A stretch of 64,000 bases of DNA, taken from the NCBI GenBank assembly GCA_039812645.1, contig JBDIAV010000004.1, positions 1,187 through 65,186 on the forward strand. The letters are read 5' to 3'. The stretch comes from Actinomycetaceae bacterium (GTDB lineage: Bacteria; Actinomycetota; Actinomycetes; Actinomycetales; Actinomycetaceae). Each line of letters begins with the position of its first letter. The first letter of the stretch is position 1. Below are positions 1 to 64,000 of this stretch, piece by piece. Position numbers and translations under genes: made by a program. Under the pieces are notes generated by a model. The model saw only the letters and a program-made list of their open reading frames with translations, had not been told where the DNA came from and made no database searches.

Positions 1-494
1 GAGCCCGACCGCTGCACCTCAATACACGCGAGCAGAGCCAGCTTCAGCTGCTCCATCCGGCTAAGATCCAGTCCGTAATGCGCGCACAGAGCGGTGACCG
101 TTGCCACCGTCACCGCCGCCGACGAACCGAGACCAAACTTGCGACCAGCGTCGTCCACGAGTTCGCTGGTGATGTTGAGATCAAAGATCTGCAGTAGCTC
201 GCCAAGCTCCACCACGACCTCTTCGACGATCCGCATCGCGGCCAGCACGAAACTAAACGGCGTCTCGTCCGGCTCGATGACCATATCGCTGTCGCGCCGG
301 TACCATTCCAGCTGGCTGCCCGCGTTGAGATCCGAGGTGATGCGCCCGGTGTCGACGGCGTCGCGCACCCGCACTGTCACGTACCGGTCCACCGCGATGA
401 GCACGGCAGGAAAACCAGGTTCGACGACGGCGTACTCTCCGGCGATGTACAGCTTTCCGGGAGCTCTCACTTCGGTAGTCCATGGACGGTTCAT
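1..494 (-). CDS. mvaK2: Phosphomevalonate kinase (5' part; runs off the left edge)
   Basis: Not in the ORF track. Manual translation from ATG at 494 gives MNRPWTTEVRAPGKLYIAGEYAVVEPGFPAVLIAVD...KFGLGSSAAVTVAT (GHMP kinase motifs). ATGA overlap with the mvaD stop. Confidence 0.9.
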   Translation of the reverse strand, partial: MNRPWTTEVRAPGKLYIAGEYAVVEPGFPAVLIAVDRYVTVRVRDAVDTGRITSDLNAGSQLEWYRRDSDMVIEPDETPFSFVLAAMRIVEEVVVELGELLQIFDLNITSELVDDAGRKFGLGSSAAVTVATVTALCAHYGLDLSRMEQLKLALLACIEVQRSG

Positions 495-1657
495 CGAGTC
501 ACCTTCAATCCCGGTCCCGCATGGGTGACGATGGTGCGGAATCCCGGTACTGATCCGTCGAGTCGTTCGCTGAGCCAGACGTTGAGGGCTTCCGCGTGCT
601 CGGTGCTGGTGAGCACCTTGACGTTCGGGCCCGCGTCCATCGTGGCCCAGGCCGGGAATCCGGCAGCGCGGGCGTCCCGGACCGCCCGCAGAGCCGCGTG
701 GCTTGCTTCGCTAAGGTAGTCGACCGAGGGGGTGGAGGCGCGCATGGCGGCGTGCATCCCCAGGGCGTTGGCTTCTGCGGCCTCGCCGAGTCGGGTGAGA
801 TCACGCTCGGCGACGGCGGCCCGTGCCTCGGCCAGATGGTCGGCATGCTGACGAATCCAGGGCTCATACACTGGTGAAGTCTCGATGGTCAGACGCATTG
901 CCTCACGACTGGAAATGGCCTTGGGGCCGGCGTTGAGGACGAGGACGATGAGGGCGAGCTCGTTGGCGAATGCGCCGCCGTTCACTCCAGCTTCCAGCGG
1001 CTCCGCGTAGGAGGATTCGTCATCGTGTCCGGCGTGCCAGATCGCCAGGCCACCGAAAATTGAGCGGGACGCTGATCCAGAGCCGCGCCGAGCCAACCGG
1101 GAGAGTTCCTTCTCGCTGAGATCCAACCCCGCAGCAGCAGCGGCGGCACCTGCGAGCGCTGCAAAACCGGAGGCCGAGCTGGCGAGCCCTGCCGCGGTGG
1201 GGACCGTATTTAGTGAGGTCACCTCGGCAGGAGCGCTGATACCAGCGAGTTCACGGACGATGTCGAGCAGTGCGGAAATGCGTTCCATGGGGCGCCCGGT
1301 CACCGGCTTGCCATCAAGTGTGGCCCGGTCCTGTCGATTAGTGGCTACCACAGCGGCCTTGCCGCCAATAGAGGCGTCTAGCCCCGTCTCATCGCCACTA
1401 AGAAACCGCACCGTGGTTGTCGTGTACAGCTCGTCGAGGGTGAGTGAGAGGCTGGAGGTGCGGGGGATGATAAGTTCGTCGTTTGCCTTGCCCCAGTATT
1501 TGATGAGGGCGATGTTGGCGTGCGCGGTTGCAGTCGCCTCGCCCGGCGAGGTGCTTGTCACCGCACTAGCCACCGCGGATTCACGGAACCCGGCAGCGGG
1601 AGAGGTAGCACTGTCGGTCAATGTGCCCGGTGCGCTATCCGTGGCGGAAACCGTCAC
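491..1657 (-). CDS. mvaD: Diphosphomevalonate decarboxylase
   Basis: HANIALIKYWGK, PTAAGLASSASGFAAL, RRGSGSASRS and TMDAGPNVK motifs. Start refined to GTG 1657 after an AAGGAAG RBS (ORF track starts at 1723). Confidence 0.94.
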   Translation of the reverse strand: MTVSATDSAPGTLTDSATSPAAGFRESAVASAVTSTSPGEATATAHANIALIKYWGKANDELIIPRTSSLSLTLDELYTTTTVRFLSGDETGLDASIGGKAAVVATNRQDRATLDGKPVTGRPMERISALLDIVRELAGISAPAEVTSLNTVPTAAGLASSASGFAALAGAAAAAAGLDLSEKELSRLARRGSGSASRSIFGGLAIWHAGHDDESSYAEPLEAGVNGGAFANELALIVLVLNAGPKAISSREAMRLTIETSPVYEPWIRQHADHLAEARAAVAERDLTRLGEAAEANALGMHAAMRASTPSVDYLSEASHAALRAVRDARAAGFPAWATMDAGPNVKVLTSTEHAEALNVWLSERLDGSVPGFRTIVTHAGPGLKVTR

Positions 1658-1683
1658 GGATACTTCCTTGTCCCCGGCGCCGC

Positions 1684-2655
1684 TCACGCGACCACCTCGC
1701 GAGCAAGCGGCGCGTGTGTCCATGCAGCATGGGCACCGGCGGCAACCATGGCATCCTCAATTCTCCGAGCGTCCTCACCGCTCTGAGCAAGTGCAATAAC
1801 GCATCCGCCTCCACCACCACCGGTGAGCTTCCCGCCGACAGCTCCGGCATCAAGAGCCGCCATGACAAGCGCGTCAAGCTTGGGGATACTCACGCCGAGT
1901 TCCCCGAGTAGGCCATGCGCCTCGGTCATCCTGGCGCCCAAACCCTCGATATCCCGTGTGCGGAGTCCCTCGATCGCCTCCTCGGTGATGGCTCCCAGCC
2001 GGGCCAGCCGTGGCTGGGTGGTCTCGGGAGAGTTCTCGTATAGCGACCGGACGTGTCCAACTGTTTCCCGGGTGCTTCCCTCGATCCCGGAATCGGCGAT
2101 GACGATCCAGGCTGCCAGGTCGAAGTCCAACTTCGTCGTCACCCCAGCCTCGAAGTGGACGGGGAAGTCGGCCGATGTGGTGACAGCGTCGAGTCCAGAC
2201 GGACGGCCATGTGCAATACGCTCGGCCTCTTGGGTGAGCTCGAAGAGCTGTTCAGGAGTGGCCGAAACGCCGTAAGCGTTGAGAATCGCGCGAATAACGG
2301 CACCGGCGGCAGCCGCCGAGGAACCAAGGCCACGCTGCTGCGGAAAATCCGATGCCGTGGTGATGTGGATCGGAGCGTCCGGGTGACCCACGAACTCCAT
2401 TGCCACATCAACGGCCCGCAGGACACTAGCAAAATGAGCGGGAGCCTCCTGCATCGGACCGGACCAGCCGAGGCTCGTGAGAGTGCTCTGGCCGGCTGCG
2501 TCGTCGACCGGTTTAGCGTGTGCAGTCATACGTAGCGAGTGCAACGGCATCGCGATAGCCGGGTATCCGTACACCACGGAATGCTCGCCGAAGAGGATAA
2601 TCTTGGCCGCGGTATGGCCGAGTCCGACATGTGGAGTCACGAAACTCCTTCTCAT
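1684..2655 (-). CDS. mvaK1: Mevalonate kinase
   Basis: KIILFGEHSVVYG, PQQRGLGSSAA, HGRPSGLD and KLTGGGGGGC motifs. ATG 2655 overlaps the upstream TGA (ATGA). Confidence 0.92.
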   Translation of the reverse strand: MRRSFVTPHVGLGHTAAKIILFGEHSVVYGYPAIAMPLHSLRMTAHAKPVDDAAGQSTLTSLGWSGPMQEAPAHFASVLRAVDVAMEFVGHPDAPIHITTASDFPQQRGLGSSAAAAGAVIRAILNAYGVSATPEQLFELTQEAERIAHGRPSGLDAVTTSADFPVHFEAGVTTKLDFDLAAWIVIADSGIEGSTRETVGHVRSLYENSPETTQPRLARLGAITEEAIEGLRTRDIEGLGARMTEAHGLLGELGVSIPKLDALVMAALDAGAVGGKLTGGGGGGCVIALAQSGEDARRIEDAMVAAGAHAAWTHAPLAREVVA

Positions 2656-4004
2656 AGCAGGTTCTGAACGATCCAAGGAGAAGCATATAGCGTCATGAAC
2701 TGCACGCCGTAGCCCACACCCAGCTTATTGAAAGTACCGCAAGCAATACCCACGAGAAGTACGCCGAAGATATTGGCCACGCCAGCATCCAGGTAAGCCA
2801 GCAGCAGGATAAACCCAACGAACAGTCCGAGAACTGCCTCGTGAGGGATGTAGCGCATCACGAAGTAGGTGATCTGGTACGAATACCGGACGGCGATGAT
2901 GTAGGTGGCCACCAGTGCCAGTGCCGCACCGAAAACTACAGCTGTGATGAACTGGCCGGTGCTCAGCATGTGATGCAGGTTGTTCTCAAGGGAAAGGACC
3001 GGCGGAGCATTAAACAATGCCTGGGCGGGGCCGATCGCCACCGGGGACAGGGGGATTCCAATAGCAAGCAGCGGAATGATTGTGCCCGAGAGGTAAGTGG
3101 AGTGTGCGAGCCCGTTCATGGCCGTGATCGACCGGTTGGCTTTGGTGATGCGATCGCCGGTACGACCTTCGGCGGCCTTGCCAAGCAGGAACACCAGTCC
3201 GACTGGGCTGAGGAAGAACAGCGGTGTAGACACCAGGGACCAGACCGCGGTGCGGCCCGCCTCTCCCTTGGTGAGGATCTTGGTAGGGGCAAGGGATTGT
3301 CCGGCCATGTCCTGGCGCGAGATGTCCAGCTTGATGGGCTGGCGGCGAGGCATTGCCTCGCGGCTCTTGCGGTTGAGGAGGCCGAGGATGGACACCAACA
3401 TGGGGCCGATCGTGATACCGAGGAAGAATGACACCGAGATGTTGCCATCCTCAGGGATGACGCCGCGGTCACGGTAGAGCGAGAGCAATCCCTGGAACAG
3501 TAGGGACATGGGGATGATGGCAAGGAGGGACAGCAGCCGGTTCTTGCCGAGCAGCGAGAGAACGATGGCGCCGAAAACGAATAGTAGTGCACCGTACTGG
3601 CGGAGCGTCTCGGCGTAGGGGGTAATCGCGGTGGCGATGAGCAAACTGACCGGGATCGCCACGATGGTGCCGATTGCGCTTCCCGCCGCCATCTTCTTGA
3701 TGGTCTCGGCCGCCCTGCCCTGGCTCTTCAAATAAAGCGCATGTTCCATCATCGGCGTGGACAACACGCCACCTGGAAGCCCGACAAGAGCGGTAGGGAT
3801 TGCATTGGTGAGGTCGAGGGTGACGATCGCCGCGATGAAGAACGTGAGAATAACGATTGGGTGCACACCGGCGAGAACCAAGGCGAGGGTGACCGGCACC
3901 AGCACACTGGTTTCGTCGGTACCGGGAATGAACCCGATGAAGGTGTAGAGCAGGATCGCGGCAATCGCCGCGATCGGCATCTGGAGAAGGAGAGGGATGT
4001 CCAT
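2652..4004 (-). CDS. Tripartite tricarboxylate transporter TctA-like permease
   Basis: 450 aa polytopic membrane protein. N-terminal GFIPG..(E)TSVLVP and G.PGG motifs, with an internally repeated C-terminal half (GTIIPLLAIGIP.SP), typical of the TctA family. Confidence 0.72.
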   Translation of the reverse strand: MDIPLLLQMPIAAIAAILLYTFIGFIPGTDETSVLVPVTLALVLAGVHPIVILTFFIAAIVTLDLTNAIPTALVGLPGGVLSTPMMEHALYLKSQGRAAETIKKMAAGSAIGTIVAIPVSLLIATAITPYAETLRQYGALLFVFGAIVLSLLGKNRLLSLLAIIPMSLLFQGLLSLYRDRGVIPEDGNISVSFFLGITIGPMLVSILGLLNRKSREAMPRRQPIKLDISRQDMAGQSLAPTKILTKGEAGRTAVWSLVSTPLFFLSPVGLVFLLGKAAEGRTGDRITKANRSITAMNGLAHSTYLSGTIIPLLAIGIPLSPVAIGPAQALFNAPPVLSLENNLHHMLSTGQFITAVVFGAALALVATYIIAVRYSYQITYFVMRYIPHEAVLGLFVGFILLLAYLDAGVANIFGVLLVGIACGTFNKLGVGYGVQFMTLYASPWIVQNLL

Positions 4005-4345
4005 CAGTGCGCGGCTCCCGTCACAGCGTCTGTGTCGAGCTGCGATGCGGCCAGCGCCGACTCGGTGAGCCCGTTGGCAGCCCCCTTCGCGTCAACGATT
4101 TGCACCATGCGCTTGGGCGTAAACGCCACTGCACAGATAATAAAACCGACGACGGAGCCACCAAGACCCCAGAAGAACAGACTGGAGGATAGGAGGGTGG
4201 CGATGACTAGGGCTGCGATGGTGGCGCCCCCACAGATGGCGAGCGACAACGTCAGGTCGCGGGGTGATACCAAATCGTTCCATACTTCGATGTATTCTTC
4301 GCTGGAATCGACCTGGTGCGCACCAAGAAATTCGGCTTTGGACAT
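4004..4345 (-). CDS. Small two-TM membrane protein, probable partner of the TctA-like permease
   Basis: Two hydrophobic segments (LTLSLAICGGATIAALVIATLL; FFWGLGGSVVGFIICAVAF). TGATG overlap with the permease start. Start refined to ATG 4345. Confidence 0.7.
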   Translation of the reverse strand: MSKAEFLGAHQVDSSEEYIEVWNDLVSPRDLTLSLAICGGATIAALVIATLLSSSLFFWGLGGSVVGFIICAVAFTPKRMVQIVDAKGAANGLTESALAASQLDTDAVTGAAH

Positions 4346-4615
4346 GGTTACAAAGGGTAATGGTCCAAAGAGAAGTTGACAATGATGCACATGGCCATCT
4401 CGACTCTTGACAAATAATGTACGCCAACGTTAGGAAGCATGATTCAGCAATGCTAGAAGCTCCCGCTTTGCACATGTATGCATGTTGTGCGTAGTGAAGT
4501 CACAATAAAATGTCGTGGACGCCACGGAGTGGCTTGCCGATTGTCTACGCGGTTTTGTCGACCATTTCCGACGACGGCGTCACCACGCTCGGTTCGGAGT
4601 GACTTGCCTGATTGC

Positions 4616-5605
4616 CTACACCGTTTCGTCGACGGATCTCCAGAACTCCGCGCGCAATTCCTGCCGCGCCCAGAGTGGGATGTCGTAGACATCGCACGTA
4701 TTCGAGAGATCAGCAAGGAGAATTCGGTCGATCTCCGGCGGGATCGACGGCCTGTCGCGGGCCAGATCGAAGATATCTTGGTCCGAGGCGGTGCGGTTCC
4801 ACACCGTGTACGTGCGCCGAGCAACCTCTTCGATAGTCTCGTGGGGGATCTCTACCGAGTATGCCTCGGGAATATCCTTGGGATCCCACGTTGACGAGTA
4901 AACGAGCTCGTGTGACGTGATGGGGAACGTAGCTTCCTTACGCGGCGGCAGCGGAACTGGAGTGACCTTTGCACCGGACTGGCGCGGTTTCGCGAGCATC
5001 GCCGGGGTGGGTTTGGAGGGCTTCATCGGAGCCTCGGCCACCCGCTTGGTGATGATGCTCGGTGCTTCCGTCACGGATTCGGTGATGTATTCGGGGTTGA
5101 TAAGAAGGACACCGTCGGCGGCGAGAGTTAGATTTTGGGCGACGGCGAACGGAACCTCGTCATTGTCCGCCTGCGGAACTGCCAGAACCTTCACTCGTAG
5201 GCCCAACTGCTGGGCGTCCTCGACTGCTTCGGTGAGGTCGTCGTCGCCGGAAATAACGTAAGCGAATTCGACGGTATGGTTGACGGCCATGAGAAGGAGA
5301 TCGAGGCCAAGGCGAAGATCAACGCCCTTCTGCTCGCCGTAGGTGTTGATGCGACCCATGCGTAGCTTGACGCCGTTGAGGTTGCCGATGCGGCGTTGGT
5401 CGGAATCTGGCCGACCGTCACGGCCGCCGTCGTACCACAGGACTCGTAGCAGGCTGGCGCCACACTCGGCTTCGGCTTGCTCGAGCAATCGGCCGATGAG
5501 TTTCTCTTCATCAACTTTCACAGCGCCACGATAAGAAGACCCTGATATGCGGGTTGCCAAGGCGGCGTAGAAGTATCCGGCGTCCACGAGCACTGCGTAT
5601 CTCAT
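4616..5605 (-). CDS. NYN (LabA/DUF88, PIN-like) domain protein
   Basis: VLVDAGY, YDG, EQKGVDLRLGLD and SGDDDL acidic motifs, followed by a Pro-rich linker and a small C-terminal helical domain. Confidence 0.87.
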   Translation of the reverse strand: MRYAVLVDAGYFYAALATRISGSSYRGAVKVDEEKLIGRLLEQAEAECGASLLRVLWYDGGRDGRPDSDQRRIGNLNGVKLRMGRINTYGEQKGVDLRLGLDLLLMAVNHTVEFAYVISGDDDLTEAVEDAQQLGLRVKVLAVPQADNDEVPFAVAQNLTLAADGVLLINPEYITESVTEAPSIITKRVAEAPMKPSKPTPAMLAKPRQSGAKVTPVPLPPRKEATFPITSHELVYSSTWDPKDIPEAYSVEIPHETIEEVARRTYTVWNRTASDQDIFDLARDRPSIPPEIDRILLADLSNTCDVYDIPLWARQELRAEFWRSVDETV

Positions 5606-5703
5606 AGTGGTCAAGTCTATTGGCTGAACTTCGCTCGTGCGGGCGCATCGCCGTGACCACGCAAAATCGACGCTGATGGCGAACGGGAGCGCTAGGCTGA
5701 AGT

Positions 5704-6501
5704 ATGCGTATTGCTCACTTCAGTAACGGAGGGGCCGCCCGGTTCGGCCTTGTAACGGACGATTTTCTCGGCATCGAGGTTCTTGCAGGGGACCCGTTGC
5801 ATCATGGAGTCGAGCGAACCGGTGAGGTACTGGCCCGAGAGAGTGTGCGGCTCCTGCCGCCGGTTGCCAATCCGTCAAAGATCATAGGTATCGGGAGAAA
5901 CTACGTGGCTCACGTTGAGGAACTTGGCAACCAGGTACCCGTCGAGCCGATGATCTTCCTCAAACCCACCACCTCGTTGATTGGCCACGGAGAATCGATT
6001 GTGCTGCCACGTTGGTCGGAACACGTGGACCACGAGGCGGAACTTGCCGTGGTTGTCGGTAAGAGGGCAAAGGATGTGCCGGTCGAGGCCGTTGATAGTG
6101 TCATTTTTGGATACACCGCCGCCAATGATGTGTCCGCACGCGATATTCAGAAGCGGGATGTTCAGTGGGCGCGGGCCAAAGGTTTTGACACTGCTTGTCC
6201 GCTCGGGCCGTGGATTGTGACGCCAGGAGAACTTGCGGAGGCAGGGCTTGATATTGAGGATCTGCGTGTGCGTGGCGGTGTCAACGGTGTGACTAAACAA
6301 AACGAGTCCACGGCACTCATGATCAACTCTGTGCGAGAGCTGATCTCCTTCGTCTCCCACGCGTTTACGCTGCTCCCTGGTGACGTCATCCTTACTGGCA
6401 CGCCCGCGGGAGTGAGTCAACTGAGCGACGGCGATGTGGTTGACGTTGAGATCGAAGGAATTGGGAAGCTTTCCAACCCGGTGGTGGGGCCGGTTTTCTA
6501 A
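5704..6501 (+). CDS. Fumarylacetoacetate hydrolase family protein
   Basis: KIIGIGRNY, FLKPTTS, DHEAELAVV, ANDVSARD, AKGFDT and PGDVILTGTP motifs. Leaderless-type start (TAGGCT, 5 nt, ATG). Confidence 0.92.
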   Translation: MRIAHFSNGGAARFGLVTDDFLGIEVLAGDPLHHGVERTGEVLARESVRLLPPVANPSKIIGIGRNYVAHVEELGNQVPVEPMIFLKPTTSLIGHGESIVLPRWSEHVDHEAELAVVVGKRAKDVPVEAVDSVIFGYTAANDVSARDIQKRDVQWARAKGFDTACPLGPWIVTPGELAEAGLDIEDLRVRGGVNGVTKQNESTALMINSVRELISFVSHAFTLLPGDVILTGTPAGVSQLSDGDVVDVEIEGIGKLSNPVVGPVF

Positions 6502-6545
6502 CCCGGTTGCGAAGCGGGTTTCAAACAGGGCTCCCGAGGCTTTAA

Positions 6546-7268
6546 CTATTTATCCCAAGAATCCGGTGAATTCTGTTCAAGATGTAGCTGGATGAGAGGG
6601 ATGATCAGCTCGACGGTTTCTTCACGGGACGCTTCACATAGTGGGGGGAACTGCAGGATATAGCGGGCTACTCCGAGTCCCATGAGTTCTGCGGCGAGAG
6701 TCTGAGTACGCAGTGTGGAGGGGGAGCCGACGGTTTCCTGGAATGCCGGCAGAAGAGCTTTCTCAATGTAGGACGTGGCGACCGCCCGTAGCCGTTCTTT
6801 GTTCTGCGGAGATTCCAGAATTGCTCGAAAAAGCGCTCGTATTGTGGCGGCTGTTGGATCGTCTTCCCACATGGACACGTAGATTTCGGCAATCCGGCGG
6901 CTGGGATCAGCATCTGAGTTCTGCGCTTGGGCGAGTAGTTCGAGAGAGGTCTCAGCTTGCCGTATCACGGCCGCTTCGAAGAGGCCTTCTTTACCGCCAA
7001 AGAAGTGTTTGACGAGTGCCACGTCAACTCCGGCGCGTGAGGTAATCGAGCGTAGCGATGATTTGTCATAGCCGTTTTCAGCAAAGATATCGATTGCTGC
7101 ATCGAGGATCTTTTTCTTCGTCGACTGGTTTCCTGGGCGGCGACCGCCGCGCTTTCCCGATGGTGACCGACGGGAATCATCTGTCGTGTGGGACACCTGC
7201 TCACCCGAAATTTTGGAGGTTGTGGCTCCGTGGAGTTGCGTGTTTCTGGTGATTTGCTCCTCGGCCAT
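6546..7268 (-). CDS. TetR family transcriptional regulator
   Basis: TKKKILDAAIDIFAENGYDKSSLRSITSRAGVDVALVKHFFGGKEGLF HTH. RBS AAAGGAGG upstream of ATG 7268. Confidence 0.9.
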   Translation of the reverse strand: MAEEQITRNTQLHGATTSKISGEQVSHTTDDSRRSPSGKRGGRRPGNQSTKKKILDAAIDIFAENGYDKSSLRSITSRAGVDVALVKHFFGGKEGLFEAAVIRQAETSLELLAQAQNSDADPSRRIAEIYVSMWEDDPTAATIRALFRAILESPQNKERLRAVATSYIEKALLPAFQETVGSPSTLRTQTLAAELMGLGVARYILQFPPLCEASREETVELIIPLIQLHLEQNSPDSWDK

Positions 7269-7345
7269 GACCTTTCCTCCTTTAGCGTCTGTTTTCACGA
7301 CGACGGCGCCTGTGCTGATTGTCATAGCCTACCAGCGATAGTAAA

Positions 7346-7378
7346 TTCAACACCTGTTGAACTCAATGCCTGTTGAGT
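7346..7378. promoter_or_regulatory. Tandem palindromic operator, probably for the adjacent TetR
   Basis: TTCAACACCTGTTGAA followed by ACTCAATGCCTGTTGAGT: two TCAA-N6-TTGA boxes 16 bp apart, between the divergent tetR and permease genes. Confidence 0.65.
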
Positions 7379-7423
7379 TTTATGATCAGGCAATCAGACA
7401 TGGCGACATGAGGAGTGAGAAAG

Positions 7424-8455
7424 ATGTCAGTTGCTGTTGAGAACCGATCGAATGATGGTGGGATCGCTGAGCCTCGCCGGGGGCGAACCCGCGAATGGGT
7501 CAAGGCGAGCATTGTCGGAATGGGTGTTGCCCTAGCCGCATGCGTCATGGTCATGGCATTCCTGTGGCCGATGACAACGGCTGCACCCCACAATATTGAT
7601 ATTGCCGTCTCGGCACCCGAGAAGATGCGTGATGGTATGGCGGACATGCTGCAGTCCGGGGAACAAGACATGTTCACTGTCACCAGTGTGGACACCCGGG
7701 AAGATGCGGTAGCTGCCATCGAGGAGGCTGAGGTGTCGGGCGCCGTCGTCGTTACTCCTGCGGGAATTGAGGTACTGACTGCGAGTGCTGGCGGTCCACA
7801 GACCGCGCAGCTCTTCTCTCAGATGGCTCAGGGAATCCAGGAGAAAATGGCCCAAACTGGCCAAAAGGTCACTGTCACTGTCACGGATATCGTGCCTGGC
7901 GGAACTGCCGCGGGAATGGCGAATTTGACCCTCATTCCGGCCCTTATCGGGGGACTCGCGGGATCAATCGTCGGATTCCTTCTGGTTAAGCGGCCGCTGC
8001 AACGCGCCGCAACGCTTGTTGCGGCTGCACTGACGGCAGGTCTGGCGGGTGCGGCAATACTCGGTCCGTGGTTCGACATCCTGCCCGGAAGCTATGTGCT
8101 TAATGCGGCCGCGCTCGCGGCAGGAACTTTGGCCATTGGTTTCTTCATCACCGGGATGGGAGCCCTATGTGGTAAGGGCGGACTTGGACTTGGTGCCCTC
8201 ACGATCGTGCTCTTCGCGAATCCGTGGGGTGGGTTTATGGTGCCGTCGGAGTTCCTTGTGAGCCCGTGGGGGACTCTCGGGTCTTATATGCCCAACAGTG
8301 CCTTGATCCATCTGCTTCGTTGGACGAATTTCTTCCCGAACGCGGCCACGGGCGACTATTGGTTTATTCTCCTCGCCTGGGCGTTGCTTGGTGCTGCAAT
8401 GCTATGGATTGGCGCTGCCGTTCATCGTAAGAAGGAGCTGCAGCTTGCAGCGTGA
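7424..8455 (+). CDS. ABC-2/YhgE-like membrane protein (one N-terminal TM, extracellular domain, about five C-terminal TMs)
   Basis: Hydropathy pattern, a SREDAVAAIEEAEVSGAVVV extracellular motif and NPWGG..VP.E.L motif. RBS AGGAG before ATG 7424. Confidence 0.72.
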   Translation: MSVAVENRSNDGGIAEPRRGRTREWVKASIVGMGVALAACVMVMAFLWPMTTAAPHNIDIAVSAPEKMRDGMADMLQSGEQDMFTVTSVDTREDAVAAIEEAEVSGAVVVTPAGIEVLTASAGGPQTAQLFSQMAQGIQEKMAQTGQKVTVTVTDIVPGGTAAGMANLTLIPALIGGLAGSIVGFLLVKRPLQRAATLVAAALTAGLAGAAILGPWFDILPGSYVLNAAALAAGTLAIGFFITGMGALCGKGGLGLGALTIVLFANPWGGFMVPSEFLVSPWGTLGSYMPNSALIHLLRWTNFFPNAATGDYWFILLAWALLGAAMLWIGAAVHRKKELQLAA

Positions 8456-8490
8456 GGGCTGTGGCGTAAGGCCAGTGGGGTAGGAACGAA

Positions 8491-8522
8491 CGGGGCCAAG
8501 CTCTTGTCACAGCTTGGCCCCG
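8491..8522. terminator. Hairpin between convergent genes
   Basis: CGGGGCCAAGCT-N8-AGCTTGGCCCCG, perfect 12-bp stem. Confidence 0.7.
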
Positions 8523-8538
8523 CAGTAGCTGGATGTTC

Positions 8539-9375
8539 TTAGCCCAGGAGTCCGAGATGCTCGAACGCCTGGTAGAGTCCGTCATCTTCGACGTCTGCGG
8601 TCACATAATCTGCGATCTCCTTGACGTCATCGGAGGCATTACCCATCGCGATTCCGACCGCGCAGTACTCGAGCATTGGGATGTCGACGGCGGCGTCACC
8701 GGCGGCAACCGTGTCAGTTTGGGATGCGCCAAGGTGGGCAAGAAGCACGTCCACCGCGTGCGCCTTGTCGATGTTTGCAACTCCGAGGTCTCCAAACAGG
8801 GCCAGTGCACCTCGTCCGCCCCAGGTGCCCGCCTTCAACTGGGAGAAAGCTTCCTTGGCGTCGAGGAAGTCCTGGTAGTCGCGGAGGATGAAGCTGATCT
8901 TGTTGACATCGTCGCGATATAGATTGGCGCGATAGATCATCTCGGGGAACACGTTATCCACGGTCACGGAGGAGGCGTCGGCGCGTCCCTTGCCCGCAAT
9001 GTAGGCCCGTGTGGCGGGCAAGGCGGCCTCTCGGAAGTCTGAACTTCCGAATAACCCCGAGTTGGCTTCGAGGTAGAAGGCGAGGCCTCGTTCGTTCAGC
9101 CAATCCACGATGGCTGTGCATTCGTCGAGTGTCAAGGTCTGATGCATGACCACCTCGCCCTGATCTTCAACGTACGAGCCGTTGCCGCCGATCATTCCAT
9201 CAATGCCGATGTCCCACAGCTCTTGGTACATCTCGGCGCGGCTGCGCCCGGTGGTCAGGTAGACGCGGTGTCCAGCCTTTCGGGCGAGCTGGATGGCCTG
9301 GACCGCAGATTCCGGTAGCTGATTTCTGTAATCCACGAGTGTTCCGTCGACGTCAAGGAAGATGATGCGTGGCAT
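8539..9375 (-). CDS. Cof-type HAD-IIB sugar phosphatase
   Basis: IIFLDVDGTL, TTGR, GGNGSY, IDKAHA and AGDAAVDIPML motifs. Confidence 0.92.
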   Translation of the reverse strand: MPRIIFLDVDGTLVDYRNQLPESAVQAIQLARKAGHRVYLTTGRSRAEMYQELWDIGIDGMIGGNGSYVEDQGEVVMHQTLTLDECTAIVDWLNERGLAFYLEANSGLFGSSDFREAALPATRAYIAGKGRADASSVTVDNVFPEMIYRANLYRDDVNKISFILRDYQDFLDAKEAFSQLKAGTWGGRGALALFGDLGVANIDKAHAVDVLLAHLGASQTDTVAAGDAAVDIPMLEYCAVGIAMGNASDDVKEIADYVTADVEDDGLYQAFEHLGLLG

Positions 9376-9536
9376 GTGATGTGCTTTCTCTCATGTGTAT
9401 ACGTGGCGTGAGGAGAACTCGCTGACAACTAGGTACTTTACCACCCAATGCGTACGTTCGTACATATGGGGTGGTGGGTAGTGAGTTCCTTTGGCTGATG
9501 GGCGGAAAGTTCCTTCGGTAATACCCAAAAACGACG

Positions 9537-9570
9537 GTGGGGCCGGTGCCCCATTAGGCACCGGCCCCAC
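9537..9570 (-). terminator. Intrinsic terminator after the histidine phosphatase gene
   Basis: GTGGGGCCGGTGCC-CCATTA-GGCACCGGCCCCAC, with a nearby T-run on the minus strand. Confidence 0.68.
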
Positions 9571-9619
9571 CTGTTCAACCACAAGAGGCTTCTTCGACCG
9601 ACAAGGTCTGAAGTTGGGG

Positions 9620-10459
9620 TTACTTCTGGCCCTTTTCGATGTAGGACTCGTCGTTGAAGGACTTCAGTTTGTACTTGCCGTCCTTGTATTCGATGATGGT
9701 GACCGAGGCATTGGCAACGCCACTGGCCTCGGGCATGTCGTCTCCGAACAGGTGCTTAAGCAGCGCCATGATCGACAGACCGTGGGATACGATGAGCACG
9801 TTTCCGTCGCCCTTGGCGGCCTCGGTCTTTACAATGTCAGTGAGGCCAGCATCAAGGCGAGTGACGATGGTGTCGTAATCCTCTGCGGGCCAGTTACCTT
9901 CGCTCTCCGGACGGGCCTTGTCCAGCTTGGCCACGGTGTCAGCAAATTCCTTGGGATCAACGTTCGCCATGAACTCTTCCAAGGTGACGCCCTTGTCGTC
10001 CGCGATGTCCTGCCACATTGTGTGGTTGAGATCGCCCTCGTAGGTGCCGAAGTTGAACTCGCGGAGGCGATCATCATGGACGACGGTGAGATCGCTGGAC
10101 TTCTCGCTTTGCTCAAGAATGAGCTCAGCCGTCTGGTAGGCGCGGCCACTGGAGGAGGCATAGGCGGACTGGAACTCGATATCAGCCATGCCACGTCCGG
10201 CAGCTTCCACAACTTCTTCGCCCGCTGGGGTGAGTGGTGCGTCCGCCCAACCCTGGACGCGGTCAGTGGTGTTGAGCATCGTCTTGCCGTGGCGGACGAT
10301 GTAGAGGGTTAGTGCATCGGTATCGGCAGCTGCTGCTTCGGAGGTCTGAGTGCCTTCGGATGGTCCGGAGGTATCGGCATCGGAGGCGTTAGAGCAGCCA
10401 CTCAGGGCGAGGGCGGCAGAAAGGATGCCGGCGCTCAGCGCGGCGAATTTCTTCTTCAT
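9620..10459 (-). CDS. Histidine phosphatase (PGM-family) lipoprotein
   Basis: MKKK signal peptide with lipobox LSGC, then LYIVRHGKT, QGWADAPLT, LREFNFGTYEG and VSHG catalytic motifs. Confidence 0.88.
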   Translation of the reverse strand: MKKKFAALSAGILSAALALSGCSNASDADTSGPSEGTQTSEAAAADTDALTLYIVRHGKTMLNTTDRVQGWADAPLTPAGEEVVEAAGRGMADIEFQSAYASSSGRAYQTAELILEQSEKSSDLTVVHDDRLREFNFGTYEGDLNHTMWQDIADDKGVTLEEFMANVDPKEFADTVAKLDKARPESEGNWPAEDYDTIVTRLDAGLTDIVKTEAAKGDGNVLIVSHGLSIMALLKHLFGDDMPEASGVANASVTIIEYKDGKYKLKSFNDESYIEKGQK

Positions 10460-10619
10460 TTATTTGAGTCTTCCGTCTAGCTTCGTTGCTACGGTGCCCA
10501 TCTAATTATGGAGCGACCGGTGGTGTGAGAGTGGAATTCCGCTGGTTGTGTTGCGCGGGGTGGGGCAACGCTGGGAGCGTATTACGTTCAATTTTGAAAT
10601 GTCAACTACTTGTGGTGTA

Positions 10620-10648
10620 TTGACTCAAGATATGGGGGCGGGTATTCT
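10620..10648 (+). promoter_or_regulatory. Sigma-70-type promoter of the bgl operon
   Basis: TTGACT-17 bp-TATTCT, about 25 bp upstream of the RAT. Confidence 0.6.
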
Positions 10649-10673
10649 CACGCGTTAGGACTTCGGTTCTACA

Positions 10674-10750
10674 GGGTTGTTACTCCGATGAGGCAAGACC
10701 TGAGATCGCCGGTATGTGTGTACCGTGACGAGCTCAGGTCTTTTTGTTTT
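10674..10750 (+). promoter_or_regulatory. BglG/LicT RAT (ribonucleic antiterminator) overlapping an intrinsic terminator
   Basis: GGGTTGTTACTCCGATGAGGCAAGACCT matches the RAT consensus. Its 3' end overlaps the stem AGACCTGAG...CTCAGGTCT followed by TTTTGTTTTT. Confidence 0.87.
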
Positions 10751-10822
10751 TATCGAGTAACGTGGCCCTGGGATCACGAGATCCCTTGCGCATAACGACT
10801 ATGTGGTTCAAGGAGGACCCTC

Positions 10823-12724
10823 ATGGCAAAGGTCGACTACAAGGATTTGGCTAGCCGAATCCTTAAGGAGGTGGGAGGCAAGGACAACGTGTCCAGTGCC
10901 GCTCACTGCATTACCAGGCTCCGCCTGAAGATCAAGGACATGGATAAGGTCAACAAGCCTGCCATCGAAGCGATGGAAGGCGTCATCACGGTTGTGGAGG
11001 CCGGTGGCCAGTTCCAGGTTGTTATCGGTGACGATGTGCCGATTGTCTACGGCCACTTCACTGATTTGGCGGGTATTGCCGCCTCCGCTCCCGTCGAGGC
11101 AGATGAAGAGAAGGGCAACCTTTTCAACCAGTTCATCAACATGATCGCCAAGATTTTCTCGCCGATCCTGTGGACTCTCGCCGGTACCGGTCTCATCAAG
11201 GCGCTCCTCGCTCTTCTCACCACCTTTGAGCTGCTAGATCCGCTGGGACAGAACTACACCATTATCAACGCGGCGGCTGATTCCACCTTCCACTTCCTGC
11301 CCATCATGCTGGCTGTGACCTCGGCGCGCTTCTTCAAGGCCAACCAGTTCACGGCCATCGCCATTGCTGGCGCCCTTGTGTACCCCAATATCGTCGCCCT
11401 CAACGATGGCTCGCCGGTGCACTTCCTCGGCATCCCCGTCGTCATGATGAGCTACGTGTCCTCCGTGGTTCCGATCATTTTCGCCGTGTGGATGCAGTCG
11501 CATCTGGAGAGGTGGCTCTCCAAGCTTCCGGGTATGATCCGCAACTTCACCATCCCGCTGGTCACCGTTCTCGTTATGGTTCCGCTTGTCCTCATCGTGG
11601 TTGGCCCGATCACCATGACTCTGTCTGGATGGATCTCTGACGGTATCAATGCGCTCTTCCACTTCGCCCCATGGCTTGGTGGAGCCGCAATGGGTGCCCT
11701 CTGGCAGGTTCTCGTGATCTTCGGTATGCACTGGAGCTTCGTCCCGATCATGGTGAACGACCTCTCGGTGCAGGGCTACTCGCTGCTTTCCGGCCCGCTT
11801 CCGGCGGCTGTGCTTGCTCAGGCTGCCGCTGGTATCGCGGTCTTTATCCGCACCCGTTCCAAGAAGCGCCGTCAGGTCGCTGGCCCCGCTGCCGTCTCCG
11901 GTGTTCTCGCCGGTGTAACCGAGCCACTCGTCTACGGTGTGAACCTCCCAATGCGTTTGCCATTCTTCTTCGGTCTCGCCGGTGGCGCTATCGGTGGTGC
12001 GATTGCTGCGATGGGTGGCAGTGCTTCCGACGTTTTCGCTATCCCCTCACTTATCGCACTGCCCACCTACCTCAACGTTGGTAGCTTTGCGATGCAGGTT
12101 ATCGGCATTGTTGTTGGTATGGCCGTTGCCTTCATCCTCACCCTGTTCTTCGGTGTGAACAAGAACAACGATCAGCCTGACGATGCCCCCGTTGCGGCTC
12201 CGGTCGATGCGGCCCCCTCGGCGGTCGCTGCAGCTCCGGCTCCTGCCAAGACGGCTCTCGCTGTTGGCACCCTGGTCAAGGTCGCATCCCCGGTGAAGGG
12301 CCAGCAGGTTCCGATTAGCGAGGTCAATGACAAGGTGTTCGCCTCCGGTGCTCTTGGCGCTGGTGTGGGTGTTGTGCCTGAAGAGGCCACCGTGGTCTCG
12401 CCCGTCTCGGGTACTGTCGCAACCGTCTTCCCCACCGGCCACGCCTACGGCATCAAGACCGCCGACGGCGTCGAGGTTCTCGTCCACATCGGCATCGACA
12501 CCGTTGCCATGAAGGGCGACGGCTTCGAAGCAAAGGTGAAGAAGGGTGACTCGGTGAGCACCGGTCAGCCCCTCGCCGTCGTCGACTTCGACAAGGTGAA
12601 GGCCGCGGGCTATGACACCACCGTCATCGTCGTCGTTACCAATACCAAGAAGCTCTCGAACGTAACTCCGACGGCTTCCGGCCCGGTTGTGGCTGGAGAC
12701 GCCTCCATCGATATCGAGATCTAA
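10823..12724 (+). CDS. bglF: PTS beta-glucoside transporter EIIBCA
   Basis: HCITRLRL (EIIB Cys), QFQVVIG, GVTEPLVYGV (EIIC) and HIGIDTV (EIIA His). Confidence 0.95.
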   Translation: MAKVDYKDLASRILKEVGGKDNVSSAAHCITRLRLKIKDMDKVNKPAIEAMEGVITVVEAGGQFQVVIGDDVPIVYGHFTDLAGIAASAPVEADEEKGNLFNQFINMIAKIFSPILWTLAGTGLIKALLALLTTFELLDPLGQNYTIINAAADSTFHFLPIMLAVTSARFFKANQFTAIAIAGALVYPNIVALNDGSPVHFLGIPVVMMSYVSSVVPIIFAVWMQSHLERWLSKLPGMIRNFTIPLVTVLVMVPLVLIVVGPITMTLSGWISDGINALFHFAPWLGGAAMGALWQVLVIFGMHWSFVPIMVNDLSVQGYSLLSGPLPAAVLAQAAAGIAVFIRTRSKKRRQVAGPAAVSGVLAGVTEPLVYGVNLPMRLPFFFGLAGGAIGGAIAAMGGSASDVFAIPSLIALPTYLNVGSFAMQVIGIVVGMAVAFILTLFFGVNKNNDQPDDAPVAAPVDAAPSAVAAAPAPAKTALAVGTLVKVASPVKGQQVPISEVNDKVFASGALGAGVGVVPEEATVVSPVSGTVATVFPTGHAYGIKTADGVEVLVHIGIDTVAMKGDGFEAKVKKGDSVSTGQPLAVVDFDKVKAAGYDTTVIVVVTNTKKLSNVTPTASGPVVAGDASIDIEI

Positions 12725-12731
12725 TACTCCC

Positions 12732-14280
<1,549 letters not shown>

Positions 14281-14293
14281 TCACGTGTGATGT

Positions 14294-14336
14294 GGACCCG
14301 GCCTTGCTAGCTGACCGCTGGCGCTGGGCCGGGTCC
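14294..14336 (+). terminator. Hairpin after the GH1 gene
   Basis: GGACCCGGCC...GGCCGGGTCC 10-bp stem with an inner GCTAGC/GCTGGC pairing. Confidence 0.55.
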
Positions 14337-14508
14337 CATCGAGTGCGGGCGTAGTGTCGTGATTGACCGCAACTAGTGGCATGATGGCGTAATGTCTGCG
14401 GTGAGAACTTTTCGCACTTCAGATGAACTAAACGTCCGCCGAACGAATCGTTAGCACGTACAGCTAGCTCCACAATAAGAAGGAGACTGGAAGTGGGAGG
14501 GGTGGTGC

Positions 14509-15345
14509 ATGAAAGTCCTCAGGGTGTTCAATAATAACGTTGTGATGGCCGAAGATCCCCACCGCGGAACAGTGATCGTGACTGGACGGGGTGTGGGCTT
14601 CTCTCGAAAGCCCGGTGACTCTCTCGACACGGGCAAGATTGTGCAGGTTTTCGTCCCGGACGCCGAGAACGATATTAGCTACCTGAGCACCTATTTAGTG
14701 GATGTTCCCCCGGAATACATCGAAGTCGCTCGCGAGATCCATACTCTTGCTGAGCACGATCTCGGAACATCTCTTCCCCAAAGTGTCATTATTACGTTGG
14801 CAGATCACATCGCGTTTGCGGTGAAACGGGTGCGTTCCGGCATCGAAATGGGTCACCCTCTCAAGGCTGAGGTTTCCCACCTGTACTCCAAGGAATACGA
14901 GGTGGCGCGTAAGGCTGTCATCATCATTCGGGAGTATTCGGGCGCTGCTATTGCCGACGACGAAGCCGTCGCCATCACGATGCACCTCGTCAACGCCATA
15001 CAGTTCGAGACCGGCGATCTTTCCAAGACCTTCCAGATGACGGAGATCTTCACCCAGATTTTCGCTGTATTGAGTTCCGCGTTTGATCGAGAGTTCGAGA
15101 CAGACTCTCTCAACGCCGCCCGATTCATTACGCACCTCCGCTACTTTTTTGTTCGCGCTCATGCGGACAAACAATTGGATGACCAGCCGCGGCGCTTGAC
15201 CACCACCATCCGTGATGCCTTCCCGGAGGCGTTCCAGGCGGCGCTGCATATCCAGGGCTTGTTGGAGCTGCGGTTGGGAGTCCAGATTACCGACGACGAA
15301 CTGTCCTACCTCACGTTGCATGTTGCCCGTTTGACAACCGAATAA
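14509..15345 (+). CDS. bglG: BglG/LicT family transcriptional antiterminator (CAT-PRD-PRD)
   Basis: MKVLRVFNNNVV, GRGVGF, LADHIAFA, RFITHLRYF and YLTLHVARL motifs. Confidence 0.92.
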   Translation: MKVLRVFNNNVVMAEDPHRGTVIVTGRGVGFSRKPGDSLDTGKIVQVFVPDAENDISYLSTYLVDVPPEYIEVAREIHTLAEHDLGTSLPQSVIITLADHIAFAVKRVRSGIEMGHPLKAEVSHLYSKEYEVARKAVIIIREYSGAAIADDEAVAITMHLVNAIQFETGDLSKTFQMTEIFTQIFAVLSSAFDREFETDSLNAARFITHLRYFFVRAHADKQLDDQPRRLTTTIRDAFPEAFQAALHIQGLLELRLGVQITDDELSYLTLHVARLTTE

Positions 15346-15419
15346 GAGCTTCCGCCAATAGGCCATGGCCTGCTGACAGAACCTCTCAGGTACTTTCGAT
15401 AACGAAAAGGACGTTGACC

Positions 15420-16238
15420 ATGGTGGACCGTCATACTCAAGCTTTGTCCTTTGGCTCGCAATCCGGGGTATACGAAGCGGCTCGTCCCGGCTATCCACGC
15501 GCTGCCGTCGATTGGGTGCTGGAACTCCTAGGGGAGAAGGCGTTCACGGTTTCGGAAGGGAATCGCCCACTCCGCTTCGCCGATATCGGTGCGGGTACGG
15601 GAAAACTGACACGTGTGTTACGCGAGGTTAACGACGCCGTCGTCGCCATCGATCCTGATCCCAACATGCTCGTACAGCTGCGTGCGGTGGTCCCGGGTGT
15701 CGAAACGATGGAAGGACGTGGCGAGGAAATTCCACTTTCTGACGGTTCGTGCGACGCCGTCTTTTTTGGACAATCGTGGCATTGGACCGATCCTCTTCGA
15801 GCCTCGCACGAAGTAGGGCGAGTGCTTACTTCGGATGGGGTTCTTGGCCTGCTGTGGAATTCCCGCGACGTGAGTGTGCCCTGGGTGAGGCGTTACGCTG
15901 AAATTATTGGAGGGTCCGCCTCTGAGCGTCTGATTGAGGCCGACGACGTCAGGGTGGGCGCGCCCTTCACAGCGCTAGAACACACCGTGGTCGAGTGGAG
16001 TATGCCGATGACGGCGGGGACACTGCGGCATCTTGTGTCTTCACGTAGTCCGTATATTACGTCCGAGCCCGAAGAGAAGGAGCGTGTGGATCGCCATCTC
16101 ACGGTGCTCTTTGAGGAGTTGGGTCTTGGAAAAGATACAGTTATCGACTTGCCGTACAAGACCCACTGTTATCGCGCACACAAGGCCGGAGGAGAAGAAA
16201 CTTCCCGGGGCTTCCACATAGAGCCTAAGGTCATTTGA
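15420..16238 (+). CDS. Class I SAM-dependent methyltransferase
   Basis: YEAARPGYP, ADIGAGTGKLT and GQSWHW motifs. Confidence 0.88.
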   Translation: MVDRHTQALSFGSQSGVYEAARPGYPRAAVDWVLELLGEKAFTVSEGNRPLRFADIGAGTGKLTRVLREVNDAVVAIDPDPNMLVQLRAVVPGVETMEGRGEEIPLSDGSCDAVFFGQSWHWTDPLRASHEVGRVLTSDGVLGLLWNSRDVSVPWVRRYAEIIGGSASERLIEADDVRVGAPFTALEHTVVEWSMPMTAGTLRHLVSSRSPYITSEPEEKERVDRHLTVLFEELGLGKDTVIDLPYKTHCYRAHKAGGEETSRGFHIEPKVI

Positions 16239-16418
16239 CACAGCTCTGGGCCAGAATTAACACGTATATTCTCAGTCACAAAAAGCTGTGAAAGATCTGG
16301 AAAAAGGGCAAGAAGTCTCGGGTTGGGCATGGGACTATTCACGCATAATTAGCTATTAAGCACGGGCTCTGACGTGCGAAGATACTTGTCGAAACAAGAA
16401 TCAATCCAGATTGGGAAG

Positions 16419-16979
16419 ATGATGTCTAAACTCTTGGCGACAACGGAAGCATCCCGCCGTAACTATCCTGTTGCACTGCTCGTCGGTCTTATTGCCGGTG
16501 CATTCTCCGCGATCGTGAAGTTCGGCTGGGAGGTCCCGTTCCCTCCCCGTACTCCCGAGCGCAACGCCGTCAACCCTCCTCAGACCCTGCTTGAGCAGAT
16601 TGGTTTCTCCGAGGATATCGCTCGCGCTACCATCCACTTCAACGGTTGGGATCTGCCGATCTCCTCGTTCATCATCCACTTCGGATTCGCCATCTTCTTC
16701 GGCGTTTTCTACTGCATCGTTGCTGAGCGTTATCCTTCCATCAAGCTGTGGCAGGGTGCCGCCTTCGGTTTCTTCCTATGGATCTTCTTCCACGTGCTGC
16801 TGATGCCCGCCATGGGTACCGTTCCCGCACCGTGGGATCAGCCCTGGCAGGAGCACTTCTCCGAGTGCTTCGGTCACATTATCTGGCTGTGGAGCATTGA
16901 AATTGTGCGCCGCGACCTGCGCAACCGGATCACGCACCAGCCGGATCCCGAGGTTCCGCTGAAGGCTGCCACGCGCTGA
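16419..16979 (+). CDS. YagU/DUF1440 family membrane protein (acid-stress associated)
   Basis: SAIVKFGWEVPFPPRTPER, HFGFAIFFG, KLWQG and EHFSECFGHIIW, characteristic of YagU. Confidence 0.85.
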   Translation: MMSKLLATTEASRRNYPVALLVGLIAGAFSAIVKFGWEVPFPPRTPERNAVNPPQTLLEQIGFSEDIARATIHFNGWDLPISSFIIHFGFAIFFGVFYCIVAERYPSIKLWQGAAFGFFLWIFFHVLLMPAMGTVPAPWDQPWQEHFSECFGHIIWLWSIEIVRRDLRNRITHQPDPEVPLKAATR

Positions 16980-17047
16980 TTCTGCCTACTCGGTTGGTTA
17001 GCTAGAGCCGCGGTCTCCTGCGGGCAAGCTCGCAACTTAGCTCTTCA

Positions 17048-17090
17048 CAGTGGTGCCCCTCCAACGTTGATGGTTGGAGGGGCACCACTG
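17048..17090. terminator. Bidirectional terminator
   Basis: CAGTGGTGCCCCTCCAAC-N7-GTTGGAGGGGCACCACTG, 18-bp perfect stem between convergent genes. Confidence 0.78.
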
Positions 17091-17125
17091 TATGTTGAAT
17101 TACCAGTTAAGCGGGCATCCGATGA

Positions 17126-18460
17126 TTACTCAGCGCTTGTTGCGGACGAGGAATTCGAAGGATACGAGTCGATGACCCGTGCGCGACGCGAAGCGATGAG
17201 CGGGGTCTCGCCCACGATGGCGCTGTGGCTACGCGACATGATGTACTTGACAGCCAAGTTCGTCATTGCCGAGAAGCGGTTGCGGTTGGACATGAGCTGC
17301 TGGATATGCAGCCCCACCCAGATGATCCATGCCGGGAAGCCCTTGAGGCGGGGCAGGCCCTTGATCTGGGCGATTGCCGACGCGCGGCCAATCGTAGCCA
17401 TCGTTCCCTTGTCCAGGTACTTGAAGGGCTTGGGCTCGGGCTTGCCTTCCACAGTGGCCTTGATGACTTCACCGACGTGCTTGCCACCCTGAATAGCGGG
17501 CGTAGCGAGCTGGGGGAGGGCATCGTCGGGGTTCACGGAGACGTCACCAACGGCAAAGACGTTGTTGAAGCCGCGCACACGCTGGTGTTCATCAACTTCA
17601 ATACGGCCTCCACGGCCCTGGGGCAGCCCCCACTCCTTAATGGCGGCGGGGGCGGCAACGCCGGAAGCCCACACGACGATGGGGGCTTCGAGGAACTCCT
17701 GCTTACCCTTGTGCTCGACGACGGCGCCATCCGCGCGAACTTCCTTCACCGCGGTTTCGAGACGCAGCACGACGCCGCGCTTCTGCAGCGACTTCTGGGC
17801 ATACTCGCGAAGATCCTCGTGGAAGGGGCCGAGAACGCTCGGGCCCATCTCGACCAGAGTGATCTCAATCTTCTTAGGATCGAGCTCCGGGTAAGTAACG
17901 GGCATGTCGTAGTTGCGCATCTCTGCGAGAGCGCCGGCGGTCTCAACTCCGGTGGGTCCACCACCAACAACGATGATACGGAGATAACGATCGTCGTTAT
18001 TCACCGCAGTATCCTCAAGCTCGGTGAAGAGCTTGTCGCGCAGGCGGAGCGACTGGGAGCGGCGGTAGAGCGGCATTGAGAACTCTTCGGCGCCGGGGAT
18101 GCCGAAGAAGTTGGCAGCCACGCCGGTGGCGATGACGAGATAGTCATACTTCACCGTAATATTCGAGTCGAGCTCGATGAGGCGGGTCTCGTGATTCATA
18201 GAAAGAACGGTTCCGCGGAGGAATCGTACGTTCTGCTGGCCGGAGCGCACCGCGCGCAGGAACCAGGTGACGTCACCTGGGTTCAGGGCGGCGGTTGCAA
18301 CCTGGTAGAGCAACGGCTGGAAGGTGTTGTAGGTGTGGCGATCGATCAGCGTGATGTCGACGTCGGCATTCTTGAGCTTGCGAACGACCGAGAGGCCGGC
18401 GAAGCCGCCACCGATCACAACGACGTGGGGACGCTTCGTGGAGGACGATGTCTCATGCAT
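17126..18460 (-). CDS. ndh: Type II NADH:quinone oxidoreductase
   Basis: VVIGGGFAG, FQPLLYQVAT, VVGGGPTGVE.AG, FAVGD, AIQGG and YLDKGTMATIGR motifs. Confidence 0.93.
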   Translation of the reverse strand: MHETSSSTKRPHVVVIGGGFAGLSVVRKLKNADVDITLIDRHTYNTFQPLLYQVATAALNPGDVTWFLRAVRSGQQNVRFLRGTVLSMNHETRLIELDSNITVKYDYLVIATGVAANFFGIPGAEEFSMPLYRRSQSLRLRDKLFTELEDTAVNNDDRYLRIIVVGGGPTGVETAGALAEMRNYDMPVTYPELDPKKIEITLVEMGPSVLGPFHEDLREYAQKSLQKRGVVLRLETAVKEVRADGAVVEHKGKQEFLEAPIVVWASGVAAPAAIKEWGLPQGRGGRIEVDEHQRVRGFNNVFAVGDVSVNPDDALPQLATPAIQGGKHVGEVIKATVEGKPEPKPFKYLDKGTMATIGRASAIAQIKGLPRLKGFPAWIIWVGLHIQQLMSNRNRFSAMTNLAVKYIMSRSHSAIVGETPLIASRRARVIDSYPSNSSSATSAE

Positions 18461-18652
18461 GAGACTAAGACTAACGTCCTAGTAAACCTGTGACTATCCG
18501 TGACCAAAGTGTGGTGAATCACGGGCAATGTACGGGTGTGGGGATGTGTGGGAATGGGGTGTTTTGCCACGTGGATGCGTGACATTGCGGGCCTGATGCG
18601 GGGCAGAAACTGACGTCCTATGCCCACACAGAGGGGTGATTCCTCAAAGATG

Positions 18653-19900
18653 TTAATTGGTTGTTCTTGCCTGCGCTAACTGATGGTAACTGTGGAATGC
18701 GGCGGCCAGGTTGACGGCGAGTACTGCCGCGGCAAGCTCCGGTGAGAACACAGAGAGAATAACGACGACGGCGCCACCCATCCAGCCCGCAGTGAGTCGC
18801 CTGATAATCCCCACCGGTATTGGGCCCAGTTCAGGAGTATTGATGATGTCCTGGCCTTCGCGTCCGGTAGCGCTGCGGAGTGCTGCCACGCCGCGGGCCG
18901 TGAGCACGTAGAGGGGAAGGATGAGGGCGATGAGACCCCATGCTAGCCATGACCACACGGAGGTCACGGTGGTGAGAGGGAGGCGGAGGGCTATGGCGGT
19001 CATACTCGCTACAAGATAGAGCGTCGGCCAGAATGCTGAACCGAGAAGTACCGCGGGGCTAGATTTTCCACCTAAACGGGCAAACCCGTAGCGTATTCGT
19101 GGTTCTGAAACCCAATCACACCAGGGGCCCGCTGCTGCCACAGCAACGATGATGGCTGACACCAGAACAAGGATCATGGTGAAACTTGTGGGTCCCCAGA
19201 TCATCGAGACCACGGTGATCACGGCAACGGCGAAAAAGCTCTTCCCAATCTGCCCCAATATGCGGCGTAACGTAATGGTGAAGAGCCGGATAGCGGGTGA
19301 AGACGAACGGGTTGCGAGGCGCCGTCGTCGTCCTGAATCACGCAGGTGAGAGGCGAGGCGAAGGGCGGCCCCATCCAAAGTCAAGACGCTCATGAGTGCA
19401 CCGTTGGCGTTGGCGTCGGCACGCATGAGCCGCCAACGCGGTACAGAATTGTAGCTACCACGCTGAATAGCAGCGCCTAATCCCACAGCTGTTGGAGCGA
19501 TAACAACAAGAGCGGTTGCCAGAACCGCGATCTCGGTGATGCTCCAACCGAGGTGATAGGCGAAGGTGGCCATGAGGCTCCCCGCTAGGAAGACGATAAG
19601 AAAATTAATGCCGAGAATCTGCAAGAGTTGCTGAAACGGGCGGGTTTCGTACGTGCGCCAAGCGATCTCGGCATGGGAGGCGCGTAGCGGCCCGGCAAAC
19701 CGGGCGATACTCAAGAGTTGAGAGAGAAGAAAGATCAGGGTGATCGCGGCGAGTGCCCGCGAACTATCCGTGCCACGACTGAGAAGAAAACCCGTTACCG
19801 AGGGGCTGACGGCGTTGGCAGTGCTTACCCATAAGGAAGCCAAAACCGTAAAGCTCAACAACCAATACCAGATGTCACTCCAGCGAGACTCCCGTTCCAT
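18653..19900 (-). CDS. Polytopic membrane protein, probable ABC permease
   Basis: About 10 hydrophobic segments. 2-bp gap after the ABC ATPase. C-terminal TPELGPIPVG motif seen in actinobacterial DUF6297-like proteins (recalled, not searched). Confidence 0.65.
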   Translation of the reverse strand: MERESRWSDIWYWLLSFTVLASLWVSTANAVSPSVTGFLLSRGTDSSRALAAITLIFLLSQLLSIARFAGPLRASHAEIAWRTYETRPFQQLLQILGINFLIVFLAGSLMATFAYHLGWSITEIAVLATALVVIAPTAVGLGAAIQRGSYNSVPRWRLMRADANANGALMSVLTLDGAALRLASHLRDSGRRRRLATRSSSPAIRLFTITLRRILGQIGKSFFAVAVITVVSMIWGPTSFTMILVLVSAIIVAVAAAGPWCDWVSEPRIRYGFARLGGKSSPAVLLGSAFWPTLYLVASMTAIALRLPLTTVTSVWSWLAWGLIALILPLYVLTARGVAALRSATGREGQDIINTPELGPIPVGIIRRLTAGWMGGAVVVILSVFSPELAAAVLAVNLAAAFHSYHQLAQARTTN

Positions 19901-19902
19901 AG

Positions 19903-20547
19903 TTAGCGCACCGTCCGGGCGTGAGGCGAAGGGCTGCCGTCCAGGTGAAGGACCTGGGTGACCACGCTGCCGAGCAGTGGAGCCGCGTGGGTGGCGATGA
20001 TAGCCGCACGGTCGCCGAGATAGCGCTCGAGGATGCCAGCAAGAATGCCCTGGTACTCCTCGTCAAGGCGTTGCTCGGGTTCATCGATGAACAGAATGCG
20101 CCACGGTCGGACGAGAAGTGATGCCAGTGTCACGCGCCGGAGCTGGCCCGAGCTGAGGGAATGGGGCATGCGGTCGGCGAGATTGAGAACGCCAAATTCG
20201 GTGAGGGCCTGCTCGGGATCGCACAGCGAGCTTTCTTCGTGGAACACCTCGAAATGATCGCGGACCGTCATGCCACGCAGCCACATCCACTCGTCCATGA
20301 CGGCATAGGTCACATCACGATGGAGATCGCTATCGGGTGCGGCGGGCTGTCCAGAGATCGTAAACGATGAACACTCCATCGGTTGAAAACCGGCGAGGCC
20401 ACGAAGGAGAGTCGATTTTCCTGAACCGTTTGAGCCGGTGACGGCCACCACCTCTCCTGGAGCGAGGTCCAAGTCCAGACCCTTGATAACGGTGATGGGA
20501 CCGTAGCCGACGCGGACGTTGCGAACAGAAAGGAGAGGTGCAACCAT
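19903..20547 (-). CDS. ABC transporter ATP-binding protein
   Basis: Walker A GSNGSGKST, signature LSSGQ and Walker B LFIDEP. Confidence 0.9.
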   Translation of the reverse strand: MVAPLLSVRNVRVGYGPITVIKGLDLDLAPGEVVAVTGSNGSGKSTLLRGLAGFQPMECSSFTISGQPAAPDSDLHRDVTYAVMDEWMWLRGMTVRDHFEVFHEESSLCDPEQALTEFGVLNLADRMPHSLSSGQLRRVTLASLLVRPWRILFIDEPEQRLDEEYQGILAGILERYLGDRAAIIATHAAPLLGSVVTQVLHLDGSPSPHARTVR

Positions 20548-20663
20548 GGTTCACCAGTTTACGGGGCTTTCCGGTGCGAGCCGGGAAGGGTGGTGGTGAA
20601 GGAGTCCCCGGCTGCGGGAAATGCCCGGGTGCCCACGTGGACAACTGATAGTGGTGACAGCAA

Positions 20664-20700
20664 AGAATCCCGCCCGTGGGTAACCCACGGGCGGGATTCT
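20664..20700 (-). terminator. Terminator after the GH49 gene
   Basis: AGAATCCCGCCCGTGGG-TAA-CCCACGGGCGGGATTCT, 17-bp perfect stem. Confidence 0.78.
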
Positions 20701-20753
20701 CATGTGGGATATCGCATTCCATGATCTACGTCAGGCCCTGCGAACACCTGTTC

Positions 20754-23700
20754 TTAAGGACGATAGACGGCCAAGGTGTCTACGTCCTCACCGAACCAGT
20801 CACCCGCGACAAGCACATCGTTGGTGCGCCCGAAGTGGAGCTGTGCGTCAGCGTTGCCGCCGGACAAGCTGTTTCGAACAAAGGCGTTGTTGCCGCGGAG
20901 AATCGTGAGGCTATCCGCGCCGTCACCGTCGAAGTCGCCAGCCAAGGCACGATCGCCTGGACGTCCGTAGATGAAGGTTGTCTCGGCGTCTCCGCCGGTC
21001 AGGGTGTTGCTGACGAAGAACGTCGAACCGCGCTGGACAGCCAAGGAATCAGTGCCATCCCCATTCCAATCTCCCGCCACGGGCACGTCGCTCGCCCGCC
21101 CGAAGGCGAGGGAGCTGTCCGTTTCGGTATTGATGATTCCCTCCAGGTTGTAGTGGATATCGAAACGATTCGAATCTGCGGCACGTAGCGCCAGGTCGTC
21201 ATAACCATCACCATTAAAATCACCGACGACGGCGTGTTCGTGACCTGTTCCTACGCTCACCTCGAGGGAGTTTGACCCGCTACGGTTGGTGTCCAGCAAG
21301 GTATATGTGTTGCCCGTGCGAAGTGCGAGCGTGTCCACGCCGTCTCCGTTGAAGTCACCGACAAGGATCTCGTCGGCTGTGGCGATCTTCATTGCTGTGC
21401 GGGCAACCGATTGCGCCCAGTCGTCGGCAAAGAACACGTTGCCGTCCGCCGTGGGAACCGGGGTGGCATCGTTTGGAGGTGTCACGTCCGCGAGAGATAC
21501 GTAGGGAACGACGACGGCCCCCGCGTGCCAATCCATAACGCTCGCCTGATCGTGTTCCCCGGAGATGATGTCCAGGGCATTGGAATCCGAGGTATCCGTG
21601 TCCTTCGACTCCAGCTCGTCGGATGGCTCACCTGCGCCTCCACCAATACGGTATGCCCCGACCCAGGATGGGCACCCGTTCAGGCCCTGCGCGCACTCTG
21701 CGCTGTAGACCGGCCGCACGTTTCCGATACCCTCACCCAGCTCGGCATGGCTGAGCATGGAGACCTGATACTGCGCGTTCTGTAGGTCAATACCAGCGAG
21801 AGCACTGGCTGGCACACTGGTGATGATGTGTCCGCTTGGATCGACGTCCAGCGCCACATCCGAGATTCGCTCAAGATCGGAACCAAAAATGGCATTTCCA
21901 AACTGCGCCTCTTGGTCCCGCCCGACGGCGACAATGGCGTGCGTCCATGCCCCGCTTGCAGACATGTTCGTGCCCGGCAACAGGGGCGTGGTTGTGGTCG
22001 ATTCACCGTCGCGCAGATAGATGTTCACCCGCTGTGTGCTCATGCCGTTGCCACCCCAGGGATTCTGGATGTCGGACGCAACGCTGGTGACAAAGCGGAT
22101 CGTGTCGCCGTCGTCGAACACCTGGAACTTCGTGAGGTCGAAACTGCCGGAGTTGAACGCGCCGTCGGTGGGATATGTGTAACTACCGGGGCCATTATCG
22201 TCCCCGGTGGGGTCGGTCAGCTCGCCAATCTTCGTGCCGTAGACATTGACGGTATAACGCCCTACGGCCATGACGCCGTTGGCTCCGGTTGCGGTGACGA
22301 CGATGCGGTTGGAGATGTTGGGAAGCGTGACATCCATGGCGAATGTGCCATCGGTTAATGGAGCGTCCGTCTCCACACCATTGATACGCACTGTTACCTG
22401 CTCGGCGTCACTGGTTCCTGAAATGGTGACATGTCGAGAATCCAAGGTTGAACCGTCTGTCAGGCCGTCAACCGCAAGGGAAGGAGCGGGGCCAGTAGGC
22501 TCGTCATCGGCGGTGGCGTTCCAGCCCTCCCAGGTATCGGCGTCGAAACCGAGCCGCCCAAGTTCGTCGTCGGCCCAGTTGTTTCCGGCCTTGAGGATGG
22601 GGACCCCACCCACGGTGTAGTTGTGCAGGCTGAGACCGTTGCCATCCGACACTTCGTTACCGATGGTCACGGGTGTCCCGGCGCGGTCGGTGTAACGCTT
22701 AAAGAGGCTGACCTGGGCGGACAGGGGCAGATTGTTCCATTCATCGATTGCGAAACCGTCGATGGTGATGTTTTCCAGGTTCGACAGGGAATAGACGCGA
22801 ATGGCGCAGTTGACGGCCCCCTCCACGCGGGTGTCGGTGAAGGTCATGTTTTTGACCGTTGTGGCAGGGTCTCCGCGATTGATATCTCCACCCTCCCAGT
22901 GCGATGAGGAGTTGAAGACGCAGGCGTTGGTTTTGACGTCGCTCCAGTACATCCGATTGTGGATGATGTCGGTGTCGCTCACCTGGACGTTGTCGATATC
23001 GCGAGGCGTCCATCCCCACTGAACAACAGGGCCATTCTCGTTCTTCCAGATGACCGTGTTATCAACGGTGACATTGGAATGGTAGAGCTTGAGGACGTCG
23101 TCGTTGGAATGGAAGAAGGTATTCTTCATGGTCGAATCGCGATACAACTCGAGTCCATCCGTTTGCCAATACCAGGCGCCGACCTGCTTGTACCCCTCGA
23201 CGGTCATCGAGAGATCAGCCTGGATCTCCTCGCCGTTCTCGTGCGCATAGATAACGAAGGAATGGTAGGGAGGATTAGCGACCGTAATGCCATGGAGGTC
23301 GAGAGTTTGGCCGGTGTTGGAGGATTCGAACTGGAGCATCTTCACGCAGTCCACATGGCAATTGTCCCGCTCGTTGTGCTGGTAACCATTGGTGGTGTCG
23401 GGTTCGTAGACGTACATCTCCCCGGAGAGAACTCCGTAACCGGTCACCTTGTAGGATGGCTGGTTCTCGCCCTCCAGGAACTTGAACGCGCCTTTAACGT
23501 ATGCGCCGGGAGCGAGATAGACCCACGTGACGTTCTCTGGAAGCACCGCGTGGTAATCGGATCCCATGTAGTAGACGCCCGGTTCGAAATAGATAATCTC
23601 CGCCGTGGTGTCGTTGAGATTATTGACCAACCCGGGCTCCGGGCGGTAGATCGTTCCGTCTTTCTCGCTGGGAATGAGCTGGTCTGAGGCCGCGCCTGAG

Positions 23701-24389
23701 AGCTGCGGGTTCGCAAAAACGAGCATCGAATTCTTGGGCTCGGTGTGTACCGACTGCCCGGAGGAGGGATCGGTGGTCAGCTTGTTATTGCCGTTGTTGT
23801 AGGCGGTGAAGAGCTGCGGGGCAAACTCCACGGAGAATCGGTAGCCATCCTCGTTGTAGGGAACCTTGACACGGATCGTTGAGCTATCGACCAGTTGCTT
23901 CTCCAGCTTGAGTGATGCCGGGCGGATGACGACGTCGTCAGCGGAGGTGATGGGTTGGTCCGTAGTGAGCGTGACATCCACCCACACGTCGGTGGCGTAC
24001 TCGAAGCTCGTCCAGCTCATCGTGAGCTCGGCATCCGCGGCAAACTCCGCTCCGTCCTCCTCGGTGTAGCCGATCTTGCCATTGCCGCTGCGAGGAACGC
24101 TCATGTAGACGAACGAATCGTAGGCGGTATCGGGCTCCGCGGTGGTTGCGACTGATGCTCGGTAGTAGGGCGAGGTGCGCACCTCGCCAGCTGCAACGGG
24201 ATCTGTGGTGGCGACGGCATTCTCATGGGTCCATGTGGTGAGAACTTCCGAGTTGGCAGTGGTAGTTGGGGAAGTGGAGCGGGCGGTGGTCTCTGGCTCG
24301 TCTGCGTACGCGACGCCCACAGAGGTCATCACAAGACAGAGGGTTCCGAGAGTTGCCGCTAGCCGACGGCGTATGTGGTGATGAGTCAT
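20754..24389 (-). CDS. Secreted multidomain GH49 dextranase/isomaltooligosaccharide-forming enzyme with Ig-like, glucodextranase-C-like and FG-GAP/VCBS-like repeat domains
   Basis: Signal peptide (MTHHHIRRRLAA...AYA). GH49 catalytic region WQTDGLELY...HSNDDVLKLY, IWKNENGPVVQWGW. DPTGDDNGPGSYTYPT module. Five GD(F/W)xGxxxD repeats. RBS AAGGAG before ATG 24389. Confidence 0.85.
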   Translation of the reverse strand: MTHHHIRRRLAATLGTLCLVMTSVGVAYADEPETTARSTSPTTTANSEVLTTWTHENAVATTDPVAAGEVRTSPYYRASVATTAEPDTAYDSFVYMSVPRSGNGKIGYTEEDGAEFAADAELTMSWTSFEYATDVWVDVTLTTDQPITSADDVVIRPASLKLEKQLVDSSTIRVKVPYNEDGYRFSVEFAPQLFTAYNNGNNKLTTDPSSGQSVHTEPKNSMLVFANPQLSGAASDQLIPSEKDGTIYRPEPGLVNNLNDTTAEIIYFEPGVYYMGSDYHAVLPENVTWVYLAPGAYVKGAFKFLEGENQPSYKVTGYGVLSGEMYVYEPDTTNGYQHNERDNCHVDCVKMLQFESSNTGQTLDLHGITVANPPYHSFVIYAHENGEEIQADLSMTVEGYKQVGAWYWQTDGLELYRDSTMKNTFFHSNDDVLKLYHSNVTVDNTVIWKNENGPVVQWGWTPRDIDNVQVSDTDIIHNRMYWSDVKTNACVFNSSSHWEGGDINRGDPATTVKNMTFTDTRVEGAVNCAIRVYSLSNLENITIDGFAIDEWNNLPLSAQVSLFKRYTDRAGTPVTIGNEVSDGNGLSLHNYTVGGVPILKAGNNWADDELGRLGFDADTWEGWNATADDEPTGPAPSLAVDGLTDGSTLDSRHVTISGTSDAEQVTVRINGVETDAPLTDGTFAMDVTLPNISNRIVVTATGANGVMAVGRYTVNVYGTKIGELTDPTGDDNGPGSYTYPTDGAFNSGSFDLTKFQVFDDGDTIRFVTSVASDIQNPWGGNGMSTQRVNIYLRDGESTTTTPLLPGTNMSASGAWTHAIVAVGRDQEAQFGNAIFGSDLERISDVALDVDPSGHIITSVPASALAGIDLQNAQYQVSMLSHAELGEGIGNVRPVYSAECAQGLNGCPSWVGAYRIGGGAGEPSDELESKDTDTSDSNALDIISGEHDQASVMDWHAGAVVVPYVSLADVTPPNDATPVPTADGNVFFADDWAQSVARTAMKIATADEILVGDFNGDGVDTLALRTGNTYTLLDTNRSGSNSLEVSVGTGHEHAVVGDFNGDGYDDLALRAADSNRFDIHYNLEGIINTETDSSLAFGRASDVPVAGDWNGDGTDSLAVQRGSTFFVSNTLTGGDAETTFIYGRPGDRALAGDFDGDGADSLTILRGNNAFVRNSLSGGNADAQLHFGRTNDVLVAGDWFGEDVDTLAVYRP

Positions 24390-24535
24390 GGTTGAGTCTC
24401 CTTCGACATCTGACTCGTTGAATACTGGAGTTCGTGCTGGTTGTGTGCGTGGACTTGGGGATGCGGGGGTGGCCACGAAACCATCTGTTTATGCTTATCA
24501 GCTCGCCGTTGAGGCTTTGTGAACCCGACGGCAAC

Positions 24536-24560
24536 TCTAGATTTAATTACTAAATCTAGA
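24536..24560. promoter_or_regulatory. AT-rich perfect palindrome, candidate ROK operator
   Basis: TCTAGATTTA-ATTAC-TAAATCTAGA, about 150 bp upstream of the GH49 start. Confidence 0.6.
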
Positions 24561-24756
24561 AAGTAGCGTATATCACTCCAGTGGGAAAAGGGAACACGAT
24601 GAGTGCGCTGGATTCATCCGCGCTCGCAATAGGGACGACGACGGCCATGGGGTACGAGGAATTGACGGCTCGCGAAAGATGCTGACGTGTCAATGGTTTC
24701 CGAGGTGCGACGTGCCTACCTGGCGGAGCTACTCGACCGAGTCGGGGCCGTCGTCG

Positions 24757-26013
24757 TTAGGCGGACATCGTTGTAGGGGTGTGGAGGTGACGTGTCAGTG
24801 TCGCAGCCCGTACCTGCCGAATTGCGTTGTGAATTGCACCCAGCAGCACGACGTCGCGGCCAAGAGTCGACGTCTCGATGGCGGGTGGAAGTGGGGTGAG
24901 TTCGGAGAGTTTGGCTTCGAGGCGGGGGAGTAACGGTGCAACCTGTGCGGCAGCTCCTCCGGCGATAATGACGAGACTCGGGTCGATGAGGTACGTGGCT
25001 GTAGAAATGGCCAGTGCAATATGGTCGCTGATCTTCGTGAGGACGTCTCTGGCGAGGATGTCGCCAGAATCTGCCGCATCAAAAATGTCCTCAAGTGCCA
25101 AGTGCTCGAGATCTTCGTCGGGGATCTCGCGAAGGAGAGAGTTGTGGTTCTTACGGAGAGCCTCGTGGACGAGGCGGCGAGCGCTTCCCACAAAACCAAG
25201 GCTACCTTCGGTCTTCTGGAAATACTCGAGGTGCCCCATCTCTCCGGCACCCCCGTGGAACCCTTTGAGTAGCTCGCCATTGACGATGACGCCGGCCCCC
25301 AGGCGCTCTCCCGCGAGCAGCGTCACCATGGGGGAGCGAAGCTTTCCGACGCGCACTTCTTGTTCGGCCAGAGCCGCCAAGTTTGCATCGTTCTCGATGA
25401 TGATGCGCCATCGGGGAGCGAACGAGCGCAGCCGTTCCTGGTCAATGCGCATAAGCTCCCAAAACGGTTGTCCCGGGTAAGGCTCGCCTTCGTATGTCAC
25501 CGGAGCCGCGACCCCGATACATCCCATCTCGATCTCGTTGTGTTCGACATTCGCCTCACGCAAGGCCTGCTCGAATGTGTCGAGCAAATGCTGGGTTCTA
25601 TCGGCCTGCCACTGATGATCGACAAGAGAAACTTGTGCTTGGCCAAGAATGGTGCCTTTAAGATCGCTAATTGCGGAGGTGACGGAATGGAATCCGACGT
25701 CGGCGGCGGCGATGAGATATCGTCGCTGGTTGAAGGTAAAGCGACGAGCCTGGCGACCGCGCCCGGGGATAGCGCTGGGCGCACGATCTTCAGTTACCCA
25801 ACCCTGTTCGCGCAATTCGTCGCATATGGAGAGGATTGTGGCTCTCGTTAAGCCTGTCATTCCGACGAGTTCCGAGGCGGTCAATCCCACTCCGGCTGGG
25901 GTGTTCCAGAACATTCCCAGCACCGCTGACACGTTGAATTCTCTAGCTTGCTGCTGTGAGGACATGAGCGGTGGCGTCGATGTCCCCGTGCTCGTGGGGA
26001 ATTCGCGTGACAT
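24757..26013 (-). CDS. ROK family transcriptional repressor
   Basis: N-terminal HTH (TASELVGMTGLTRATI...GRPARS-like GRQARRF), IENDANLAALAE, GERLGAGVIVNG and GEMGH motifs. Start at ATG 26013 (CACAAT, 7 nt, ATG). Confidence 0.9.
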   Translation of the reverse strand: MSREFPTSTGTSTPPLMSSQQQAREFNVSAVLGMFWNTPAGVGLTASELVGMTGLTRATILSICDELREQGWVTEDRAPSAIPGRGRQARRFTFNQRRYLIAAADVGFHSVTSAISDLKGTILGQAQVSLVDHQWQADRTQHLLDTFEQALREANVEHNEIEMGCIGVAAPVTYEGEPYPGQPFWELMRIDQERLRSFAPRWRIIIENDANLAALAEQEVRVGKLRSPMVTLLAGERLGAGVIVNGELLKGFHGGAGEMGHLEYFQKTEGSLGFVGSARRLVHEALRKNHNSLLREIPDEDLEHLALEDIFDAADSGDILARDVLTKISDHIALAISTATYLIDPSLVIIAGGAAAQVAPLLPRLEAKLSELTPLPPAIETSTLGRDVVLLGAIHNAIRQVRAATLTRHLHTPTTMSA

Positions 26014-26102
26014 GCCTACTATTGTGCCCCAGTCTTCGGATCGGCTGGGGAATGTGGGTGATCGTGGAATGATGTCTCGGGATGTGCTCTCGATCGTCAC
26101 TT

Positions 26103-27248
26103 CTACATCGACGCCGTGAGAATCTCGTGGACCTCATCGTAAGTCAGCACGATGGGATTGCCCTTCATAGAGGAAGCTGCCATCGCGCCTTTTGTGGCTT
26201 GATCCAACTGATCTTCCGTGAGTCCGAGGGAGCGGAGGCCACCCACACCAAGAAGACTGACCGTTTCGCGCACCCAGGCCACTCCGTCCTCGGCCGTCGC
26301 CTCGGGGTTTGCGGTGAGAAGCCGTGCCACCTCGGTGTAGCGAGCGATGGCGGGGTTGTCTGGGTCACGCTCCTTCATAGCGCGAACGTTGACCTCGCAG
26401 CAGGTGGCGAGCACTGCGGCGCAGACGTTGCCATGTGGCGCGCCGGTCATACCGCCCACCGGTGCGGCGATGCCGTGGGCTGCTCCCAGCTTGGCGTTTG
26501 CCAGGCAGATCCCGGAGAGGAGCGAGCAGAACGCCATGTCCTCGCGGGCCTGGAGATCGCGGCCGTCCGCGTAGGCGCGGCGCAGTCCACTGGCGGCTCG
26601 CCGCAACCCTTCGGCAGCAAGAATATCGGTGAGTTGGTTGGCCTGGGAGGATGTGTACGGTTCGATGCATTGGGTGAGAGCATCCAGACCGGATGAGGCG
26701 GTCACCGCCGGAGGGCAGGACACGGTCAGGCGGGGATCCACAATGGCGACAGCCGGGATCATGGCGGTGGAGCGCAGGCTCGCTTTGACCTGGTGCTCGG
26801 CGGAATAGATGACCGCATTGGCGGTGACTTCTGTGCCGGTGCCAGAGGTGCTGGGGAGGGCGACGACGGGCACGGACTTCGGGGCAAGCGGGAGGCCCTT
26901 GCCCACTACCTCCAAGTAGTCCATGAGGTCGCCGTCGTTACGCAAGAGGATTCCGACTGCCTTGCCCGTATCGATGATGGATCCGCCTCCGAGCGCAACG
27001 ATAACGTCCGGAGCGAAGTCCTCAGCTGCGGCGACGGCGGCCCGGACTCCCTCCACCGAGGGCTCGCCCTTGCTGCGCCAGATGGCGATATCGGGGGAGA
27101 GGCCGGCGAGTGGGGGTTCGTCGGTGTTCGTATGGTTTCCAGTAATGACAAAAACGCGCTGGCCATACTGCTTAATGACATCCGGCAACTGGGTCGCGGA
27201 GCCTGAACCAAAGATAATGCGACCGGCTGTGCTGAAACTAAATGACAT
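26103..27248 (-). CDS. Iron-containing alcohol dehydrogenase
   Basis: GGGSIIDTGK, PSTSGTGTEVT, GLDALTQCIE and LGAAHGIA motifs. Confidence 0.92.
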   Translation of the reverse strand: MSFSFSTAGRIIFGSGSATQLPDVIKQYGQRVFVITGNHTNTDEPPLAGLSPDIAIWRSKGEPSVEGVRAAVAAAEDFAPDVIVALGGGSIIDTGKAVGILLRNDGDLMDYLEVVGKGLPLAPKSVPVVALPSTSGTGTEVTANAVIYSAEHQVKASLRSTAMIPAVAIVDPRLTVSCPPAVTASSGLDALTQCIEPYTSSQANQLTDILAAEGLRRAASGLRRAYADGRDLQAREDMAFCSLLSGICLANAKLGAAHGIAAPVGGMTGAPHGNVCAAVLATCCEVNVRAMKERDPDNPAIARYTEVARLLTANPEATAEDGVAWVRETVSLLGVGGLRSLGLTEDQLDQATKGAMAASSMKGNPIVLTYDEVHEILTASM

Positions 27249-28100
27249 TTACTCCGCCTCCTGCTGCAATATCACCGAGAAGTCGTGCTCGCCCAAACCA
27301 CCGCGCTGCGCGCGGGTTAATGATTCGAGGGCTGCCGTGGTGGCGGGCAATGGATCAGCCGATGTGTGCAGCATGAGCCGCACGTCCTTGGCGATGGCGT
27401 TAGTGGAGAACTGCGCGGCGGCGGTATCCCCACCCAGTGTGAAGTCACGCTTGAAGTTCGCCATCCAGCCGAGCGCTGTGGAATTGAGCAGGTCGAGCAC
27501 GCGCTCGGCCCCCAACCCCTGAGATGCGCCGAGCCGAATTGCCTCGGACACTCCCTGCGCGGTAACTGCGAGGGCCAGGTTTGCAAGCAGCTTGGCGGTG
27601 GCGGCCTCTGGCGCTGATTCCATCAACTGCAACCGCTCGGGATCCGCGTACGCGGCCACAACCGAGCCGATGAGTTCACGCGCCTCGGCATCGGTGGAGC
27701 CCACATACACTCCCAGCATTCCGGCCCGTGCTGGACCCAGTGTTCCTATCACGGGAGTATGCACAAACCGGATGCGGTTCGCCGTCGCCCAATCTGCTTG
27801 CCTGCGTGCGTCATCTGGCGAAATAGTGGTGATATCGGCCCAGATTGTTCCGGGCGTGAGAAGGGCGGAATTCAGTACCACGTCAGCAACAGTGGAAGGA
27901 CCAAAGAGGCAGGTGAGGACCACATCTGCATCCTGAACGGCCTCGCGCGGATCGTCAACGACCTTGGCTCCTGCCTCCGCGACGTGCGCCGTCTTATCCT
28001 TTGTTCGATTCCAAACCGTGAGTTCGTGACCGCCCGGCTCGATCAGCCGCAGAGCCAGCTCGGTTCCCATTCGTCCAGTTCCTAGAAAAGCGATACGCAT
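27249..28100 (-). CDS. NAD(P)-dependent beta-hydroxyacid dehydrogenase (3-hydroxyisobutyrate/6PGD family)
   Basis: MRIAFLGTGRMG, VWNRT, TPVIGT, AKLLAN and FSTNAIAKD. True start is ATG 28100, not 28433. Confidence 0.9.
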   Translation of the reverse strand: MRIAFLGTGRMGTELALRLIEPGGHELTVWNRTKDKTAHVAEAGAKVVDDPREAVQDADVVLTCLFGPSTVADVVLNSALLTPGTIWADITTISPDDARRQADWATANRIRFVHTPVIGTLGPARAGMLGVYVGSTDAEARELIGSVVAAYADPERLQLMESAPEAATAKLLANLALAVTAQGVSEAIRLGASQGLGAERVLDLLNSTALGWMANFKRDFTLGGDTAAAQFSTNAIAKDVRLMLHTSADPLPATTAALESLTRAQRGGLGEHDFSVILQQEAE

Positions 28101-28224
28101 GTCTCCACCATAGTCCGCGATCTGTGATAGTTGTTGCAGGTAGCGAAATGTCAAGCTGCACGCCCAGGTGACAATGCCGGACACAGCAACACAACGGAAT
28201 GCCGAACGAGCGAAAGGTGGCGCG

Positions 28225-29604
28225 ATGGCAGTCTGGAAGAGGGTCTCCGGTTGGACAGATACGTTGAAAAAGAGGCTCGTAGAGACGTCAAGGGATGATG
28301 AACCGCAACGAATCGTTGTTGACCATCCCGCTGTCAACGACGCGCTTCTTGGCAGCAACGGCGGCGTTTCGTCAGAAACTCCCGTTGAGGCGCCGATCAG
28401 TATGAACGACGACGGCGTCCCGCTCGCCAACAACCCTTTCCCACTGGAGAACAGCTCAGCCCCGCTGGTGGACCCAGCTCCGGTTCCACGTGCGCCGGCA
28501 ACCTCCTACGGTGGGGTGTCAGCTGGCCTCACGAAGTACGGACTCTCGGCCTGGTATCTCATTGGAATTGGGCTCGTCGTCGGTTTTATCATTTTCGCGA
28601 CCGCCAAAGTGCAGATGGTCTTTATCGCGGTGTTTGTCGCCTTCGTATTAACGTCGCTCCTCAACCCGGTGGTACGGCTGCTTTCTCGTTGGATGCCCCG
28701 CGCTGCCGCGACAGCGATATCCCTTCTGGCTACCTTCGTCTTCTTCGGAGGACTGCTTTTCTACGTGGGCTACTCGGTATCCGGGGAATGGAATGATCTG
28801 AGCGACAAGTTTTCCACTGGCGTCTCCCAGATCTTTCAGTTCCTGGAGAAGAGTCCAATACCCCTGGGAATTACACACAAGGAGCTCAACGAGAATATCC
28901 AGGACATTCTCGCAACGGGTGTGCAATGGGTACAGGAGAATGCGGGGAGCATTGCCACGCAAGCTGTGAACTCGGCGGGTACCGTGGCACTGATCTTTAC
29001 GATGCTGGCGCTCGCGATCTTTACCGCGATTTTCTTCCTCACTTCAGGCAGCAAAATGTGGCTGTGGTTCATCAACCTCGTGCCCGCCAAGAACCGCGTG
29101 AATGTGCATCGCAGTGCAACTGCCGGATGGAAGACCTTCTCGGGATATGCGCGAGGGACGATTATTATTGCGGTAACGGACGGCCTTCTTGCACTTATTC
29201 TGCTGCTAATTGTGAAGATTCCCCTCGCCGCGCCACTCGCTGTTCTTGTCATGATTGGTGCGGTTATCCCGCTCGTTGGTGCACCCGCAGCGATGGTCAT
29301 CGCAATGATTGTGGCTCTGGCCGCAGAGGGCATCTGGAAGGCCGCCATTGTGGGCATCGGTATCGCGCTTATTGGCCAGTTTGAGGGACACATCTTGCAG
29401 CCGCTCGTCATGGGCAAGCAGGTCTCGATTCACCCGGTCGCGGTGGCCGTAGGGGTAGCCGCAGGAACGTTCCTTGCTGGACTCATCGGCGCGATCATTG
29501 CTATCCCAATCATTGCGGTGATCTGGGAGGTGTACAAGACGCTCCGGCACCCGGATATTCCTGTCGCTAGTCTGAGCGAGTTGGATGGGCGAGTGGCAGA
29601 TTAG
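28225..29604 (+). CDS. AI-2E family transporter
   Basis: Multiple TMs, with IPLVGAPAA, QFEGHILQP and IHPVAV motifs. RBS AAAGGTGG before ATG 28225. Confidence 0.88.
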   Translation: MAVWKRVSGWTDTLKKRLVETSRDDEPQRIVVDHPAVNDALLGSNGGVSSETPVEAPISMNDDGVPLANNPFPLENSSAPLVDPAPVPRAPATSYGGVSAGLTKYGLSAWYLIGIGLVVGFIIFATAKVQMVFIAVFVAFVLTSLLNPVVRLLSRWMPRAAATAISLLATFVFFGGLLFYVGYSVSGEWNDLSDKFSTGVSQIFQFLEKSPIPLGITHKELNENIQDILATGVQWVQENAGSIATQAVNSAGTVALIFTMLALAIFTAIFFLTSGSKMWLWFINLVPAKNRVNVHRSATAGWKTFSGYARGTIIIAVTDGLLALILLLIVKIPLAAPLAVLVMIGAVIPLVGAPAAMVIAMIVALAAEGIWKAAIVGIGIALIGQFEGHILQPLVMGKQVSIHPVAVAVGVAAGTFLAGLIGAIIAIPIIAVIWEVYKTLRHPDIPVASLSELDGRVAD

Positions 29605-29647
29605 CTGGGCGAGCAGCAGGCAGTGGGGTGCTGGACAGCAACGGAAC

Positions 29648-30196
29648 TTATTCCATGCCCCACTTGATCGGGGTCACTGTGCCGTGCTTCCAGTCGCGCC
29701 GCAACACCGAGTAGGCCACGCTGGCCTTATCGGGAGCGTCACCTGCGGTGGGCCATGCCTCACGGTAGTAGGCCTCTTGAACCCAACCGGCGCTTTGGAA
29801 GATACGGCGCATAGGGACGTTATCCTCTCGGGTCTGACCCTCGAGGCGAGTCACGTTCGGCATGGTCTCGAAGATGTGATTGGCGATAGCTCGCAACGAT
29901 TCAAGTCCAAGCCCCTGCCCGCGAACAGCTTCTGACAAGCGAAGGTCAAAGAGAGGAGCGTCATCTGAGAGGTCCTCAAAGATAACGAGGCCGATGCGCC
30001 CCTTCCATTTTTCTTCGAGCCAGTAGGTGCGGTGGTCGTCGTCGTCATATCCCCCGGCGGCGATACGTTTCTCCACCTGCTCGCGCGTGGGCTGCGCGTG
30101 GACATGGTAGGGGAAGTAATTGTCGACCATAAAGTTCACGAGGGCATCGCAATCAGCGGGATCGTTGGGGTCGAAACGGACGAGTGAGACAGACAT
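29648..30196 (-). CDS. GNAT (RimJ/RimL-like) acetyltransferase
   Basis: RGQGLG motif A, EGQTREDNVPM and EAYYREAWP. Leaderless start (TACAAT, 6 nt, ATG). Confidence 0.85.
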   Translation of the reverse strand: MSVSLVRFDPNDPADCDALVNFMVDNYFPYHVHAQPTREQVEKRIAAGGYDDDDHRTYWLEEKWKGRIGLVIFEDLSDDAPLFDLRLSEAVRGQGLGLESLRAIANHIFETMPNVTRLEGQTREDNVPMRRIFQSAGWVQEAYYREAWPTAGDAPDKASVAYSVLRRDWKHGTVTPIKWGME

Positions 30197-30294
30197 GGCG
30201 CGATTGTAGCAAGGGTCACACGGTTATGTGCTCTCAACGCACGGGAAGTTCTGACGAAAAACGGGGAGTTTGTGGCGGATTGCGCCGCGCCCGT

Positions 30295-31002
30295 TTAGAT
30301 CGTGGGAACCTCAGCACCGCACTGGGCAGCAAAGGCGTAGGCGATGCGACGGCCGTTATGGGAAACGCGCTTATCCACAGCTTTGAGAACACTGTAGTAA
30401 GGCTCCGAGTTGTTGCCTTGGGATACATGCCACTTAGTCATCAGTTCTGGGCTAGCCTCGGGGTGGAACTGGAGGCTGATGGCAGAACCGTAGCGGTAAA
30501 CCTGGTAGTTGTAGGTGGTCGAGCTTCCAAGGAGCTTGGCATCACGGGGAAGTCGTTCCACGGCATCTCCGTGCGATTGGTAGCCCATGAGAACATGGTC
30601 CTGCGAGACCAAACCGATAATCGGATCGTCGACGGCGGCCTCGGTGAGAGTTATCTCCACCGCGCCCTCTTCATAGCCGAACGGTCCCGGTACTGCTACG
30701 TGGCCGTGCAGTGCCTGAGTAAGGATTTGGTGACCGAGGCAGATAGCCATGACGGGGATATCTCGTGAAATTGCTTCGGCGAGCAGCCAGCCGACGGGTT
30801 CGATCCACGGGTGATCAATGCCGTCGTGCGCGCTCATGCGGCCACCAAGGAGAACAACCCCATCGGCGAGATCATCAATCGACGGTACCGGGTCTTCCCA
30901 TAGGTGAACCGTCTCCATGGTGAGTCCGCATTCACTGAACCACGTCCCAAAGCGATCAATAGGGCATTCGGGATCAGGTTGCAGGATGGTTACGCTCGCC
31001 AT
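30295..31002 (-). CDS. Type 1 glutamine amidotransferase domain protein
   Basis: VLLGG, AICLGHQ (Cys nucleophile), SHGDAV and QFHPE motifs. Confidence 0.9.
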   Translation of the reverse strand: MASVTILQPDPECPIDRFGTWFSECGLTMETVHLWEDPVPSIDDLADGVVLLGGRMSAHDGIDHPWIEPVGWLLAEAISRDIPVMAICLGHQILTQALHGHVAVPGPFGYEEGAVEITLTEAAVDDPIIGLVSQDHVLMGYQSHGDAVERLPRDAKLLGSSTTYNYQVYRYGSAISLQFHPEASPELMTKWHVSQGNNSEPYYSVLKAVDKRVSHNGRRIAYAFAAQCGAEVPTI

Positions 31003-31284
31003 GTTGTTAATTCTCTCAGGATTATCACCACAAGAGCCCCCTCCGAGGACGTGAGACTGCTTACCTGGGGATATATTCCCTGGTCAGGCTTGTTAGGTAT
31101 GTCAAGGTCACAAACTGTGGATGTCTCATCGCACATGCATAATCGTTTGAGCATCGATCTCTTGCTCACTTCCACAAGTCCCTTGCTAGCTTGTATAGCT
31201 ACGGGTTGAATGAAAATAGTTGTGCGTGGCGAAATGAGCTCGCGAGGTCAAGGGCCGCGTTGAGGCCCAAGGAAGGACATCACT

Positions 31285-32367
31285 ATGCGGTTTGCCCTGG
31301 TGTTAGGGTCGGGCGGTGCGCGCGGTTTTACCCATATTGGCGTCATTGAGGAACTGAAGGCGCGCGGTCACGATATTGTGGCAATCTCGGGTGCCTCGAT
31401 CGGTGCGCTCGTTGGAGGCTTGGAAGCCGCAGGGACTTTGGACGATTTCTCTGCGTGGGCTTCCGGTCTCAATCAACGTATGGTCTTCCGGATGCTCGAC
31501 TTCACTCTCGCTGGTGCTGGCCTCGTCAAAGCAGATCGACTCCTCCAGGAACTCAACCGCTTTGCCGGTGGCGTGAAAATTGAGGATCTCCCCATTCCCT
31601 TCACCGCGGTTGCCACGGATATTACAGCCGAGCGTGAGGTGTGGTTCCAGCGAGGCTCGCTTACCTCCGCCATTCGTGCGTCGATTGCCATCCCCGGTTT
31701 CTTCACCCCGGTGATGATGCAAGGCCACGTTTTGGTCGACGGCGGGGTGTGTAATCCCGTTCCGGTGGAACCAACGCTCGCGGTTCCCTCTGATGCAACA
31801 ATCGCCGTTTCGCTCGCTGGAGGATCGCCGGTGGTTGAGCCTAGGATTTCTCTTCCTGATGCCAGTGACGTGTCTGAGAGTGACGATGAGCGAGAGTCGT
31901 GGTTCGCTCGCAGTTTCGAGGGTGTCCGCAACTCTGAGCCGGTGCGTTCACTCCATTCCCTCTTTGCGAGCGCCGCTGATTCGAATCGGGATAACGACGG
32001 CGGCGAAGCGTCCGCCCGAGGGTCGGGGAAGGGCGGCGGGCAGCACGTTGGAAAGGACTCCGTGAAAGGTGAGGACCTCGCCGATGCCAGGCCTGGGACG
32101 CCCCCGGTCACCATGACTGACCTACCGGGAAGTGCTGATCTCGTTCAACCGATTGGCATCGATATTTCTACCACCGAGGTGGCATACCAATCCATCTCGA
32201 CGATGCAAAATATGATCGAGCGATACCGGGCGGCGGCTAGCCCCGCTCAGATTCAGATCACAGTCCCATTCGCTAGTGCTGGCACGCTTGACTTCCATCG
32301 TGCCTCGGAGTTGATCGAACTGGGGCGGGAACTTGCGAAGGATGCCTTTGATCGTGCCGGAATATAA
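31285..32367 (+). CDS. Patatin-like phospholipase (RssA/NTE family)
   Basis: GSGGARG, GASIG and VDGG motifs, with an acidic/Gly-rich insert. Confidence 0.9.
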   Translation: MRFALVLGSGGARGFTHIGVIEELKARGHDIVAISGASIGALVGGLEAAGTLDDFSAWASGLNQRMVFRMLDFTLAGAGLVKADRLLQELNRFAGGVKIEDLPIPFTAVATDITAEREVWFQRGSLTSAIRASIAIPGFFTPVMMQGHVLVDGGVCNPVPVEPTLAVPSDATIAVSLAGGSPVVEPRISLPDASDVSESDDERESWFARSFEGVRNSEPVRSLHSLFASAADSNRDNDGGEASARGSGKGGGQHVGKDSVKGEDLADARPGTPPVTMTDLPGSADLVQPIGIDISTTEVAYQSISTMQNMIERYRAAASPAQIQITVPFASAGTLDFHRASELIELGRELAKDAFDRAGI

Positions 32368-32555
32368 TGGTCTGCGTATAACTATTCGACATTGAGGTTG
32401 GTTATTCTCACCGCTCGTATAGCGTCAATTTTCGGGTGAAAATCGGAGAAAAGTGCCGCGCCTCTCGCTCCGGTAGGTAGAAATTCCGAGGTGGTGAGCA
32501 AACGCACCATAGCAGGGGTGTAAAGAGTGCTCGCGCACCAGTAATCTAGCTAATC

Positions 32556-33965
32556 GTGCTTGCAAACTACTCCGATATTCTCAGACTCCACAATGCCTGG
32601 AAATTCTCGCTGGCGGGCTTCATCCTGCGCCTGCCGATGTCGCTCGTGGGCATCTCGACCATTCTTCTTGTGAAGGCCGAGTATGGCAACTACACCCTTG
32701 CCGGTGCGGTGAGCGCAGCGAATATGATTGCGCTTGCTGTTGGTGCGCCCATTCTTGCGCGCCTTGTTGATACCCGTGGACAGCGTCGGGTGATGGCTCC
32801 TGCCTTCACCGTCTCCGCTCTCTCCCTGGCGGGTCTCGTGGTGACGGCGGTTTCCCACGGTCCCGCAGCGCTCCTGTTCCTTTTCGCCATGACGGCCGGC
32901 GCCACCTGGGGTGCGCCGGGAGCGCTGGTACGCTCGCGCTGGATGAAGACGGTCGATTCGCCGCGCCAGCTCACCACCGCTTACGCCCTAGAAGCAGCAG
33001 TCGATGAGTTTACCTTCATCATTGGCCCTATCCTTGCCACAATGCTCGGCACTCTCGTGCATCCCGCAGCGGGACTCATCCTCGCTGTTACCTTCCTCAG
33101 TGTGGGTGGTGTCCTCTTCCTCTCCCAGACTGATTCCGAGCCGGAACCCACCCCGCGTGTTAAGGGTGAGTCGATGCCATCGGTCATGCTCAACCCCGTG
33201 GTTATCGCGCTCGCGCTGACCTACGTGGGTGCTGGTTCCATGTTTGGCGCCATTGACGTTTCTGTGGTGGCCTTTACCGAGTTCCACGGAGTTGCCGCGT
33301 TCGCTGGCTCACTTTTGGCACTCTTCGCCCTGGGGTCGCTCACGGCCGCGTTGATCTATGGCTCGCGCAGCTGGCGCCAGCCCCTGTGGAAGCTCTTCGC
33401 CATTGGCATTACGTTGCTGGCGCTTGGTGCTACCACGCTGCTGGCGGCTGGAAACGTGTGGTTGCTCGGCCTCATCCTGCTCATTACCGGTCTGACGATC
33501 GCGCCCACCATGACGAACGTCAATATGATCGTTGCCAAGGTAGTCCCCAAGCGGCAGCTGACCGAGGGGCTCACGTGGATGTCCACGGCCATGAACATTG
33601 GTACATCGCTGGGTGCAGCTGCGGGTGGCCGTGCCATTGATGCCTCCGGCGCGCACGGTGGCTTCCTCGTTGTTGTCGTTGCCGCATGGCTCATGGTGCT
33701 GCTCATGCTGGCTGGTCTACCGCGGCTTCGTCGTGACACCGAACGTGTCGAGACGACAGAACGTAGTGAACGATTGCGTGAACTCTTGGAGGGCGAGTCC
33801 CAGGCAGCTGATCTCGTCAGCGCCTCCGATAACGCAATCGAAGCGGACGTCGTCGTCGACAAAAACGACAAAGCCACTCGTACGCTGGCTGACGATCTCC
33901 GGAACGACGGCGAATCCCGCGAGCGCTCAGAAGATGCAACTCGTATCTTCGTCGCCGGAAGCTGA
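32556..33965 (+). CDS. MFS transporter
   Basis: About 12 TMs, ARLVDTRGQRRV loop motif and an acidic cytoplasmic tail. Confidence 0.9.
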   Translation: MLANYSDILRLHNAWKFSLAGFILRLPMSLVGISTILLVKAEYGNYTLAGAVSAANMIALAVGAPILARLVDTRGQRRVMAPAFTVSALSLAGLVVTAVSHGPAALLFLFAMTAGATWGAPGALVRSRWMKTVDSPRQLTTAYALEAAVDEFTFIIGPILATMLGTLVHPAAGLILAVTFLSVGGVLFLSQTDSEPEPTPRVKGESMPSVMLNPVVIALALTYVGAGSMFGAIDVSVVAFTEFHGVAAFAGSLLALFALGSLTAALIYGSRSWRQPLWKLFAIGITLLALGATTLLAAGNVWLLGLILLITGLTIAPTMTNVNMIVAKVVPKRQLTEGLTWMSTAMNIGTSLGAAAGGRAIDASGAHGGFLVVVVAAWLMVLLMLAGLPRLRRDTERVETTERSERLRELLEGESQAADLVSASDNAIEADVVVDKNDKATRTLADDLRNDGESRERSEDATRIFVAGS

Positions 33966-34015
33966 CGTTCGCTGTAACCACTAGTTAGTTTTCATCGCGG
34001 AGAGTTCCGCCGTGC

Positions 34016-34057
34016 AAGGGCCCCATTGATGCCTCATGAGCTATCAATGGGGCCCTT
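34016..34057 (+). terminator. Terminator after the MFS gene
   Basis: AAGGGCCCCATTGAT-N12-ATCAATGGGGCCCTT, 15-bp stem abutting the TAGAAT -10 of the next gene. Confidence 0.7.
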
Positions 34058-34069
34058 AGAATATGTGGC

Positions 34070-34669
34070 ATGGATATCCAGAAGGCGCGTCGCCGCGACA
34101 TCCCCACCCTTGCGAAACTACTCACTCAGGGTTTCGCTGACGATCCGCTGCTTGCTGAGTACGTGGCCCGTTCGCGTGACCCAGAGGTGGCCCTTGAACG
34201 CTTCTTCACCACCGAGCTGGAGAAGTTCTACATCCCGCGTGGGGTGGTGGACCTCGTGAAAGACGACGGGATGATTAAAGGCGCGGCGCTCTGGGTGAGC
34301 CCCGATGCCCCGATTCGGCGCCGTGATGAACTTCGGATGTTCCCTGGTTTGGTGCGGGCTCTCGGCCGGAGCCTACCGCGCGCGATGCGCATCGACTATC
34401 ACGACGCCGCTGCCGTGCCGGGCTTCCCGCACTGGTACCTCTACACAATCGTGGTGTCCCCGCAAGCTCAGGGGCAGGGGATCGGCGGTGTCCTGCTGGA
34501 TTACGGGATTGCACGCGCCGGTGACTATCCGATCTATCTCGAGTCAACCACGCCCGGTTCGCGCAAACTGTACGAACGCAAGGGATTCTTTCCGCTTGGC
34601 GTCATTCCTTCACCGAGTGAGTCCCCAGAAGTGGGGATGTGGCGGCCCGGGCGAGTTGTCACGGGGTGA
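34070..34669 (+). CDS. GNAT acetyltransferase
   Basis: GFADDP, GAALW, HWYLYTIVVSPQAQGQGIG and YLEST motifs. Confidence 0.9.
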   Translation: MDIQKARRRDIPTLAKLLTQGFADDPLLAEYVARSRDPEVALERFFTTELEKFYIPRGVVDLVKDDGMIKGAALWVSPDAPIRRRDELRMFPGLVRALGRSLPRAMRIDYHDAAAVPGFPHWYLYTIVVSPQAQGQGIGGVLLDYGIARAGDYPIYLESTTPGSRKLYERKGFFPLGVIPSPSESPEVGMWRPGRVVTG

Positions 34670-34709
34670 GAGGGAGCCAGAAACTTGTAGAGGCCTGAAT
34701 AATAGCGTC

Positions 34710-34756
34710 GTAATCAGCACTGGCCTGTACCTCTCGTACAGGTCGGTGCTTATTAC
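34710..34756. terminator. Long hairpin after the GNAT gene
   Basis: GTAATCAGCACTGGCCTGTAC-CTCTC-GTACAGGTCGGTGCTTATTAC, about 20 bp with G-U pairs. Confidence 0.55.
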
Positions 34757-34836
34757 CACACCGAAAATATGATCTTTACGCATCATCTGGAGTACTGGGA
34801 AGCTGTAAGCAGTCCTGAGTGGATGATAGGTGTAGT

Positions 34837-34884
34837 ACAGCAGGTGGGCTGGCCGGATTCGCATCCGGCCAGCCCACCTGCTGT
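34837..34884 (-). terminator. Terminator after kup
   Basis: ACAGCAGGTGGGCTGGCCGGAT-TCGC-ATCCGGCCAGCCCACCTGCTGT, 22-bp perfect stem. Confidence 0.78.
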
Positions 34885-34897
34885 TGTATTTGCACCT

Positions 34898-36823
34898 CTA
34901 AATGACGATTCTCGTGGAAATCTCGGCCGTACGCCTAGGCGGAAGCTTGATGGTCCACTGTGGGGAGGCGCTGACGTGGGTCAGCCACACAAAGACGCGC
35001 TTGCGCCAGATAGACATCGTGGACTCAGGCCCGGCGAATACGTTGAGATGCGAGAGCATGAAGAACGCGCTGTCGAGCTTCCAGGATTGCAAACCGAGAG
35101 CTGCTTGCCCATCGGCGAGAGCCTTTTCCAAATCACGGTTGTCCATGAACCCGAAGTTGAGCGTCAGGTGGAAAACGCCCGGCAGTGGACTGGCGATTTT
35201 GTCAATGCACATGCGTTCGTTCGGCGGAACGTGCGGAGTGTGGTGGGTGCGCAGGGACACGATAATAACGTGGTCGTGCAAAGTGTGATTGACCGCTGTG
35301 TTCACTTTGAGGGAGAGCGGGGTGGTTGTCATCATGGAATGTGGGTAGATCGCCGTACCGGGAATGCGGCGGGCAGGCTTCTTTGAGAGCGCTTCAAGGA
35401 ACTCGTAGAGCGTCCCCTCCTGGTCCATGCGGGCGCGTTTAACGAGATACTCTCCCTTGTTCCAGGTGGTCATGATGAAAAACATGAGTAGTGCAATACC
35501 AAGTGGCAGCCATCCTCCGGTGAAAATCTTCGTGAGATTCGCGGCGAACATCGGCCATTCGAGGGCCGCCAGTCCGACAAACAGTATGCCGGTAGCCCAC
35601 ACGGGCCAGTGCCAGCCGATCCGGGTAAGCAGAACGAGAAGGGCAGACGTCAGTACGAAGTCTGTGGTCACGGCCAAGCCGTACGCGCTGGAGAGTCGGT
35701 CGGAGTCTTGAAAGATGATGATGACGGTGGCCACGGCACAGAAAAGGAGGCCGTTGACTGCCGGGAGATAGATCTGGCCCGCGGCGGACTCAGAAGTATG
35801 CACGATCTTCAGGTGGGGAAGATACCCGAGCCGCGAGGCCTGCCGAGCAATGGAATAAGCGCCCGAGATGACAGCCTGCGATGCAATGAGCGTGGCAAAG
35901 GTTGCCATCGCGACGAGCACCACGGTCATACTGCGGGGAACGAGGAGGAAGAAGGGATTGGCGATGTTGGCGGCGTCGTCGATAAGGAGGGCGCCCTGTC
36001 CGAGGTAGTTGAGAACGAGAGAGGGAAGCACGATGGCGGCCCAGGTGAGTTGGATAGGGGTGCGCCCAAAGTGTGAAATATCCGCGTACAGGGCCTCCGC
36101 GCCGGTGACTGCGAGAACAGTGGCACCCAGGGCAACAAATGCGGCGGCAGGGTGGCCGAGCATGAAGTGAGCCGCTTCGGAAGGGAGCAGAGCAACGAGG
36201 ACGTGAGGATTTGCCACGATGTGAGGGAGGCCCGCGGCGGCCAGGGCGAGGAACCAGAGGGCCATAATGGGGCCAAATACACGGCCCACCTTGGAGGTTC
36301 CGGAGCGTTGGACAGCGAAGAGAGCTGTAAGAATTGCCAGCGAGACGGGGAGCACGATGTCCGGCATGGATGGGAATGCTACGTCCAAGCCTTCAATTGC
36401 AGACAATACGGAGATAGCCGGGGTAATAACCGAATCCCCGAAGAACAGTGCCGCCCCGAACACTCCCGCAAATGCCACAACGACCGAGAGTCGTTTGCCC
36501 GGCGTGAGATGGCCACGAACGAGGGTTGCGAGCGCGAGGATGCCGCCTTCGCCGTCGTTATCCGCGCGAAGAACGAAGGTGACGTACTTCAGGGTGACAA
36601 TAAGAACGAGAGTCCAAATGATGCAGGAAATGACGCCAAGAATATTCTCTTCCGTCAACGCAACCTGGCCGTTTCCAATGGTGAAGACGGTGCGCATGAC
36701 ATAGAGGGGACTGGTGCCGATATCGCCAAAAACGACACCGAGGGCACCTAAGCCGAGAAGCGCAGTTTTCTTAGCCGGGAGGGCGGCGCGATCGCCTCGT
36801 GTGGCTGAACCCAAGTGGATCAT
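34898..36823 (-). CDS. kup: KUP/HAK/KT potassium uptake protein
   Basis: GVVFGDIGTSPLY, DNDGEGG, FGDSVITPAISVLSAIEG, TGAEALYAD.HFG and YLGQGA motifs. Start refined to ATG 36823. Confidence 0.95.
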   Translation of the reverse strand: MIHLGSATRGDRAALPAKKTALLGLGALGVVFGDIGTSPLYVMRTVFTIGNGQVALTEENILGVISCIIWTLVLIVTLKYVTFVLRADNDGEGGILALATLVRGHLTPGKRLSVVVAFAGVFGAALFFGDSVITPAISVLSAIEGLDVAFPSMPDIVLPVSLAILTALFAVQRSGTSKVGRVFGPIMALWFLALAAAGLPHIVANPHVLVALLPSEAAHFMLGHPAAAFVALGATVLAVTGAEALYADISHFGRTPIQLTWAAIVLPSLVLNYLGQGALLIDDAANIANPFFLLVPRSMTVVLVAMATFATLIASQAVISGAYSIARQASRLGYLPHLKIVHTSESAAGQIYLPAVNGLLFCAVATVIIIFQDSDRLSSAYGLAVTTDFVLTSALLVLLTRIGWHWPVWATGILFVGLAALEWPMFAANLTKIFTGGWLPLGIALLMFFIMTTWNKGEYLVKRARMDQEGTLYEFLEALSKKPARRIPGTAIYPHSMMTTTPLSLKVNTAVNHTLHDHVIIVSLRTHHTPHVPPNERMCIDKIASPLPGVFHLTLNFGFMDNRDLEKALADGQAALGLQSWKLDSAFFMLSHLNVFAGPESTMSIWRKRVFVWLTHVSASPQWTIKLPPRRTAEISTRIVI

Positions 36824-37117
36824 GAAGTGAAATCGTACGCCCGAAAGGAGCAAATTCCAATACCCACAAGAGCTGATTTTTGACCTGTAAATCACTGTGA
36901 ATATGGGTCGTTTCTAGGACTAACGGCGCGATAATCCCCGGTTTGTTTTGGGAGTGATGGCCCGTCGCGGGTTGCTTCCATAATGTGGTTTTGTTAGGGC
37001 GAACCTGCCGTGTGCGTCACGGGCAGGTCACCGTGCGCTGAAAAGAGGCTGAACAGTGTGCGCCCGATGCGCGGTCGGTCCGGTTGAGCCGCGTACATCG
37101 GTTTACACTTGGTAATT

Positions 37118-38398
37118 ATGCAGATGGGAAAACAAGACGATCTCAGGGCGGCGCCGGAATTGGAGTACGCGAGAGACCTCGCAGCCTTCATCTCAGCTTC
37201 GCCGTCGAGTTACCATGCGGCGTGCGAGGTGGCGCGCAGGCTGGAGACAGCCGGTTACCTTGAGCAGGACGAAGGTCAGCCGTGGAATGCTCAGCCGGGA
37301 GGGCACTACTTCGTTCGTGACGGCGCTGTCATGGCCTGGTGGGTTCCTCGGGGTGCATCGAGTTCCAACGCCTTCCGTATTGTCGGTTCCCACACGGATT
37401 CCCCCGGATTCAAGGTCAAGCCCACCCCGGGCGTGGAACATCATGGATTCTCGCAGGTCAACGTCGAGACCTATGGCGGATTGCTTCGTAACTCGTGGCT
37501 CAACCGTGAACTGGGACTGGCTGGCCGCCTCGTGACGATCGACGGTGAAGAGCACCTCGTCCGCACCGACGCCCTGATGGTGATCCCGCAGCTGGCACCC
37601 CACCTGGACCGTTCCGTTAGCGAAAAATTGACCCTCAACCCGCAAAAGCACCTGCATCCAATCTGGGGACTCGGCGGGGGAGACGTGTTTGAGGTGCTGG
37701 CGGATGCCGCACGAGTAGCCTCCGACGAAATCGCAGGAATGGACGTCTTCGCCTACGATTGTCAGCCTCCGGAGATTGTGTCCGATACCTTCTTCGCGTC
37801 GGGCCGCCAGGACAATCTTGTTTCGGTGCACGCCTCGCTGCGTGCCCTGCTCGATGCGGAACCCACGGAGATTGCGGTGCTCGCCGCTTTCGACCACGAA
37901 GAAGTGGGCTCGTCCACGGCTACCGGTGCCTGTGGTCCGATCCTAGAAACAGTGCTGCGCCGCACCGCGCTCGCGATCGGAGCCTCGGAGGACGAGTTCT
38001 TTCAAATGATGTCCCGCTCCAGCTGTGTCAGCTCGGACGCCGGGCATTCCGTCAATCCAAATTATCCGGAATTCCACGATCCTGATCAGCACCCCGTGAT
38101 GGGGGCGGGACCGATGCTGAAGATCAATGCCAACCAGCGTTACGCGTCGGGCGCGAAGGGCCAGGCCCTGTGGCTGCAGGCGTGTTTTGAGTCTGGGCAG
38201 GCAACGCAGGAGTTCGTCTCGAACAACGCTGTGACCTGCGGCAGCACAATTGGGCCGCTGACGGCTACTCGCTTAGGTATTGAAACCGTCGACGTCGGCG
38301 TGCCGCTCCTGTCCATGCATTCGGCTCGCGAGCTCTCATCCATCGCGGACTGTTACTCTCTGTCTCTCATCCTCCGGGGGTATTGGAACCTTGCATAA
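37118..38398 (+). CDS. M18 family (aspartyl) aminopeptidase
   Basis: ASPSSYHA, GSHTDSP, YGG.LRNSWLNRELG.AG, DHEEVGS, SDAGH and SMHSARE motifs. Confidence 0.93.
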   Translation: MQMGKQDDLRAAPELEYARDLAAFISASPSSYHAACEVARRLETAGYLEQDEGQPWNAQPGGHYFVRDGAVMAWWVPRGASSSNAFRIVGSHTDSPGFKVKPTPGVEHHGFSQVNVETYGGLLRNSWLNRELGLAGRLVTIDGEEHLVRTDALMVIPQLAPHLDRSVSEKLTLNPQKHLHPIWGLGGGDVFEVLADAARVASDEIAGMDVFAYDCQPPEIVSDTFFASGRQDNLVSVHASLRALLDAEPTEIAVLAAFDHEEVGSSTATGACGPILETVLRRTALAIGASEDEFFQMMSRSSCVSSDAGHSVNPNYPEFHDPDQHPVMGAGPMLKINANQRYASGAKGQALWLQACFESGQATQEFVSNNAVTCGSTIGPLTATRLGIETVDVGVPLLSMHSARELSSIADCYSLSLILRGYWNLA

Positions 38399-40022
38399 AC
38401 CTCCGATTTTTAATGCCGCGCGAGCGCTCGATCAGGCCGCTTTCGCCCACCCGACGCGTCCCTCGCTTACTTACGGCGAAACTGTTCTGTCAGTTGCCGA
38501 CGCCGCCTTGATGTCCCGTAAGTTGGCCCAGCTTCTCGCGCAGGCTGGAGTCGCCCGCGGAGATCGCGTCATGATCGCCTCTCATAACTCGCCTTACCAT
38601 CTCGTCGCCTACATTGCGTGTGCGCGCCTGGGCGCGGTGTTCGTTCCCGTCTCTTTCCGGCTCACCCAGGTAGAACTCCAGCAGCTGGTTGACTTCTGTG
38701 GGCCGCGAGCGATTATTTGTGAGCCCGAGATCGCCGCACGCGGTTCACTTGCCTCCACCGGAACGCTACTTCAGTTTGTTATCGACGACGACGTCCAGGC
38801 CGGCCCGCTTTCGTCCGGGCTTGCGAATGGTTATCTGGCATTGGCAGCGGCGATGAGCCCCTATGACGGCCTCGTGGTCTCGGATACCAAGCACGAGGGG
38901 ATTGAGGGACTCAATCAGCAGGGTTATCCCGATGGTCTGGCGGCGATTCTCTTTACGTCGGGCAGCGCAGGTATTCCCAAAGCGGTGAAGCTGACCCACG
39001 CGAACCTGTGGTGGGCGGCGCGTGGGTTCCGAGACGGATTCGAATACCGCACGAATGAGACCGTCCTTGCTGTAGCCCCGCTCGCGCATATCGGTGCTTT
39101 TAACGGCACCACGTTGGACCTGTTCAGCAATGGTGGTCATGTGGTGATCCAGCGGAACTTCGATCCGGGAGAGACCCTGCGTCTTATCGAGGAGAAGAGG
39201 ATCAATATCGTCTTCGGTGTTCCGACGATGTATATGGCACTTATGGCACACGCTGATTTTGCCACCCGTGATCTGTCCTCATGGCGATTGCCCCTCGTGG
39301 GCGGCTCACAGGTACCGGCACCGCTTCTTGGGCGTTTGGCCGCCCGTGGATTGCGTCCCCTCAACGTGTGGGGTATGACGGAGAATGCCGCTGCGGGAAC
39401 GTATCTTCCCTTCGAGCACTGCCCTGAACATCCCGGGTCAATTGGACGTCCCTTCGCCTACCTGGAGATGCAGCTTCTTGATCCGCTGACACTCGACGTG
39501 GCTTCCCCCGATACCGTGGGGGAAATCGTTGTGCGTGGTCCGAGCGTGACTTCAGGATTCTGGCACGGAGAGCACTACAACGAGACAGCTTTTGTTGATG
39601 ACTGGCTGCGCACTGGCGACCTTGCCCAAGTGAGCAGCGACGGTTTTGTCACCATCGTGGGGCGGCTCTTTGATCGGATTACAACGGGCGGCGAGTCGGT
39701 GTATCCGGATGAGATCGAAGAGGTCCTGCGGCAATACCCGGGTGTCTCCGAAGCTGTTGTTTGTGGTGTCCCCGATGAGGTGTGGGGGGAGACCGTCGTC
39801 GCTGGTATTTCGGTGGAACCGGATACGCCAGAACCTACCCTTGTGGACGTGCAGACATTTGCGAGCCAGGTATTGGCCCGCTACAAGCTGCCACGTTATC
39901 TGGCTGTGTTCCCTTCGATGCCGGTTAGCAATGCGGACAAGATCAATCGGACGGCGGTGCGTGAGGCGATTATAAATCTCATGGCGCAGAGCACGCCGCC
40001 GTCTAGCTCATCCGGGCAGTAA
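38391..40022 (+). CDS. AMP-binding acyl-CoA synthetase (FadD/MenE-like)
   Basis: LFTSGSAGIPKAV, WGMTE and WLRTGDL motifs. Probable TTG start at 38391 overlapping the M18 stop (start uncertain). Confidence 0.88.
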   Translation: MHKPPIFNAARALDQAAFAHPTRPSLTYGETVLSVADAALMSRKLAQLLAQAGVARGDRVMIASHNSPYHLVAYIACARLGAVFVPVSFRLTQVELQQLVDFCGPRAIICEPEIAARGSLASTGTLLQFVIDDDVQAGPLSSGLANGYLALAAAMSPYDGLVVSDTKHEGIEGLNQQGYPDGLAAILFTSGSAGIPKAVKLTHANLWWAARGFRDGFEYRTNETVLAVAPLAHIGAFNGTTLDLFSNGGHVVIQRNFDPGETLRLIEEKRINIVFGVPTMYMALMAHADFATRDLSSWRLPLVGGSQVPAPLLGRLAARGLRPLNVWGMTENAAAGTYLPFEHCPEHPGSIGRPFAYLEMQLLDPLTLDVASPDTVGEIVVRGPSVTSGFWHGEHYNETAFVDDWLRTGDLAQVSSDGFVTIVGRLFDRITTGGESVYPDEIEEVLRQYPGVSEAVVCGVPDEVWGETVVAGISVEPDTPEPTLVDVQTFASQVLARYKLPRYLAVFPSMPVSNADKINRTAVREAIINLMAQSTPPSSSSGQ

Positions 40023-40028
40023 ACAAGC

Positions 40029-40066
40029 CGGGCGTAGTGGCGCAAATATTCGCGCCACTACGCCCG
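40029..40066. terminator. Bidirectional terminator
   Basis: CGGGCGTAGTGGCGC-N8-GCGCCACTACGCCCG between convergent genes. Confidence 0.72.
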
Positions 40067-40094
40067 ATTTCTTATGAAGTGAAGCGGGCCCGCG

Positions 40095-41117
40095 CTACAC
40101 CCGAGCGAACTGCGGGTGCTTGGCGATGAGCGAGCTTGCCTCCTGGCGAGCGGTGCTTGGCTGAGCGAGGTGACGCAGGTTCTCCGGGATCTCCCAGCCC
40201 TTCTTGTCCATCGCCATGCCCCAGAGGCGGCCGGCGCGGTAGGAGGAACGGACCAGGGGCCCGGACATCACACCCGCGAAGCCCATCTTCTCGCCCAGCT
40301 CCTTGAGCTCGACGAACTCGTTGGGCTTCACCCAGCGATCGATGGGGTGATGTAGGGGAGTGGGGCGTAGGTACTGCGTGATGGTCAGCAGGTCACAGGA
40401 GTTCTCGCGCAGATCGTGCATGGCCTCCTCAATTTCCTCGCGGGTTTCACCCATGCCGAGGATGAGATTGGACTTTGTTACCAGTCCCTCCTCGGAGGCC
40501 ATCGCGAGGATGTCGAGTGAACGCTCATAACGGAAGGCTGGGCGGATCTTTTTGAAGATGCGCGGCACCGTCTCCACGTTGTGCGCGAATACCTCGGGCC
40601 GGGACTCGAACACCGCCAGCAGCGCTGCCGGATCGCCCTTGAAATCGTCCACGAGCAACTCCACGCCGGTGCCGGGACACATCGCGTGGATCTGACGGCA
40701 GGTCTCAGCGTAGATCCACGAGGCACCGTCCGGTAGGTCGTCACGCGCCACACCTGTGACCGTGGCGTAGCGCAGGCCAAGCTGCTTGACAGACTCGGCC
40801 ACGCGGCGTGGCTCGCCACGGTCCAACATCTTTGGCTTGCCCGTGGCAATCATGCAGAAGTCGCAGCGGCGGGTACACTCGGCGCCGCCAACCAGGAAGG
40901 TGGCCTCGCGGTCTTCCCAACACTCGTAGATGTTCGGACAGCCAGCTTCCTCGCAGACCGTATGAAGGGTGGAGCCGTGCACCAGGGACTTCATATCCTG
41001 GTATTCCTCACCCACCGTCGCGGTGGTGCGAATCCACTCGGGCTTTTTCTCAATCGGGGTCTGAGCATTCCGCGCTTCGACGCGTAGAAGCTTACGACCT
41101 TCTGGTGCTGGAGACAT
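40095..41117 (-). CDS. lipA: Lipoyl synthase
   Basis: [20 protein letters not shown] (radical SAM) and RSSY motifs. Confidence 0.97.
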
Positions 41118-41770
41118 CAGTCCTCGATTCTGTCGGGGCGTTGGAACTGCTGGTAGACCTGAGAAAGTGTGGGGGCGAGGGCGGCGGCGACGTCGTCGAG
41201 CGAAGCATCAACACCCAACTCGGCAAGAGAGGTGACACCGGCATCCCTGATCCCACACGGAACAATGGTGCCAAATTTAGTGAGGTCGGTGGTGACATTC
41301 AGCGCGAGGCCGTGCATGGTGGCGTCGTCGGCGAATTTGATGCCGATGGCGCAGATCTTGCGGTTCATCTCGCCCGGACGCAGAATCCACACCCCGGAGT
41401 GGCCATCGACGGTGCCTGATTCAACGGCGAAGCTATTCCTCAGTCCCGTGATAACCGCCTGCTCGGTGGCTCGCACGAAGGCGACAACGTCTTTGGGCGC
41501 CTTCACTTTGATGATCGGGTACGTGACGAGTTGGCCGGGGCCGTGGTAGGTGACAGAGCCGCCGCGGTCCATGGGGATAACGGGGACGGTGGGGTCCGGG
41601 ATGTCCTCGGGTTTAGTGCGCCGGCCGGCTGTGTAGACGTCCCGTGCCTCCCACATGAGGAGGGTATCGGGGGCCGCGAGTCGTGCAACGCTCCCATGAA
41701 GTTGACGCTGAAGGGCGTCGACCTCCATGTAGTCCCTAGGACCAAGGTGTAAGAGGCTGTTGATATGCAC
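41117..41770 (-). CDS. lipB: Octanoyltransferase
   Basis: [26 protein letters not shown] and VPCG motifs. Overlaps the lipA start. Confidence 0.93.
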
Positions 41771-42310
41771 TCCTTGAGCTTAGGGGATTCTGGGCGGCAA
41801 TGAGTGATAAAAACGCGATGCCAAGAGACGAGGGTCCTGAAAATATGGATAGCAGCCCTCGTATCACGTTCGATAGCAGCTGTAGTGCGTGATATGACGG
41901 TAGGGCGACGGCGGACTGGCCCACGGATGTGTTACCACTGTATTACGGCGAGCCTACTTAACGGTAACGTAAGTTTCTCCTCGTAAAGTACGAGTTCGAA
42001 GGTGGCGCGTGGCGTTATCGACAATGTTATGGTGCATCGGCTAACGTATGTGGTCTAGTAGACAATCTTGCAGGCGCCGCATGAGTAAGCGGAGCTATTG
42101 CGCGAGTTCTGGAGGGGACCGGTCAGGATCTGCGGCGACGTATTGTGCATTGAGAGAGCACCTGATTTCCGCGTGACGAACCTTGCCCCTATATTCATCT
42201 CTAGACTCTGTGCGCACGTGCGGTGAATAGCTATTGTCTGCGAGTGCTGCGCATGGGTGTGGAGCAATGTCGGTGCATGGCGGCGGGAGTACGACGGAAA
42301 TGAGAGACGT

Positions 42311-43318
42311 ATGTTGAGATATCTGTTCCGGCGATTGGCCAACTACTTTGTCTTACTAATAGCGGCAGTCTCCATGGCGTACATGCTCGCGGGTACTCAG
42401 CTTAATCCCCGTTCCATGCTTATTGAGCAAGAACTGACTAAGGGACAAAAGGTCAGCTACGAGGAAGTCGTAGCCTCGGTTGATACACGCCTCACCAAAT
42501 GGAACATCAACCCCGAAGACTCTGTGTTCACGAGATTTTGGACCTGGTTGCAGAACATCTTTCTGAGGTGGGACTGGGGGTACTCGCCGCGAGGTGAGAG
42601 CGTCACGGAGGAGATTGGGCGCCGTGCGATGGTGTCTCTTCAGCTCGTCGTACTTGGTTTCATTATCGGTATCTTGGTAGGTATTGCGTTGGGCGCTTGG
42701 ACCGCGATGCGGCAGTACACAGCGTCCGATCGTGTAGCAACGGCAATTTCTATCATTGTGTTGTCCACGCCAACGGTTGTTATTGCCGTATTCCTACAGA
42801 TTGGTGTCACGAAGCTCAATCAAGAGTTGGGGTTCCAACTCATCAACTTTGTGGGGCAACGATCGGCTATCCAACCGGACGGCATGCTCCCTCAATTGCT
42901 CGATCGGCTCAACCATCTCATTCTCCCCACTATCTCGATGTCACTCGGAGGGATTGCTCAGTACTCGCGTTACCAGCGCAATCTCATGCTGGACACTCTT
43001 GGGGCTGATTATGTACGTACCGCCCGGGCTAAGGGGCTTCGCTACGGAAAAGCTGTGCGCAAGCACGCGTTGCGCACCTCACTTATCCCGATGACCACCT
43101 TCACCGCGTTCGGTATGACCACCCTGGTACTGGGTGCGGCGATGACGGAGCAGGTGTTCGGCTGGCAAGGCATGGGTATTTACTCGATTAATACAATTTC
43201 CGGGCAAGACATCAACGGAACTGTTGCGGTAGTGGCGTTCTCCGGAGTGATGATTCTGGCGGGTGCGTTGCTATCAGATATTCTCGTGGCCGTCATTGAC
43301 CCGAGAGTGAGGGCGTAA
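42311..43318 (+). CDS. oppB: Peptide ABC transporter permease
   Basis: DYVRTARAKGL EAA motif and EQVFGWQGMG. Start at ATG 42311. Confidence 0.9.
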   Translation: MLRYLFRRLANYFVLLIAAVSMAYMLAGTQLNPRSMLIEQELTKGQKVSYEEVVASVDTRLTKWNINPEDSVFTRFWTWLQNIFLRWDWGYSPRGESVTEEIGRRAMVSLQLVVLGFIIGILVGIALGAWTAMRQYTASDRVATAISIIVLSTPTVVIAVFLQIGVTKLNQELGFQLINFVGQRSAIQPDGMLPQLLDRLNHLILPTISMSLGGIAQYSRYQRNLMLDTLGADYVRTARAKGLRYGKAVRKHALRTSLIPMTTFTAFGMTTLVLGAAMTEQVFGWQGMGIYSINTISGQDINGTVAVVAFSGVMILAGALLSDILVAVIDPRVRA

Positions 43319-44235
43319 TGGCTACTTCAAAGAAGACTGAGCAAGCTGTGAGCAAGCCAGCCGGCGCCAAGCGCCTGACACGCAGGCAACTAATCTTGCG
43401 GAGGTTCCTACGTAACCGTTCGGCTGTGGTAGGCCTCATCTTTTTCGCGGTTATCGTGTTTGTTGCTCTTTTTGGAAATTCCCTCAACCAATGGGGATAC
43501 ACGTCAATCGATCCGGGCAAGTACCTGAGGGCTCCGGACGCCGTGCACTGGTTCGGAACGAATAAACAGGGCCGCGACGTCTTCGCTATGACGGTCGAGG
43601 GCCTTCGTAAGTCGATCGTGATCGGCCTGGCTGTGGCGGCTATACAGACGAGCATCGCCGCAATTGTAGGAGCCACGGCCGGATACTTCGGTGGCTGGGT
43701 GGATAAGGTCGAGACCTGGGTTATCGATCTTCTCCTGGTTATTCCGTCGTTCCTCCTCATCGCCATCGTCTCCCAGAAGTTCTCTGGAGATACTTCCTCG
43801 ACTCTCCTGTTCATTGCCCTGCTGTCAATCTTCAGCTGGATGATGACGGCGCGTGTAGTGCGCTCGTTGACGTTGTCCCTCAAGGAGCTGGACTACGTGA
43901 CCGCGGCAAAATACATGTCCGTGCCGTCACTGACGATCATCACCCGCCATATTCTTCCGAACATCTCCTCGTTGCTCATCGTGGACTTCACGCTGGCTGT
44001 GGTGTCCGCAGTGCTTTCCGAGACGTCCCTCTCCTACTTTGGGTTTGGAATCAAAGACCCGCAGGTTTCGTTGGGATCCCTCATTGCCGCAGGCCAGCCC
44101 TCAGCACTCACGTATCCATGGCTTTTCGTTCCGCCGGCTCTTGTGCTGGTAGCACTGCTTGCTTCGATTAACTTCATCGGTGATGGTCTCCGAGATGCCT
44201 TGGACCCCTCATCGCAGTCAGGAGGAAAGGCATGA
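43318..44235 (+). CDS. oppC: Peptide ABC transporter permease
   Basis: HWFGTNKQGRD, DYVTAAKYM and HILPN motifs. Confidence 0.9.
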   Translation: MATSKKTEQAVSKPAGAKRLTRRQLILRRFLRNRSAVVGLIFFAVIVFVALFGNSLNQWGYTSIDPGKYLRAPDAVHWFGTNKQGRDVFAMTVEGLRKSIVIGLAVAAIQTSIAAIVGATAGYFGGWVDKVETWVIDLLLVIPSFLLIAIVSQKFSGDTSSTLLFIALLSIFSWMMTARVVRSLTLSLKELDYVTAAKYMSVPSLTIITRHILPNISSLLIVDFTLAVVSAVLSETSLSYFGFGIKDPQVSLGSLIAAGQPSALTYPWLFVPPALVLVALLASINFIGDGLRDALDPSSQSGGKA

Positions 44236-46349
44236 GCCGCAAGAACCACATCGAGTTCGAATCCGCAGATCTTCCCAATCCCGCGAGCGGACACCCACTC
44301 CTTGAGGTGAAGGATCTCAACGTTACCTTCCCATCTGAGGATGGCCGCGTTCATGCGGTGCGTGGAGTGAACTTCACTCTCAACCGCGGCGAGATCCTCG
44401 GCCTTGTGGGTGAGTCTGGTTCTGGAAAGTCCGTTACCTCCATGTCCATTATGGGATTGCTGGACAAGTCGGCCACCGTTGAGGGCTCTGTCAAGCTATA
44501 TGGCACTGAGCTCGTGGGGCGCTCCGATGCCTATATGTCTCACGTCCGCGGCGGCCAAATTGGCATGGTGTTCCAGGACCCACTCTCCGCTCTCACTCCC
44601 GTATACACCATCGGGGATCAGATCATTGAGGCCCTCGAAGTGCACCAGAACATGAAGCCCGCTGAGGCTTCGGCGCGTGCGCTTGAGTTGCTTAAGATTG
44701 TGGGAATCCCCAATGCTGACATCCGTATTAAGAATTTTCCGCACGAGTTCTCAGGTGGTATGCGCCAGCGCGTCATGATCGCCATGGCGATTGCCAACAA
44801 TCCGGACCTCATTATTGCGGATGAACCGACGACGGCACTCGATGTGACGATTCAGGCGCAGATCCTCGACGTGTTGCGCACAGCGCAGAAAGAGACAGAC
44901 GCCGGAGTCATCATGATTACCCATGATTTGGGAGTCATTGCTGGCATCGCTGACCGTGTAGCGGTGATGTATGCCGGGCGAGTTGTGGAGCAGGGCGATG
45001 TTAACGACATCTTCTACCACACCGCCATGCCCTACACCATTGGACTTCTGGGATCGCTTCCACGCCTCGATGAGCGCAAGGAAACAGCTCTGGCATCAGT
45101 GGAAGGCAATCCTCCCTCCATGTTGATCGAGCCGACAGGTTGCCCCTTTGCCGCGCGTTGTCCGATTGTTAAGGACGAGTGCCTCAATGGAGAACCGGCT
45201 CTGGAGCGAACCACGGAGTCAAACCATTCTGCGGCCTGTGTACGCGCCAAGGAGATTCGCCAGGGTAACCTTCATTTCTCGGATATTTATCCCGCTCCGA
45301 AGGCGGTTGCACCGCCTTTTGCCGGAGTTGACCGTTTTGATCGAAAAGAAGTCCTACGCATCAGTGGTGTGAAGAAGTCCTTCCCGTTGATGAAGGGTGC
45401 TGTATTCAAGCGGCAAGTGGGCTGGGTACATGCGGTCGATGGCATCTCGCTGGACATCCGAGAGGGAGAAACTCTCGGCCTTGTGGGCGAGTCTGGCTGC
45501 GGCAAGACCACCACGCTCATGCAGGTACTGGACCTTGTGCCGCCGCAGGAGGGCACCGTCGTCGTCATGGGTGAATCCGTGGCGGAGATGTCGAAGAAAG
45601 ATCGCCGTCGCGTTCGAGGAGAGATGCAGATTGTCTTCCAGGACCCAATGGCGTCGCTTGACCCGCGTATGCCGATTTTTGACATCATCGCGGAGCCGCT
45701 CAAACATAACGGCTGGCCAAAGCAGGATATCTCTCGTCGCGTTGAAGAGTTAATGTCCTTGGTGGGCCTTGAACCCGCACACGCTAACCGCTATCCACGC
45801 CACTTCTCAGGCGGACAGAAGCAGCGTGTGGGTATCGCTCGTGCTTTGGCATTGGAACCCAAGCTGTTGATCTTGGACGAGCCGGTTGCCGCATTGGATG
45901 TGTCTATCCAAGCGGGTGTTATTAATCTGCTCGACGAACTGCGCTCTACCCTTAAGCTCTCGTATCTGTTCGTGGCCCATGATCTTTCCGTCATCCGCCA
46001 CATCGCTGATCGGGTGGCCGTCATGTATCTCGGCAAGATTGTGGAAACCGGCGATGTTGACTCGGTGTTTGAAGCGCCGCGTCATCCATACACACAGGCA
46101 TTGCTTTCCGCGATCCCCATCCCGGATCCGGAAAAGGAACGTAGCAGGCACCGAGTGATTCTTAAGGGCGATCTTCCATCACCCGCGAATCCTCCCAAGG
46201 GTTGTCGATTTGTGACACGCTGCCCCGTCTACGAGGGCCTCAACGCGGAGGAGAAGAAGCGTTGTGAGGGTAGCCATCCTGACCTCGTGAGTGAAGCGAA
46301 AGACCATGACGTAGCCTGCTATTACCCTCGGGTCCTGCAGATCATCTAG
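44232..46349 (+). CDS. oppD: Peptide ABC transporter, fused double ATPase (OppD-OppF)
   Basis: Two Walker A motifs (GESGSGKS, GESGCGKT), two FSGG signatures and C-terminal CPF/CRF oligo_HPY motifs. Confidence 0.92.
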   Translation: MSRKNHIEFESADLPNPASGHPLLEVKDLNVTFPSEDGRVHAVRGVNFTLNRGEILGLVGESGSGKSVTSMSIMGLLDKSATVEGSVKLYGTELVGRSDAYMSHVRGGQIGMVFQDPLSALTPVYTIGDQIIEALEVHQNMKPAEASARALELLKIVGIPNADIRIKNFPHEFSGGMRQRVMIAMAIANNPDLIIADEPTTALDVTIQAQILDVLRTAQKETDAGVIMITHDLGVIAGIADRVAVMYAGRVVEQGDVNDIFYHTAMPYTIGLLGSLPRLDERKETALASVEGNPPSMLIEPTGCPFAARCPIVKDECLNGEPALERTTESNHSAACVRAKEIRQGNLHFSDIYPAPKAVAPPFAGVDRFDRKEVLRISGVKKSFPLMKGAVFKRQVGWVHAVDGISLDIREGETLGLVGESGCGKTTTLMQVLDLVPPQEGTVVVMGESVAEMSKKDRRRVRGEMQIVFQDPMASLDPRMPIFDIIAEPLKHNGWPKQDISRRVEELMSLVGLEPAHANRYPRHFSGGQKQRVGIARALALEPKLLILDEPVAALDVSIQAGVINLLDELRSTLKLSYLFVAHDLSVIRHIADRVAVMYLGKIVETGDVDSVFEAPRHPYTQALLSAIPIPDPEKERSRHRVILKGDLPSPANPPKGCRFVTRCPVYEGLNAEEKKRCEGSHPDLVSEAKDHDVACYYPRVLQII

Positions 46350-46501
46350 ATACAACTGACTTCTCGTGAAGGTTATCAATGGAACTACCAGGACCAACGA
46401 TGACCTAGTGAGCTACTTCTATATATGTAGGATGGGTCACAACACCACGAAACGATCCCATTAGCCATCCGGGCATGGGTGAACACGGAGGGAACATACA
46501 T

Positions 46502-48196
46502 ATGCGAACAACAAAGCATATTCGTAGGGCGGGTATGGCCTTGATGGCTGTTGCTGCCCTTGCGCTGAGCGGATGCTCAAATAGTAGCGACGGCAATTCA
46601 GACGGCGCTTCGTCCACCTCGCAGGAGCTACCCGGCTCGGATTACGCTAAGGCGGATCGTGATGCTGTGCAGGATGGCGGTACTCTCCGCCTGGCTATCA
46701 CCGCTATTCCGACCAGCTGGAACGGTGACAGTGCTCTCGGCAACAATGTTGATCTCAACACCTTTATGGCTCCCTACATCCGTCCCCTTAATTGGATCTA
46801 CGGAGAGGACGCTTCCTTCGAGCCGAACCCGGCTTATGTCACGGACTACACCATGTCCGACGATGGCTTGGACCTGACGATCAACCTCAACGAGAAGGCT
46901 GTGTGGAACGACGGTACACCGATCACCGTTGATGACTACATTGCGACGTGGAAGGCCAGCAACGGCACCCAGGAGGGCTACGAGGCTGCTTCCACCGATG
47001 GCTGGACCCAGATCTCCAGCATTGAGGCTGGTGACTCTGAGTTCCAGGTAAAGGTGAAGTTCTCCGAGGCTTATCCCGATTGGTCTGCCAACTTCTCCAC
47101 TGTCTCTCACGCAGCTGGCCTTGCAGATGCCAAGACCTTCAATGAGGGTTGGAGCGATGGAATGGCGGTTGTGGACTGGTTCACTGGTCCGTTCAAGGTA
47201 ACCGACATTGATCAGTCAGCCAAGCTTGTCACACTGGAGAAGAACCCGAACTGGTGGGGCGACGAGCCTAAGCTGGACAAGGTCACCTTCAAGGCACTTG
47301 AGACTGCGGCGATGGCACAGGCCTTTGCCAATAACGAGCTCGATGTTGTCGACATGATCATTGATGCCGATACGTACCAGCTCGTTCAGAAGCGCTCCGA
47401 CGCGAAGCTCTACATGTCGACCTCCGTGCAGTGGCGCCATTTCACCTTCAATTCTCGCGCGGGTGCGCTGAGTGACAAGGCGCTGCGACAAGCCATCCAG
47501 AAGGGCATCAACACCGCTGATATTACGGCGTCTGACCTTGCTGGTTTGCCGACCGCCGAGATGGATATGCACCTTGGTAACCACTTCTTCATGCCAAACC
47601 AGGAAGGCTATGAAGATAATGCTCCTGCTTTTGATTTAGAAGGCGCCAAGAAGGATATCGAAGCTCTCGGTTACACCATGAACGAGACCTCCGGCTACTA
47701 CGAGAAGGACGGCAAGGAGCTTGCCTTCAAGTACCTTCGCCTGCCTGATACCCCGACCTCCGCTAACGAGGGAGCAATGCTTCAGAACCAGATGAAGGAC
47801 CTCGGCGTGAAGATCACATTCGATGACACTACGTCTGAGGACTTCTTCACCCGCATCACCGCTGGTGAGTTCGAGATCGTTTCCTTCTCTTGGCAGGGTA
47901 CTCCGTACGCCATGGCCAACGTTGGTCAGATTTACGGCACTCCTGGTAGCAACTCCAACTTCTCCGGTGTCTCTGACCCCGAGATTGATGAGTACATTAA
48001 GAAGATTGCTACTGAGACTGATCGCGACGAGCGGATCAAGTTGACCAACGAAGTGGATAAGGTCATTTGGGACAACGTCATGACCCTTCCGTTGTACTAC
48101 CGCGCGAACATCACCGCTGTTCCGGCGAACCTTGTGAACTACGGCGCCACCGCGTTTGAGTCGTTCCCGGCTGAGAACATCGGCTTCGCCAAGTAA
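46502..48196 (+). CDS. oppA: Peptide ABC transporter substrate-binding lipoprotein (family 5)
   Basis: Lipobox LSGC, WNDGTPITVDD, TGPFKV, NPNWWG and ALRQAI motifs. Confidence 0.92.
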   Translation: MRTTKHIRRAGMALMAVAALALSGCSNSSDGNSDGASSTSQELPGSDYAKADRDAVQDGGTLRLAITAIPTSWNGDSALGNNVDLNTFMAPYIRPLNWIYGEDASFEPNPAYVTDYTMSDDGLDLTINLNEKAVWNDGTPITVDDYIATWKASNGTQEGYEAASTDGWTQISSIEAGDSEFQVKVKFSEAYPDWSANFSTVSHAAGLADAKTFNEGWSDGMAVVDWFTGPFKVTDIDQSAKLVTLEKNPNWWGDEPKLDKVTFKALETAAMAQAFANNELDVVDMIIDADTYQLVQKRSDAKLYMSTSVQWRHFTFNSRAGALSDKALRQAIQKGINTADITASDLAGLPTAEMDMHLGNHFFMPNQEGYEDNAPAFDLEGAKKDIEALGYTMNETSGYYEKDGKELAFKYLRLPDTPTSANEGAMLQNQMKDLGVKITFDDTTSEDFFTRITAGEFEIVSFSWQGTPYAMANVGQIYGTPGSNSNFSGVSDPEIDEYIKKIATETDRDERIKLTNEVDKVIWDNVMTLPLYYRANITAVPANLVNYGATAFESFPAENIGFAK

Positions 48197-48232
48197 TAAC
48201 GGTTGCCTCCCACAAAAGTGGTTAGCAAACTG

Positions 48233-48274
48233 AGGAGGGGTGAACTCGGCTCGAAAGCCGAGTTCACCCCTCCT
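48233..48274. terminator. Bidirectional terminator
   Basis: AGGAGGGGTGAACTCGGCT-CGAA-AGCCGAGTTCACCCCTCCT, 19-bp stem. Confidence 0.8.
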
Positions 48275-48294
48275 TTGCGCCTGTGGGCAGCTAG

Positions 48295-48891
48295 CTAGAA
48301 TGCCACAAGTATGGCGGCGAGAGCCGTCAACACGGCGATTGCGCCCAAAGGAATGAGATGTACCGTCATCACGGTAATATTTTTGTCTGTTCCACCAGGC
48401 CTTTCGGCTCGCAACTCTTCCATGCGCATCTCAATGATGGTCGCGGCCCTGCCCGCCGTCACTTTGAGATTCTCAATCCCTGAATGCTCATCCCACACGA
48501 CTGCCTTTTCTACACGTGGTTTCGAGAATGAGTCGCTTACTCCAGCTCGTCCCGGGATTGCCCACACGTGGATGGGTTTATGCTCTTGCGGCGTCACCTG
48601 CAACCCCCATTTACCCGAGGTAGATTCCACTGCTTCCCATGGAACTGTGAAAGTGCGTGACGGATTGATAATGGTGACGCCTTCATCGTTCAAAATGACC
48701 CGGGGATTCCAGTAGCACAACCAACCAACCAGGGCGAGAATGGCTGCGACGAGAGCTGTTGCAACAAATGCACGGACACCGTAGCCGAAGCTGCTGATGA
48801 TCGCGACCCCGGCGAGTACCCATAGAAGATACGCGTAAAGGCGTGTTGCGGGGCCTCGGAGGATGTAGGTGGCAGTGTTCATGACTCCCAT
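48295..48891 (-). CDS. Membrane protein with a bacterial PH domain
   Basis: Two TMs, then PRVILNDEGVTIINPSRTFTVPWEAV and a C-terminal TM. Start is 48891 or 48882. Confidence 0.75.
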   Translation of the reverse strand: MGVMNTATYILRGPATRLYAYLLWVLAGVAIISSFGYGVRAFVATALVAAILALVGWLCYWNPRVILNDEGVTIINPSRTFTVPWEAVESTSGKWGLQVTPQEHKPIHVWAIPGRAGVSDSFSKPRVEKAVVWDEHSGIENLKVTAGRAATIIEMRMEELRAERPGGTDKNITVMTVHLIPLGAIAVLTALAAILVAF

Positions 48892-48951
48892 TCTCGCACT
48901 CCGGCGGGTCCTCCTTTCGCGACCAAGTAACGCATGGCTCACACCGCGAAA

Positions 48952-50217
48952 CTACTGAGCGCCGGACTCCCACAGTGCGGCGATTGGTACGGCGATGTTC
49001 TTGGGGCCAAATGCCAGAGTCTCGGTTCCCGTGTACAGTACGACGCCAGCCACGAGATCGTCACCCAGCCGGGTGGCCAGATGATTGATGCCGCGGAAAT
49101 CGTCGGGGTGGACCGTCGATGAAGCCTTGATGTCAAAGGCGACGACCCCTCCACGCCGGTCCTCCAGAACGATGTCTACCTCCACCTTGTCCTTGGTTCG
49201 ATAGTGGAACATCTCCGCGCGCGTCTGCGACCACGTGAGCTGGCGAGCCAGTTCCATCGAGACAAAGCTTTCAAGAATGCCGCCAAAAGGTGAATCCGGC
49301 CTGGCAAGACCACGTATATCCTGCCCCAAGAGGTTTGCCGCGATTCCGGAATCAACGAAACATACCTTGGGAGTGGATGTCGCCCGAGAACTTAGATTGC
49401 GCGACCATGCAGGAACGCGCTTGATGAGGAACACTTCCTCCAAGAGGCCGAGATAACGATCAATTGTTGGTCTCGTTAACCCCAGATCGCCAGTTAGGGA
49501 ACCTGGTACCAACAGCCCACCGGTCTGCGCCGCTAGAAGGCGAACAAGGGTACGCATCTGAGGGCCACGTTCAATCTCCGACAGCTGGATGACGTCCCGG
49601 TTGATGATGTCCGATATGTAGTTGTCGAAGAACGCCTCACGGCGGCGGCCCCGCCTTGCGACAGCCTCGGGAAACCCGCCTCGTATGACCCGATCAATGT
49701 ATCCATGCCGGTCCTCAGTGCTGCGATGCCGAAATTTGGGACCAAGCTCAAAAATGGCATCAATGAATCCGTCACTGGTCCCGTCAATTTCTCCCTGCGA
49801 AAGCGGCCAGAGTTCTATCGTCTCCGCTCTTCCAGGTAGAAGGTCTGGGACTCCTCGCATTCCCAGTAGGCGAGCGGAGCCCGTCAACAAGAACTGTCCG
49901 GGGCGCTGGTCCTCGTCTACGACGCTCTTGATCGCGAGAAGTAGCTCCGGAACGCGCTGAATCTCGTCAATAACGAGCATTCCTGATTCCCTCACGAAGG
50001 TTTCTGGATCGAACTCGGCCGCTTGCCTAACAGCTGCTTGGTCCAGATCGCGCAGGATAGCGTCCTGACCTGATGTCACTTGACGAACCAAAGTACTCTT
50101 CCCACACTGGCGCGCTCCGACAATCAGCACAACACGCGTGTCTTCCAAAGCCTCTTCTATCGCATTCTGACTGTGGCGTGGGAGAAACCTTCCGAGGGGA
50201 GTTTGTGTAGCATTCAT
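48952..50217 (-). CDS. AAA+ ATPase (AAA_14) with wHTH and C-terminal DUF4143 / PD-(D/E)XK-like domain
   Basis: GARQCGKST, VIDEIQR, FLLTGSA, GRAETIELWPLSQGE, GGFPE, TIDRYLGLLEEVFLI, PKVCFVDSG and HYRTKDKVEVDIV...DIKAS motifs. Confidence 0.9.
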   Translation of the reverse strand: MNATQTPLGRFLPRHSQNAIEEALEDTRVVLIVGARQCGKSTLVRQVTSGQDAILRDLDQAAVRQAAEFDPETFVRESGMLVIDEIQRVPELLLAIKSVVDEDQRPGQFLLTGSARLLGMRGVPDLLPGRAETIELWPLSQGEIDGTSDGFIDAIFELGPKFRHRSTEDRHGYIDRVIRGGFPEAVARRGRRREAFFDNYISDIINRDVIQLSEIERGPQMRTLVRLLAAQTGGLLVPGSLTGDLGLTRPTIDRYLGLLEEVFLIKRVPAWSRNLSSRATSTPKVCFVDSGIAANLLGQDIRGLARPDSPFGGILESFVSMELARQLTWSQTRAEMFHYRTKDKVEVDIVLEDRRGGVVAFDIKASSTVHPDDFRGINHLATRLGDDLVAGVVLYTGTETLAFGPKNIAVPIAALWESGAQ

Positions 50218-50240
50218 AAGGAAATTATCGCATCGATATT

Positions 50241-50321
50241 CGTTTGGTCGCTCGGTTGCTTTTCATTTAGTCGCTAGTTACGTGAGCGTTTGGTCGCTAG
50301 GCTTCCTTTCGTTTGGTCGCT
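50241..50321. repeat. Four 12-bp direct repeats at an exact 23-bp period (iteron/operator-like)
   Basis: CGTTTGGTCGCT at 50241, 50287 and 50310, and CATTTAGTCGCT at 50264. The intervening 11-mers differ. Confidence 0.88.
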
Positions 50322-50384
50322 ATTCATCCACGTGCATTCACTCCGTCAGCACGAACCTGCGGAACCCTGAACTTACGGATTCAT

Positions 50385-50457
50385 TTCCTGTGTGGCCTCG
50401 AGAGCGATGTCTCACGCCGAATACGGCATGGTGTGTCGCTGAGAGGCCACACAGGAA
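50385..50457. other. 73-nt inverted repeat with nested stems
   Basis: Perfect 15-bp arms TTCCTGTGTGGCCTC / GAGGCCACACAGGAA enclosing AGCGAT/GTCGCT and GCCG-AATA-CGGC stems. Confidence 0.65.
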
Positions 50458-50639
50458 TTGGAACTCTCGTTCATCCCGTGCAATTGTCGCATCTCACGCT
50501 TTCCGGAGGTTCTCCGAGGCCCGCCACGCGCGTAAACTTGCCACTTGCGGCGCATGAGCGCCCGTGCAAAGGAGCGCCTCAGGACAGTTTGCGCTTGGAT
50601 TGCGCTTGCGTGGGGTGCGAGACCCCTAGGAATTCATCT

Positions 50640-52547
50640 GTGAGCACCCGCAAAGATCTACGTAACGTCGCAATCGTCGCCCATGTTGACCATGGAAAGA
50701 CGACCCTCGTTGATGCCATGCTGTGGCAGGGAGGGGCCTTCGGCGAGCGCGCTACCGTGGAGAAGACGGGCGAGCGAGTCATGGATTCGGGCGATCTGGA
50801 GCGCGAGAAGGGCATCACCATTCTCGCCAAGAACACCGCGATCCGTTACATGGGCCCCTCGGCCGCTAAGTTCGGCGCACCCGACGGCGTGACGATCAAC
50901 GTTATCGATACCCCTGGTCACGCCGATTTCGGTGGCGAGGTCGAGCGCGGTCTCTCGATGGTCGACGGCGTCGTGCTGCTCGTGGACGCCTCCGAGGGCC
51001 CACTCCCGCAGACCCGCTTCGTGCTGCGCAAGGCGCTTGAAGCTGGCCTGCCCGTTATCACCGTGGTCAACAAGGTGGACCGCCCGGATGCCCGCATCGA
51101 CGAGGTCGTCAACGAGGCGCAGGACCTGCTGCTTTCCCTCTTCTCCGATTTGGATGATCAGGACGACGACGTCCTGGACAAGCTTCTCGAGATCCCCATC
51201 ATTTTCTGTGCTGCCAAGGCTGGTTACGCCGATACCGTGCGTCCAGACGACGGTGAACTGCCCGCCAACCAGAACCTCGAACCTCTCTTCGAGGCTATCC
51301 TTCACTACATCCCGGCGCCCGAGTATGACGAGGACGCCCCGCTGGTTGCTCAGGTGACGAACCTTGACGCCTCGCCGTTCCTTGGCCGCCTCGCGTTGAC
51401 GCGCGTCTACTCGGGCGAGCTGAAGAAGGGCGCCTGGGTGGGCTGGCACCGTAACGATGGCACTGTCACTAAGGTGCACATCTCCGAGCTGCTCGCCACC
51501 AAGGGCCTGGAGCGCGTTCCTGCGGAGACCGCGCATGCGGGTGACATTGTCGCAGTCGCCGGAATCCCGGAGATCACCATCGGTGATTCACTTGTGGATC
51601 CCGAGGATCCGCGCCCGCTCGATCCGATTCACGTGGATGACCCGGCTATCTCGATGACCATCGGCATCAACACGTCGCCTCTCGCAGGCAAGGTGAAGGG
51701 CCACAAGCTGACCGCCCGCCAAGTGAAGGATCGCCTGGATGCCGAGCTGATCGGCAACGTCTCTATCCGTGTGCTGCCCACTGACCGTCCCGACCAGTGG
51801 GAAGTCCAGGACCGCGGCGAGCTCGCGCTGGCCATCCTGGTGGAGCAGATGCGCCGTGAGGGCTTCGAGCTGACTGTTGGCAAACCGCAGGTTGTCACCA
51901 AGGAGATTGACGGCAAGCGCCACGAGCCGATCGAGCGCACTACCATTGACGTGCCGGAAGAATTCCTCGGCGCCGTCACCCAGCTGATGGCCGCCCGCAA
52001 GGGCCGCATGGAGACCATGGCAAACCACGGCTCAGGCTGGGTGCGCATGGAGTTCATCGTGCCCTCGCGCGGCATGATCGGCTTCCGTTCGCAGTTCCTT
52101 ACCCAGACGCGCGGCACCGGCATTGCCTCCTCCATCGGTGAGGGCTACGCCCCGTGGATGGGCGAGATCACCTCGCGCGCCACCGGCTCGCTGGTGTCTG
52201 ATCGCCAGGGCCAAGTCACGGCGTTTGCTCTACAGCGCCTGGAGGATCGTGGAACATTCTTCGTCGAGCCCGGTGCTGAAGTGTACGAGGGCCAGGTCGT
52301 GGGCGAGAACCCGCGTGACGAGGATATGGACGTTAACGTGGTGCGCGCCAAGGAAATGACGAACATGCGCTCGGCTACCGCGGACGTTTTTGAGCAGCTC
52401 AAGGCGCCGCGCAAGCTCACCCTTGAGGAGTCCATCGAGTTCGCTGCCGAGGATGAGTGCATCGAGGTTACCCCCGAAGCGGTGCGTATCCGCAAGCTCA
52501 TCCTTAACCAGGTAGAGCGTTACCGCGCAGCCCGCGCTAAGAAGTAA
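50640..52547 (+). CDS. typA: Translational GTPase TypA/BipA
   Basis: [44 protein letters not shown] and [10 protein letters not shown] motifs. True start is GTG 50640. Confidence 0.97.
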
Positions 52548-52557
52548 ACTTCTGGCC

Positions 52558-52911
52558 ATGCGATTGCTTCACGTCCTTCTCGGTGTGGTGGCGGGGCTCC
52601 TGGTAGGAGCTCTGGGCTGCGTCGTATACCCAGGGCCGGTTGACCTGCCCTGGGTAGGCCTGGTGCTTGCCGCCGCACTCGTGGGATCCGGAGCATGGTT
52701 CCTTCTCGAATGGGGGAAGCACACCGCGTGGTTCGGTTATGCGGTGGGCGTGACGGTCGTGACCTTTTACTTGCTCTCGGCCCCTCCCGCTAATGACACC
52801 GTGATGTCCGTATACATGTGGGCATCGCAGGCTTGGCTTATTGCTGCACCTTTGTGCGCGCTTATACCTGCCGCATTCGTGCGGCGTCCGGGACGAAGCG
52901 CACGTAAGTAA
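52558..52911 (+). CDS. Small membrane protein (actinobacterial DUF6113/Rv1171-like)
   Basis: Three to four hydrophobic segments, 10 bp after typA. The position matches the conserved neighbourhood. Family assignment is inferred. Confidence 0.6.
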   Translation: MRLLHVLLGVVAGLLVGALGCVVYPGPVDLPWVGLVLAAALVGSGAWFLLEWGKHTAWFGYAVGVTVVTFYLLSAPPANDTVMSVYMWASQAWLIAAPLCALIPAAFVRRPGRSARK

Positions 52912-52954
52912 GGCAGTGGCGAGCTGCTGCGGCTCTGCGGCCTGCGAGGGACAG

Positions 52955-53071
52955 GGGTAGTGGCTATGAGGCGGTGCTTGTCGCCTCTATTGGCGCTGCC
53001 ACCGCTGTGATAGCCACTACGCCGACCTGAGAACTGTATGAGTTCGGACTCTTTCGGGGTAGCCACTACCC
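52955..53071. repeat. Inverted-repeat element with two alternative 3' partners
   Basis: GGGTAGTGGCTAT (52955-52967) is complementary both to ATAGCCACTAC (53010-53020) and to TAGCCACTACCC (53060-53071). Confidence 0.6.
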
Positions 53072-53179
53072 GGGCGCGAGGTGGGCAACCCCACGTGTGG
53101 CGTGTGCGGTGTGCCGCGGCTTGTAGTCACCTCGCGCCGATAGAATTGTGAGCACTTATCCAGGAACGGAAGGGTTACC

Positions 53180-54997
53180 GTGTCGCAAGATCCAACAGGT
53201 TCGCAGGACGCAGCTCCTAACGAGTTGCCCGAGAACGTGAACGGTGGCGAGGGTGCCGTGACGCAGCCCGTCGCCGCAGAGGCTGCTGAGCCTGTCGCCG
53301 CAGCCGAGCCTGAGAAGAAGCGCCGCAAGCGTTGGCCTTGGATCACCGCGGGTGTGGTGGCCGTCGTCGCCGGTGCATATGTGGGTGCAGCGTACTACTT
53401 CGCGGATCGCGTGCCAGCCGGGACAACGATGGCTGGAGTCGAACTCGGCGGCCTGGATCGCCCGAGCGCCATGTCGAAGCTCAAGTCGGGTGTCGCGGAA
53501 CTGGTGAGCGCTCCAATCAGTGTGGTGTCCTCATCCGACGAACAGGCCCGCACAATCAATCCCGCAGATTACGCGCTGGCTATTGATGAAGAAGCCTCGG
53601 TTGACTCCGTGGTCGGTTTCTCGCTCGATCCAACACGCCTGTGGGCGCATCTTGTTGGTGGTAAGGACGTTGATCCGGTCCTCACATATGACAAACAGCA
53701 GCTCGCCGATGTTGTGAAAAACCTGGCTACGCAGTCCGATGTTGCACCGGTTAACGCTGCGCTCGCCTACAAGGACACCACTCCCACGGTGACACCGAGT
53801 ACGCAGGGGTCAAAGCTCAAGGTGGATGAGGCCAGGGAGATTCTCTCCACCCAGGTCTTCTCGCTGGAGCAGCCCATCGCACTTCCCATTGAGGATGTCG
53901 AACCGGCCATTACGACCGAGGCGGCGGAGAAAGTAAAGACGGATATTGCTGAACCGTTCGTTTCTGACAAGCTGACCGTCAAGGTTGAAGGCCACGCTGT
54001 TGACCTCACTCCCGAGCAGTTGGCGGCAGCAACCACCTTTGCCGAGAAGGATGGCAAGCTTGCCCTCAACGTGGATGGAACCAAGCTTGGGGACATCGTT
54101 CGCGCCGCCGCTCCGGACGTCCTCAAGCCCGGCGTTGACGCTCAGATCACCATCGTTGATCACACGACGCCCACCATCACTCCCTCTGAGGACGGAATCG
54201 GGATCGACGACGCCGCACTCGCAGCGAGCATCGCTGAGCAGGGAACTGGTGAAGACCGGACCATTGAGGTCACCCCAACCGCCGTACCGGCAGCATTCAC
54301 CACCGCCGATGCTGAAGCACTTGGTGTTAAAGAAGTAGTCTCTGAGATCGAGACGCCTTACACCGATGACCCGGTCCGCACCACCAATCTGATTGTGGGC
54401 ACCGAAAAGATCACGAACACGCTGGTCAAGCCGGGGGATACATTCTCTCTTCTCACCGCGCTCGGCCCCATTGACGCGGAGCATGGCTTCGTGGATTCGG
54501 GTGTTGTAGCGAATGGATTCAACAGCACCGCGATGGGTGGCGGCCTTTCGCAGCTGTCGACCAACACCTTCAACATCGGATACCTCGCTGGCTTCACCGA
54601 TGTCGAGCACACGCCGCACACTAAGTACTTCGACCGTTACCCGATGGGCCGCGAGGCCACACTGTGGGAGGACACCATCGACATGCGGTGGACTAATAAC
54701 ACGCCTTATGGTGCTGTGATTGACACCTGGGTGGGCGACGACGGCTACGTGCACTCCCAGCTGTGGTCCACCAAGTATTGGGACGTCGAAACCGATACTT
54801 CCGGTCCTTACGGCATTGTCCAGTCAACCACCAAAAACAATCCCTCCTGGGATTGTGAGCCTTCGGCCCCGGGTGGTCCTGGATTCAGCGTCACCGTGAG
54901 CCGTACGGTCTCCCATGACGGCGTGGCTAACGACGAAGAGTCCGGTAGTTACGAGTGGACATACGAACCGGTCTGGGGCGTTACCTGTAACAAGTAG
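53180..54997 (+). CDS. VanW family protein with N-terminal TM anchor and PG_binding_4-like repeats
   Basis: TM after KKRRKRWPW, then C-terminal RTTNL, PGDTFSL, MGGGLSQLSTNTFN, HTPHTKYFDRYPMGREAT and NNTPYG motifs. Confidence 0.9.
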   Translation: MSQDPTGSQDAAPNELPENVNGGEGAVTQPVAAEAAEPVAAAEPEKKRRKRWPWITAGVVAVVAGAYVGAAYYFADRVPAGTTMAGVELGGLDRPSAMSKLKSGVAELVSAPISVVSSSDEQARTINPADYALAIDEEASVDSVVGFSLDPTRLWAHLVGGKDVDPVLTYDKQQLADVVKNLATQSDVAPVNAALAYKDTTPTVTPSTQGSKLKVDEAREILSTQVFSLEQPIALPIEDVEPAITTEAAEKVKTDIAEPFVSDKLTVKVEGHAVDLTPEQLAAATTFAEKDGKLALNVDGTKLGDIVRAAAPDVLKPGVDAQITIVDHTTPTITPSEDGIGIDDAALAASIAEQGTGEDRTIEVTPTAVPAAFTTADAEALGVKEVVSEIETPYTDDPVRTTNLIVGTEKITNTLVKPGDTFSLLTALGPIDAEHGFVDSGVVANGFNSTAMGGGLSQLSTNTFNIGYLAGFTDVEHTPHTKYFDRYPMGREATLWEDTIDMRWTNNTPYGAVIDTWVGDDGYVHSQLWSTKYWDVETDTSGPYGIVQSTTKNNPSWDCEPSAPGGPGFSVTVSRTVSHDGVANDEESGSYEWTYEPVWGVTCNK

Positions 54998-55092
54998 GGG
55001 CGTGAGACGAGCGCCATGCCGCACGCCGGTGCATGAGCTGCCCAAATCCCTCCATTTAGGGATAACGTATTGGTGAACAGAGAGGAAGTGCC

Positions 55093-55416
55093 ATGACCTA
55101 CATCATCGCTCTGCCCTGCGTAGACGTGAAGGATCGCGCCTGCGTGGACGAGTGCCCAGTCGATTGCATCTACGAGGGCGATCGCACGTTGTACATTCAT
55201 CCGGATGAGTGCGTGGATTGTGGCGCTTGTGAGCCAGTGTGCCCCGTTGAGGCGATCTACTACGAGGATGATGTTCCGGACGAGTGGAGCGTTTTCTACG
55301 ATGTGAACGTGGACTTCTTCAAGGATCTCGGCTCCCCGGGCGGCGCTGCACGCACCGGCGCTACCGGCACGGATCACCCGTACGTCACCGCACTTCCTCC
55401 CCAGAGCGCAGAGTAA
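55093..55416 (+). CDS. fdxA: 7Fe ferredoxin
   Basis: [27 protein letters not shown]...[13 protein letters not shown]. Confidence 0.96.
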
Positions 55417-55421
55417 GCCGC

Positions 55422-56558
55422 ATGCCTCTCTACAGTACCGATCTCCCGGATTTTCCCTGGGACTCACTGATTCCCGTGCGCGACGTGGCAGCCGCCTACC
55501 CCGGTGGCGCCGTCGACCTCACGATTGGGACCCCCGTTGATCCGGTTCCCGCTTTCATTCAGGAGGCGCTAGCCGAGGCCAGTAACGCTCACGGCTACCC
55601 GCTGACTATCGGCACGGCCGAGTTGCGCGGGGCGATCGGCCGCTGGCTTGTGCGCTACCGTGGATTGTCCGAGGACACGCGGGTCGGGATACTGCCCACT
55701 ATCGGTTCGAAAGAAATGGTGGCGTTGCTGCCTGCACTCCTGGGTTTGGGCGCCGGCGATACGGTCGCGTTCCCACGTGCTGCTTACCCGACGTACGACG
55801 TCGGCGCGCGGCTGGCCGGCGCCCGCCCCCTTACCTTGGATACCGATGCGGATCCTTCGACGTGGCCTACTGATATCTCGTTACTGTGGATCAACTCGCC
55901 TGGAAACCCGGACGGTCATGTTCTGGGCGTGGACCAGATGCGCGCCGTGGTGTTGTGGGCTCGGGAGCACGATGTTCTTGTTGCCTCCGACGAGTGCTAT
56001 GCGATGCTTCCCTGGGACGTCGACGATGTGCCCTCGATTCTTGACGCGCGCGTGAACGACGGCGACCTGACGGGCCTGTTCTGCCTCTACTCGCTGTCGA
56101 AGCAGTCTAATATTGCCGGCTACCGAACCGCTTTCATTGCGGGCGATCCCGAGCGGATCGCCGTCATGACCGAGGTGCGCAAGCACGCCGGATTCCTCAT
56201 GCCGAATCCGGTGCAGCACGCTATGGCGCTCGCGTTGGACAACGAGGAGCACGTGGCGGCGCAGCGCGAGGTGTACCGCCAGCGCCGCGTGGCTCTCCAA
56301 GGTGTGCTGGACGCCGCGGGCCTCGTCAATGACGAGAAGTCGGTGGCTGGCCTGTACCTGTGGGTCACGGACCGTGCGGGCAAGGCGAGTGGCTGGGACC
56401 TCGTGCACGCCTTCTCCCGACTGGGTATCGTCGTGGCGCCCGGTGATTTCTACGGCGAAGCGGGCGCGGGCCGGGTACGGATTTCTCTCACCGCCACCGA
56501 CGCCGCGATCGCTGAAGCGGTCAAGCGCATGCCCAAGCTCCAGCAGGAGCTGGTCTAG
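55422..56558 (+). CDS. dapC: N-succinyldiaminopimelate aminotransferase
   Basis: LPDFPWD, VDLTIGTPVDP, GSKE, WINSPGNP, SDECY and YSLSKQSNIAGYR motifs. Directly after fdxA. Confidence 0.93.
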   Translation: MPLYSTDLPDFPWDSLIPVRDVAAAYPGGAVDLTIGTPVDPVPAFIQEALAEASNAHGYPLTIGTAELRGAIGRWLVRYRGLSEDTRVGILPTIGSKEMVALLPALLGLGAGDTVAFPRAAYPTYDVGARLAGARPLTLDTDADPSTWPTDISLLWINSPGNPDGHVLGVDQMRAVVLWAREHDVLVASDECYAMLPWDVDDVPSILDARVNDGDLTGLFCLYSLSKQSNIAGYRTAFIAGDPERIAVMTEVRKHAGFLMPNPVQHAMALALDNEEHVAAQREVYRQRRVALQGVLDAAGLVNDEKSVAGLYLWVTDRAGKASGWDLVHAFSRLGIVVAPGDFYGEAGAGRVRISLTATDAAIAEAVKRMPKLQQELV

Positions 56559-56634
56559 CCCGCTCGACTTGAACGCGAGAACCTCGGAACTTGGTTGGGA
56601 TGCCGACCGAAGTTCTGATCGTGATCTTGTGGAT

Positions 56635-56669
56635 AACGCCTCCCTGGGGATAGCTTCCGGGGAGGCGTT
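56635..56669 (+). terminator. Hairpin after dapC
   Basis: AACGCCTCCC...GGGAGGCGTT with an extended inner stem. A second hairpin GAACTTGGTTGG/CCGACCGAAGTTC lies at about 56588-56616. Confidence 0.55.
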
Positions 56670-56748
56670 GTAATTTGCTCTACGATCTGCCATGTAGTCA
56701 GAAGAACTCGTGAGAAGACCGTGTCGTTGGTGTCGAGGGGAGAAGAAG

Positions 56749-57666
56749 TTGGAAGTGATACCCGCGTGGAGTCCGAAAGAGCCATCGCAGTGTCCATGGA
56801 GCCGGAATACCCTTCGCAAGGTTGGTAAGGCGCTTACTTCTGACGAGCCATGGCCCGAAGGACTGCCAACATTCGAAGATGTCTCTCTGTGGTATCAGGA
56901 GATTGTTGGGTTCGTTCAAGCGACCCTCTACCACTTGGATCTTTCTTCCGTTATTGGAGATATCGAAGTGACTATCAACGGCCGAACAAAGACCCATGGC
57001 ACCCTGAAAGAGAAGTTGATTCGGGAGAAGTCTGTTCCGCTCCACAACATTCAAGATGTCGCAGGGGTGCGGTTTGAAGCGGATATGACTCTATCTCAGC
57101 AATCTGGGGTTGTTACTCAAATTGGTGATCATTTCAGAGCAATTGGTTGGAGAGCCAACACGAAGGACTACCGGACTGAGCCAGGGCATGCGAATTACAG
57201 GGCAGTACACATAAGGCTGGAACGGGAATCGGACAAGGCACGTGCAGAGATTCAGATTCGTACGCGCCTTCAAGGTTTGTGGGCGAACGTCTACGAGAAG
57301 CTCGCGGATGCATTTGGACGAGAGATCAGGTACGGGCTGCTACCAGATGACGCCGAGCAACGAGAACTGATCATTGACTGGCAAGATAAGTCTCTTGACA
57401 TCGTTTTTGAAGCAGAGGCGTCAGAGGAGATCATTGAATTGGCTGGAAAACAGATCCTTGAACTCGATAAGGAACTTCAAAGTGAGTTGATCAAACTTGG
57501 CTTCTCTGAGAGAAACGAGATTACTGAGAGACTGGACCAAGATCGTCTTAAGAGGGAGACCTATAAGCAAAATCTGATGGAGCAGCGAATAGAAATAGGC
57601 AACGCTCTCGAAGAAGTCTTCGATACTCTCAGTGGTCTATTATCGAGACAAGAGGGAAAGGAGTGA
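56749..57666 (+). CDS. RelA/SpoT small alarmone synthetase-like protein, probable CapRel-type toxSAS toxin
   Basis: Synthetase motifs RTKTHGTLKEKL, IQDVAGVR, YRAVHI and EIQIRTRLQGLWANVYEKL. No HD hydrolase or regulatory domains. Start uncertain (GTG 56710, TTG 56749 or GTG 56755). Confidence 0.85.
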   Translation: MEVIPAWSPKEPSQCPWSRNTLRKVGKALTSDEPWPEGLPTFEDVSLWYQEIVGFVQATLYHLDLSSVIGDIEVTINGRTKTHGTLKEKLIREKSVPLHNIQDVAGVRFEADMTLSQQSGVVTQIGDHFRAIGWRANTKDYRTEPGHANYRAVHIRLERESDKARAEIQIRTRLQGLWANVYEKLADAFGREIRYGLLPDDAEQRELIIDWQDKSLDIVFEAEASEEIIELAGKQILELDKELQSELIKLGFSERNEITERLDQDRLKRETYKQNLMEQRIEIGNALEEVFDTLSGLLSRQEGKE

Positions 57667-57669
57667 CCG

Positions 57670-57888
57670 ATGCCAGCATTCGTAATTAAGTACCATCGCA
57701 AGAGTGGCGCTTACGAGGTGTTTCCTTTCGAGGACTCGTTCGATGGTCTGCGAAAGCGGTTCGCCTTGGAACGTGAGAATGAAGACCCGGACGTCGAGAT
57801 CGTCAGTATCACCGCTCGAAATCTCGATGACGTCAAGCGGACTCACTCTCGCTACTTCATGAAGGACGGCTCCGGACTTTCAGTGTGA
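57670..57888 (+). CDS. 72-aa protein, probable antitoxin/sensor of the toxSAS
   Basis: 3 bp after the toxin stop, with RBS AAAGGAG. beta-beta-alpha-beta-alpha pattern ending VEIVSI...LDDVKRTHSRYF. Confidence 0.75.
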   Translation: MPAFVIKYHRKSGAYEVFPFEDSFDGLRKRFALERENEDPDVEIVSITARNLDDVKRTHSRYFMKDGSGLSV

Positions 57889-58268
57889 TCATCTGATGCG
57901 ATTGTCCAAGGATGCCGGGATTGCAGCAGGAGCTGTAGGGTTCTTCGAAGCTTGGTGAGTTGTGCGCTACTCCCGCGTCACAAGCGACACTGTATCTGGA
58001 CGATCAAACAACTCCGCCGCATGTTCCGAGCAAATTTCTTCTTTGTTACAAGTTCATTGAAGTTGCGCAGACAGCGGAAAAATCCAGTGTTTTAGCTGGC
58101 TAGCTCGTTAGAACATGAGAATTCAGGGTGCCCAAAAAGGTGACCCTCGACGCCAGACAAACGAGATTCGTAGTATCTTGACGTAGAGACAAAGTGTGAA
58201 TGGGCGCACGATAGCCCCCAGCACTAGTGAATCCCCACAGGCGAAAACGCCTGCAGAAGGAGGTTTCA

Positions 58269-59618
58269 GTGACTGAGAACGCCAATGGCGCAGCAGAACT
58301 GACCGTAGATGGCACGACCCTAGAGCTTCCCCGTGTGAAGTCTAGTATCGGCATGGATGGCTTCCGCATCGATAAGATGCTTGCCTCAACCGGTAACGTC
58401 ACACTCGACCCGGGTTTTACCAACACTGCGTCCTGTGAATCGGAAATCACCTATATCGACGGCGACGTCGGCATCCTGCGTTACCGCGGCTATCCGATCG
58501 AACAGTTGGCTGCCAACTGTTCGTTCCTGGAGGTCGCCTATCTTCTTATTTATGGCGAGCTCCCGGACCCGGAGGCTCTTGCGCTCTTCACTCGCCGCAT
58601 TAAGCGTCATACGCTGCTGCACGAGGACTTCAAGGCTTTCTTCACCGCGTTCCCCGCGGGCGGACATCCGATGTCCATCTTGCAGTCTGGTGTAGCCGGT
58701 TTGGCCACCTACTACGATCACACGATCGACCAGAAGGATCCGGCACAGCTGGACTTGGCTACCACCCTGCTGTTGGCCAAGGTCCCCACGATGATCGCGT
58801 ACATTGCTAAGCGAGCAACGGGCCTGCCGCTGCTTTACCCGGATGCTTCCCGGTCTTTCACCGAGGACTTCATCCGTATGACTTTCGGGCTGCCTTACCA
58901 GATGCAGGAGATCGATCCGACGATCGTTAATGCGCTGGACAAGCTGTTCATCCTCCACGCGGACCACGAGCAGAACTGCTCCACGTCCACCGTGCGTCTC
59001 GTTGGATCTTCGGAAGCCAATATCTACGCGGCGATGTCGAGTGGTGTTGGTGCGCTTTCTGGCCCACTGCACGGTGGCGCGAACGAGTCCGTTCTCAACA
59101 TGTTCACCCAGATCCGTGATTCGGGCGTCCCTGTGAAGACCTTCGTCCAGCAGGTCAAGGACAAGAAGAACAACGTCAAGCTCATGGGCTTTGGCCACCG
59201 GGTTTACAAGAACTTCGATCCTCGCGCCAAGGTTGTTAAGGGCCTAGCAGACGACATCCTCGAACGCCTCGGTGGAGACAACCAGCTCTTCGACATGGCC
59301 CAGGAACTGGAAGCTGCCGCGCTCTCTGACGATTACTTCGTCTCGCGTAAGCTCTACCCGAACGTCGATTTCTACACCGGCCTCATCTACAGTGCGATGG
59401 GCTTCCCCACGCAGATGTTCACGCCGCTCTTCACGTTGGGTCGTTTGCCGGGCTGGATTGCGCAGTACCGCGAGTTGGTGGCTGATCCCGCACAGAAGAT
59501 TGGACGCCCGCGTCAGGTCTACACCGGCCACGTCGAGCGTCAGTGGATTCCTCGTCAGCAGCGCGATAAGCAGTCGATGGTGGATATCTCCTTCGATCTG
59601 GACAACAAGCGGCTCTAG
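58269..59618 (+). CDS. gltA: Citrate synthase
   Basis: DPGFTNTASC, GILRYRGYPIE, HADHEQNCST, GPLHGGANE, MGFGHRVYK and YPNVDFY motifs. GTG 58269 follows RBS AAGGAGG. Confidence 0.97.
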   Translation: MTENANGAAELTVDGTTLELPRVKSSIGMDGFRIDKMLASTGNVTLDPGFTNTASCESEITYIDGDVGILRYRGYPIEQLAANCSFLEVAYLLIYGELPDPEALALFTRRIKRHTLLHEDFKAFFTAFPAGGHPMSILQSGVAGLATYYDHTIDQKDPAQLDLATTLLLAKVPTMIAYIAKRATGLPLLYPDASRSFTEDFIRMTFGLPYQMQEIDPTIVNALDKLFILHADHEQNCSTSTVRLVGSSEANIYAAMSSGVGALSGPLHGGANESVLNMFTQIRDSGVPVKTFVQQVKDKKNNVKLMGFGHRVYKNFDPRAKVVKGLADDILERLGGDNQLFDMAQELEAAALSDDYFVSRKLYPNVDFYTGLIYSAMGFPTQMFTPLFTLGRLPGWIAQYRELVADPAQKIGRPRQVYTGHVERQWIPRQQRDKQSMVDISFDLDNKRL

Positions 59619-59665
59619 TTTTCACGACGACGGCGCCTCACCACAATTGGTTGGCTGCTGACGTG

Positions 59666-59713
59666 AGGAGTGCCCCGGTTTCTGAATCAACTTTCAGAAA
59701 CCGGGGCACTCCT
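59666..59713 (+). terminator. Terminator after gltA
   Basis: AGGAGTGCCCCGGTTTCTGAA-N6-TTCAGAAACCGGGGCACTCCT followed by TTGTTT. Confidence 0.85.
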
Positions 59714-59795
59714 TTGTTTGGCGACAATGTGTAGGCGCTACCTGCCGATCGCACTGGGAGGTTAACCCAGCAATCGGTCGCCAGGTTTCTGGCGT

Positions 59796-60143
59796 TCAGT
59801 TATGTATTTTCTTGGGTGAATACCATGACTGAACGACGAAAGGTTTGCTGATCGACGAGTAGATCAACGAGGCAGGAGCAACCGCAAGCGCTTCGTTGCT
59901 CTGCAGGATGCTCTTAATGTTGGCGCCGGTGGTTCGCGCGTGCGGGATGGCCGTGACGCCGTCGTCGTCCTTTCCAGGTTCCTCGAATCGAACCTGGCCC
60001 TCATCAAACCTTCTCTTAAAGCTTCCCGAAATCTCTTACAAACCCTCCTCAATAACTGCTCTTCCGCCATCAATGGGGATCGCGGAAAGAAAGCTATTGG
60101 AAGGTCCGGGAACGAAATTCAGATACTGGAAGTGCGGCAGCAT
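59796..60143 (-). pseudogene. Possible degraded coding remnant
   Basis: 116-codon frame from ATG 60143 with one in-frame TAA (60036-60038). The downstream half is rich in G/C-ending codons. No recognisable family. Confidence 0.25.
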
Positions 60144-60253
60144 AGGAATAACGTGCAGTCGTATTACTCATACGGAAAGTGGCAAGGACGCCTTTACCTG
60201 TGGAGACGGAGAAGTCGACACGATGGAGTGTTCCTGTGCCAGAAGGGACTGAC

Positions 60254-60706
60254 ATGGCAGCACTTTCGGAGCTCGTTACGGATGACAGGGTGATTCTTCA
60301 TCAGGTCGTTGGGGATTGGCGCGAGGCAATCTCAGCAGTAGCGGCCCCTCTTATTGCCGATGGGTCGATCCTGCCGGCGTATGTGGATTCGATGATCAAG
60401 GCAGTCGACGAATTTGGGCCGTACATCGTACTGGTTCCACACATCGCATTGGCCCATGCCAGGCCAGATGGGGCTGTGAATCGTCAAGCCATGAGCGTGA
60501 TGACGCTGGCTGAACCGGTCTATTTTGGTCATGCCGAGAACGATCCGGTGTCGATTGTCTTTTGTTTAGCGGCGACCGATAACCGCTCGCACATGGATGC
60601 CTTGAAATCGTTTGTCTCGATCGCGGCGGACTCGCAGCGGGTCGCGCGGCTAACGGCCGCATCTACTGTGACGGAATTTCAACAGATCTTGCGCGAAGCA
60701 GCCTGA
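60254..60706 (+). CDS. PTS EIIA component (UlaC/mannitol-fructose type)
   Basis: DWREAI, GPYIVLVPHIALAHARP and NDPV motifs. ATG 60254 follows RBS AGAAGGGA. Confidence 0.92.
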   Translation: MAALSELVTDDRVILHQVVGDWREAISAVAAPLIADGSILPAYVDSMIKAVDEFGPYIVLVPHIALAHARPDGAVNRQAMSVMTLAEPVYFGHAENDPVSIVFCLAATDNRSHMDALKSFVSIAADSQRVARLTAASTVTEFQQILREAA

Positions 60707-60756
60707 GTTGCCGTCCCAGCGGCAAACAGAACGCGCACATTTACAAGGAGAACAAC

Positions 60757-61065
60757 ATGGCTAAGCGCCTAACAATCTATTTCATTTGCGGTGCGGGCCT
60801 CGGAAGCAGTCTGGCCTGCCAGATGGAGGCCGAGGAAGTCCTCCGCCAAGCCGGTGTCAACGCCAATCTGCAGCACGAGGGGATTTCCTCCGTGCCAGGT
60901 GTCAGAGCGGACATTGTGGTTTCGGCTGAGAACTTTAAGTCCCAGATCGACAAGTACGAGCTGGACCCGTCGATTTCGTTCGTTTATCTACGCAACATCG
61001 TTGACCAGAACGAGATTGGGGAGAAGCTGCTGCCGGTCGTGAGGCAGAAGGAGCAGTCAGCATGA
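60757..61065 (+). CDS. PTS EIIB component (UlaB/lactose-cellobiose-ascorbate type)
   Basis: CGAGLGSS phosphorylation loop. Confidence 0.92.
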   Translation: MAKRLTIYFICGAGLGSSLACQMEAEEVLRQAGVNANLQHEGISSVPGVRADIVVSAENFKSQIDKYELDPSISFVYLRNIVDQNEIGEKLLPVVRQKEQSA

Positions 61066-62354
61066 GTGTGATCAATTGGATCATCTCGAACGTCTTCACC
61101 CAGGCGGGAATAGTTATCGCTCTTATAGCGATGCTCGGTTTGCTGCTGCAGCGTAAAGGCACCGGCGAAGTCATCATCGGTACCTTTAAGACGTTGCTGG
61201 GCTTCAGCGTTCTTGCCGCTGGCTCAGGAATTCTCGTCCAGACGCTGATCATCTTCGGGAAGATGTTTGAAGCGGCCTTCAATATGACGGGTATTGTCCC
61301 GAGCATCGAGGCAGTGAACGGATTCGCCACCAATGATCTTGGCCTGGGAGGCCAGATCGCGTTGGCCTTCCTCGGAATCTTCATCGTGAACATCCTGCTG
61401 GCGCGCTTTACCAAGTGGAAGTACATCTTCCTCACGGGGCAGGCGATTCTCTGGATGGCCACGATGACGGTGGTGTTTGGCTACGCGGCCGGACTGCGTG
61501 GCGCGTGGCTCATCGCCACAGCGAGCTTGGTGGGTGGCTTCTTTGCCGTGGCCATGCCAGCTCTCGCGCAGCCGATCGTCCGGAAGATTACCGGCAACGA
61601 TGCCATCGCTCTGGGACACTTCTGCACCGTTGGTTACCTCTTTGAAGCCGGGGTTGCCTGGTTGGTGCGTAAGCGCAACGTGGAGAAGCAGCCGTCGGTC
61701 GAGGAACTCAAGCTTCCTCGCTCGTTGGAGTTCCTGCAGGACACCTACATGTCCCTCGCCGTCGTCATGATTCCTCTCTACCTCATCACGGCCGGTTTCG
61801 CAGGCCCCGAGGTAGTTGCCGAGGACGCCGGGAGCCTCAACTACATGATGTTTGCCTTCCTGCAGGCTATTCAGTTCGTTGTGGGCGTCTATGTGCTCAT
61901 GGCCGGTGTACGACTCCTCCTGGGAGAAATCGTCCCCGCCTTCCGCGGCATCTCGATGAAGCTTGTGCCCAACGCCAAGCCCGCACTCGACTGCCCGGTT
62001 CTGTTCCCGCACAGCCCGAATGCCGTCATCGTTGGTTTCATCACCACAACGATCGGCTCGGTGATTGCGATGTTCACGCTGCCGCTCATTGGTTTTGCGG
62101 TGATTGTTCCGGGCATGCTGACGAACTTCTTCGCCGGCGGTACCGCGGGAATCTTCGGAAATGTTGTAGGAGGCCGCCGTGGCGCAATTATCGGTGGAGT
62201 CGCGCACGGTCTCTTCATCACGTTGCTACCAGCGCTGCTGGTGACCACGTTCCTCAGCCTGGGTTTCCCCAGCCTGTCCGCAACTGACTCCGACACCATC
62301 GTGGCCGCGTTGTTCTTCGCCTACGTCGTCGGTCCCATCATGAAGGCGTTCTAG
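61062..62354 (+). CDS. PTS ascorbate-family EIIC (UlaA/SgaT-like)
   Basis: GTFKTLLGF, IFLTGQ, IALGHF, FVVGVYVLMAGVR, PAFRGIS, PALDCP, FFAGGTAG.FGN and DSDT motifs. Confidence 0.92.
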   Translation: MSVINWIISNVFTQAGIVIALIAMLGLLLQRKGTGEVIIGTFKTLLGFSVLAAGSGILVQTLIIFGKMFEAAFNMTGIVPSIEAVNGFATNDLGLGGQIALAFLGIFIVNILLARFTKWKYIFLTGQAILWMATMTVVFGYAAGLRGAWLIATASLVGGFFAVAMPALAQPIVRKITGNDAIALGHFCTVGYLFEAGVAWLVRKRNVEKQPSVEELKLPRSLEFLQDTYMSLAVVMIPLYLITAGFAGPEVVAEDAGSLNYMMFAFLQAIQFVVGVYVLMAGVRLLLGEIVPAFRGISMKLVPNAKPALDCPVLFPHSPNAVIVGFITTTIGSVIAMFTLPLIGFAVIVPGMLTNFFAGGTAGIFGNVVGGRRGAIIGGVAHGLFITLLPALLVTTFLSLGFPSLSATDSDTIVAALFFAYVVGPIMKAF

Positions 62355-62364
62355 GGAGTAAACA

Positions 62365-62799
62365 ATGGGATTCTTCAGAAGGAAAAAGTCTGCTGTCACG
62401 CCGCAGCCCGCCGATTCGGCGCCGGCGTCGAGTCCGGCGAGTGGGTCCGACGACGACGGCGCCGCGCCCGGCGTACCAACGCCCGGCGTACCAACACCCG
62501 TCGCGGGTGATCTCACCCCGGAAGGTGGCCTCACCCCGGAAGAACGCGCGGATGAGCTGGACAAGCTCGCCGATGCAGCGCAAAGCCGCGGCGAGATCGA
62601 CCAGGCAATCGCGTACTACGAGGAGAGCCTCGCAGCGATGGAGCGCTTTGGCCCCGCCTACAACGGGCTCCTCACCCTCTACAACACGAAGCTGTCTGAG
62701 AGCGCTCATGCGAAGGACAACGCGGCCATTGAAGGCTGGACCAGCAAGTTGGACCAGCTCATGGATCTGTCCAAGCGCATTATGCGGTCAAAATACTGA
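62365..62799 (+). CDS. Hypothetical protein with Pro-rich linker and TPR-like helical C-terminus
   Basis: Own RBS (GGGAG), 10-12 bp gaps to both neighbours, helical ELDKLADAAQSRGEIDQAIAYYEES region. Confidence 0.75.
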   Translation: MGFFRRKKSAVTPQPADSAPASSPASGSDDDGAAPGVPTPGVPTPVAGDLTPEGGLTPEERADELDKLADAAQSRGEIDQAIAYYEESLAAMERFGPAYNGLLTLYNTKLSESAHAKDNAAIEGWTSKLDQLMDLSKRIMRSKY

Positions 62800-62811
62800 A
62801 AGGACGTACCT

Positions 62812-63666
62812 ATGTACCAATCAATGATTCCTATGCTCGAGGAAGCGACGCGTCTGGGCTATACCGTTGGCGCTTTCAACGCTCACAATCTGGAGATGGT
62901 TCCGGCTATGATCGGTGCCGCTCGCGATGCGGGCGCTCCCATCATTATCCAGATTTCTCCGGGAACTGCCCGTTATGTGGGGATGAAGAATCTGGTAGCC
63001 GTGTGCCGCTCTATGGCGGAGGAAGACATCGTTGATGTAGCTCTCCACCTCGACCATGCAACGAATCTCGATGATATTCGCGACGCGATCAACGCCGGGT
63101 TCTCGTCGGTGATGTTTGATGGTTCGGGTCTTCCGTTCACGGAGAACGTGGCTATCTCGCGGCGAGTCATCGAATTCGCGCACAAGCGGGGAGTTTCGGT
63201 GGAAACCGAGATTGGAACCATCGGCGGAACAGAAGAAGGCATTAGCCACGAGACCGGGAACTACACCCAACCCGACGAGGCGTTGCGTTTCGTCTCCGAA
63301 GTGGACTGTGATGCGCTCGCGATCAGCATTGGCACGAACCACGGCCAGTTCCGTGGCAAGACGAAGCTGAACTTCGAGTTGCTCTCGGAGATCAATGAGG
63401 TCATTGACAAGCCCTTAGTGATCCATGGCGGAACCGGCGTTAACGAGGCCGACTACCCTCGACTCACCGCGAACGGCATCAGGAAGTTCAATGTGGGTAC
63501 CGAACTTCTTGTGAGCTGGACGAACACAGCGAAAGAAACCTTCGGCCAGACCGCGGTGAACTCCTCGCTACGAAACAACATCGTTCCGTGTAACGACGCC
63601 GTGCGCGACGTCGTCGCACACAAGATCGGGCTCTTTATGAAGAGTCCCGTTCCCTCACATTCGTGA
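62812..63666 (+). CDS. Class II ketose-bisphosphate aldolase (fructose/tagatose type)
   Basis: VGAFN, LHLDH, FSSVMFDGS, ETEIGTIGG, IGTNHG, LVIHGGTG and KFNVGT motifs. Confidence 0.94.
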   Translation: MYQSMIPMLEEATRLGYTVGAFNAHNLEMVPAMIGAARDAGAPIIIQISPGTARYVGMKNLVAVCRSMAEEDIVDVALHLDHATNLDDIRDAINAGFSSVMFDGSGLPFTENVAISRRVIEFAHKRGVSVETEIGTIGGTEEGISHETGNYTQPDEALRFVSEVDCDALAISIGTNHGQFRGKTKLNFELLSEINEVIDKPLVIHGGTGVNEADYPRLTANGIRKFNVGTELLVSWTNTAKETFGQTAVNSSLRNNIVPCNDAVRDVVAHKIGLFMKSPVPSHS

Positions 63667-63674
63667 TGACGGTG

Positions 63675-63713
63675 GGTGGTTCCCGGAGATCCGCAACGAT
63701 CCCGGGAACCACC
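63675..63713 (+). terminator. Hairpin between aldolase and kinase genes
   Basis: GGTGGTTCCCGG...CCGGGAACCACC, 12-bp stem plus an inner GATC/GATC stem. Confidence 0.6.
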
Positions 63714-63734
63714 TCCCACAATGAAAGGCTTGAC

Positions 63735-64000
63735 GTGTATGCCCGAGCATTGGTGCTCATAGCTGGGCTTCCCGGCACCGGAAAGAGCCGCCTGTCCCAG
63801 CTCGTTTGTGAAGCCCTCGGTCCTTTGACAGAGATTTCTATCGATCCAATTAAAGAATCGACCTGGGATAGGGAGGGGTTCGACTCGCTGGAAGAGAAGC
63901 GCATGTTGGACGGGGTCGCACTGTCTCAATTTTTTAGCCTCATCGAACGATCCATGCAACGGTCTGAACGGATTATCGCGGACTACCCGTTGAGCGAGAA
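63735..64000 (+). CDS. P-loop small-molecule kinase (AAA_33-like), 5' part
   Basis: Not in the ORF track. From GTG 63735 (RBS GAAAGG): VYARALVLIAGLPGTGKSRLSQ...SIDPIKES...IIADYP. Open to the window end. Confidence 0.82.
   Translation, partial: MYARALVLIAGLPGTGKSRLSQLVCEALGPLTEISIDPIKESTWDREGFDSLEEKRMLDGVALSQFFSLIERSMQRSERIIADYPLSE

What the first reader, a model, noticed from the sequence alone, without database searches (positions are those of the whole stretch)
48952..50321. AAA/wHTH/PD-(D/E)XK-like ATPase whose promoter carries four exactly 23-bp-phased repeats
Seen: four copies of (C)GTTTGGTCGCT start at 50241, 50264 (2 mismatches), 50287 and 50310. On the coding strand they lie immediately upstream of an extended -10 (TGcGATAAT, 50232-50224) 6 nt before the ATG, so the first repeat covers the -35 zone of a probably leaderless promoter. 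The protein has an AAA_14 ATPase, a winged-helix-like segment (SLTGDLGLTRPTIDRYLGLLE) and a C-terminal EVDIV...DIK nuclease-like motif. Established: this widespread family has no defined function. Inference: the ATPase oligomerises on the phased array, like Rep/DnaA on iterons, to autoregulate or to license a nuclease (defence or selfish element). The array gives a concrete DNA target for an uncharacterised family.
Basis: partly seen in the sequence, partly recalled or inferred. Interest (0 to 1): 0.62.

Follow-up and report, generated by a model that had tools for sequence, protein, structure and literature searches.

The report
Private repeat array of ATPase-nuclease gene
Four evenly spaced repeats sit on the promoter of a gene from a very common but untested candidate phage-defence family (PDC-S01), and about two thirds of the roughly 130 relatives examined carry their own version of such repeats, so they are most likely the protein's own docking and self-control sites.

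Summary
CGTTTGGTCGCT occurs at 50241, 50264 (2 mismatches), 50287 and 50310, exactly 23 bp apart. The array lies directly upstream of a 421-aa gene (48952-50217, minus strand) that encodes an AAA_14 ATPase, a winged helix and a DUF4143 PD-(D/E)XK nuclease. This architecture is PADLOC candidate PDC-S01.

The array is not a genome-wide repeat and does not belong to typA. It is absent from the empty site in a sister species, and gene plus array are shared as one block with another sister genome.

The pattern holds across the family:
- Both other paralogues in this genome, and all six extra paralogues in a sister genome, carry 3-5 units at 22/23 bp, each with a different word.
- 26 of 33 non-redundant homologues show this, against 0 of 95 control windows.
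- Arrays recur in other phyla.

The array register is fixed relative to the start codon. The proximal box covers -36 to -20, next to an extended -10 (TGCGATAAT) that ends 6 nt before the ATG, so the promoter is probably leaderless.

Most likely the protein's winged helix binds each box head to tail and controls its own transcription, with repression favoured. Binding itself is inferred, not shown. I found no published description, although earlier notes of this scan report the same rule in other genomes.

The parts
48952..50217 (-). Gene for a 421-aa AAA_14 ATPase / winged helix / DUF4143 nuclease-like protein (P0001). It matches PADLOC candidate PDC-S01.
   Evidence: ORF with a single possible start. 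Pfam AAA_14 and DUF4143. PADLOC PDLC04790, E 3.5e-171, full length. AF2 model pLDDT 89.8.
49786..50139 (-). AAA_14 ATPase domain (residues 27-144). Walker A is GARQCGKST (G34, G39, K40), Walker B is VIDEIQ (D84, E85), and R130 is invariant.
   Evidence: Pfam. Invariant columns in the 33-sequence alignment A2.
49363..49566 (-). Winged helix-turn-helix (residues about 218-285). Helix 2 is SLTGDLGL, the recognition helix is PTIDRYLGLLEEV (T251 and Y255 nearly invariant), and the wing is FLIKRVPAWSRNLSSRATSTPKV. This is the presumed reader of the boxes.
   Evidence: AF2 secondary structure: H218-230, H238-245, H249-261, E265-268, E284-287. Weak, non-significant ArsR-type HTH matches. Variable residues 249, 250 and 253 group with the box word.
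49033..49287 (-). PD-(D/E)XK nuclease-like core (residues 311-395). Motifs are E346-V-D348 on strand 2 and D362-I-K364 on strand 3.
   Evidence: D348, K364 and E316 are invariant and E322 is nearly invariant. The model shows alpha-beta-beta-beta-alpha-beta topology. DUF4143 is listed as PD-(D/E)XK in PMC3424549.
50224..50232 (-). Extended -10 element TGCGATAAT, ending 6 nt before the ATG. This implies a leaderless transcript.
   Evidence: Sequence. The same geometry is enriched in homologues: 31 of 40 have a -10-like hexamer and 17 of 40 have the TGn extension, against shuffle means of 8.3 and 0.6. The simple sigma-70 scan found no -35/-10 pair, as expected for a promoter that does not depend on a -35 element.
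50237..50253 (-). Box 1 (proximal). The core AGCGACCAAACG lies at 50252-50241. The footprint, -36 to -20 from the ATG, covers the -35 hexamer and the spacer.
   Evidence: Footprint limits come from the start-anchored identity profile of 17 lineages.
50264..50275 (-). Box 2, a degenerate copy (AGCGACTAAATG, 2 mismatches). The 95% orthologue lacks exactly this 23-nt unit.
50287..50298 (-). Box 3, exact copy AGCGACCAAACG.
50310..50321 (-). Box 4 (distal), exact copy AGCGACCAAACG.

Best explanation
The four boxes are the cognate DNA sites of the protein encoded immediately downstream.

Each asymmetric box of about 17 bp (core AGCGACCAAACG on the coding strand) is read by the winged helix of one protomer. 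Because the boxes are direct repeats spaced two helical turns apart (23 bp), the protomers sit head to tail on one face of the DNA and can bind cooperatively, probably under control of the AAA+ ATPase.

The proximal box occupies -36 to -20 of a leaderless promoter with an extended -10, so occupancy of the array sets the gene's own transcription. Autorepression is the more likely sign.

Gene plus array behave as one self-contained, horizontally moving cassette. The word of each cassette is private, so paralogues in one cell do not cross-talk.

Shown here: the array, its exact phasing, its fixed register to the start codon, its recurrence and word change across the family, and its co-occurrence with the gene. 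Inferred: binding by this protein, cooperativity, ATP dependence, and the sign of regulation.
For: (1) The phenomenon is family-wide. Both other paralogues in this genome have four units at exactly 23 bp with unrelated words, ACGTAAACGTGGT and CCTGATAGAAA.
- 26 of 33 non-redundant homologues have a best period of 22 or 23 with score >=11, and 3 more have period 32. None of 95 control windows (far upstream, inside the gene, downstream) reaches this.
- 13 of 17 unselected paralogues from relatives show arrays, including all 6 extra paralogues of sister genome G001, each with a different word. So do 5 of 7 further paralogues.
- 30 of 74 loci from other phyla pass the strict criterion.

(2) Selection acts on the boxes, not the linkers. 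Anchored on independently placed start codons in 17 lineages, unit-to-unit identity is mostly 0.5-0.94 at -36..-20, -60..-44 and -82..-66. It falls to 0.24-0.41 in the linkers and to about 0.2 from -19 to -1. GCGACCAAAC is kept between hosts of different orders at 57-76% protein identity, while the linkers differ.

(3) The word tracks the winged helix. Groups that share the start of the recognition helix share the box:
- RPTI[DE]R with AGCGACCAAACGAA
- QSTVDR with TGCGGCCAAACTAG
- QPTVKR with CCAGATCAAC
- QHTV with CCAAACTGCAG
- SRPTIRDY with CTTTCAATCAGCCG
- DDKT.RRY with TTCCGGATTGGACG
- RRETV with GGCAATTGGACG
Partial Mantel r(word, HTH | rest of protein) = 0.25, p <= 0.0005.

(4) The only constant partner of the array is the gene.
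- Words occur only upstream, always on the coding strand, and nowhere else within +/-1.5 kb or in the genome.
- The empty site in sister species G002 has neither gene nor array.
- The G000/G001 shared block runs from 48942 to about 50345, which is the gene plus the array.

(5) Promoter geometry. TGCGATAAT ends 6 nt before the ATG and there is no Shine-Dalgarno sequence. The -10 and TGn motifs are enriched at the same place in homologues. In several proteobacterial, acidobacterial and spirochaete clades the last box appears to abut or contain the start codon (L109, L113, L120, L122, L124, L137). Start codons there were placed automatically, so this reading is provisional. If it holds, it fits repression rather than activation.

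(6) The protein is intact. Walker A/B, R130 and the nuclease residues D348, D362 and K364 are conserved, and the fold is confident.

(7) A Thermus thermophilus family member (TT_P0211) rises 6.6-fold when plasmid DNA is present (PMC4406477). Expression of the family can therefore be regulated.
Against: - There is no binding, footprint or transcript data.
- The covariation signal is modest. Word distance also correlates with the rest of the protein after removing the HTH (r = 0.18, p <= 0.0005). Part of the signal is therefore plain co-inheritance of neighbouring DNA.
- I found no simple residue-to-base code. For example, residue 249 against the base after CAAAC is mixed.
- A box on the -35/spacer is also the geometry of class II-type activators that replace the -35 contact (PhoB, SARP regulators; my own knowledge). 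The sign of regulation is therefore open.
- In STAND and AAA+ relatives found by Foldseek (CED-4, Apaf-1, Avs, RuvB) the equivalent winged helix is often not a sequence-specific DNA reader.
- Some homologues have degenerate arrays or none (L014, L020, L024), and some have palindromes instead (L058, L168).
Confidence: 0.7

Rival explanations
1. The array is mainly a resting or assembly platform for the defence or nuclease function, and promoter control is a by-product. The ATPase-nuclease nucleates on its private array, as ParB does on parS or DnaA on oriC, and is held inactive there. It is released or activated when infection changes DNA topology, the ATP level or competition for the sites.
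For: The protein couples a DNA reader to an intact nuclease motif and an ATPase. The family is a defence candidate that is enriched near defence genes (PMC12988326). Some arrays lie about 100 nt from the start rather than on the promoter, and some are expanded to 5 perfect units (L161). Units are gained and lost as whole 23-bp steps.
Against: In 17 lineages the register of the array relative to the start codon is fixed, with the proximal box on the core promoter. This is what an operator needs and a mere platform does not. No anti-phage activity has been shown for any member. This rival is not exclusive of autoregulation.
Confidence: 0.15
2. The array is a mobility site. The cassette moves by itself, and the nuclease-ATPase recognises the repeats as an element end or homing site, as transposases recognise subterminal repeats.
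For: Gene plus array form the block shared between sister genomes and missing from an otherwise syntenic site. Distribution is patchy: 14 of 31 relatives have a homologue and the orthologue is in only 1 of 4 congeners. The closest relatives at 75-76% identity are in other orders and classes. There are several copies per genome.
Against: Words occur at one end only and always in one orientation. No copy lies downstream of the gene on either strand in 36 loci. I saw no inverted terminal repeats, no target-site duplication and no integrase or transposase partner. The fixed spacing to the start codon points to a promoter function.
Confidence: 0.06
3. The repeats are iterons of a replication origin or a partition site, and the ATPase is an initiator or segregation protein of an integrated element.
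For: The geometry is iteron-like: 3-6 direct repeats at 22-23 bp next to the gene of an AAA+ protein with a winged helix. Foldseek also retrieves ORC/Cdc6 subunits.
Against: No DnaA box lies within 2 kb. There is no strongly AT-rich stretch: the array is 42% GC, against 53-62% in the flanking gene. There is no Rep_3 or Cdc6 Pfam match. The cassette is a single 1.4-kb gene in the chromosome, present in 3 to 7 copies per genome. Only 311 of 72,556 plasmid records hold a homologue; most listed hits are large plasmids (hundreds of kb) and the commonest hosts are Rhizobium and Agrobacterium.
Confidence: 0.02
4. The repeats are bound by some other host factor, belong to typA regulation, or are neutral tandem duplications.
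For: The array lies in the divergent typA intergenic region. Tandem units can arise by slippage, as the exact 23-nt unit difference between G000 and G001 shows.
Against: typA in three congeners has no array. Arrays with the same period accompany this gene family in unrelated genomic contexts and phyla. Boxes are conserved and linkers are not. Each paralogue has a different word, which a shared host factor would not explain.
Confidence: 0.03

Closest known systems
PADLOC phage-defence candidate PDC-S01 (COG1373; Pfam AAA_14 + DUF4143)
   Same: The window protein matches model PDLC04790 over its full length (E 3.5e-171) and has the defining two-domain architecture.
   Different: Nothing differs in the protein. 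What is added is a conserved cis element. The literature found treats PDC-S01 as an abundant, unvalidated single-gene candidate and does not mention upstream repeats.
Iterons and their Rep initiators in theta-replicating plasmids (pPS10, F, R6K, P1, pSC101); comparison from my own knowledge
   Same: Three to seven direct repeats at about 22-23 bp phasing lie next to the gene of the protein that binds them through winged-helix domains. The words are private, which gives incompatibility or orthogonality. Rep genes are also autoregulated at operator repeats.
   Different: There are no origin features here and no Rep_3 fold or family. The protein is an AAA+ ATPase fused to a nuclease, and the locus is chromosomal, single-gene and multi-copy.
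Orc1/Cdc6 with origin recognition boxes, and DnaA with arrayed DnaA boxes
   Same: An AAA+ module followed by a DNA-reading winged helix or HTH assembles on arrays of asymmetric boxes, often beside its own gene. ORC and Cdc6 chains are among the Foldseek hits.
   Different: Structural similarity is low (TM 0.19-0.25). There is no Cdc6 or DnaA Pfam match. The protein carries an extra PD-(D/E)XK domain, and there is no origin context.
MalT and SARP/AfsR-type STAND regulators; comparison from my own knowledge, although MalT appears among the Foldseek hits (8bob)
   Same: A nucleotide-switched ATPase multimerises on direct-repeat boxes that abut or replace the -35 element. SARP boxes are phased at 11 or 22 bp and lie about 8 bp upstream of the -10 in actinobacterial promoters.
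   Different: Those proteins read DNA with LuxR- or OmpR-type domains, act on other genes as activators, and carry no nuclease. Here the only detectable target is the gene's own promoter.
Walker-type ATPase PABY2304 of Pyrococcus abyssi (PDB 2qen; archaeal ATPase family)
   Same: It is the best structural match (E 8.2e-7, TM 0.43/0.51): an AAA+-like core, a helical lid and a winged helix.
   Different: Sequence identity is 15%, it has no nuclease domain, and to my knowledge its function is also unknown.

Membership tests
PDC-S01 (PADLOC) | Full-length match to a PDC-S01 profile HMM | tested here: met
   PDLC04790: E 3.5e-171, residues 10-418 matched to profile positions 10-420 of 422.
PDC-S01 (PADLOC) | Protects against phage | not testable with these tools
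   The literature states that validation is pending (PMC12988326).
AAA_14 + DUF4143 (COG1373) | Both Pfam domains above the gathering score, in this order | tested here: met
   AAA_14 scores 97.9 bits (cut-off 27) at residues 27-144. DUF4143 scores 136.6 bits (cut-off 28.1) at residues 207-366.
P-loop AAA+ ATPase | Intact Walker A, Walker B and a conserved arginine | tested here: met
   G34, G39, K40, D84, E85 and R130 are invariant in 33 homologues.
PD-(D/E)XK nuclease superfamily | A D...(D/E)xK motif on strands 2 and 3 of an alpha-beta-beta-beta-alpha-beta core | tested here: met
   D348 and K364 are invariant, and position 362 is D here against a consensus E. The model gives H311-329, E334-340, E346-353, E358-363, H371-387, E388-395. 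Family assignment is in PMC3424549. Catalysis was not tested.
Iteron-Rep replication origin | Rep_3 / WH1-WH2 initiator protein | tested here: not met
   No Rep family appears among the Pfam matches. The only related hit is a 15-bit sub-threshold match to RepB_primase_C.
Iteron-Rep replication origin | DnaA box and AT-rich unwinding element next to the iterons | tested here: not met
   The nearest DnaA-box-like site is at 48052, 2.2 kb away. GC is 42% over the array, with no long AT tract.
Iteron-Rep replication origin | Direct repeats of about 17-22 bp phased at about 22 bp | tested here: met
   Four units at 23 bp, with a box of about 17 bp.
Orc1/Cdc6 | Cdc6/Orc1 AAA+ and Cdc6_C winged-helix families | tested here: not met
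   No such Pfam match. Structural similarity to ORC/Cdc6 chains is TM 0.19-0.25.
Genome-wide dispersed repeat (REP/MITE) | Many copies elsewhere in the genome | tested here: not met
   One other exact copy exists in 3.5 Mb, and one-mismatch copies fall below the reversed-word control. By contrast, the neighbouring hairpin at 50376-50466 is dispersed.
Known structured RNA | Match to an Rfam model | tested here: not met
   No match at E <= 1 in 50150-50720.

The most novel reading that the evidence does not exclude
PDC-S01 proteins are sequence-programmed ATPase-nucleases. Each carries a private address, its own 22/23-bp-phased array, on which an ATP-dependent head-to-tail oligomer assembles. 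The array would be both the autorepressor site and the parking or nucleation site of an immune or selfish nuclease, and it would be released or fired when infection perturbs it. The rapid, orthogonal change of word together with the recognition helix would make this a naturally diversified set of specific DNA readers. It would also give the fourth most common candidate defence of prokaryotes its first defined ligand.
Probability: 0.15. Interest if true: 0.85.

Novelty: new variant of a known kind. Interest (0 to 1): 0.62.

Why it matters
PDC-S01 (AAA_14 + DUF4143) is reported as the fourth most common candidate defence system of prokaryotes, with about 39,000 loci counted in one survey (PMC12988326). 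It has no validated activity, no known ligand and no known regulation.

A conserved, phased array with a private word at the promoter gives a concrete DNA substrate for binding, footprinting, structural and reporter experiments. It predicts which protein segment reads the DNA. It also explains how 3 to 7 paralogues can coexist in one genome without cross-talk.

The array is a simple annotation signature for the family: 3-5 direct repeats at 22/23 bp that end about 20 nt before the start codon. If the array also nucleates the nuclease, it would be a new way of parking an immune effector on self DNA.

This window is one more instance of a rule that earlier notes of this scan already report in other genomes. 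It adds a clean empty site, a whole-unit copy-number change between sister genomes, and three orthogonal arrays in one assembly.

Tried and rejected
- A simple sigma-70 -35/-10 scan found no promoter in 48800-50750. This fits a -35-independent extended -10 but gives no positive support.
- The Rfam search of the intergenic region found nothing.
- The PDB sequence search found only non-significant ArsR-type HTH matches. Foldseek gave only low-TM AAA+/STAND/RuvB/ORC matches, so there is no characterised structural homologue to lean on.
- I looked for a one-residue-to-one-base recognition code (residues 249, 250 and 253 against the bases after CAAAC/CAGAT) and found none that held across lineages. 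The partial Mantel test gave only a modest excess for the HTH over the rest of the protein.
- I looked for words downstream of the gene or on the other strand, as terminal repeats of a mobile element would be, and found none.
- I rejected the origin/iteron reading.
- I rejected the typA-regulation and genome-wide-repeat readings.
- I checked whether the extended -10 is a fifth, in-phase box. It shares GCGA but is offset by 20 nt rather than 23 nt, and the start-anchored profile is at background there.
- A Thermus thermophilus plasmid homologue showed no obvious 22/23-bp array on inspection.
- Literature searches for DUF4143, COG1373, PDC-S01, PF13635/PF13173/AAA_14 and 'AAA_14 + direct repeats' found no description of the repeats.
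Full report
**The observation**

The plus strand of the window reads CGTTTGGTCGCT at 50241, 50287 and 50310, and CATTTAGTCGCT at 50264. The starts are 23 bp apart each time. The remaining window matches at up to two mismatches are scattered and at chance level (9 found, 6.5 expected). In the whole 3.5-Mb assembly there is one other exact copy, inside an ORF. One-mismatch copies (14) are fewer than for the reversed control word (29). The array is therefore real, local and not a dispersed repeat.

It lies 23 nt upstream of the only possible start codon (ATG at 50217) of a 421-aa minus-strand ORF, 48952-50217. On the coding strand the order is:
- four boxes AGCGACCAAACG
- then GAATATCGA
- then TGCGATAAT, an extended -10 at 50232-50224
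- then TTCCTT
- then the ATG, with no Shine-Dalgarno sequence.

**The protein**

Pfam gives AAA_14 (residues 27-144) and DUF4143 (residues 207-366). NCBIfam has no model for it. PADLOC model PDLC04790 of candidate system PDC-S01 matches over the full length with E 3.5e-171.

In an alignment of 33 homologues the invariant residues are G34, G39 and K40 (Walker A), D84 and E85 (Walker B), R130, E316, D348 and K364.

The AlphaFold2 model is confident (pLDDT 89.8, pTM 0.90). It shows:
- an AAA+ core with a helical lid
- a winged helix (helices 218-230, 238-245 and 249-261, then a beta hairpin)
- a C-terminal alpha-beta-beta-beta-alpha-beta core, with D348 on strand 2 and D362-x-K364 on strand 3. 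This is the PD-(D/E)XK arrangement, and DUF4143 is listed in that superfamily (PMC3424549).

Foldseek finds only distant AAA+ plus winged-helix proteins: 2qen, RuvB, STAND proteins such as CED-4, Apaf-1, Avs and MalT, and ORC/Cdc6. TM scores are 0.2-0.43. No close solved relative exists by sequence.

**The array is a family rule**

The assembly has two more paralogues. Both have four direct repeats at exactly 23 bp just upstream, with unrelated words: ACGTAAACGTGGT-like on contig 41 and CCTGATAGAAA-like on contig 129.

I collected 39 homologous loci and scored columns identical in successive units for periods 15-39.
- 26 of 33 non-redundant upstream regions have their best period at 22 or 23 with score >=11, and 3 Bacteroidota loci have period 32.
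- None of 95 control windows from the same loci (far upstream, inside the gene, downstream) does so.

An unselected sample of paralogues from related genomes gives the same picture: 5 of 7 and 13 of 17. This includes all six extra paralogues of the complete sister genome G001, each with a different word. Two further loci have boxes at about 23-24 bp that the strict score missed. Eighty more loci reached with an alignment query span Pseudomonadota, Acidobacteriota, Verrucomicrobiota, Spirochaetia and other phyla. 30 of the 74 analysable ones pass the strict criterion at 22, 23 or 44 bp.

**Position and polarity**

The words occur only upstream, always on the coding strand, and nowhere else within +/-1.5 kb.

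I averaged unit-to-unit identity over 17 lineages, anchored on start codons placed from the protein alignment:
- mostly 0.5-0.94 at -36..-20, -60..-44 and -82..-66
- 0.24-0.41 in the linkers
- about 0.2 from -19 to -1.

So the box is about 17 bp, the linker about 6 bp, and the register to the start codon is fixed.

In 31 of 40 actinobacterial loci a -10-like hexamer ends 5-9 nt before the start codon (shuffle mean 8.3, maximum 16). 17 of these carry the TGn extension (shuffle mean 0.6, maximum 3). This is the geometry of a leaderless promoter that does not depend on a -35 element, with the proximal box on the -35 zone and spacer. The plain sigma-70 scan finds no -35/-10 pair, which is consistent with this.

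In several clades outside Actinomycetota the last box appears to abut or contain the start codon (L109, L113, L120, L122, L124, L137). Start codons in that set were placed automatically and some looked misplaced, so this reading is provisional.

**Who binds the array**

The array changes word from clade to clade while the copies within one array stay alike. Groups that share the beginning of the recognition helix share the box:

| Start of recognition helix | Box word |
|---|---|
| RPTI[DE]R | AGCGACCAAACGAA |
| QSTVDR | TGCGGCCAAACTAG |
| QPTVKR | CCAGATCAAC |
| QHTV | CCAAACTGCAG |
| SRPTIRDY | CTTTCAATCAGCCG |
| DDKT.RRY | TTCCGGATTGGACG |
| RRETV | GGCAATTGGACG |

A partial Mantel test on 57 arrays gives r(word, HTH | rest) = 0.25 and r(word, rest | HTH) = 0.18, both with p <= 0.0005. 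The link to the HTH is therefore only modestly stronger than plain co-inheritance. I could not derive a residue-to-base code.

The stronger argument is that the encoded protein is the only constant partner of the array across contexts, hosts and paralogues, and that it has a suitable DNA-reading domain.

**Cassette behaviour**

Only 14 of 31 related genomes have any homologue, and the orthologue (95% identity) is found in one of four congeners. That genome, G001, shares with the window a block running from 48942 to about 50345, which is the gene plus the array. It has three boxes. The window has one extra exact 23-nt unit, the degenerate one.

Congener G002 has the same neighbours (an ABC substrate-binding protein, a small membrane protein on the other strand, and typA). 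Its intergenic region is about 190 bp with neither gene nor array. The typA leader is conserved only from about 50476-50528 onwards. The repeats therefore do not belong to typA.

The closest other relatives (75-76% identity) are in Arachnia and an Ilumatobacteraceae MAG, which indicates horizontal transfer.

Homologues occur on 311 of 72,556 plasmid records. Most listed hits are large plasmids (hundreds of kb), and the commonest hosts are Rhizobium and Agrobacterium. Only 10 unannotated metagenomic phage-labelled contigs hold one. No DnaA box or AT-rich unwinding element flanks the array, so it is not an origin.

**Mechanism**

I conclude that the boxes are the protein's own sites. One winged helix binds per asymmetric box, and the protomers sit head to tail on one DNA face at two-turn spacing. 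Binding is probably cooperative and nucleotide-dependent, and it controls the gene's own leaderless promoter.

Repression is favoured for three reasons:
- An extended -10 promoter needs no activator.
- The proximal box fills the -35/spacer region.
- In other clades the last box appears to cover the start site (provisional, see above).

Activation in the manner of PhoB or SARP regulators cannot be excluded from position alone.

A T. thermophilus member is induced 6.6-fold when plasmid DNA is present (PMC4406477), so expression in the family can be regulated.

Whether the array also parks or licenses the nuclease is open. I give that reading about 0.15.

**Comparison and novelty**

By the PADLOC profile and domain architecture, the protein is a member of PDC-S01.

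The array resembles plasmid iterons in geometry, and Orc1/Cdc6 or DnaA box arrays and MalT/SARP box arrays in logic. It fails the membership tests for all of these: no Rep_3 or Cdc6 families, no origin features, and no LuxR or OmpR DNA-binding domain.

The literature searches found PDC-S01 described only as an abundant, unvalidated candidate, with no mention of upstream repeats.

Earlier notes of this scan report the same rule in other genomes, with periods of 23 or 33 bp. I treated them as leads and re-derived the rule from my own loci. Their claim of a simple recognition code was not reproduced here.

The finding is real and useful, but this window is one more instance of a pattern the scan has already met.

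Noticed in passing
window 50376-50466: This is a 91-nt nested hairpin between the array and typA (dG -52.5 kcal/mol, z -8.1). It belongs to a dispersed palindromic family, with at least 8 other copies at 72-77% identity on other contigs of this assembly. The empty site of congener G002 shows no comparable long inverted repeat. G001 has a different 34-nt-arm palindrome at the same place. It looks like a REP/MITE-like element and is unrelated to the 23-bp array.
   Followed up: partly
window 48295-48952: The ATPase stop codon (48952-48954) lies 10 nt from the GTG start (48942) of a 215-aa membrane-protein gene on the same strand. In congener G002 the homologous membrane gene faces typA directly. 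The cassette therefore sits between that gene and its former promoter region and probably now drives it.
   Followed up: partly
L074 9530-11486 (G001): The sister genome carries about 2 kb of extra DNA between the membrane-protein gene and the ATPase stop codon. This DNA is absent from the window. Its content was not examined.
   Followed up: no
L161 158-265 (G001 paralogue): There are four perfect 23-bp units and one partial unit (GAAAACCCGCAAACACGAAAACT), about 100 nt upstream of another DUF4143 gene. This looks like a recently expanded array that is not adjacent to the start codon.
   Followed up: no
L058 about -95 to -50 before the start; L168 351-395: Some paralogues carry a long palindrome instead of direct repeats, for example TCAAATTTGGGAATGGCATTCCCAAATTTGA. 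The family may therefore use both head-to-tail and head-to-head site layouts.
   Followed up: no
L045-L050 (Bacteroidota homologues), -104 to -8: Here the period is 32 bp rather than 22/23 bp. The units are partly palindromic (TTTCCAnTATAGTGGAAAAATTA) and run up to the start codon.
   Followed up: partly
L011 (own genome, contig 129): The third paralogue and its array are markedly AT-rich compared with the rest of the genome, which suggests recent acquisition.
   Followed up: no
L155 (Rhodoferax antarcticus plasmid NZ_CP019241.1): This plasmid homologue sits between a Fic-family gene and an addiction-module antidote gene. It has TAATTGGACG-like boxes at 22-23 bp upstream.
   Followed up: no

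Follow-up and report, generated by a model that had tools for sequence, protein, structure and literature searches.

The 64,000-nucleotide stretch of chromosome analyzed here (the window) contains a stand-alone RelA/SpoT synthetase gene followed closely by a 72-codon open reading frame (ORF), which raises the question of whether the two form a toxin-antitoxin (TA) system and, if so, what the toxin attacks and what the pair is for. An earlier note on this DNA had proposed an unfused, CapRel-like toxSAS with its antitoxin, acting in abortive infection in an Actinomycetaceae-like host. The host assignment was sound, as the window comes from an Ancrocorticia sp. of the family Actinomycetaceae. As for the cassette, we consider it probable that it is a PhRel-type toxSAS TA system acquired horizontally by this organism, with a tRNA-pyrophosphorylating toxin and an antitoxin of the ATphRel/pseudo-zinc-finger (pZFD) type, and that it acts by abortive infection; of this reading, tRNA targeting and anti-phage defense are drawn from homology, and the geometry of neutralization and the role of the toxin hairpin are likewise inferred.

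Gene structure and architecture of the pair

In the ORF list, the pair lies on the + strand at 56710..57666 (318 aa from a GTG) and 57670..57888 (72 aa from an ATG). Both ORFs are thus present where the earlier note placed them, as is the 3-bp gap between them: the upstream ORF ends with TGA at 57664-57666 and is followed by 3 nt (CCG). The toxin peptides that it cited, WSRNTLRKVGKAL, DVAG, and EIQIRTRLQGLWANVYE, were each found in the translation. Its choice of GTG 56710 as the toxin start, on the other hand, has to be revised. A start 13 to 15 codons downstream, at GTG 56755 (303 aa) or TTG 56749 (305 aa), is likelier because gene callers chose these lengths in other assemblies (P0001, 303 aa; P0309, 305 aa) and because the conserved family alignment of the toxin begins in this region; the initial 13 to 15 residues of the 318-aa ORF are probably untranslated. 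Below, we use 56755..57666 for the toxin gene (toxSAS, RelA/SpoT synthetase only, 303 aa) and 57670..57888 for the antitoxin gene (72 aa, ATphRel/pZFD type), both on the + strand. Metatranscriptome contigs span both genes.

The two ORFs share a single frame, so that one readthrough event or mutation would yield a fusion of ~377 aa. We considered programmed readthrough, or a recent fission, at the in-frame TGA and rejected it: by arithmetic on ORF coordinates across homologous loci, in only ~8 distinct loci are the two ORFs in frame with one stop between them, and in most the ORFs overlap out of frame. The toxSAS gene is followed directly by a small ORF of the antitoxin family in 75 of 80 homologous genome loci, which belong to many phyla, and no fused toxSAS-antitoxin homologue was found among the 80. 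Zhang et al. (2022) had already reported separate genes as the usual arrangement in Actinobacteria, so the unfused architecture is not new.

A low-GC insert between housekeeping genes

The cassette and its noncoding flanks form a low-GC insert of ~1.6 kb (56535..58164, no strand assigned), defined by a composition profile (47 to 52% GC, versus 58 to 67% in the flanks) and by an empty site in a related genome. The insert lies between an aminotransferase gene and the citrate synthase gene. A related Actinomycetaceae genome (L121) with the same synteny lacks the cassette and has the aminotransferase gene, 286 nt, and the citrate synthase gene in succession; BLASTN homology to this relative ends at 56534 and restarts at 58165. 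The neighboring genes are housekeeping genes, with neither a defense island nor prophage genes around them. Composition and empty site together indicate that the cassette is a horizontal acquisition of the chromosome of this wastewater Ancrocorticia sp.

A perfect 12-nt direct repeat, CAGCAGGAGCTG (repeat family D13), has its left copy on the + strand where the aminotransferase gene ends (56541..56552) and its right copy 36 nt past the antitoxin stop (57924..57935). The two copies may be the junctions of an insertion and enclose 1,383 bp, a suggestion and no more, since we estimate that a 12-mer would repeat by chance within 1.9 kb with a probability of about 0.1. When the aminotransferase is read on from the right copy, it would end in QQEL and a stop and be 377 aa long, which is its length in the empty-site relative. 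A terminator scan located a stem-loop of 17 pairs with a weakly T-rich tail (56633..56671, + strand; inverted repeat I3) in the gap that separates the aminotransferase stop from the start of the toxin gene. The stem-loop probably terminates transcription of the upstream gene, in which case a promoter of the cassette's own would lie within 56672-56748. A scan of the + strand upstream of the toxin found no sigma-70-like promoter, a scan that is uninformative for an actinobacterium.

The upstream ORF: a toxSAS of the CapRel/PhRel kind

The toxin matches Pfam RelA_SpoT (PF04607) with an E value of 3.4e-13 and 50.3 bits, exceeding the gathering threshold (cutoff, 27), so it is not a chance ORF. Residues 1-194 make up the toxSYNTH core and residues 195-303 a two-helix C-terminal hairpin. 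Catalytic and ATP-binding residues are present in the motifs R-x-K, D-x-x-G-x-R, the G-loop Y-R-x-x-H, and E-x-Q-x-R-T, and in a 21-sequence family alignment R77, K79, D101, G104, R106, Y148, R149, H152, E165, Q167, R169, and T170 are invariant. These include the catalytic Asp of the DVAG motif (D101; codon 57055..57057, + strand), which the earlier note had singled out for a D-to-G mutant, and the G-loop Tyr (Y148; codon 57196-57198, + strand). By hhalign, R77, R106, and Y148 fall on R79, R116, and Y155 of CapRelSJ46, residues whose roles are given in PMC9712102. The earlier note had also remarked on a Glu in place of the His of the housekeeping "EH"; this Glu, E181 in the 303-aa numbering, is there in the HMMER alignment to RelQ/YjbM, where toxin YEKLA stands opposite EHSLN and the acceptor-site EH..YK motif is not kept.

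The AlphaFold2 (AF2) model of the toxin has a pLDDT of 83.7. Foldseek places the CapRelSJ46 structures 9erv/7ztb on top (E = 4.5e-9; 258 aligned columns), with RelQ and RelP structures nearly equal in score. A PDB search with the single toxin sequence returned weak RelQ/RelP matches alone and did not find CapRel, for which a family profile was needed. In a PADLOC comparison of the kind that the earlier note had suggested, both ORFs match PDC-S33, one at each end: the toxin covers positions 7-191 in its N-terminal part (E = 3.1e-17) and the small ORF positions 266-329 in its C-terminal part (E = 2.1e-4). We found no mention of PDC-S33 in the literature; scanning CapRelSJ46, which scores 290 bits, identified it as the fused CapRel model.

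The downstream ORF: a probable ATphRel/pZFD-type antitoxin

Over 63 aa, the small ORF and gp30 (ATphRel) of the mycobacteriophage Phrann share 41% identity (pairwise E = 1e-15; tblastn E = 3e-7). Its family comprises 1943 representative clusters, nearly all of 70 to 100 aa; when queried with the 72-aa sequence alone, a word-indexed search retrieved no cluster but its own, and the family emerged when the search was seeded with the downstream ORFs of homologous loci. The small-ORF profile also matches the C-termini of fused toxSAS ORFs in four viral contigs (L131, L132, L134, and L137). A Pfam scan of the 72-aa ORF gave no family match, and PDB sequence searches with it, either singly or as a six-sequence profile, returned nothing meaningful. 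Its AF2 model (pLDDT 89.5) has a beta-beta-alpha-beta fold of pZFD-like topology, for which Foldseek ranks CapRelSJ46 and ATfaRel2 (TM 0.61, rmsd 2.1 Å) at the top with nonsignificant E values of 0.5 to 0.9; on account of the latter, we counted this fold match, a matter of rank, as supportive only.

Antitoxin residues T58, H59, R61, Y62, and F63 are invariant across 26 sequences. They belong to the family motif T-H-x-R-Y-F, whose H59-S-R-Y62-F63 portion is encoded at 57844..57858 on the + strand and aligns with Y352-P-N-Y355-F of CapRelSJ46. The hhalign alignment to CapRelSJ46 300-362, which puts H59 and Y62 on the YXXY residues Y352 and Y355, has weak support (probability, 9.9%; E = 0.003), and the window motif is HxxY, not YxxY, with His at the first position. 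The role of YXXY in neutralization is described in PMC9712102 and PMC11782079. In the antitoxin model, residues 60-63 form a short helix. By hand count, the protein has ~12 basic and ~13 acidic residues and is roughly neutral.

The central proposal of the earlier note, an unfused toxSAS with a cognate small antitoxin of the CapRel/PhRel kind, thus finds support in similarity to Phrann gp29/gp30, the matches at the two ends of PDC-S33, the Foldseek results, and the gene order conserved in 75 of 80 loci.

Relationship to characterized systems

The toxin and Phrann gp29 (PhRel) align in BLASTP with 36% identity over 280 aa (E = 3e-46) and in tblastn with 42% in the core (E = 7e-36); tblastn of a phage collection gave no SJ46 match at 1e-3. 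Phrann gp29/gp30 is a validated TA pair, whose toxin requires its G-loop Tyr (PMC7229694). Like the window pair, it is bicistronic with the toxin gene first (gap of 7 nt in Phrann, 3 nt here), its products are of similar size (292 + 71 aa versus 303 + 72 aa), and gp30 has the motif KRTHSRYF in common with the window antitoxin. Both toxins carry a C-terminal helical extension of ~105 to 110 aa, although the two extensions have no meaningful sequence similarity and differ in net charge (-1 in gp29, -15 here). The Phrann pair sits between lysis genes and a HicAB module, whereas the window pair is chromosomal, in a member of the Actinomycetaceae, without prophage genes. Against PDC-S33, the window toxin scores 61 bits and gp29 82 bits, which puts the two similarly far from the fused-CapRel model. 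By these comparisons, the closest characterized relative is PhRel (Phrann gp29) and not fused CapRel; as to subfamily, the toxin may be either a PhRel or an unfused CapRel. The label "CapRel-like" is therefore right in that the toxin is a toxSAS of the CapRel/PhRel kind, and it needs correcting in that the toxin is nearer to gp29 than to fused CapRel.

CapRelSJ46 (PDB 7ZTB/9ERV) shares its toxSYNTH fold with the window toxin, which it matches best in Foldseek, and its N-terminal S-x-x-x-[LI]-x-K helix and R/R/Y active-site residues align with those of the toxin. It is a single chain, whereas here a TGA splits two polypeptides, and its sequence similarity to the window ORFs is detectable with profiles only. 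FaRel2/ATfaRel2 of Coprobacillus sp. D7 (PDB 8PU2/8PU3) resembles the window pair in architecture, in that its toxSAS, which targets tRNA, is not fused to its antitoxin, a small folded protein with a YXXY motif; FaRel2, however, belongs to a separate toxSAS clade, its match to the toxin is weak (Foldseek E = 1.5e-4, TM 0.29), and ATfaRel2 is a circular permutation of pZFD (PMC11782079). The C-terminal helices of FaRel2 participate in assembly of the complex (PMC11782079), a possible analogy for the window hairpin. The housekeeping enzymes RelQ and RelP have the synthetase fold and motifs Syn1-4 in common with the toxin, but they are core genes with the EH..YK motif and no antitoxin partner, while the window toxin is part of an accessory insert and lacks the motif.

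A hypervariable hairpin at the toxin C-terminus

The last ~109 residues of the toxin (residues 195-303; 57337..57663, + strand) are hypervariable and, in the AF2 model, consist of two long predicted helices (H200-245 and H250-302). The earlier note had called the long acidic helical C-terminus unexplained. It is indeed helical, with a net charge of -15, and as a helical extension it is a family feature found also in gp29; the acidity is specific to the allele, with net charges of -4 in the sister allele, +8 in P0008, and -1 in gp29. We rejected a role for the hairpin as an acidic DNA mimic of the PANGU type because the acidity differs between alleles.

Across the family, mean identity is ~30% in the extension, compared with 74% in the cores and 67% in the antitoxins. 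Within one Ancrocorticia species, we compared 10 contigs with identical citrate synthase by sliding windows and protein alignment and found two allele classes that differ in the segment 57018..57726 (+ strand; 42 to 85% nucleotide identity, versus 99 to 100% in the surrounding flanks). The two alleles, of 303 and 312 aa, have hairpins that are 29% identical, cores that are 90% identical, and antitoxins that are 100% identical. In one strain, the toxin is frameshifted and the antitoxin intact, arguing that the system is dispensable.

Judged by these identities, no part of the system evolves as fast as the toxin hairpin. CapRel senses phage through its pZFD, which is also its variable part, whereas within the Ancrocorticia species the antitoxin does not vary and the toxin hairpin does. 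As part of our main reading, the ~109-aa hairpin is a putative specificity module, acting through recognition of a trigger or partner or through oligomerization coupled to antitoxin release, and would have no part in catalysis. We tentatively raise the further possibility, to which we attach rather low confidence, that in unfused PhRel-type systems phage specificity is determined by the toxin hairpin and not by the antitoxin, which corresponds to the pZFD sensor of CapRel. This possibility is suggested by the fast evolution of the hairpin family-wide and by the presence of unrelated hairpins in intact alleles beside an antitoxin gene of identical nucleotide sequence and flanks that are 99 to 100% identical. 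Alternatively, the fast divergence of the hairpin could simply come from weak constraint on a coiled coil.

Proposed mechanism and alternative explanations

The toxSYNTH active site of the toxin is intact. By homology, the most likely reaction is transfer of a pyrophosphate group from ATP onto the tRNA 3'-CCA end, which would block aminoacylation and translation. The antitoxin most likely docks on the toxSYNTH beta-sheet, where the 3-10 helix of H59-x-x-Y62 would reach between R77 and R106 into the pocket for ATP, the pyrophosphate donor, and hold the toxin inactive. By analogy with the Phrann prophage system, phage infection would be expected to free the toxin and so to become abortive. PhRel and CapRel inhibit translation specifically, and tRNA CCA pyrophosphorylation was demonstrated with purified FaRel2 and PhRel2 (bioRxiv 10.1101/2021.04.30.441581).

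Because Kurata et al. found no clear sequence signature separating tRNA-targeting from nucleotide-producing toxSASs, we infer the toxin substrate from clade membership and antitoxin type. This lack of a signature for tRNA use, along with a synthetase fold and motifs common to all RSH enzymes and RelQ/RelP structures that score near CapRel, would also suit a toxin that makes (pp)pApp, like FaRel/Tas1, or (pp)pGpp, like GRel/Pag1B, instead of modifying tRNA; such a toxin would poison the cell via ATP depletion or alarmone overload and would still belong to a TA or defense module. We regard this as improbable, given that the toxin groups with Phrann gp29 in the CapRel+PhRel clade, whose two members are translation-specific inhibitors, and that its partner is of the pZFD/YXXY type, reported to neutralize tRNA-targeting toxSASs by blocking the ATP donor site (PMC11782079). 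FaRel and Tas1 instead have Tis1-like or hydrolase partners that neutralize them through the acceptor site (PMC11782079), and no SAH hydrolase or Tis1-like gene is adjacent here, the 72-aa pZFD-like ORF being the sole partner; nor does the toxin conserve the housekeeping acceptor motif. Another alternative is a housekeeping small alarmone synthetase (of the RelQ, RelP, or actinobacterial SAS type) beside an unrelated small gene, with no TA pair at all: the best single-sequence PDB matches are to RelQ/YjbM and RelP, and NCBIfam GTPPhKinYjbM (NF053588) matches weakly. That this is so seems very unlikely, as the YjbM match reaches 22.5 bits against an equivalog cutoff of 320, and the downstream ORF, a homologue of a validated antitoxin, accompanies the toxin gene at 75 of 80 loci. 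Furthermore, the low-GC insert, the empty site in the syntenic relative, and the pseudogene in one strain mark the toxin gene as accessory and not core.

The strongly acidic extension of the window allele brings to mind PANGU, a system whose toxSAS has, according to a preprint, an acidic domain at its C-terminus and a helical linker; neither PANGU component is toxic, and both are required for defense. On this model (GRel/Pag1B with a nucleoid-associated partner), the window pair would work as sensor and effector, with a small protein that activates the toxSAS and with acidic toxSAS helices at the C-terminus that serve as a DNA-mimic docking module. We give this next to no credence: the small protein is homologous to the validated antitoxin ATphRel (gp30) and to the CapRel autoinhibitory domain, has no Pfam match, and is roughly neutral and not basic like a DNA-binding nucleoid protein, and the acidity of the helices is not conserved. 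A selfish or addictive TA system without a present defense role, kept by postsegregational or anti-deletion effects and now decaying, is an unlikely explanation but one of some weight, as the 1.6-kb insert stands alone between housekeeping genes, outside any defense island, and a frameshifted toxin beside an intact antitoxin is the usual path of TA decay. Against it, the closest characterized relative confers superinfection immunity, some homologues adjoin restriction-modification, HNH, or GmrSD genes or sit in phage contigs, and one species maintains two toxin alleles that are both intact and highly divergent. We therefore favor the PhRel-type TA system acting in abortive infection.

Implications

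As a gene call, the cassette is routine; it adds an Actinomycetaceae example, from a wastewater Ancrocorticia, to the PhRel/CapRel family of toxSAS TA systems. It also illustrates that PADLOC PDC-S33 picks up unfused pairs weakly, as two separate partial matches. The insert between the aminotransferase and citrate synthase genes and the empty site in the syntenic relative provide a natural comparison with and without the system. Both family-wide and between coexisting alleles, the hypervariable part is the toxin hairpin and not the antitoxin, and the allele pair is a ready-made swap comparison for the role of the hairpin in phage specificity. If the hairpin is the specificity determinant, this would suit recombination-driven diversification of a sensor module.

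Toxin and antitoxin genes

Two ORFs lie in tandem on the plus strand, a large one (56710..57666; GTG start, 318 amino acids [aa]) and a small one (57670..57888; ATG start, 72 aa), with a gap of 3 bases beyond the TGA stop of the first. The ORF pair and the 3-bp gap are as the earlier note described them, and all the toxin peptides it quoted are found in the large ORF; its GTG 56710 start, however, is not retained. The toxin likely begins 13 to 15 codons downstream, at GTG 56755 (303 aa) or TTG 56749 (305 aa), because independent gene calls elsewhere (P0001 and P0309) and the conserved family alignment begin there. Toxin residue numbers here refer to the 303-aa version; those of the earlier note are higher by 15. 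Both ORFs are in the same frame, with only the TGA and one codon (CCG) between them (57664-57672); one mutation there would yield an ∼377-aa fusion, about the size of CapRelSJ46 (373 aa), the fused toxSAS-antitoxin of Salmonella phage SJ46. By frame arithmetic on ORF coordinates, only ∼8 distinct homologous loci have the same layout, so it is probably incidental.

The large ORF contains a RelA_SpoT domain (Pfam; 50.3 bits versus a gathering score of 27, E = 3.4e-13) and matches positions 7-191 of PDC-S33 (E = 3.1e-17), a 349-position PADLOC model labeled "phage defence candidate," of which the papers searched make no mention. The small ORF had no match in a Pfam scan; in PADLOC it matches PDC-S33 positions 266-329 (E = 2.1e-4). 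Because CapRelSJ46 (L111:6392-7510, minus strand) matches PDC-S33 end to end (290 bits), the model is that of the fused CapRel family, the two halves of which are separate proteins in the window. The pair had been proposed to be an unfused CapRel-like toxSAS with its antitoxin: the PDC-S33 halves and homology to gp29/gp30 of Mycobacterium phage Phrann (PhRel/ATphRel) support this, except that the nearest characterized relative is PhRel, not fused CapRel. In a tblastn search of 50,697 phage genomes, the best match to the toxin was Phrann gene 29 (42% identity, residues 15-206, E = 7e-36), and the small ORF matched Phrann gene 30 (41% identity, E = 3e-7). Pairwise BLASTP gave 36% identity over 280 aa with gp29 (E = 3e-46) and 41% over 63 aa with gp30 (E = 1e-15), the two small proteins having a KRTHSRYF motif in common. 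Since the SJ46 CapRel yielded no tblastn match to the toxin at 1e-3 in those genomes, PhRel is the closer characterized relative at the sequence level.

The gp29/gp30 pair is a validated toxin-antitoxin (TA) system whose toxicity requires the G-loop tyrosine, and PhRel and CapRel form sister subfamilies with a homologous antitoxin in common (PMC7229694). The window pair (303 and 72 aa, 3 nt apart) has the same build as that of Phrann (292 and 71 aa, 7 nt apart) and, by analogy, would work like it; fused CapRel is kin at the profile level, but its defining single chain is absent from the window. Zhang et al. (2022) reported CapRel to be a fusion as a rule, except in Actinobacteria, where the pair is usually unfused, and PhRel to be mostly unfused (PMC9712102). 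As the unfused actinobacterial architecture is thus already described and not new here, the cassette adds to a known type.

Active site and predicted structures

Residues R77, K79, K87, D101, G104, R106, Y148, R149, H152, E165, Q167, R169, T170, W176, and A177 are invariant in a 21-sequence alignment of the toxin family. In a profile comparison (E = 1.8e-10), R77 and R106 align with the ATP-coordinating R79 and R116 of CapRelSJ46, Y148 aligns with its G-loop Y155, and the N-terminal helix WSRNTLRKVGKAL aligns with YSKSQIEKAARKI. Given these invariant residues and their alignment onto CapRelSJ46, the toxin appears capable of catalysis. As had been noticed earlier, the "EH" acceptor motif of housekeeping enzymes has given way to other residues in the window toxin, and the housekeeping RelQ model scores only 22.5 bits against a threshold of 320 (NCBIfam).

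An AlphaFold2 model of the toxin built on the family alignment (pLDDT 83.7, pTM 0.77) predicts a core of the SAS-like alpha/beta type, after which come two long helices (200-245 and 250-302). A Foldseek search of the PDB placed CapRelSJ46 first (9erv_A, E = 4.5e-9; 7ztb) with 251-258 aligned columns, and RelQ and RelP after it with ∼200-210. The extra CapRelSJ46 columns extend into the post-core helices, but with an rmsd of 9-13 Å, which makes it no more than plausible that this helical hairpin is the counterpart of the "anchor" helices of CapRel.

The antitoxin model (pLDDT 89.5) comprises beta(3-9), beta(15-20), alpha(23-36), beta(42-48), alpha(52-58), and a short helix, 60-63; this predicted topology is that of the CapRel pseudo-zinc-finger domain (pZFD), a three-stranded sheet plus helix (PMC9712102). 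Its top Foldseek ranks include CapRelSJ46 and ATfaRel2 (8pu2, TM 0.61, rmsd 2.1 Å), at E values (0.5-0.9) that are nonsignificant for so small a domain. The small-protein family profile aligns to CapRelSJ46 300-362, a match weak by itself (E = 0.003, probability 9.9%), placing H59 on Y352 and Y62 on Y355. These tyrosines make up the YXXY motif, by which the ATP site is blocked in both CapRel and ATfaRel2 (PMC9712102, PMC11782079). T58, H59, R61, Y62, and F63 are invariant among 26 diverse antitoxin family members. In a few family members, the ATphRel-like domain is the N terminus of a much longer protein whose C-terminal region is unannotated (P0239, 408 aa; P0238, 201 aa; P0191, 142 aa); these may be multidomain antitoxins or a different kind of fusion.

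Conservation of the pairing

A word-indexed search returned only 24 toxin relatives; in all those with DNA available, a 72- to 85-aa ORF of the antitoxin family follows the toxin, at one locus uncalled and read from the sequence. Seeded with the ORFs downstream of toxin relatives, an indexed search yielded 354 antitoxin family matches. When 1.84 billion representatives were searched exhaustively with HMMER, 1,943 clusters passed E ≤ 1e-3 and 949 of them E ≤ 1e-10; nearly all are stand-alone proteins of 70-100 aa. In the reverse look-up, small proteins of Rhodococcus and others lay directly 3′ of a RelA_SpoT gene. A scan for toxin relatives in one genome per species recovered 80 loci from Actinomycetota, Acidobacteriota, Chloroflexota, Planctomycetota, and Pseudomonadota. 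An ORF matching the small profile starts on the same strand within a few bases of the toxin stop in 75 of them; in the other five, the toxin match runs to the end of the available DNA or lies on a very short contig (L045, L084, L087, and L052) or is partial (L050). No fusion occurs at any of the 80 loci. IMG/VR contigs contain four unfused pairs, as well as ORFs of 350-380 aa with the small-protein profile at their own C terminus (L131, L132, L134, and L137), which are a direct link between the C-terminal domain of fused toxSASs and the antitoxin that occurs as a separate protein. Restriction-modification, HNH, or GmrSD genes adjoin some of the homologues.

Two family pairs occur on the same strand ∼2.8 kb apart in an Ilumatobacteraceae MAG (L059, 2501-3483 and 5299-6299). 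Pasteurella phage PMP-GADVASU-IND (L019, KY203335.1) encodes at ∼2240-3284 an unannotated PhRel-like toxin followed by a gp30-like ORF; this toxin is 50% identical to that of the window over the core, unexpectedly close for a gammaproteobacterial phage.

Genomic setting

By its cluster names, the organism is an Ancrocorticia sp. (Actinomycetaceae), and the sequence occurs in wastewater and activated-sludge metagenomes. The cassette lies between genes for a class I/II aminotransferase (55422-56558) and citrate synthase (58269-59618), in a region (56600-58200) where GC drops from 58-67% to 47-52%. All 10 contigs with an identical citrate synthase carry it. The gene order (VanW, ferredoxin, aminotransferase, citrate synthase, PTS) recurs in "Actinomycetaceae bacterium L2_0104" (L121) without the cassette, with just 286 nt between aminotransferase and citrate synthase; BLASTN homology to that genome ends at 56534 and restarts at 58165. 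A perfect 12-nt direct repeat, CAGCAGGAGCTG (56541-56552 and 57924-57935), brackets 1,383 bp with the cassette; taking the right copy as the ancestral gene end gives a 377-aa aminotransferase (ending QQEL), the length seen at the empty site. By our estimate, 1.9 kb would contain such a repeat by chance with a probability of ∼0.1, so we regard it as a lead on the insertion junction, not a finding.

A 17-pair, GC-rich, terminator-like stem-loop with a weak T tail (56633-56671) sits between the aminotransferase stop and the toxin start and probably terminates the upstream gene; a promoter scan recognized none upstream of the toxin. In four metatranscriptome runs of wastewater or aquatic origin (X25, X26, X28, and X29), contigs cover parts of the toxin and antitoxin genes (56692-57789) and of the flanks, all at similarly low depth, which suggests that the cassette is transcribed, DNA carry-over being another possible source. 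Both toxin alleles (see below) seem to be present in the RNA of one sample, since an X26 loose end at 57657 continues into the 312-aa allele.

Near-identical contigs also vary at 59677-59824 (intergenic, after citrate synthase), at 53269-53418 (the Ala/Glu/Pro-rich N terminus of a VanW-domain protein), and at 62367-62618 (59-91% identity; the 5′ part of a 142- to 147-aa hypothetical gene between those for PTS EIIC and fructose-bisphosphate aldolase).

Proposed mechanism

We think it likely that the cassette belongs to the PhRel/CapRel clade of toxSASs and acts as a type II TA in phage-triggered abortive infection: the toxin would pyrophosphorylate the tRNA 3′-CCA end with ATP, the HxxY helix of the antitoxin would plug the toxin's ATP donor pocket, and infection by some phage would free the toxin and be aborted. 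The proposed substrate, neutralization geometry, and defense role derive from homology to gp29/gp30, CapRelSJ46, and FaRel2/ATfaRel2. PhRel and CapRel specifically inhibit translation, and tRNA 3′-CCA pyrophosphorylation was directly demonstrated with purified FaRel2 and PhRel2 (bioRxiv 10.1101/2021.04.30.441581). The same study found no sequence signature of tRNA use among toxSASs, which leaves room for a toxin that makes nucleotides instead; clade and antitoxin type tell against this (PMC11782079), and we disfavor it.

We reject a housekeeping SAS because the NCBIfam score is low, the partner gene is conserved, and the distribution is that of an accessory gene. We also reject a pair like PANGU, in which a GRel toxSAS is joined by a nucleoid-associated activator: here the partner is an ATphRel homologue, and acidity is not conserved. 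It is possible that the cassette is a decaying selfish TA with no current defense role.

Variation of the toxin C-terminal extension

The toxin had been noted to end in a long, acidic, helical extension; such a helical extension is family-wide and found also in gp29, whereas the acidity is peculiar to the window allele. Beyond the conserved R-Y-G, gp29 has ∼105-110 residues, and the median over 75 parsable pairs is ∼86. Net charge of the extension is −15 in the window allele (residues 195-303), −4 in the sister allele, +8 in P0008, and −1 in gp29. Of 2,753 pairwise comparisons, those with a core identity of 70-80% (mean, 74%) show on average 67% identity for the antitoxins and only 30% for the extensions, versus 18% for shuffled controls.

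Ancrocorticia contigs that are 99-100% identical over >10 kb drop to 42-85% nucleotide identity in exactly 57018-57726 (L100-L109 and L112-L120), which separates two toxin allele classes, one of 303 aa (window type, 31 contigs) and one of 312 aa (P0003, 20 contigs); the sharp boundaries point to recombination. Their first ∼130 residues are identical except for an occasional K/R at residue 8; overall, cores are 90% and hairpins 29% identical, and the antitoxin, whose exact 72-aa sequence is recorded on 200 contigs, is identical. Among further variants, P0002 is mosaic, its middle section having diverged, and P0310 differs in a patch within the first helix of the hairpin; metagenome contigs L119 and L120 break within the toxin gene. 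In strain GCA_963852375.1 (L109 3455-4398, the same as L117 1554-2497), the toxin is a pseudogene, frameshifted over three frames (called as 121, 40, and 90 aa), and the 72-aa antitoxin is intact.

The variation and rapid change of its extension are the notable feature of this toxin. In CapRel the variable sensor is the pZFD; the window system is the reverse, with a variable toxin hairpin and an invariant antitoxin. The hairpin may be a specificity module under diversifying selection, or it may simply be a weakly constrained coiled coil; the natural allele pair and the empty site lend themselves to a test of the hairpin idea.

Follow-up and report, generated by a model that had tools for sequence, protein, structure and literature searches.

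A seven-gene ascorbate-family PTS operon with a class II aldolase and a P-loop kinase: a candidate catabolic route for a rare ketose

Genome annotation routinely labels EIIC proteins of the ascorbate family as vitamin C transporters. We asked what such a transporter carries when its operon encodes a class II aldolase and a P-loop kinase, as found in a 64,000-nucleotide stretch of an Actinomycetaceae genome (the window). The EIIC subfamily found here almost surely carries something else than ascorbate. With its substrate assigned, metabolic models of gut and plant-associated bacteria would gain a carbon source and the 2rhm-like kinase family its first substrate; the work would also show whether a small soluble protein can be a required accessory of a PTS. 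The locus comprises the following features:

59666..59713, + strand: intrinsic terminator of the upstream citrate synthase gene (20-bp stem with T tail, z -9.8)
60082..60127, + strand: conserved non-coding block upstream of EIIA (a run aligned to L005 and to L006, the more distant of the two, is invariant)
60254..60706, + strand: PTS EIIA, fructose/mannitol/ascorbate type, phospho-His68 (PF00359 PTS_EIIA_2, 3e-33; 34% to E. coli UlaC)
60757..61065, + strand: PTS EIIB, phospho-Cys11 (PF02302 PTS_IIB; Cys11 invariant in an alignment of 45 homologues)
61062..62354, + strand: PTS EIIC, ascorbate (UlaA/SgaT) family (PF03611 EIIC-GAT, 8e-117; PRK12997/PRK09410)
62365..62799, + strand: TPR-like four-helix protein, 144 aa (weak TPR Pfam matches)
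62812..63666, + strand: class II (Zn, TIM-barrel) ketose-bisphosphate-type aldolase (FBP-family match, 3e-88)
63673..63714, + strand: intergenic hairpin with no U tail (-35.5 kcal/mol, z -5.4, 0/200 shuffles)
63735..64000 in the window, ending at 64370, + strand: P-loop small-molecule hydroxyl kinase, 211 aa (AAA_33; AAA_33/AAA_18 over cut-off)
64357-66273 in window-extended numbering (G000:C4:65543-67459, outside the window), + strand: PRD regulator of MtlR/LicR type, 638 aa (HTH_11, Mga, 2x PRD, EIIA_2)

The seven genes EIIA-EIIB-EIIC-TPR-like protein-aldolase-kinase-PRD regulator, with the hairpin between aldolase and kinase, form a real operon that is common to many genomes. The initial annotation had given the order from EIIA to the kinase, and every gene was found where it placed it, on the + strand. 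EIIB and EIIC overlap by 4 nt. The terminator at 59666..59713 is the left boundary of the operon; at the right end the PRD regulator closes it and a convergent dapD follows. From its conservation we propose the block at 60082..60127 as a candidate promoter or activator site; no match to the sigma-70 promoter consensus was found upstream of the operon. RNA contigs from four runs provide pieces covering all operon genes. None of those listed spans the hairpin between aldolase and kinase. Contigs end within this perfect inverted repeat, where breaks are to be expected, and carry no weight for or against co-transcription. We found no description of this operon in the literature searched, most subscription journals lying outside its coverage.

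The kinase and the aldolase are the stable core of this arrangement. Among 81 kinase loci from Bacillota and Actinomycetota, 78 have the aldolase within 9 kb, directly coupled in several; of the other three, two lie at contig ends. An ascorbate-type transporter is present in 59 of the 81, and 16 instead carry a mannose-type PTS with a dehydrogenase. Searches anchored on the TPR-like protein and on EIIC return the kinase again. The P-loop enzyme is the sole linked kinase in 40 of the 59 ascorbate-type loci, this one included. A YihV-like PfkB is added in 22 of 75 PTS loci, with the P-loop gene kept and, in L065, fused to it; a PfkA-like kinase is added in three Bacillota loci.

It had been remarked that no regulator lies directly upstream, which is literally true yet misleading: the PRD regulator lies downstream, its start overlapping the kinase stop by 14 nt. 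Its architecture, HTH-Mga-PRD-PRD-(EIIB-like)-EIIA, is that of PRD activators of the MtlR/LicR/ManR type, whereas E. coli ula has the DeoR-type UlaR. The phospho-His sites are in place (His-211, His-323, His-382, and His-557), and the Cys usual in EIIB is missing from the EIIB-like part. The gene occupies the same place in four other loci (L005, L006, L035, and L036). Judging from its family, the regulator would be dephosphorylated when EIIAB pass phosphate to incoming sugar and would then switch the operon on.

The transporter belongs to the PTS L-ascorbate (Asc/SgaT) family, with an EIIC-GAT EIIC (over the NCBIfam cut-offs PRK12997.1-3 and PRK09410), a cognate Cys-EIIB, and a His-EIIA, and thus shares its EIIC family and its EIIB and EIIA types with E. 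coli UlaABC. EIIC is 27-31% identical to UlaA and 58-98% identical to its cassette homologues. UlaA binds ascorbate through Thr-86, Tyr-87, His-135, Gln-139, His-194, Gln-195, Asp-314, and Met-410 (PMC6048161). In an alignment at 27% identity, Thr-86, Tyr-87, His-135, Gln-139, and Gln-195 are replaced by Ile-82, Glu-83, Gln-127, Trp-131, and Phe-187. The equivalents of His-194 and Asp-314 are the sole binding positions kept, the Met-410 column being poorly aligned. All five replacements are near-invariant in the EIIC clade, which by sequence is a subfamily of its own with a different predicted sugar pocket. We find this subfamily in soil bacilli, enterococci, gut Lachnospiraceae, and a few actinomycetes, and a sister form in Klebsiella.

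The catabolic genes point in the same direction. The initial annotation had rejected a canonical ascorbate operon and had asked for the right flank: ulaG, ulaD, ulaE, and ulaF are absent from the 20 kb to the right and are not among the recurring neighbors in the 81 kinase loci. The cassette occurs independently of ulaG, E. coli UlaG as a query detecting a homologue in only 10 of 45 cassette genomes. Where ula has a lactonase, a decarboxylase, and epimerases, this operon has an aldolase and a kinase. L-Ascorbate is therefore an unlikely substrate, given the scarcity of UlaG and an EIIC that differs at most ascorbate-binding positions, and the earlier verdict stands. An ascorbate transporter might still work in trans with unlinked enzymes, since EIIC is of the UlaA family and the genome encodes a UlaG homologue (62%, on C25) and UlaD/E/F homologues (39-47%, on C97). 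We consider this highly improbable. The ulaG gene adjoins an MFS transporter and a PfkB gene, the ulaDEF-like genes adjoin FGGY kinases, the Ula pathway has no role for an aldolase or a kinase, and the rarity of UlaG and the near-invariant pocket replacements again speak against it.

The aldolase retains the features of class II FBP-type enzymes. Asp-81, His-82, His-177, His-205, and Asn-227 are intact, in homologues too, comprising the Asp-His pair, two more His ligands, and the DHAP-phosphate loop (HG, GGTG, NV.T). Arg-254 aligns with the DPR-motif Arg of the bisphosphate aldolases 7nc7, 3q94, and 1gvf, which we take from FbaA Arg-331 to be a phosphate-binding residue. This distal-site Arg is kept in 78 of 78 complete cassette aldolases; YdjI and PDB 8q57/8q58 have lost it. 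Its retention is consistent with a ketose bisphosphate substrate, and by sequence the enzyme looks like a bisphosphate aldolase. The generalization that class II aldolases usually cleave bisphosphates thus fits this enzyme but does not always hold, E. coli YdjI being annotated as a 1-phosphate aldolase.

Tagatose 6-phosphate routes (gat/aga with GatY/KbaY; PTS with TagK and GatY; LacABCD) share with this operon a PTS, a second phosphorylation, and a ketose-bisphosphate aldolase. KbaY/GatY and our aldolase are 37% identical, with a small residue at the KbaY Ala position in both; here it is Gly-229, which we presume to indicate tagatose-like stereoselectivity. The cassette aldolases nevertheless form their own clade, apart from KbaY, GatY, and YdjI, and ours falls below the GatY/KbaY cut-offs (255 bits versus 383; TIGR01858, 241 versus 444). 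There is no GatZ, the EIIC differs, the linked kinase is P-loop rather than PfkB, and the TPR-like protein is extra. The E. coli ydj cluster likewise has a divergent class II aldolase (YdjI, 33% identity) and a kinase (YdjH) for a rare long ketose derivative, but with MFS uptake, a PfkB kinase, a monophosphate substrate, and no distal Arg; the present genome has a separate ydj cluster of its own on C69.

The start codon of the kinase is most likely GTG 63735, which follows a GAAAGG ribosome site; a start at 63663 was set aside in its favor. Walker A (GLPGTGK), Asp-37, and Arg-120-x-x-x-Arg-124 are invariant, as is Asp-37-x-x-Lys-40, which matches the D-x-x-R of PSTK. The structural model (pLDDT 95) best matches 2rhm (Z 20.2, r.m.s.d. 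2.3 over 179 residues), followed by PSTK, PNK, chloramphenicol phosphotransferase, PFK-2, and gluconokinase (Z 12-20 to these folds). The Walker A motif, an Asp base after strand 2, the lid R-x-x-x-R, and the NMP-kinase fold place it among P-loop hydroxyl kinases; a sugar phosphate is the proposed acceptor. We found no characterized close homologue, the nearest structure, 2rhm, being itself uncharacterized. A weak Zeta_toxin Pfam match and automatic cluster names ("zeta toxin / UDP-GlcNAc kinase") might suggest a zeta-like toxin with the TPR-like protein as antitoxin, or an unrelated passenger, yet either has very little probability. The match is below cut-off and limited to the P-loop (residues 5-29), no full-length match was found, zeta structures rank low (Z 10.6-10.9), and all 16 mannose-type loci have the kinase and no TPR-like protein, so that there is no obligate small partner or antitoxin; a passenger would not be tied to the aldolase so constantly. 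The hairpin before the kinase recurs at the same position in many homologues and is missing where the two genes are directly coupled. It is probably an attenuator or mRNA stabilizer and not a hard stop, suggesting lower production of the kinase than of the aldolase.

An uncharacterized operon in Klebsiella and Sodalis, ordered PfkA-like/EIIB/EIIC/aldolase/89-aa/EIIA/P-loop, is a sister form. Its EIIC is 57% identical with the same Q/W/H/F/D pocket, its aldolase 42% identical with the same Gly and Arg, and it has remote homologues of the small helical protein and of the kinase (about 30% alike, over the N-terminal part only). It differs in its PfkA-like gene, the lack of an adjacent PRD regulator, and, in Sodalis, a class I aldolase.

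On the best explanation, the operon is inducible and serves to break down a rare ketose, or a close derivative of one, other than L-ascorbate; we give this reading as a whole an even chance, and all of its reactions are inferred. EIIABC would phosphorylate the sugar during import, the P-loop kinase would add a second phosphate to yield a ketose bisphosphate, the aldolase would split this into DHAP and an aldose phosphate, and the TPR-like protein would act as a membrane-side accessory of EIIC. For it count the constant aldolase-kinase tie, the many loci with the P-loop enzyme as sole kinase, the invariant distal Arg, the PSTK-like D-x-x-K motif, and the Sodalis class I enzyme, annotated as a tagatose-bisphosphate aldolase. 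Against it count the conventional second kinase often added elsewhere, a housekeeping PfkA in this genome that could do the C1 phosphorylation, the hairpin, and the lack of a characterized kinase relative. The logic of PTS uptake, bisphosphate formation, and aldol cleavage is probably right. That the P-loop kinase forms the bisphosphate, as initially proposed, could go either way, because a PfkA- or PfkB-type kinase is encoded as well in many loci and in the sister operon; its membership in the module is supported. As PTS, second kinase, and aldolase follow textbook logic, we see here a useful orphan pathway and no new principle; the operon is unsurprising, yet a good target for enzyme discovery.

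The bisphosphate could instead be made by PfkA or PfkB (dedicated in some operons, housekeeping here), leaving the P-loop enzyme an ancillary role: putting phosphate back on free sugar, dealing with a second entry form or a side product, or exerting control. The coexistence of PfkA-like and P-loop kinases in Klebsiella, Sodalis, and the three Bacillota loci, the 22 loci with YihV-like PfkB, the attenuator-like hairpin, and the genomic PfkA fit this division of labor, which we rate as possible though on the unlikely side: the P-loop gene is the constant partner, PfkA and PfkB are optional, and most ascorbate-type loci have no other kinase. In a YdjI-like scheme the PTS would yield a ketose 1-phosphate, the aldolase would cleave it directly, and the kinase would phosphorylate the released aldose or acid, as gluconokinase does. 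YdjI shows that this fold can take a monophosphate substrate, gluconokinases share the kinase fold, and some loci have recruited extra DeoC paralogues (at least four lineages) and ribokinase/YihV-like PfkB, a hint of a non-triose product. The scheme is improbable in view of the invariant distal Arg, absent in YdjI, the SDR architecture, which points to a distal phosphate, and the bisphosphate-type substitute in Sodalis.

The TPR-like protein is present in 59 of 59 ascorbate-type loci and in none of the 16 mannose-type loci, and we regard it as a candidate EIIC accessory. It has a hydrophobic/basic N terminus and a disordered linker, followed by a helical part (residues 58-143) modeled mostly at pLDDT >90; a fold search returned generic TPR/MIT matches only (E >0.06). 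A predicted complex of EIIC, EIIB, and TPR residues 50-144 scored 0.42 (best control 0.00), a range that mismatches also reach; at least 74% of contacts were common to its runs, with partner pLDDT of at least 77. In the calibration, 7 of 80 solved complexes and both mismatches that passed reached the mark at scores of 0.60 or below, and so the prediction, weak support at most, is not counted as evidence. A bolder proposal would be a pathway, so far undescribed, for a rare ketose of plant type with more than six carbons (heptulose or octulose) or for a branched sugar, with a new class of P-loop sugar-phosphate kinase and the TPR-like protein as an unrecognized EIIC-binding subunit; we hold this to be doubtful.

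For the substrate itself, we would guess at a ketose of 3S configuration whose C3/C4 geometry resembles that of tagatose. It may have more than six carbons (D-manno-heptulose or D-glycero-D-manno-octulose type), and any single named sugar deserves a low probability at best. Of the ketoses initially put forward, psicose and sorbose in their D forms (3R) suit this fold poorly by aldolase stereochemistry. Hamamelose is a further possibility, for which no supporting paper was found in the literature searched. In the mannose-type loci, the aldolase-kinase pair occurs with an SDR polyol-type dehydrogenase and the aldolases fall within the cassette aldolase clade, which is what one would predict if the two routes converged on a single ketose phosphate. 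This variant and the L-sorbose (sor) operon share a mannose-type PTS, a Zn dehydrogenase, an SDR, and a ketose-bisphosphate aldolase, but the variant Zn dehydrogenase has 334 residues and the SDR falls below the sorbitol-6-phosphate dehydrogenase cut-off. A separate 411-aa gene and a regulator in a genome with the variant are presumably SorE-like and SorC-like. L. helsingborgensis Bma5, which carries the variant, is negative for D-tagatose and, alone among the strains in its species table, positive for L-sorbose (PMC4156108). This L-sorbose lead was dropped, since the separate SorE-like gene in the same genome explains it otherwise. In a single case that we did not weigh (L041), a GmhA-like isomerase and a different EIIC precede a near-identical duplicate of the aldolase-kinase pair (98% and 93%).

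The operon is a real, conserved and uncharacterised variant of PTS-kinase-aldolase ketose catabolism, for which we found no published description, within an incomplete coverage of the literature. Gene calls, domain profiles and RNA folding of the window bore out the positions of the six genes and the hairpin in the initial annotation. Since the window lies within contig G000:C4 of this assembly, the right flank could be checked, and the kinase end and downstream genes are legible:

63735-64370 (window), + strand, P-loop kinase with GTG start, 211 aa
G000:C4:65543-67459 (contig), HTH-Mga-PRD-PRD-EIIB-like-EIIA regulator, 638 aa

The regulator start overlaps the kinase stop and the gene ends ahead of the convergent dapD; the operon thus comprises seven genes, with the terminator of the citrate synthase gene as its left edge. 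Close relatives are found in records of Ancrocorticia (Actinomycetaceae). The gltA-EIIA spacer is ∼250 bp longer than in one of them (L005) and cannot be aligned with it; the extra DNA (59720-60030) is possibly an insertion or a gene remnant. Between dapC and gltA, a region of lower GC (about 49-54%) contains, at 56710-57888, a small alarmone synthetase-like gene with a RelA_SpoT domain (PF04607, 3e-13) and, next to it on the downstream side, a 72-aa ORF; the two look like a toxSAS/CapRel-type pair.

The P-loop kinase is present in 9 of 301 Actinomycetaceae genomes, and in two kinase-less congeners the gltA-dapD interval is filled with 34-40 kb of other DNA; the module is thus accessory, patchily distributed and set in a variable slot. 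A GTDB scan anchored on the kinase returned 80 loci (81 with the present one); the genomes are related, and the counts do not represent independent events. In 78 of the 81 loci an aldolase gene is present no more than 9 kb from the kinase; of the other three, two are at contig ends and the third is a genuine orphan. Two main architectures emerge. Ascorbate-type PTS loci (59) have the order PRD regulator, (EIIA), EIIB, EIIC, TPR-like protein, aldolase, kinase, and occur in Bacillaceae, Paenibacillaceae, Enterococcaceae, Lachnospiraceae, Negativicutes and a few Actinomycetota, the last of which carry the regulator gene at the end. Mannose-type PTS loci (16) are ordered RpiR, aldolase, Zn dehydrogenase (absent from some metagenome loci), fused mannose-type EIICD, EIIA, EIIB, SDR, (GntR), kinase; their aldolases nest within the ascorbate-type clade in a quick tree with SH-aLRT support only. 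Because the scan had the kinase as anchor, we added a TPR-anchored search, which located EIIC directly upstream for 5/5 proteins, and aldolase and kinase downstream in all three cases with a long enough contig. Every plasmid match to EIIC above 56% identity that we examined carries a P-loop kinase. In Mediterraneibacter hominis (L041:10748-17233), a near-identical second copy of aldolase and kinase lies downstream of another PTS of the Asc family, distinct from that of the operon, which is accompanied by a GmhA-like isomerase and a PRD regulator. In Streptococcus sobrinus (L081:5041-9597) regulator and EIIC are fragmented, and the downstream TPR, aldolase and kinase genes are still intact.

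The TPR-like protein begins with a hydrophobic/basic segment, from which a linker predicted to be disordered leads to four helices. It is found in 59/59 loci with this EIIC and in 0/16 with a mannose-type PTS, whereas aldolase and kinase occur in both; it therefore goes with the transporter rather than the enzymes. Complex prediction with the transporter gave weak support, which we leave out of the argument. A role as antitoxin is ruled out by its absence from the 16 mannose-type loci, which have the kinase. The linker differs in length among close relatives, and its coding sequence contains an exact 15-bp tandem duplication (62466-62495) and a second short repeat (62533-62545).

In line with the initial proposal, the operon is probably not for ascorbate. 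We found no ula enzyme genes in its right flank or among recurring neighbors of the 81 kinase loci; the UlaG-, UlaD-, UlaE- and UlaF-like genes of this genome are on other contigs, in contexts of their own. Searching with E. coli UlaG yielded a match in only 10 of 45 cassette-bearing genomes, many of them drafts. The ascorbate-binding residues of UlaA include T86, Y87, H135, Q139, H194, Q195 and D314 (PMC6048161). The EIIC keeps the H194 and D314 equivalents, but T86, Y87, H135, Q139 and Q195 are replaced by I, E, Q, W and F, and all five replacements hardly vary across the 58-member clade. With the alignment at 27% identity, single columns are uncertain; the overall pattern is nevertheless consistent. 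Elsewhere in the genome, a UlaG homologue (62% to E. coli) sits beside an MFS transporter and a PfkB kinase with no PTS (G000:C25:31386-34835), possibly a non-PTS ascorbate or lactone route, and a second ascorbate-family PTS (EIIC 44% to that of the operon) is accompanied by a split transketolase and a GntR regulator (G000:C10:639-5719).

The aldolase has complete metal-site and DHAP-site residues and shares 33-38% identity with YdjI, GatY and KbaY. It falls under all named family cut-offs and passes only the broad ketose-bisphosphate aldolase model. Arg-254, present in 78/78 complete cassette copies, aligns with the DPR arginine of bisphosphate aldolases, which in FbaA (Arg331) holds the distal phosphate; YdjI and PDB 8q57/8q58, which we take to be sulfofructose-phosphate aldolases, lack an equivalent. 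The substrate is thus likely a bisphosphate. One position is Asn in Bacillus FBP enzymes, Ala in KbaY/GatY and Gly in cassette aldolases, and a small residue here presumably admits a tagatose-like C4 geometry. The class II FBP-family fold yields 3S products, which argues against D-sorbose and D-psicose, the latter among the initial candidates. DeoC paralogues from at least four lineages (35-44% alike) have joined some cassettes, and most of the genomes concerned have more than one deoC copy. This hints, weakly, at a second cleavage product other than plain D-G3P, and hence at heptulose- or octulose-type sugars as candidates. A complete ydj-like cluster is found at G000:C69:1655-13201 in this actinomycete (YdjI 64%, YdjL 71%, YdjJ 52%, YdjH 49% to E. 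coli).

The predicted kinase structure (pLDDT 95) is closest to the uncharacterised 2rhm (Z 20.2, r.m.s.d. 2.3, 179 aligned). Next come PSTK, Kti12, polynucleotide kinases, chloramphenicol phosphotransferase, PFK-2 and gluconokinase. An invariant D37-x-x-K40 corresponds to D-x-x-R in PSTK, and the other invariant basic residues (R130, H131, H134, R163, R167) would suit a small anionic acceptor. Fold and motifs make a hydroxyl kinase the most likely identity of the protein. The hairpin 5' of its gene recurs in many lineages with unrelated sequence, and is absent where aldolase and kinase genes abut, as in E. gilvus; the kinase belongs to the operon, with a probably lower output.

Whether this kinase adds the second phosphate, as initially assigned, stands at about even odds. 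It is the constant member of the loci and the only kinase in 40/59 of the ascorbate type. On the other hand, ketose 1,6-bisphosphates are usually produced by PfkA/PfkB-type kinases. A PfkB that resembles YihV more than YdjH is added in 22 loci and a PfkA-like gene in 3, and a housekeeping PfkA is encoded in this genome. Sister cassettes in Klebsiella and Sodalis also carry a PfkA-like gene. They resemble the operon in EIIC (57%, identical pocket) and contain remote homologues of the kinase and the small protein; the Klebsiella aldolase is 42% identical, and in Sodalis the place of the class II aldolase is taken by a class I enzyme, with the annotation tagatose-bisphosphate aldolase. In a Peptacetobacter MAG (L065:8998-10506) the P-loop kinase is fused in frame to a PfkB kinase; the two are separate neighbors in another locus, L103.
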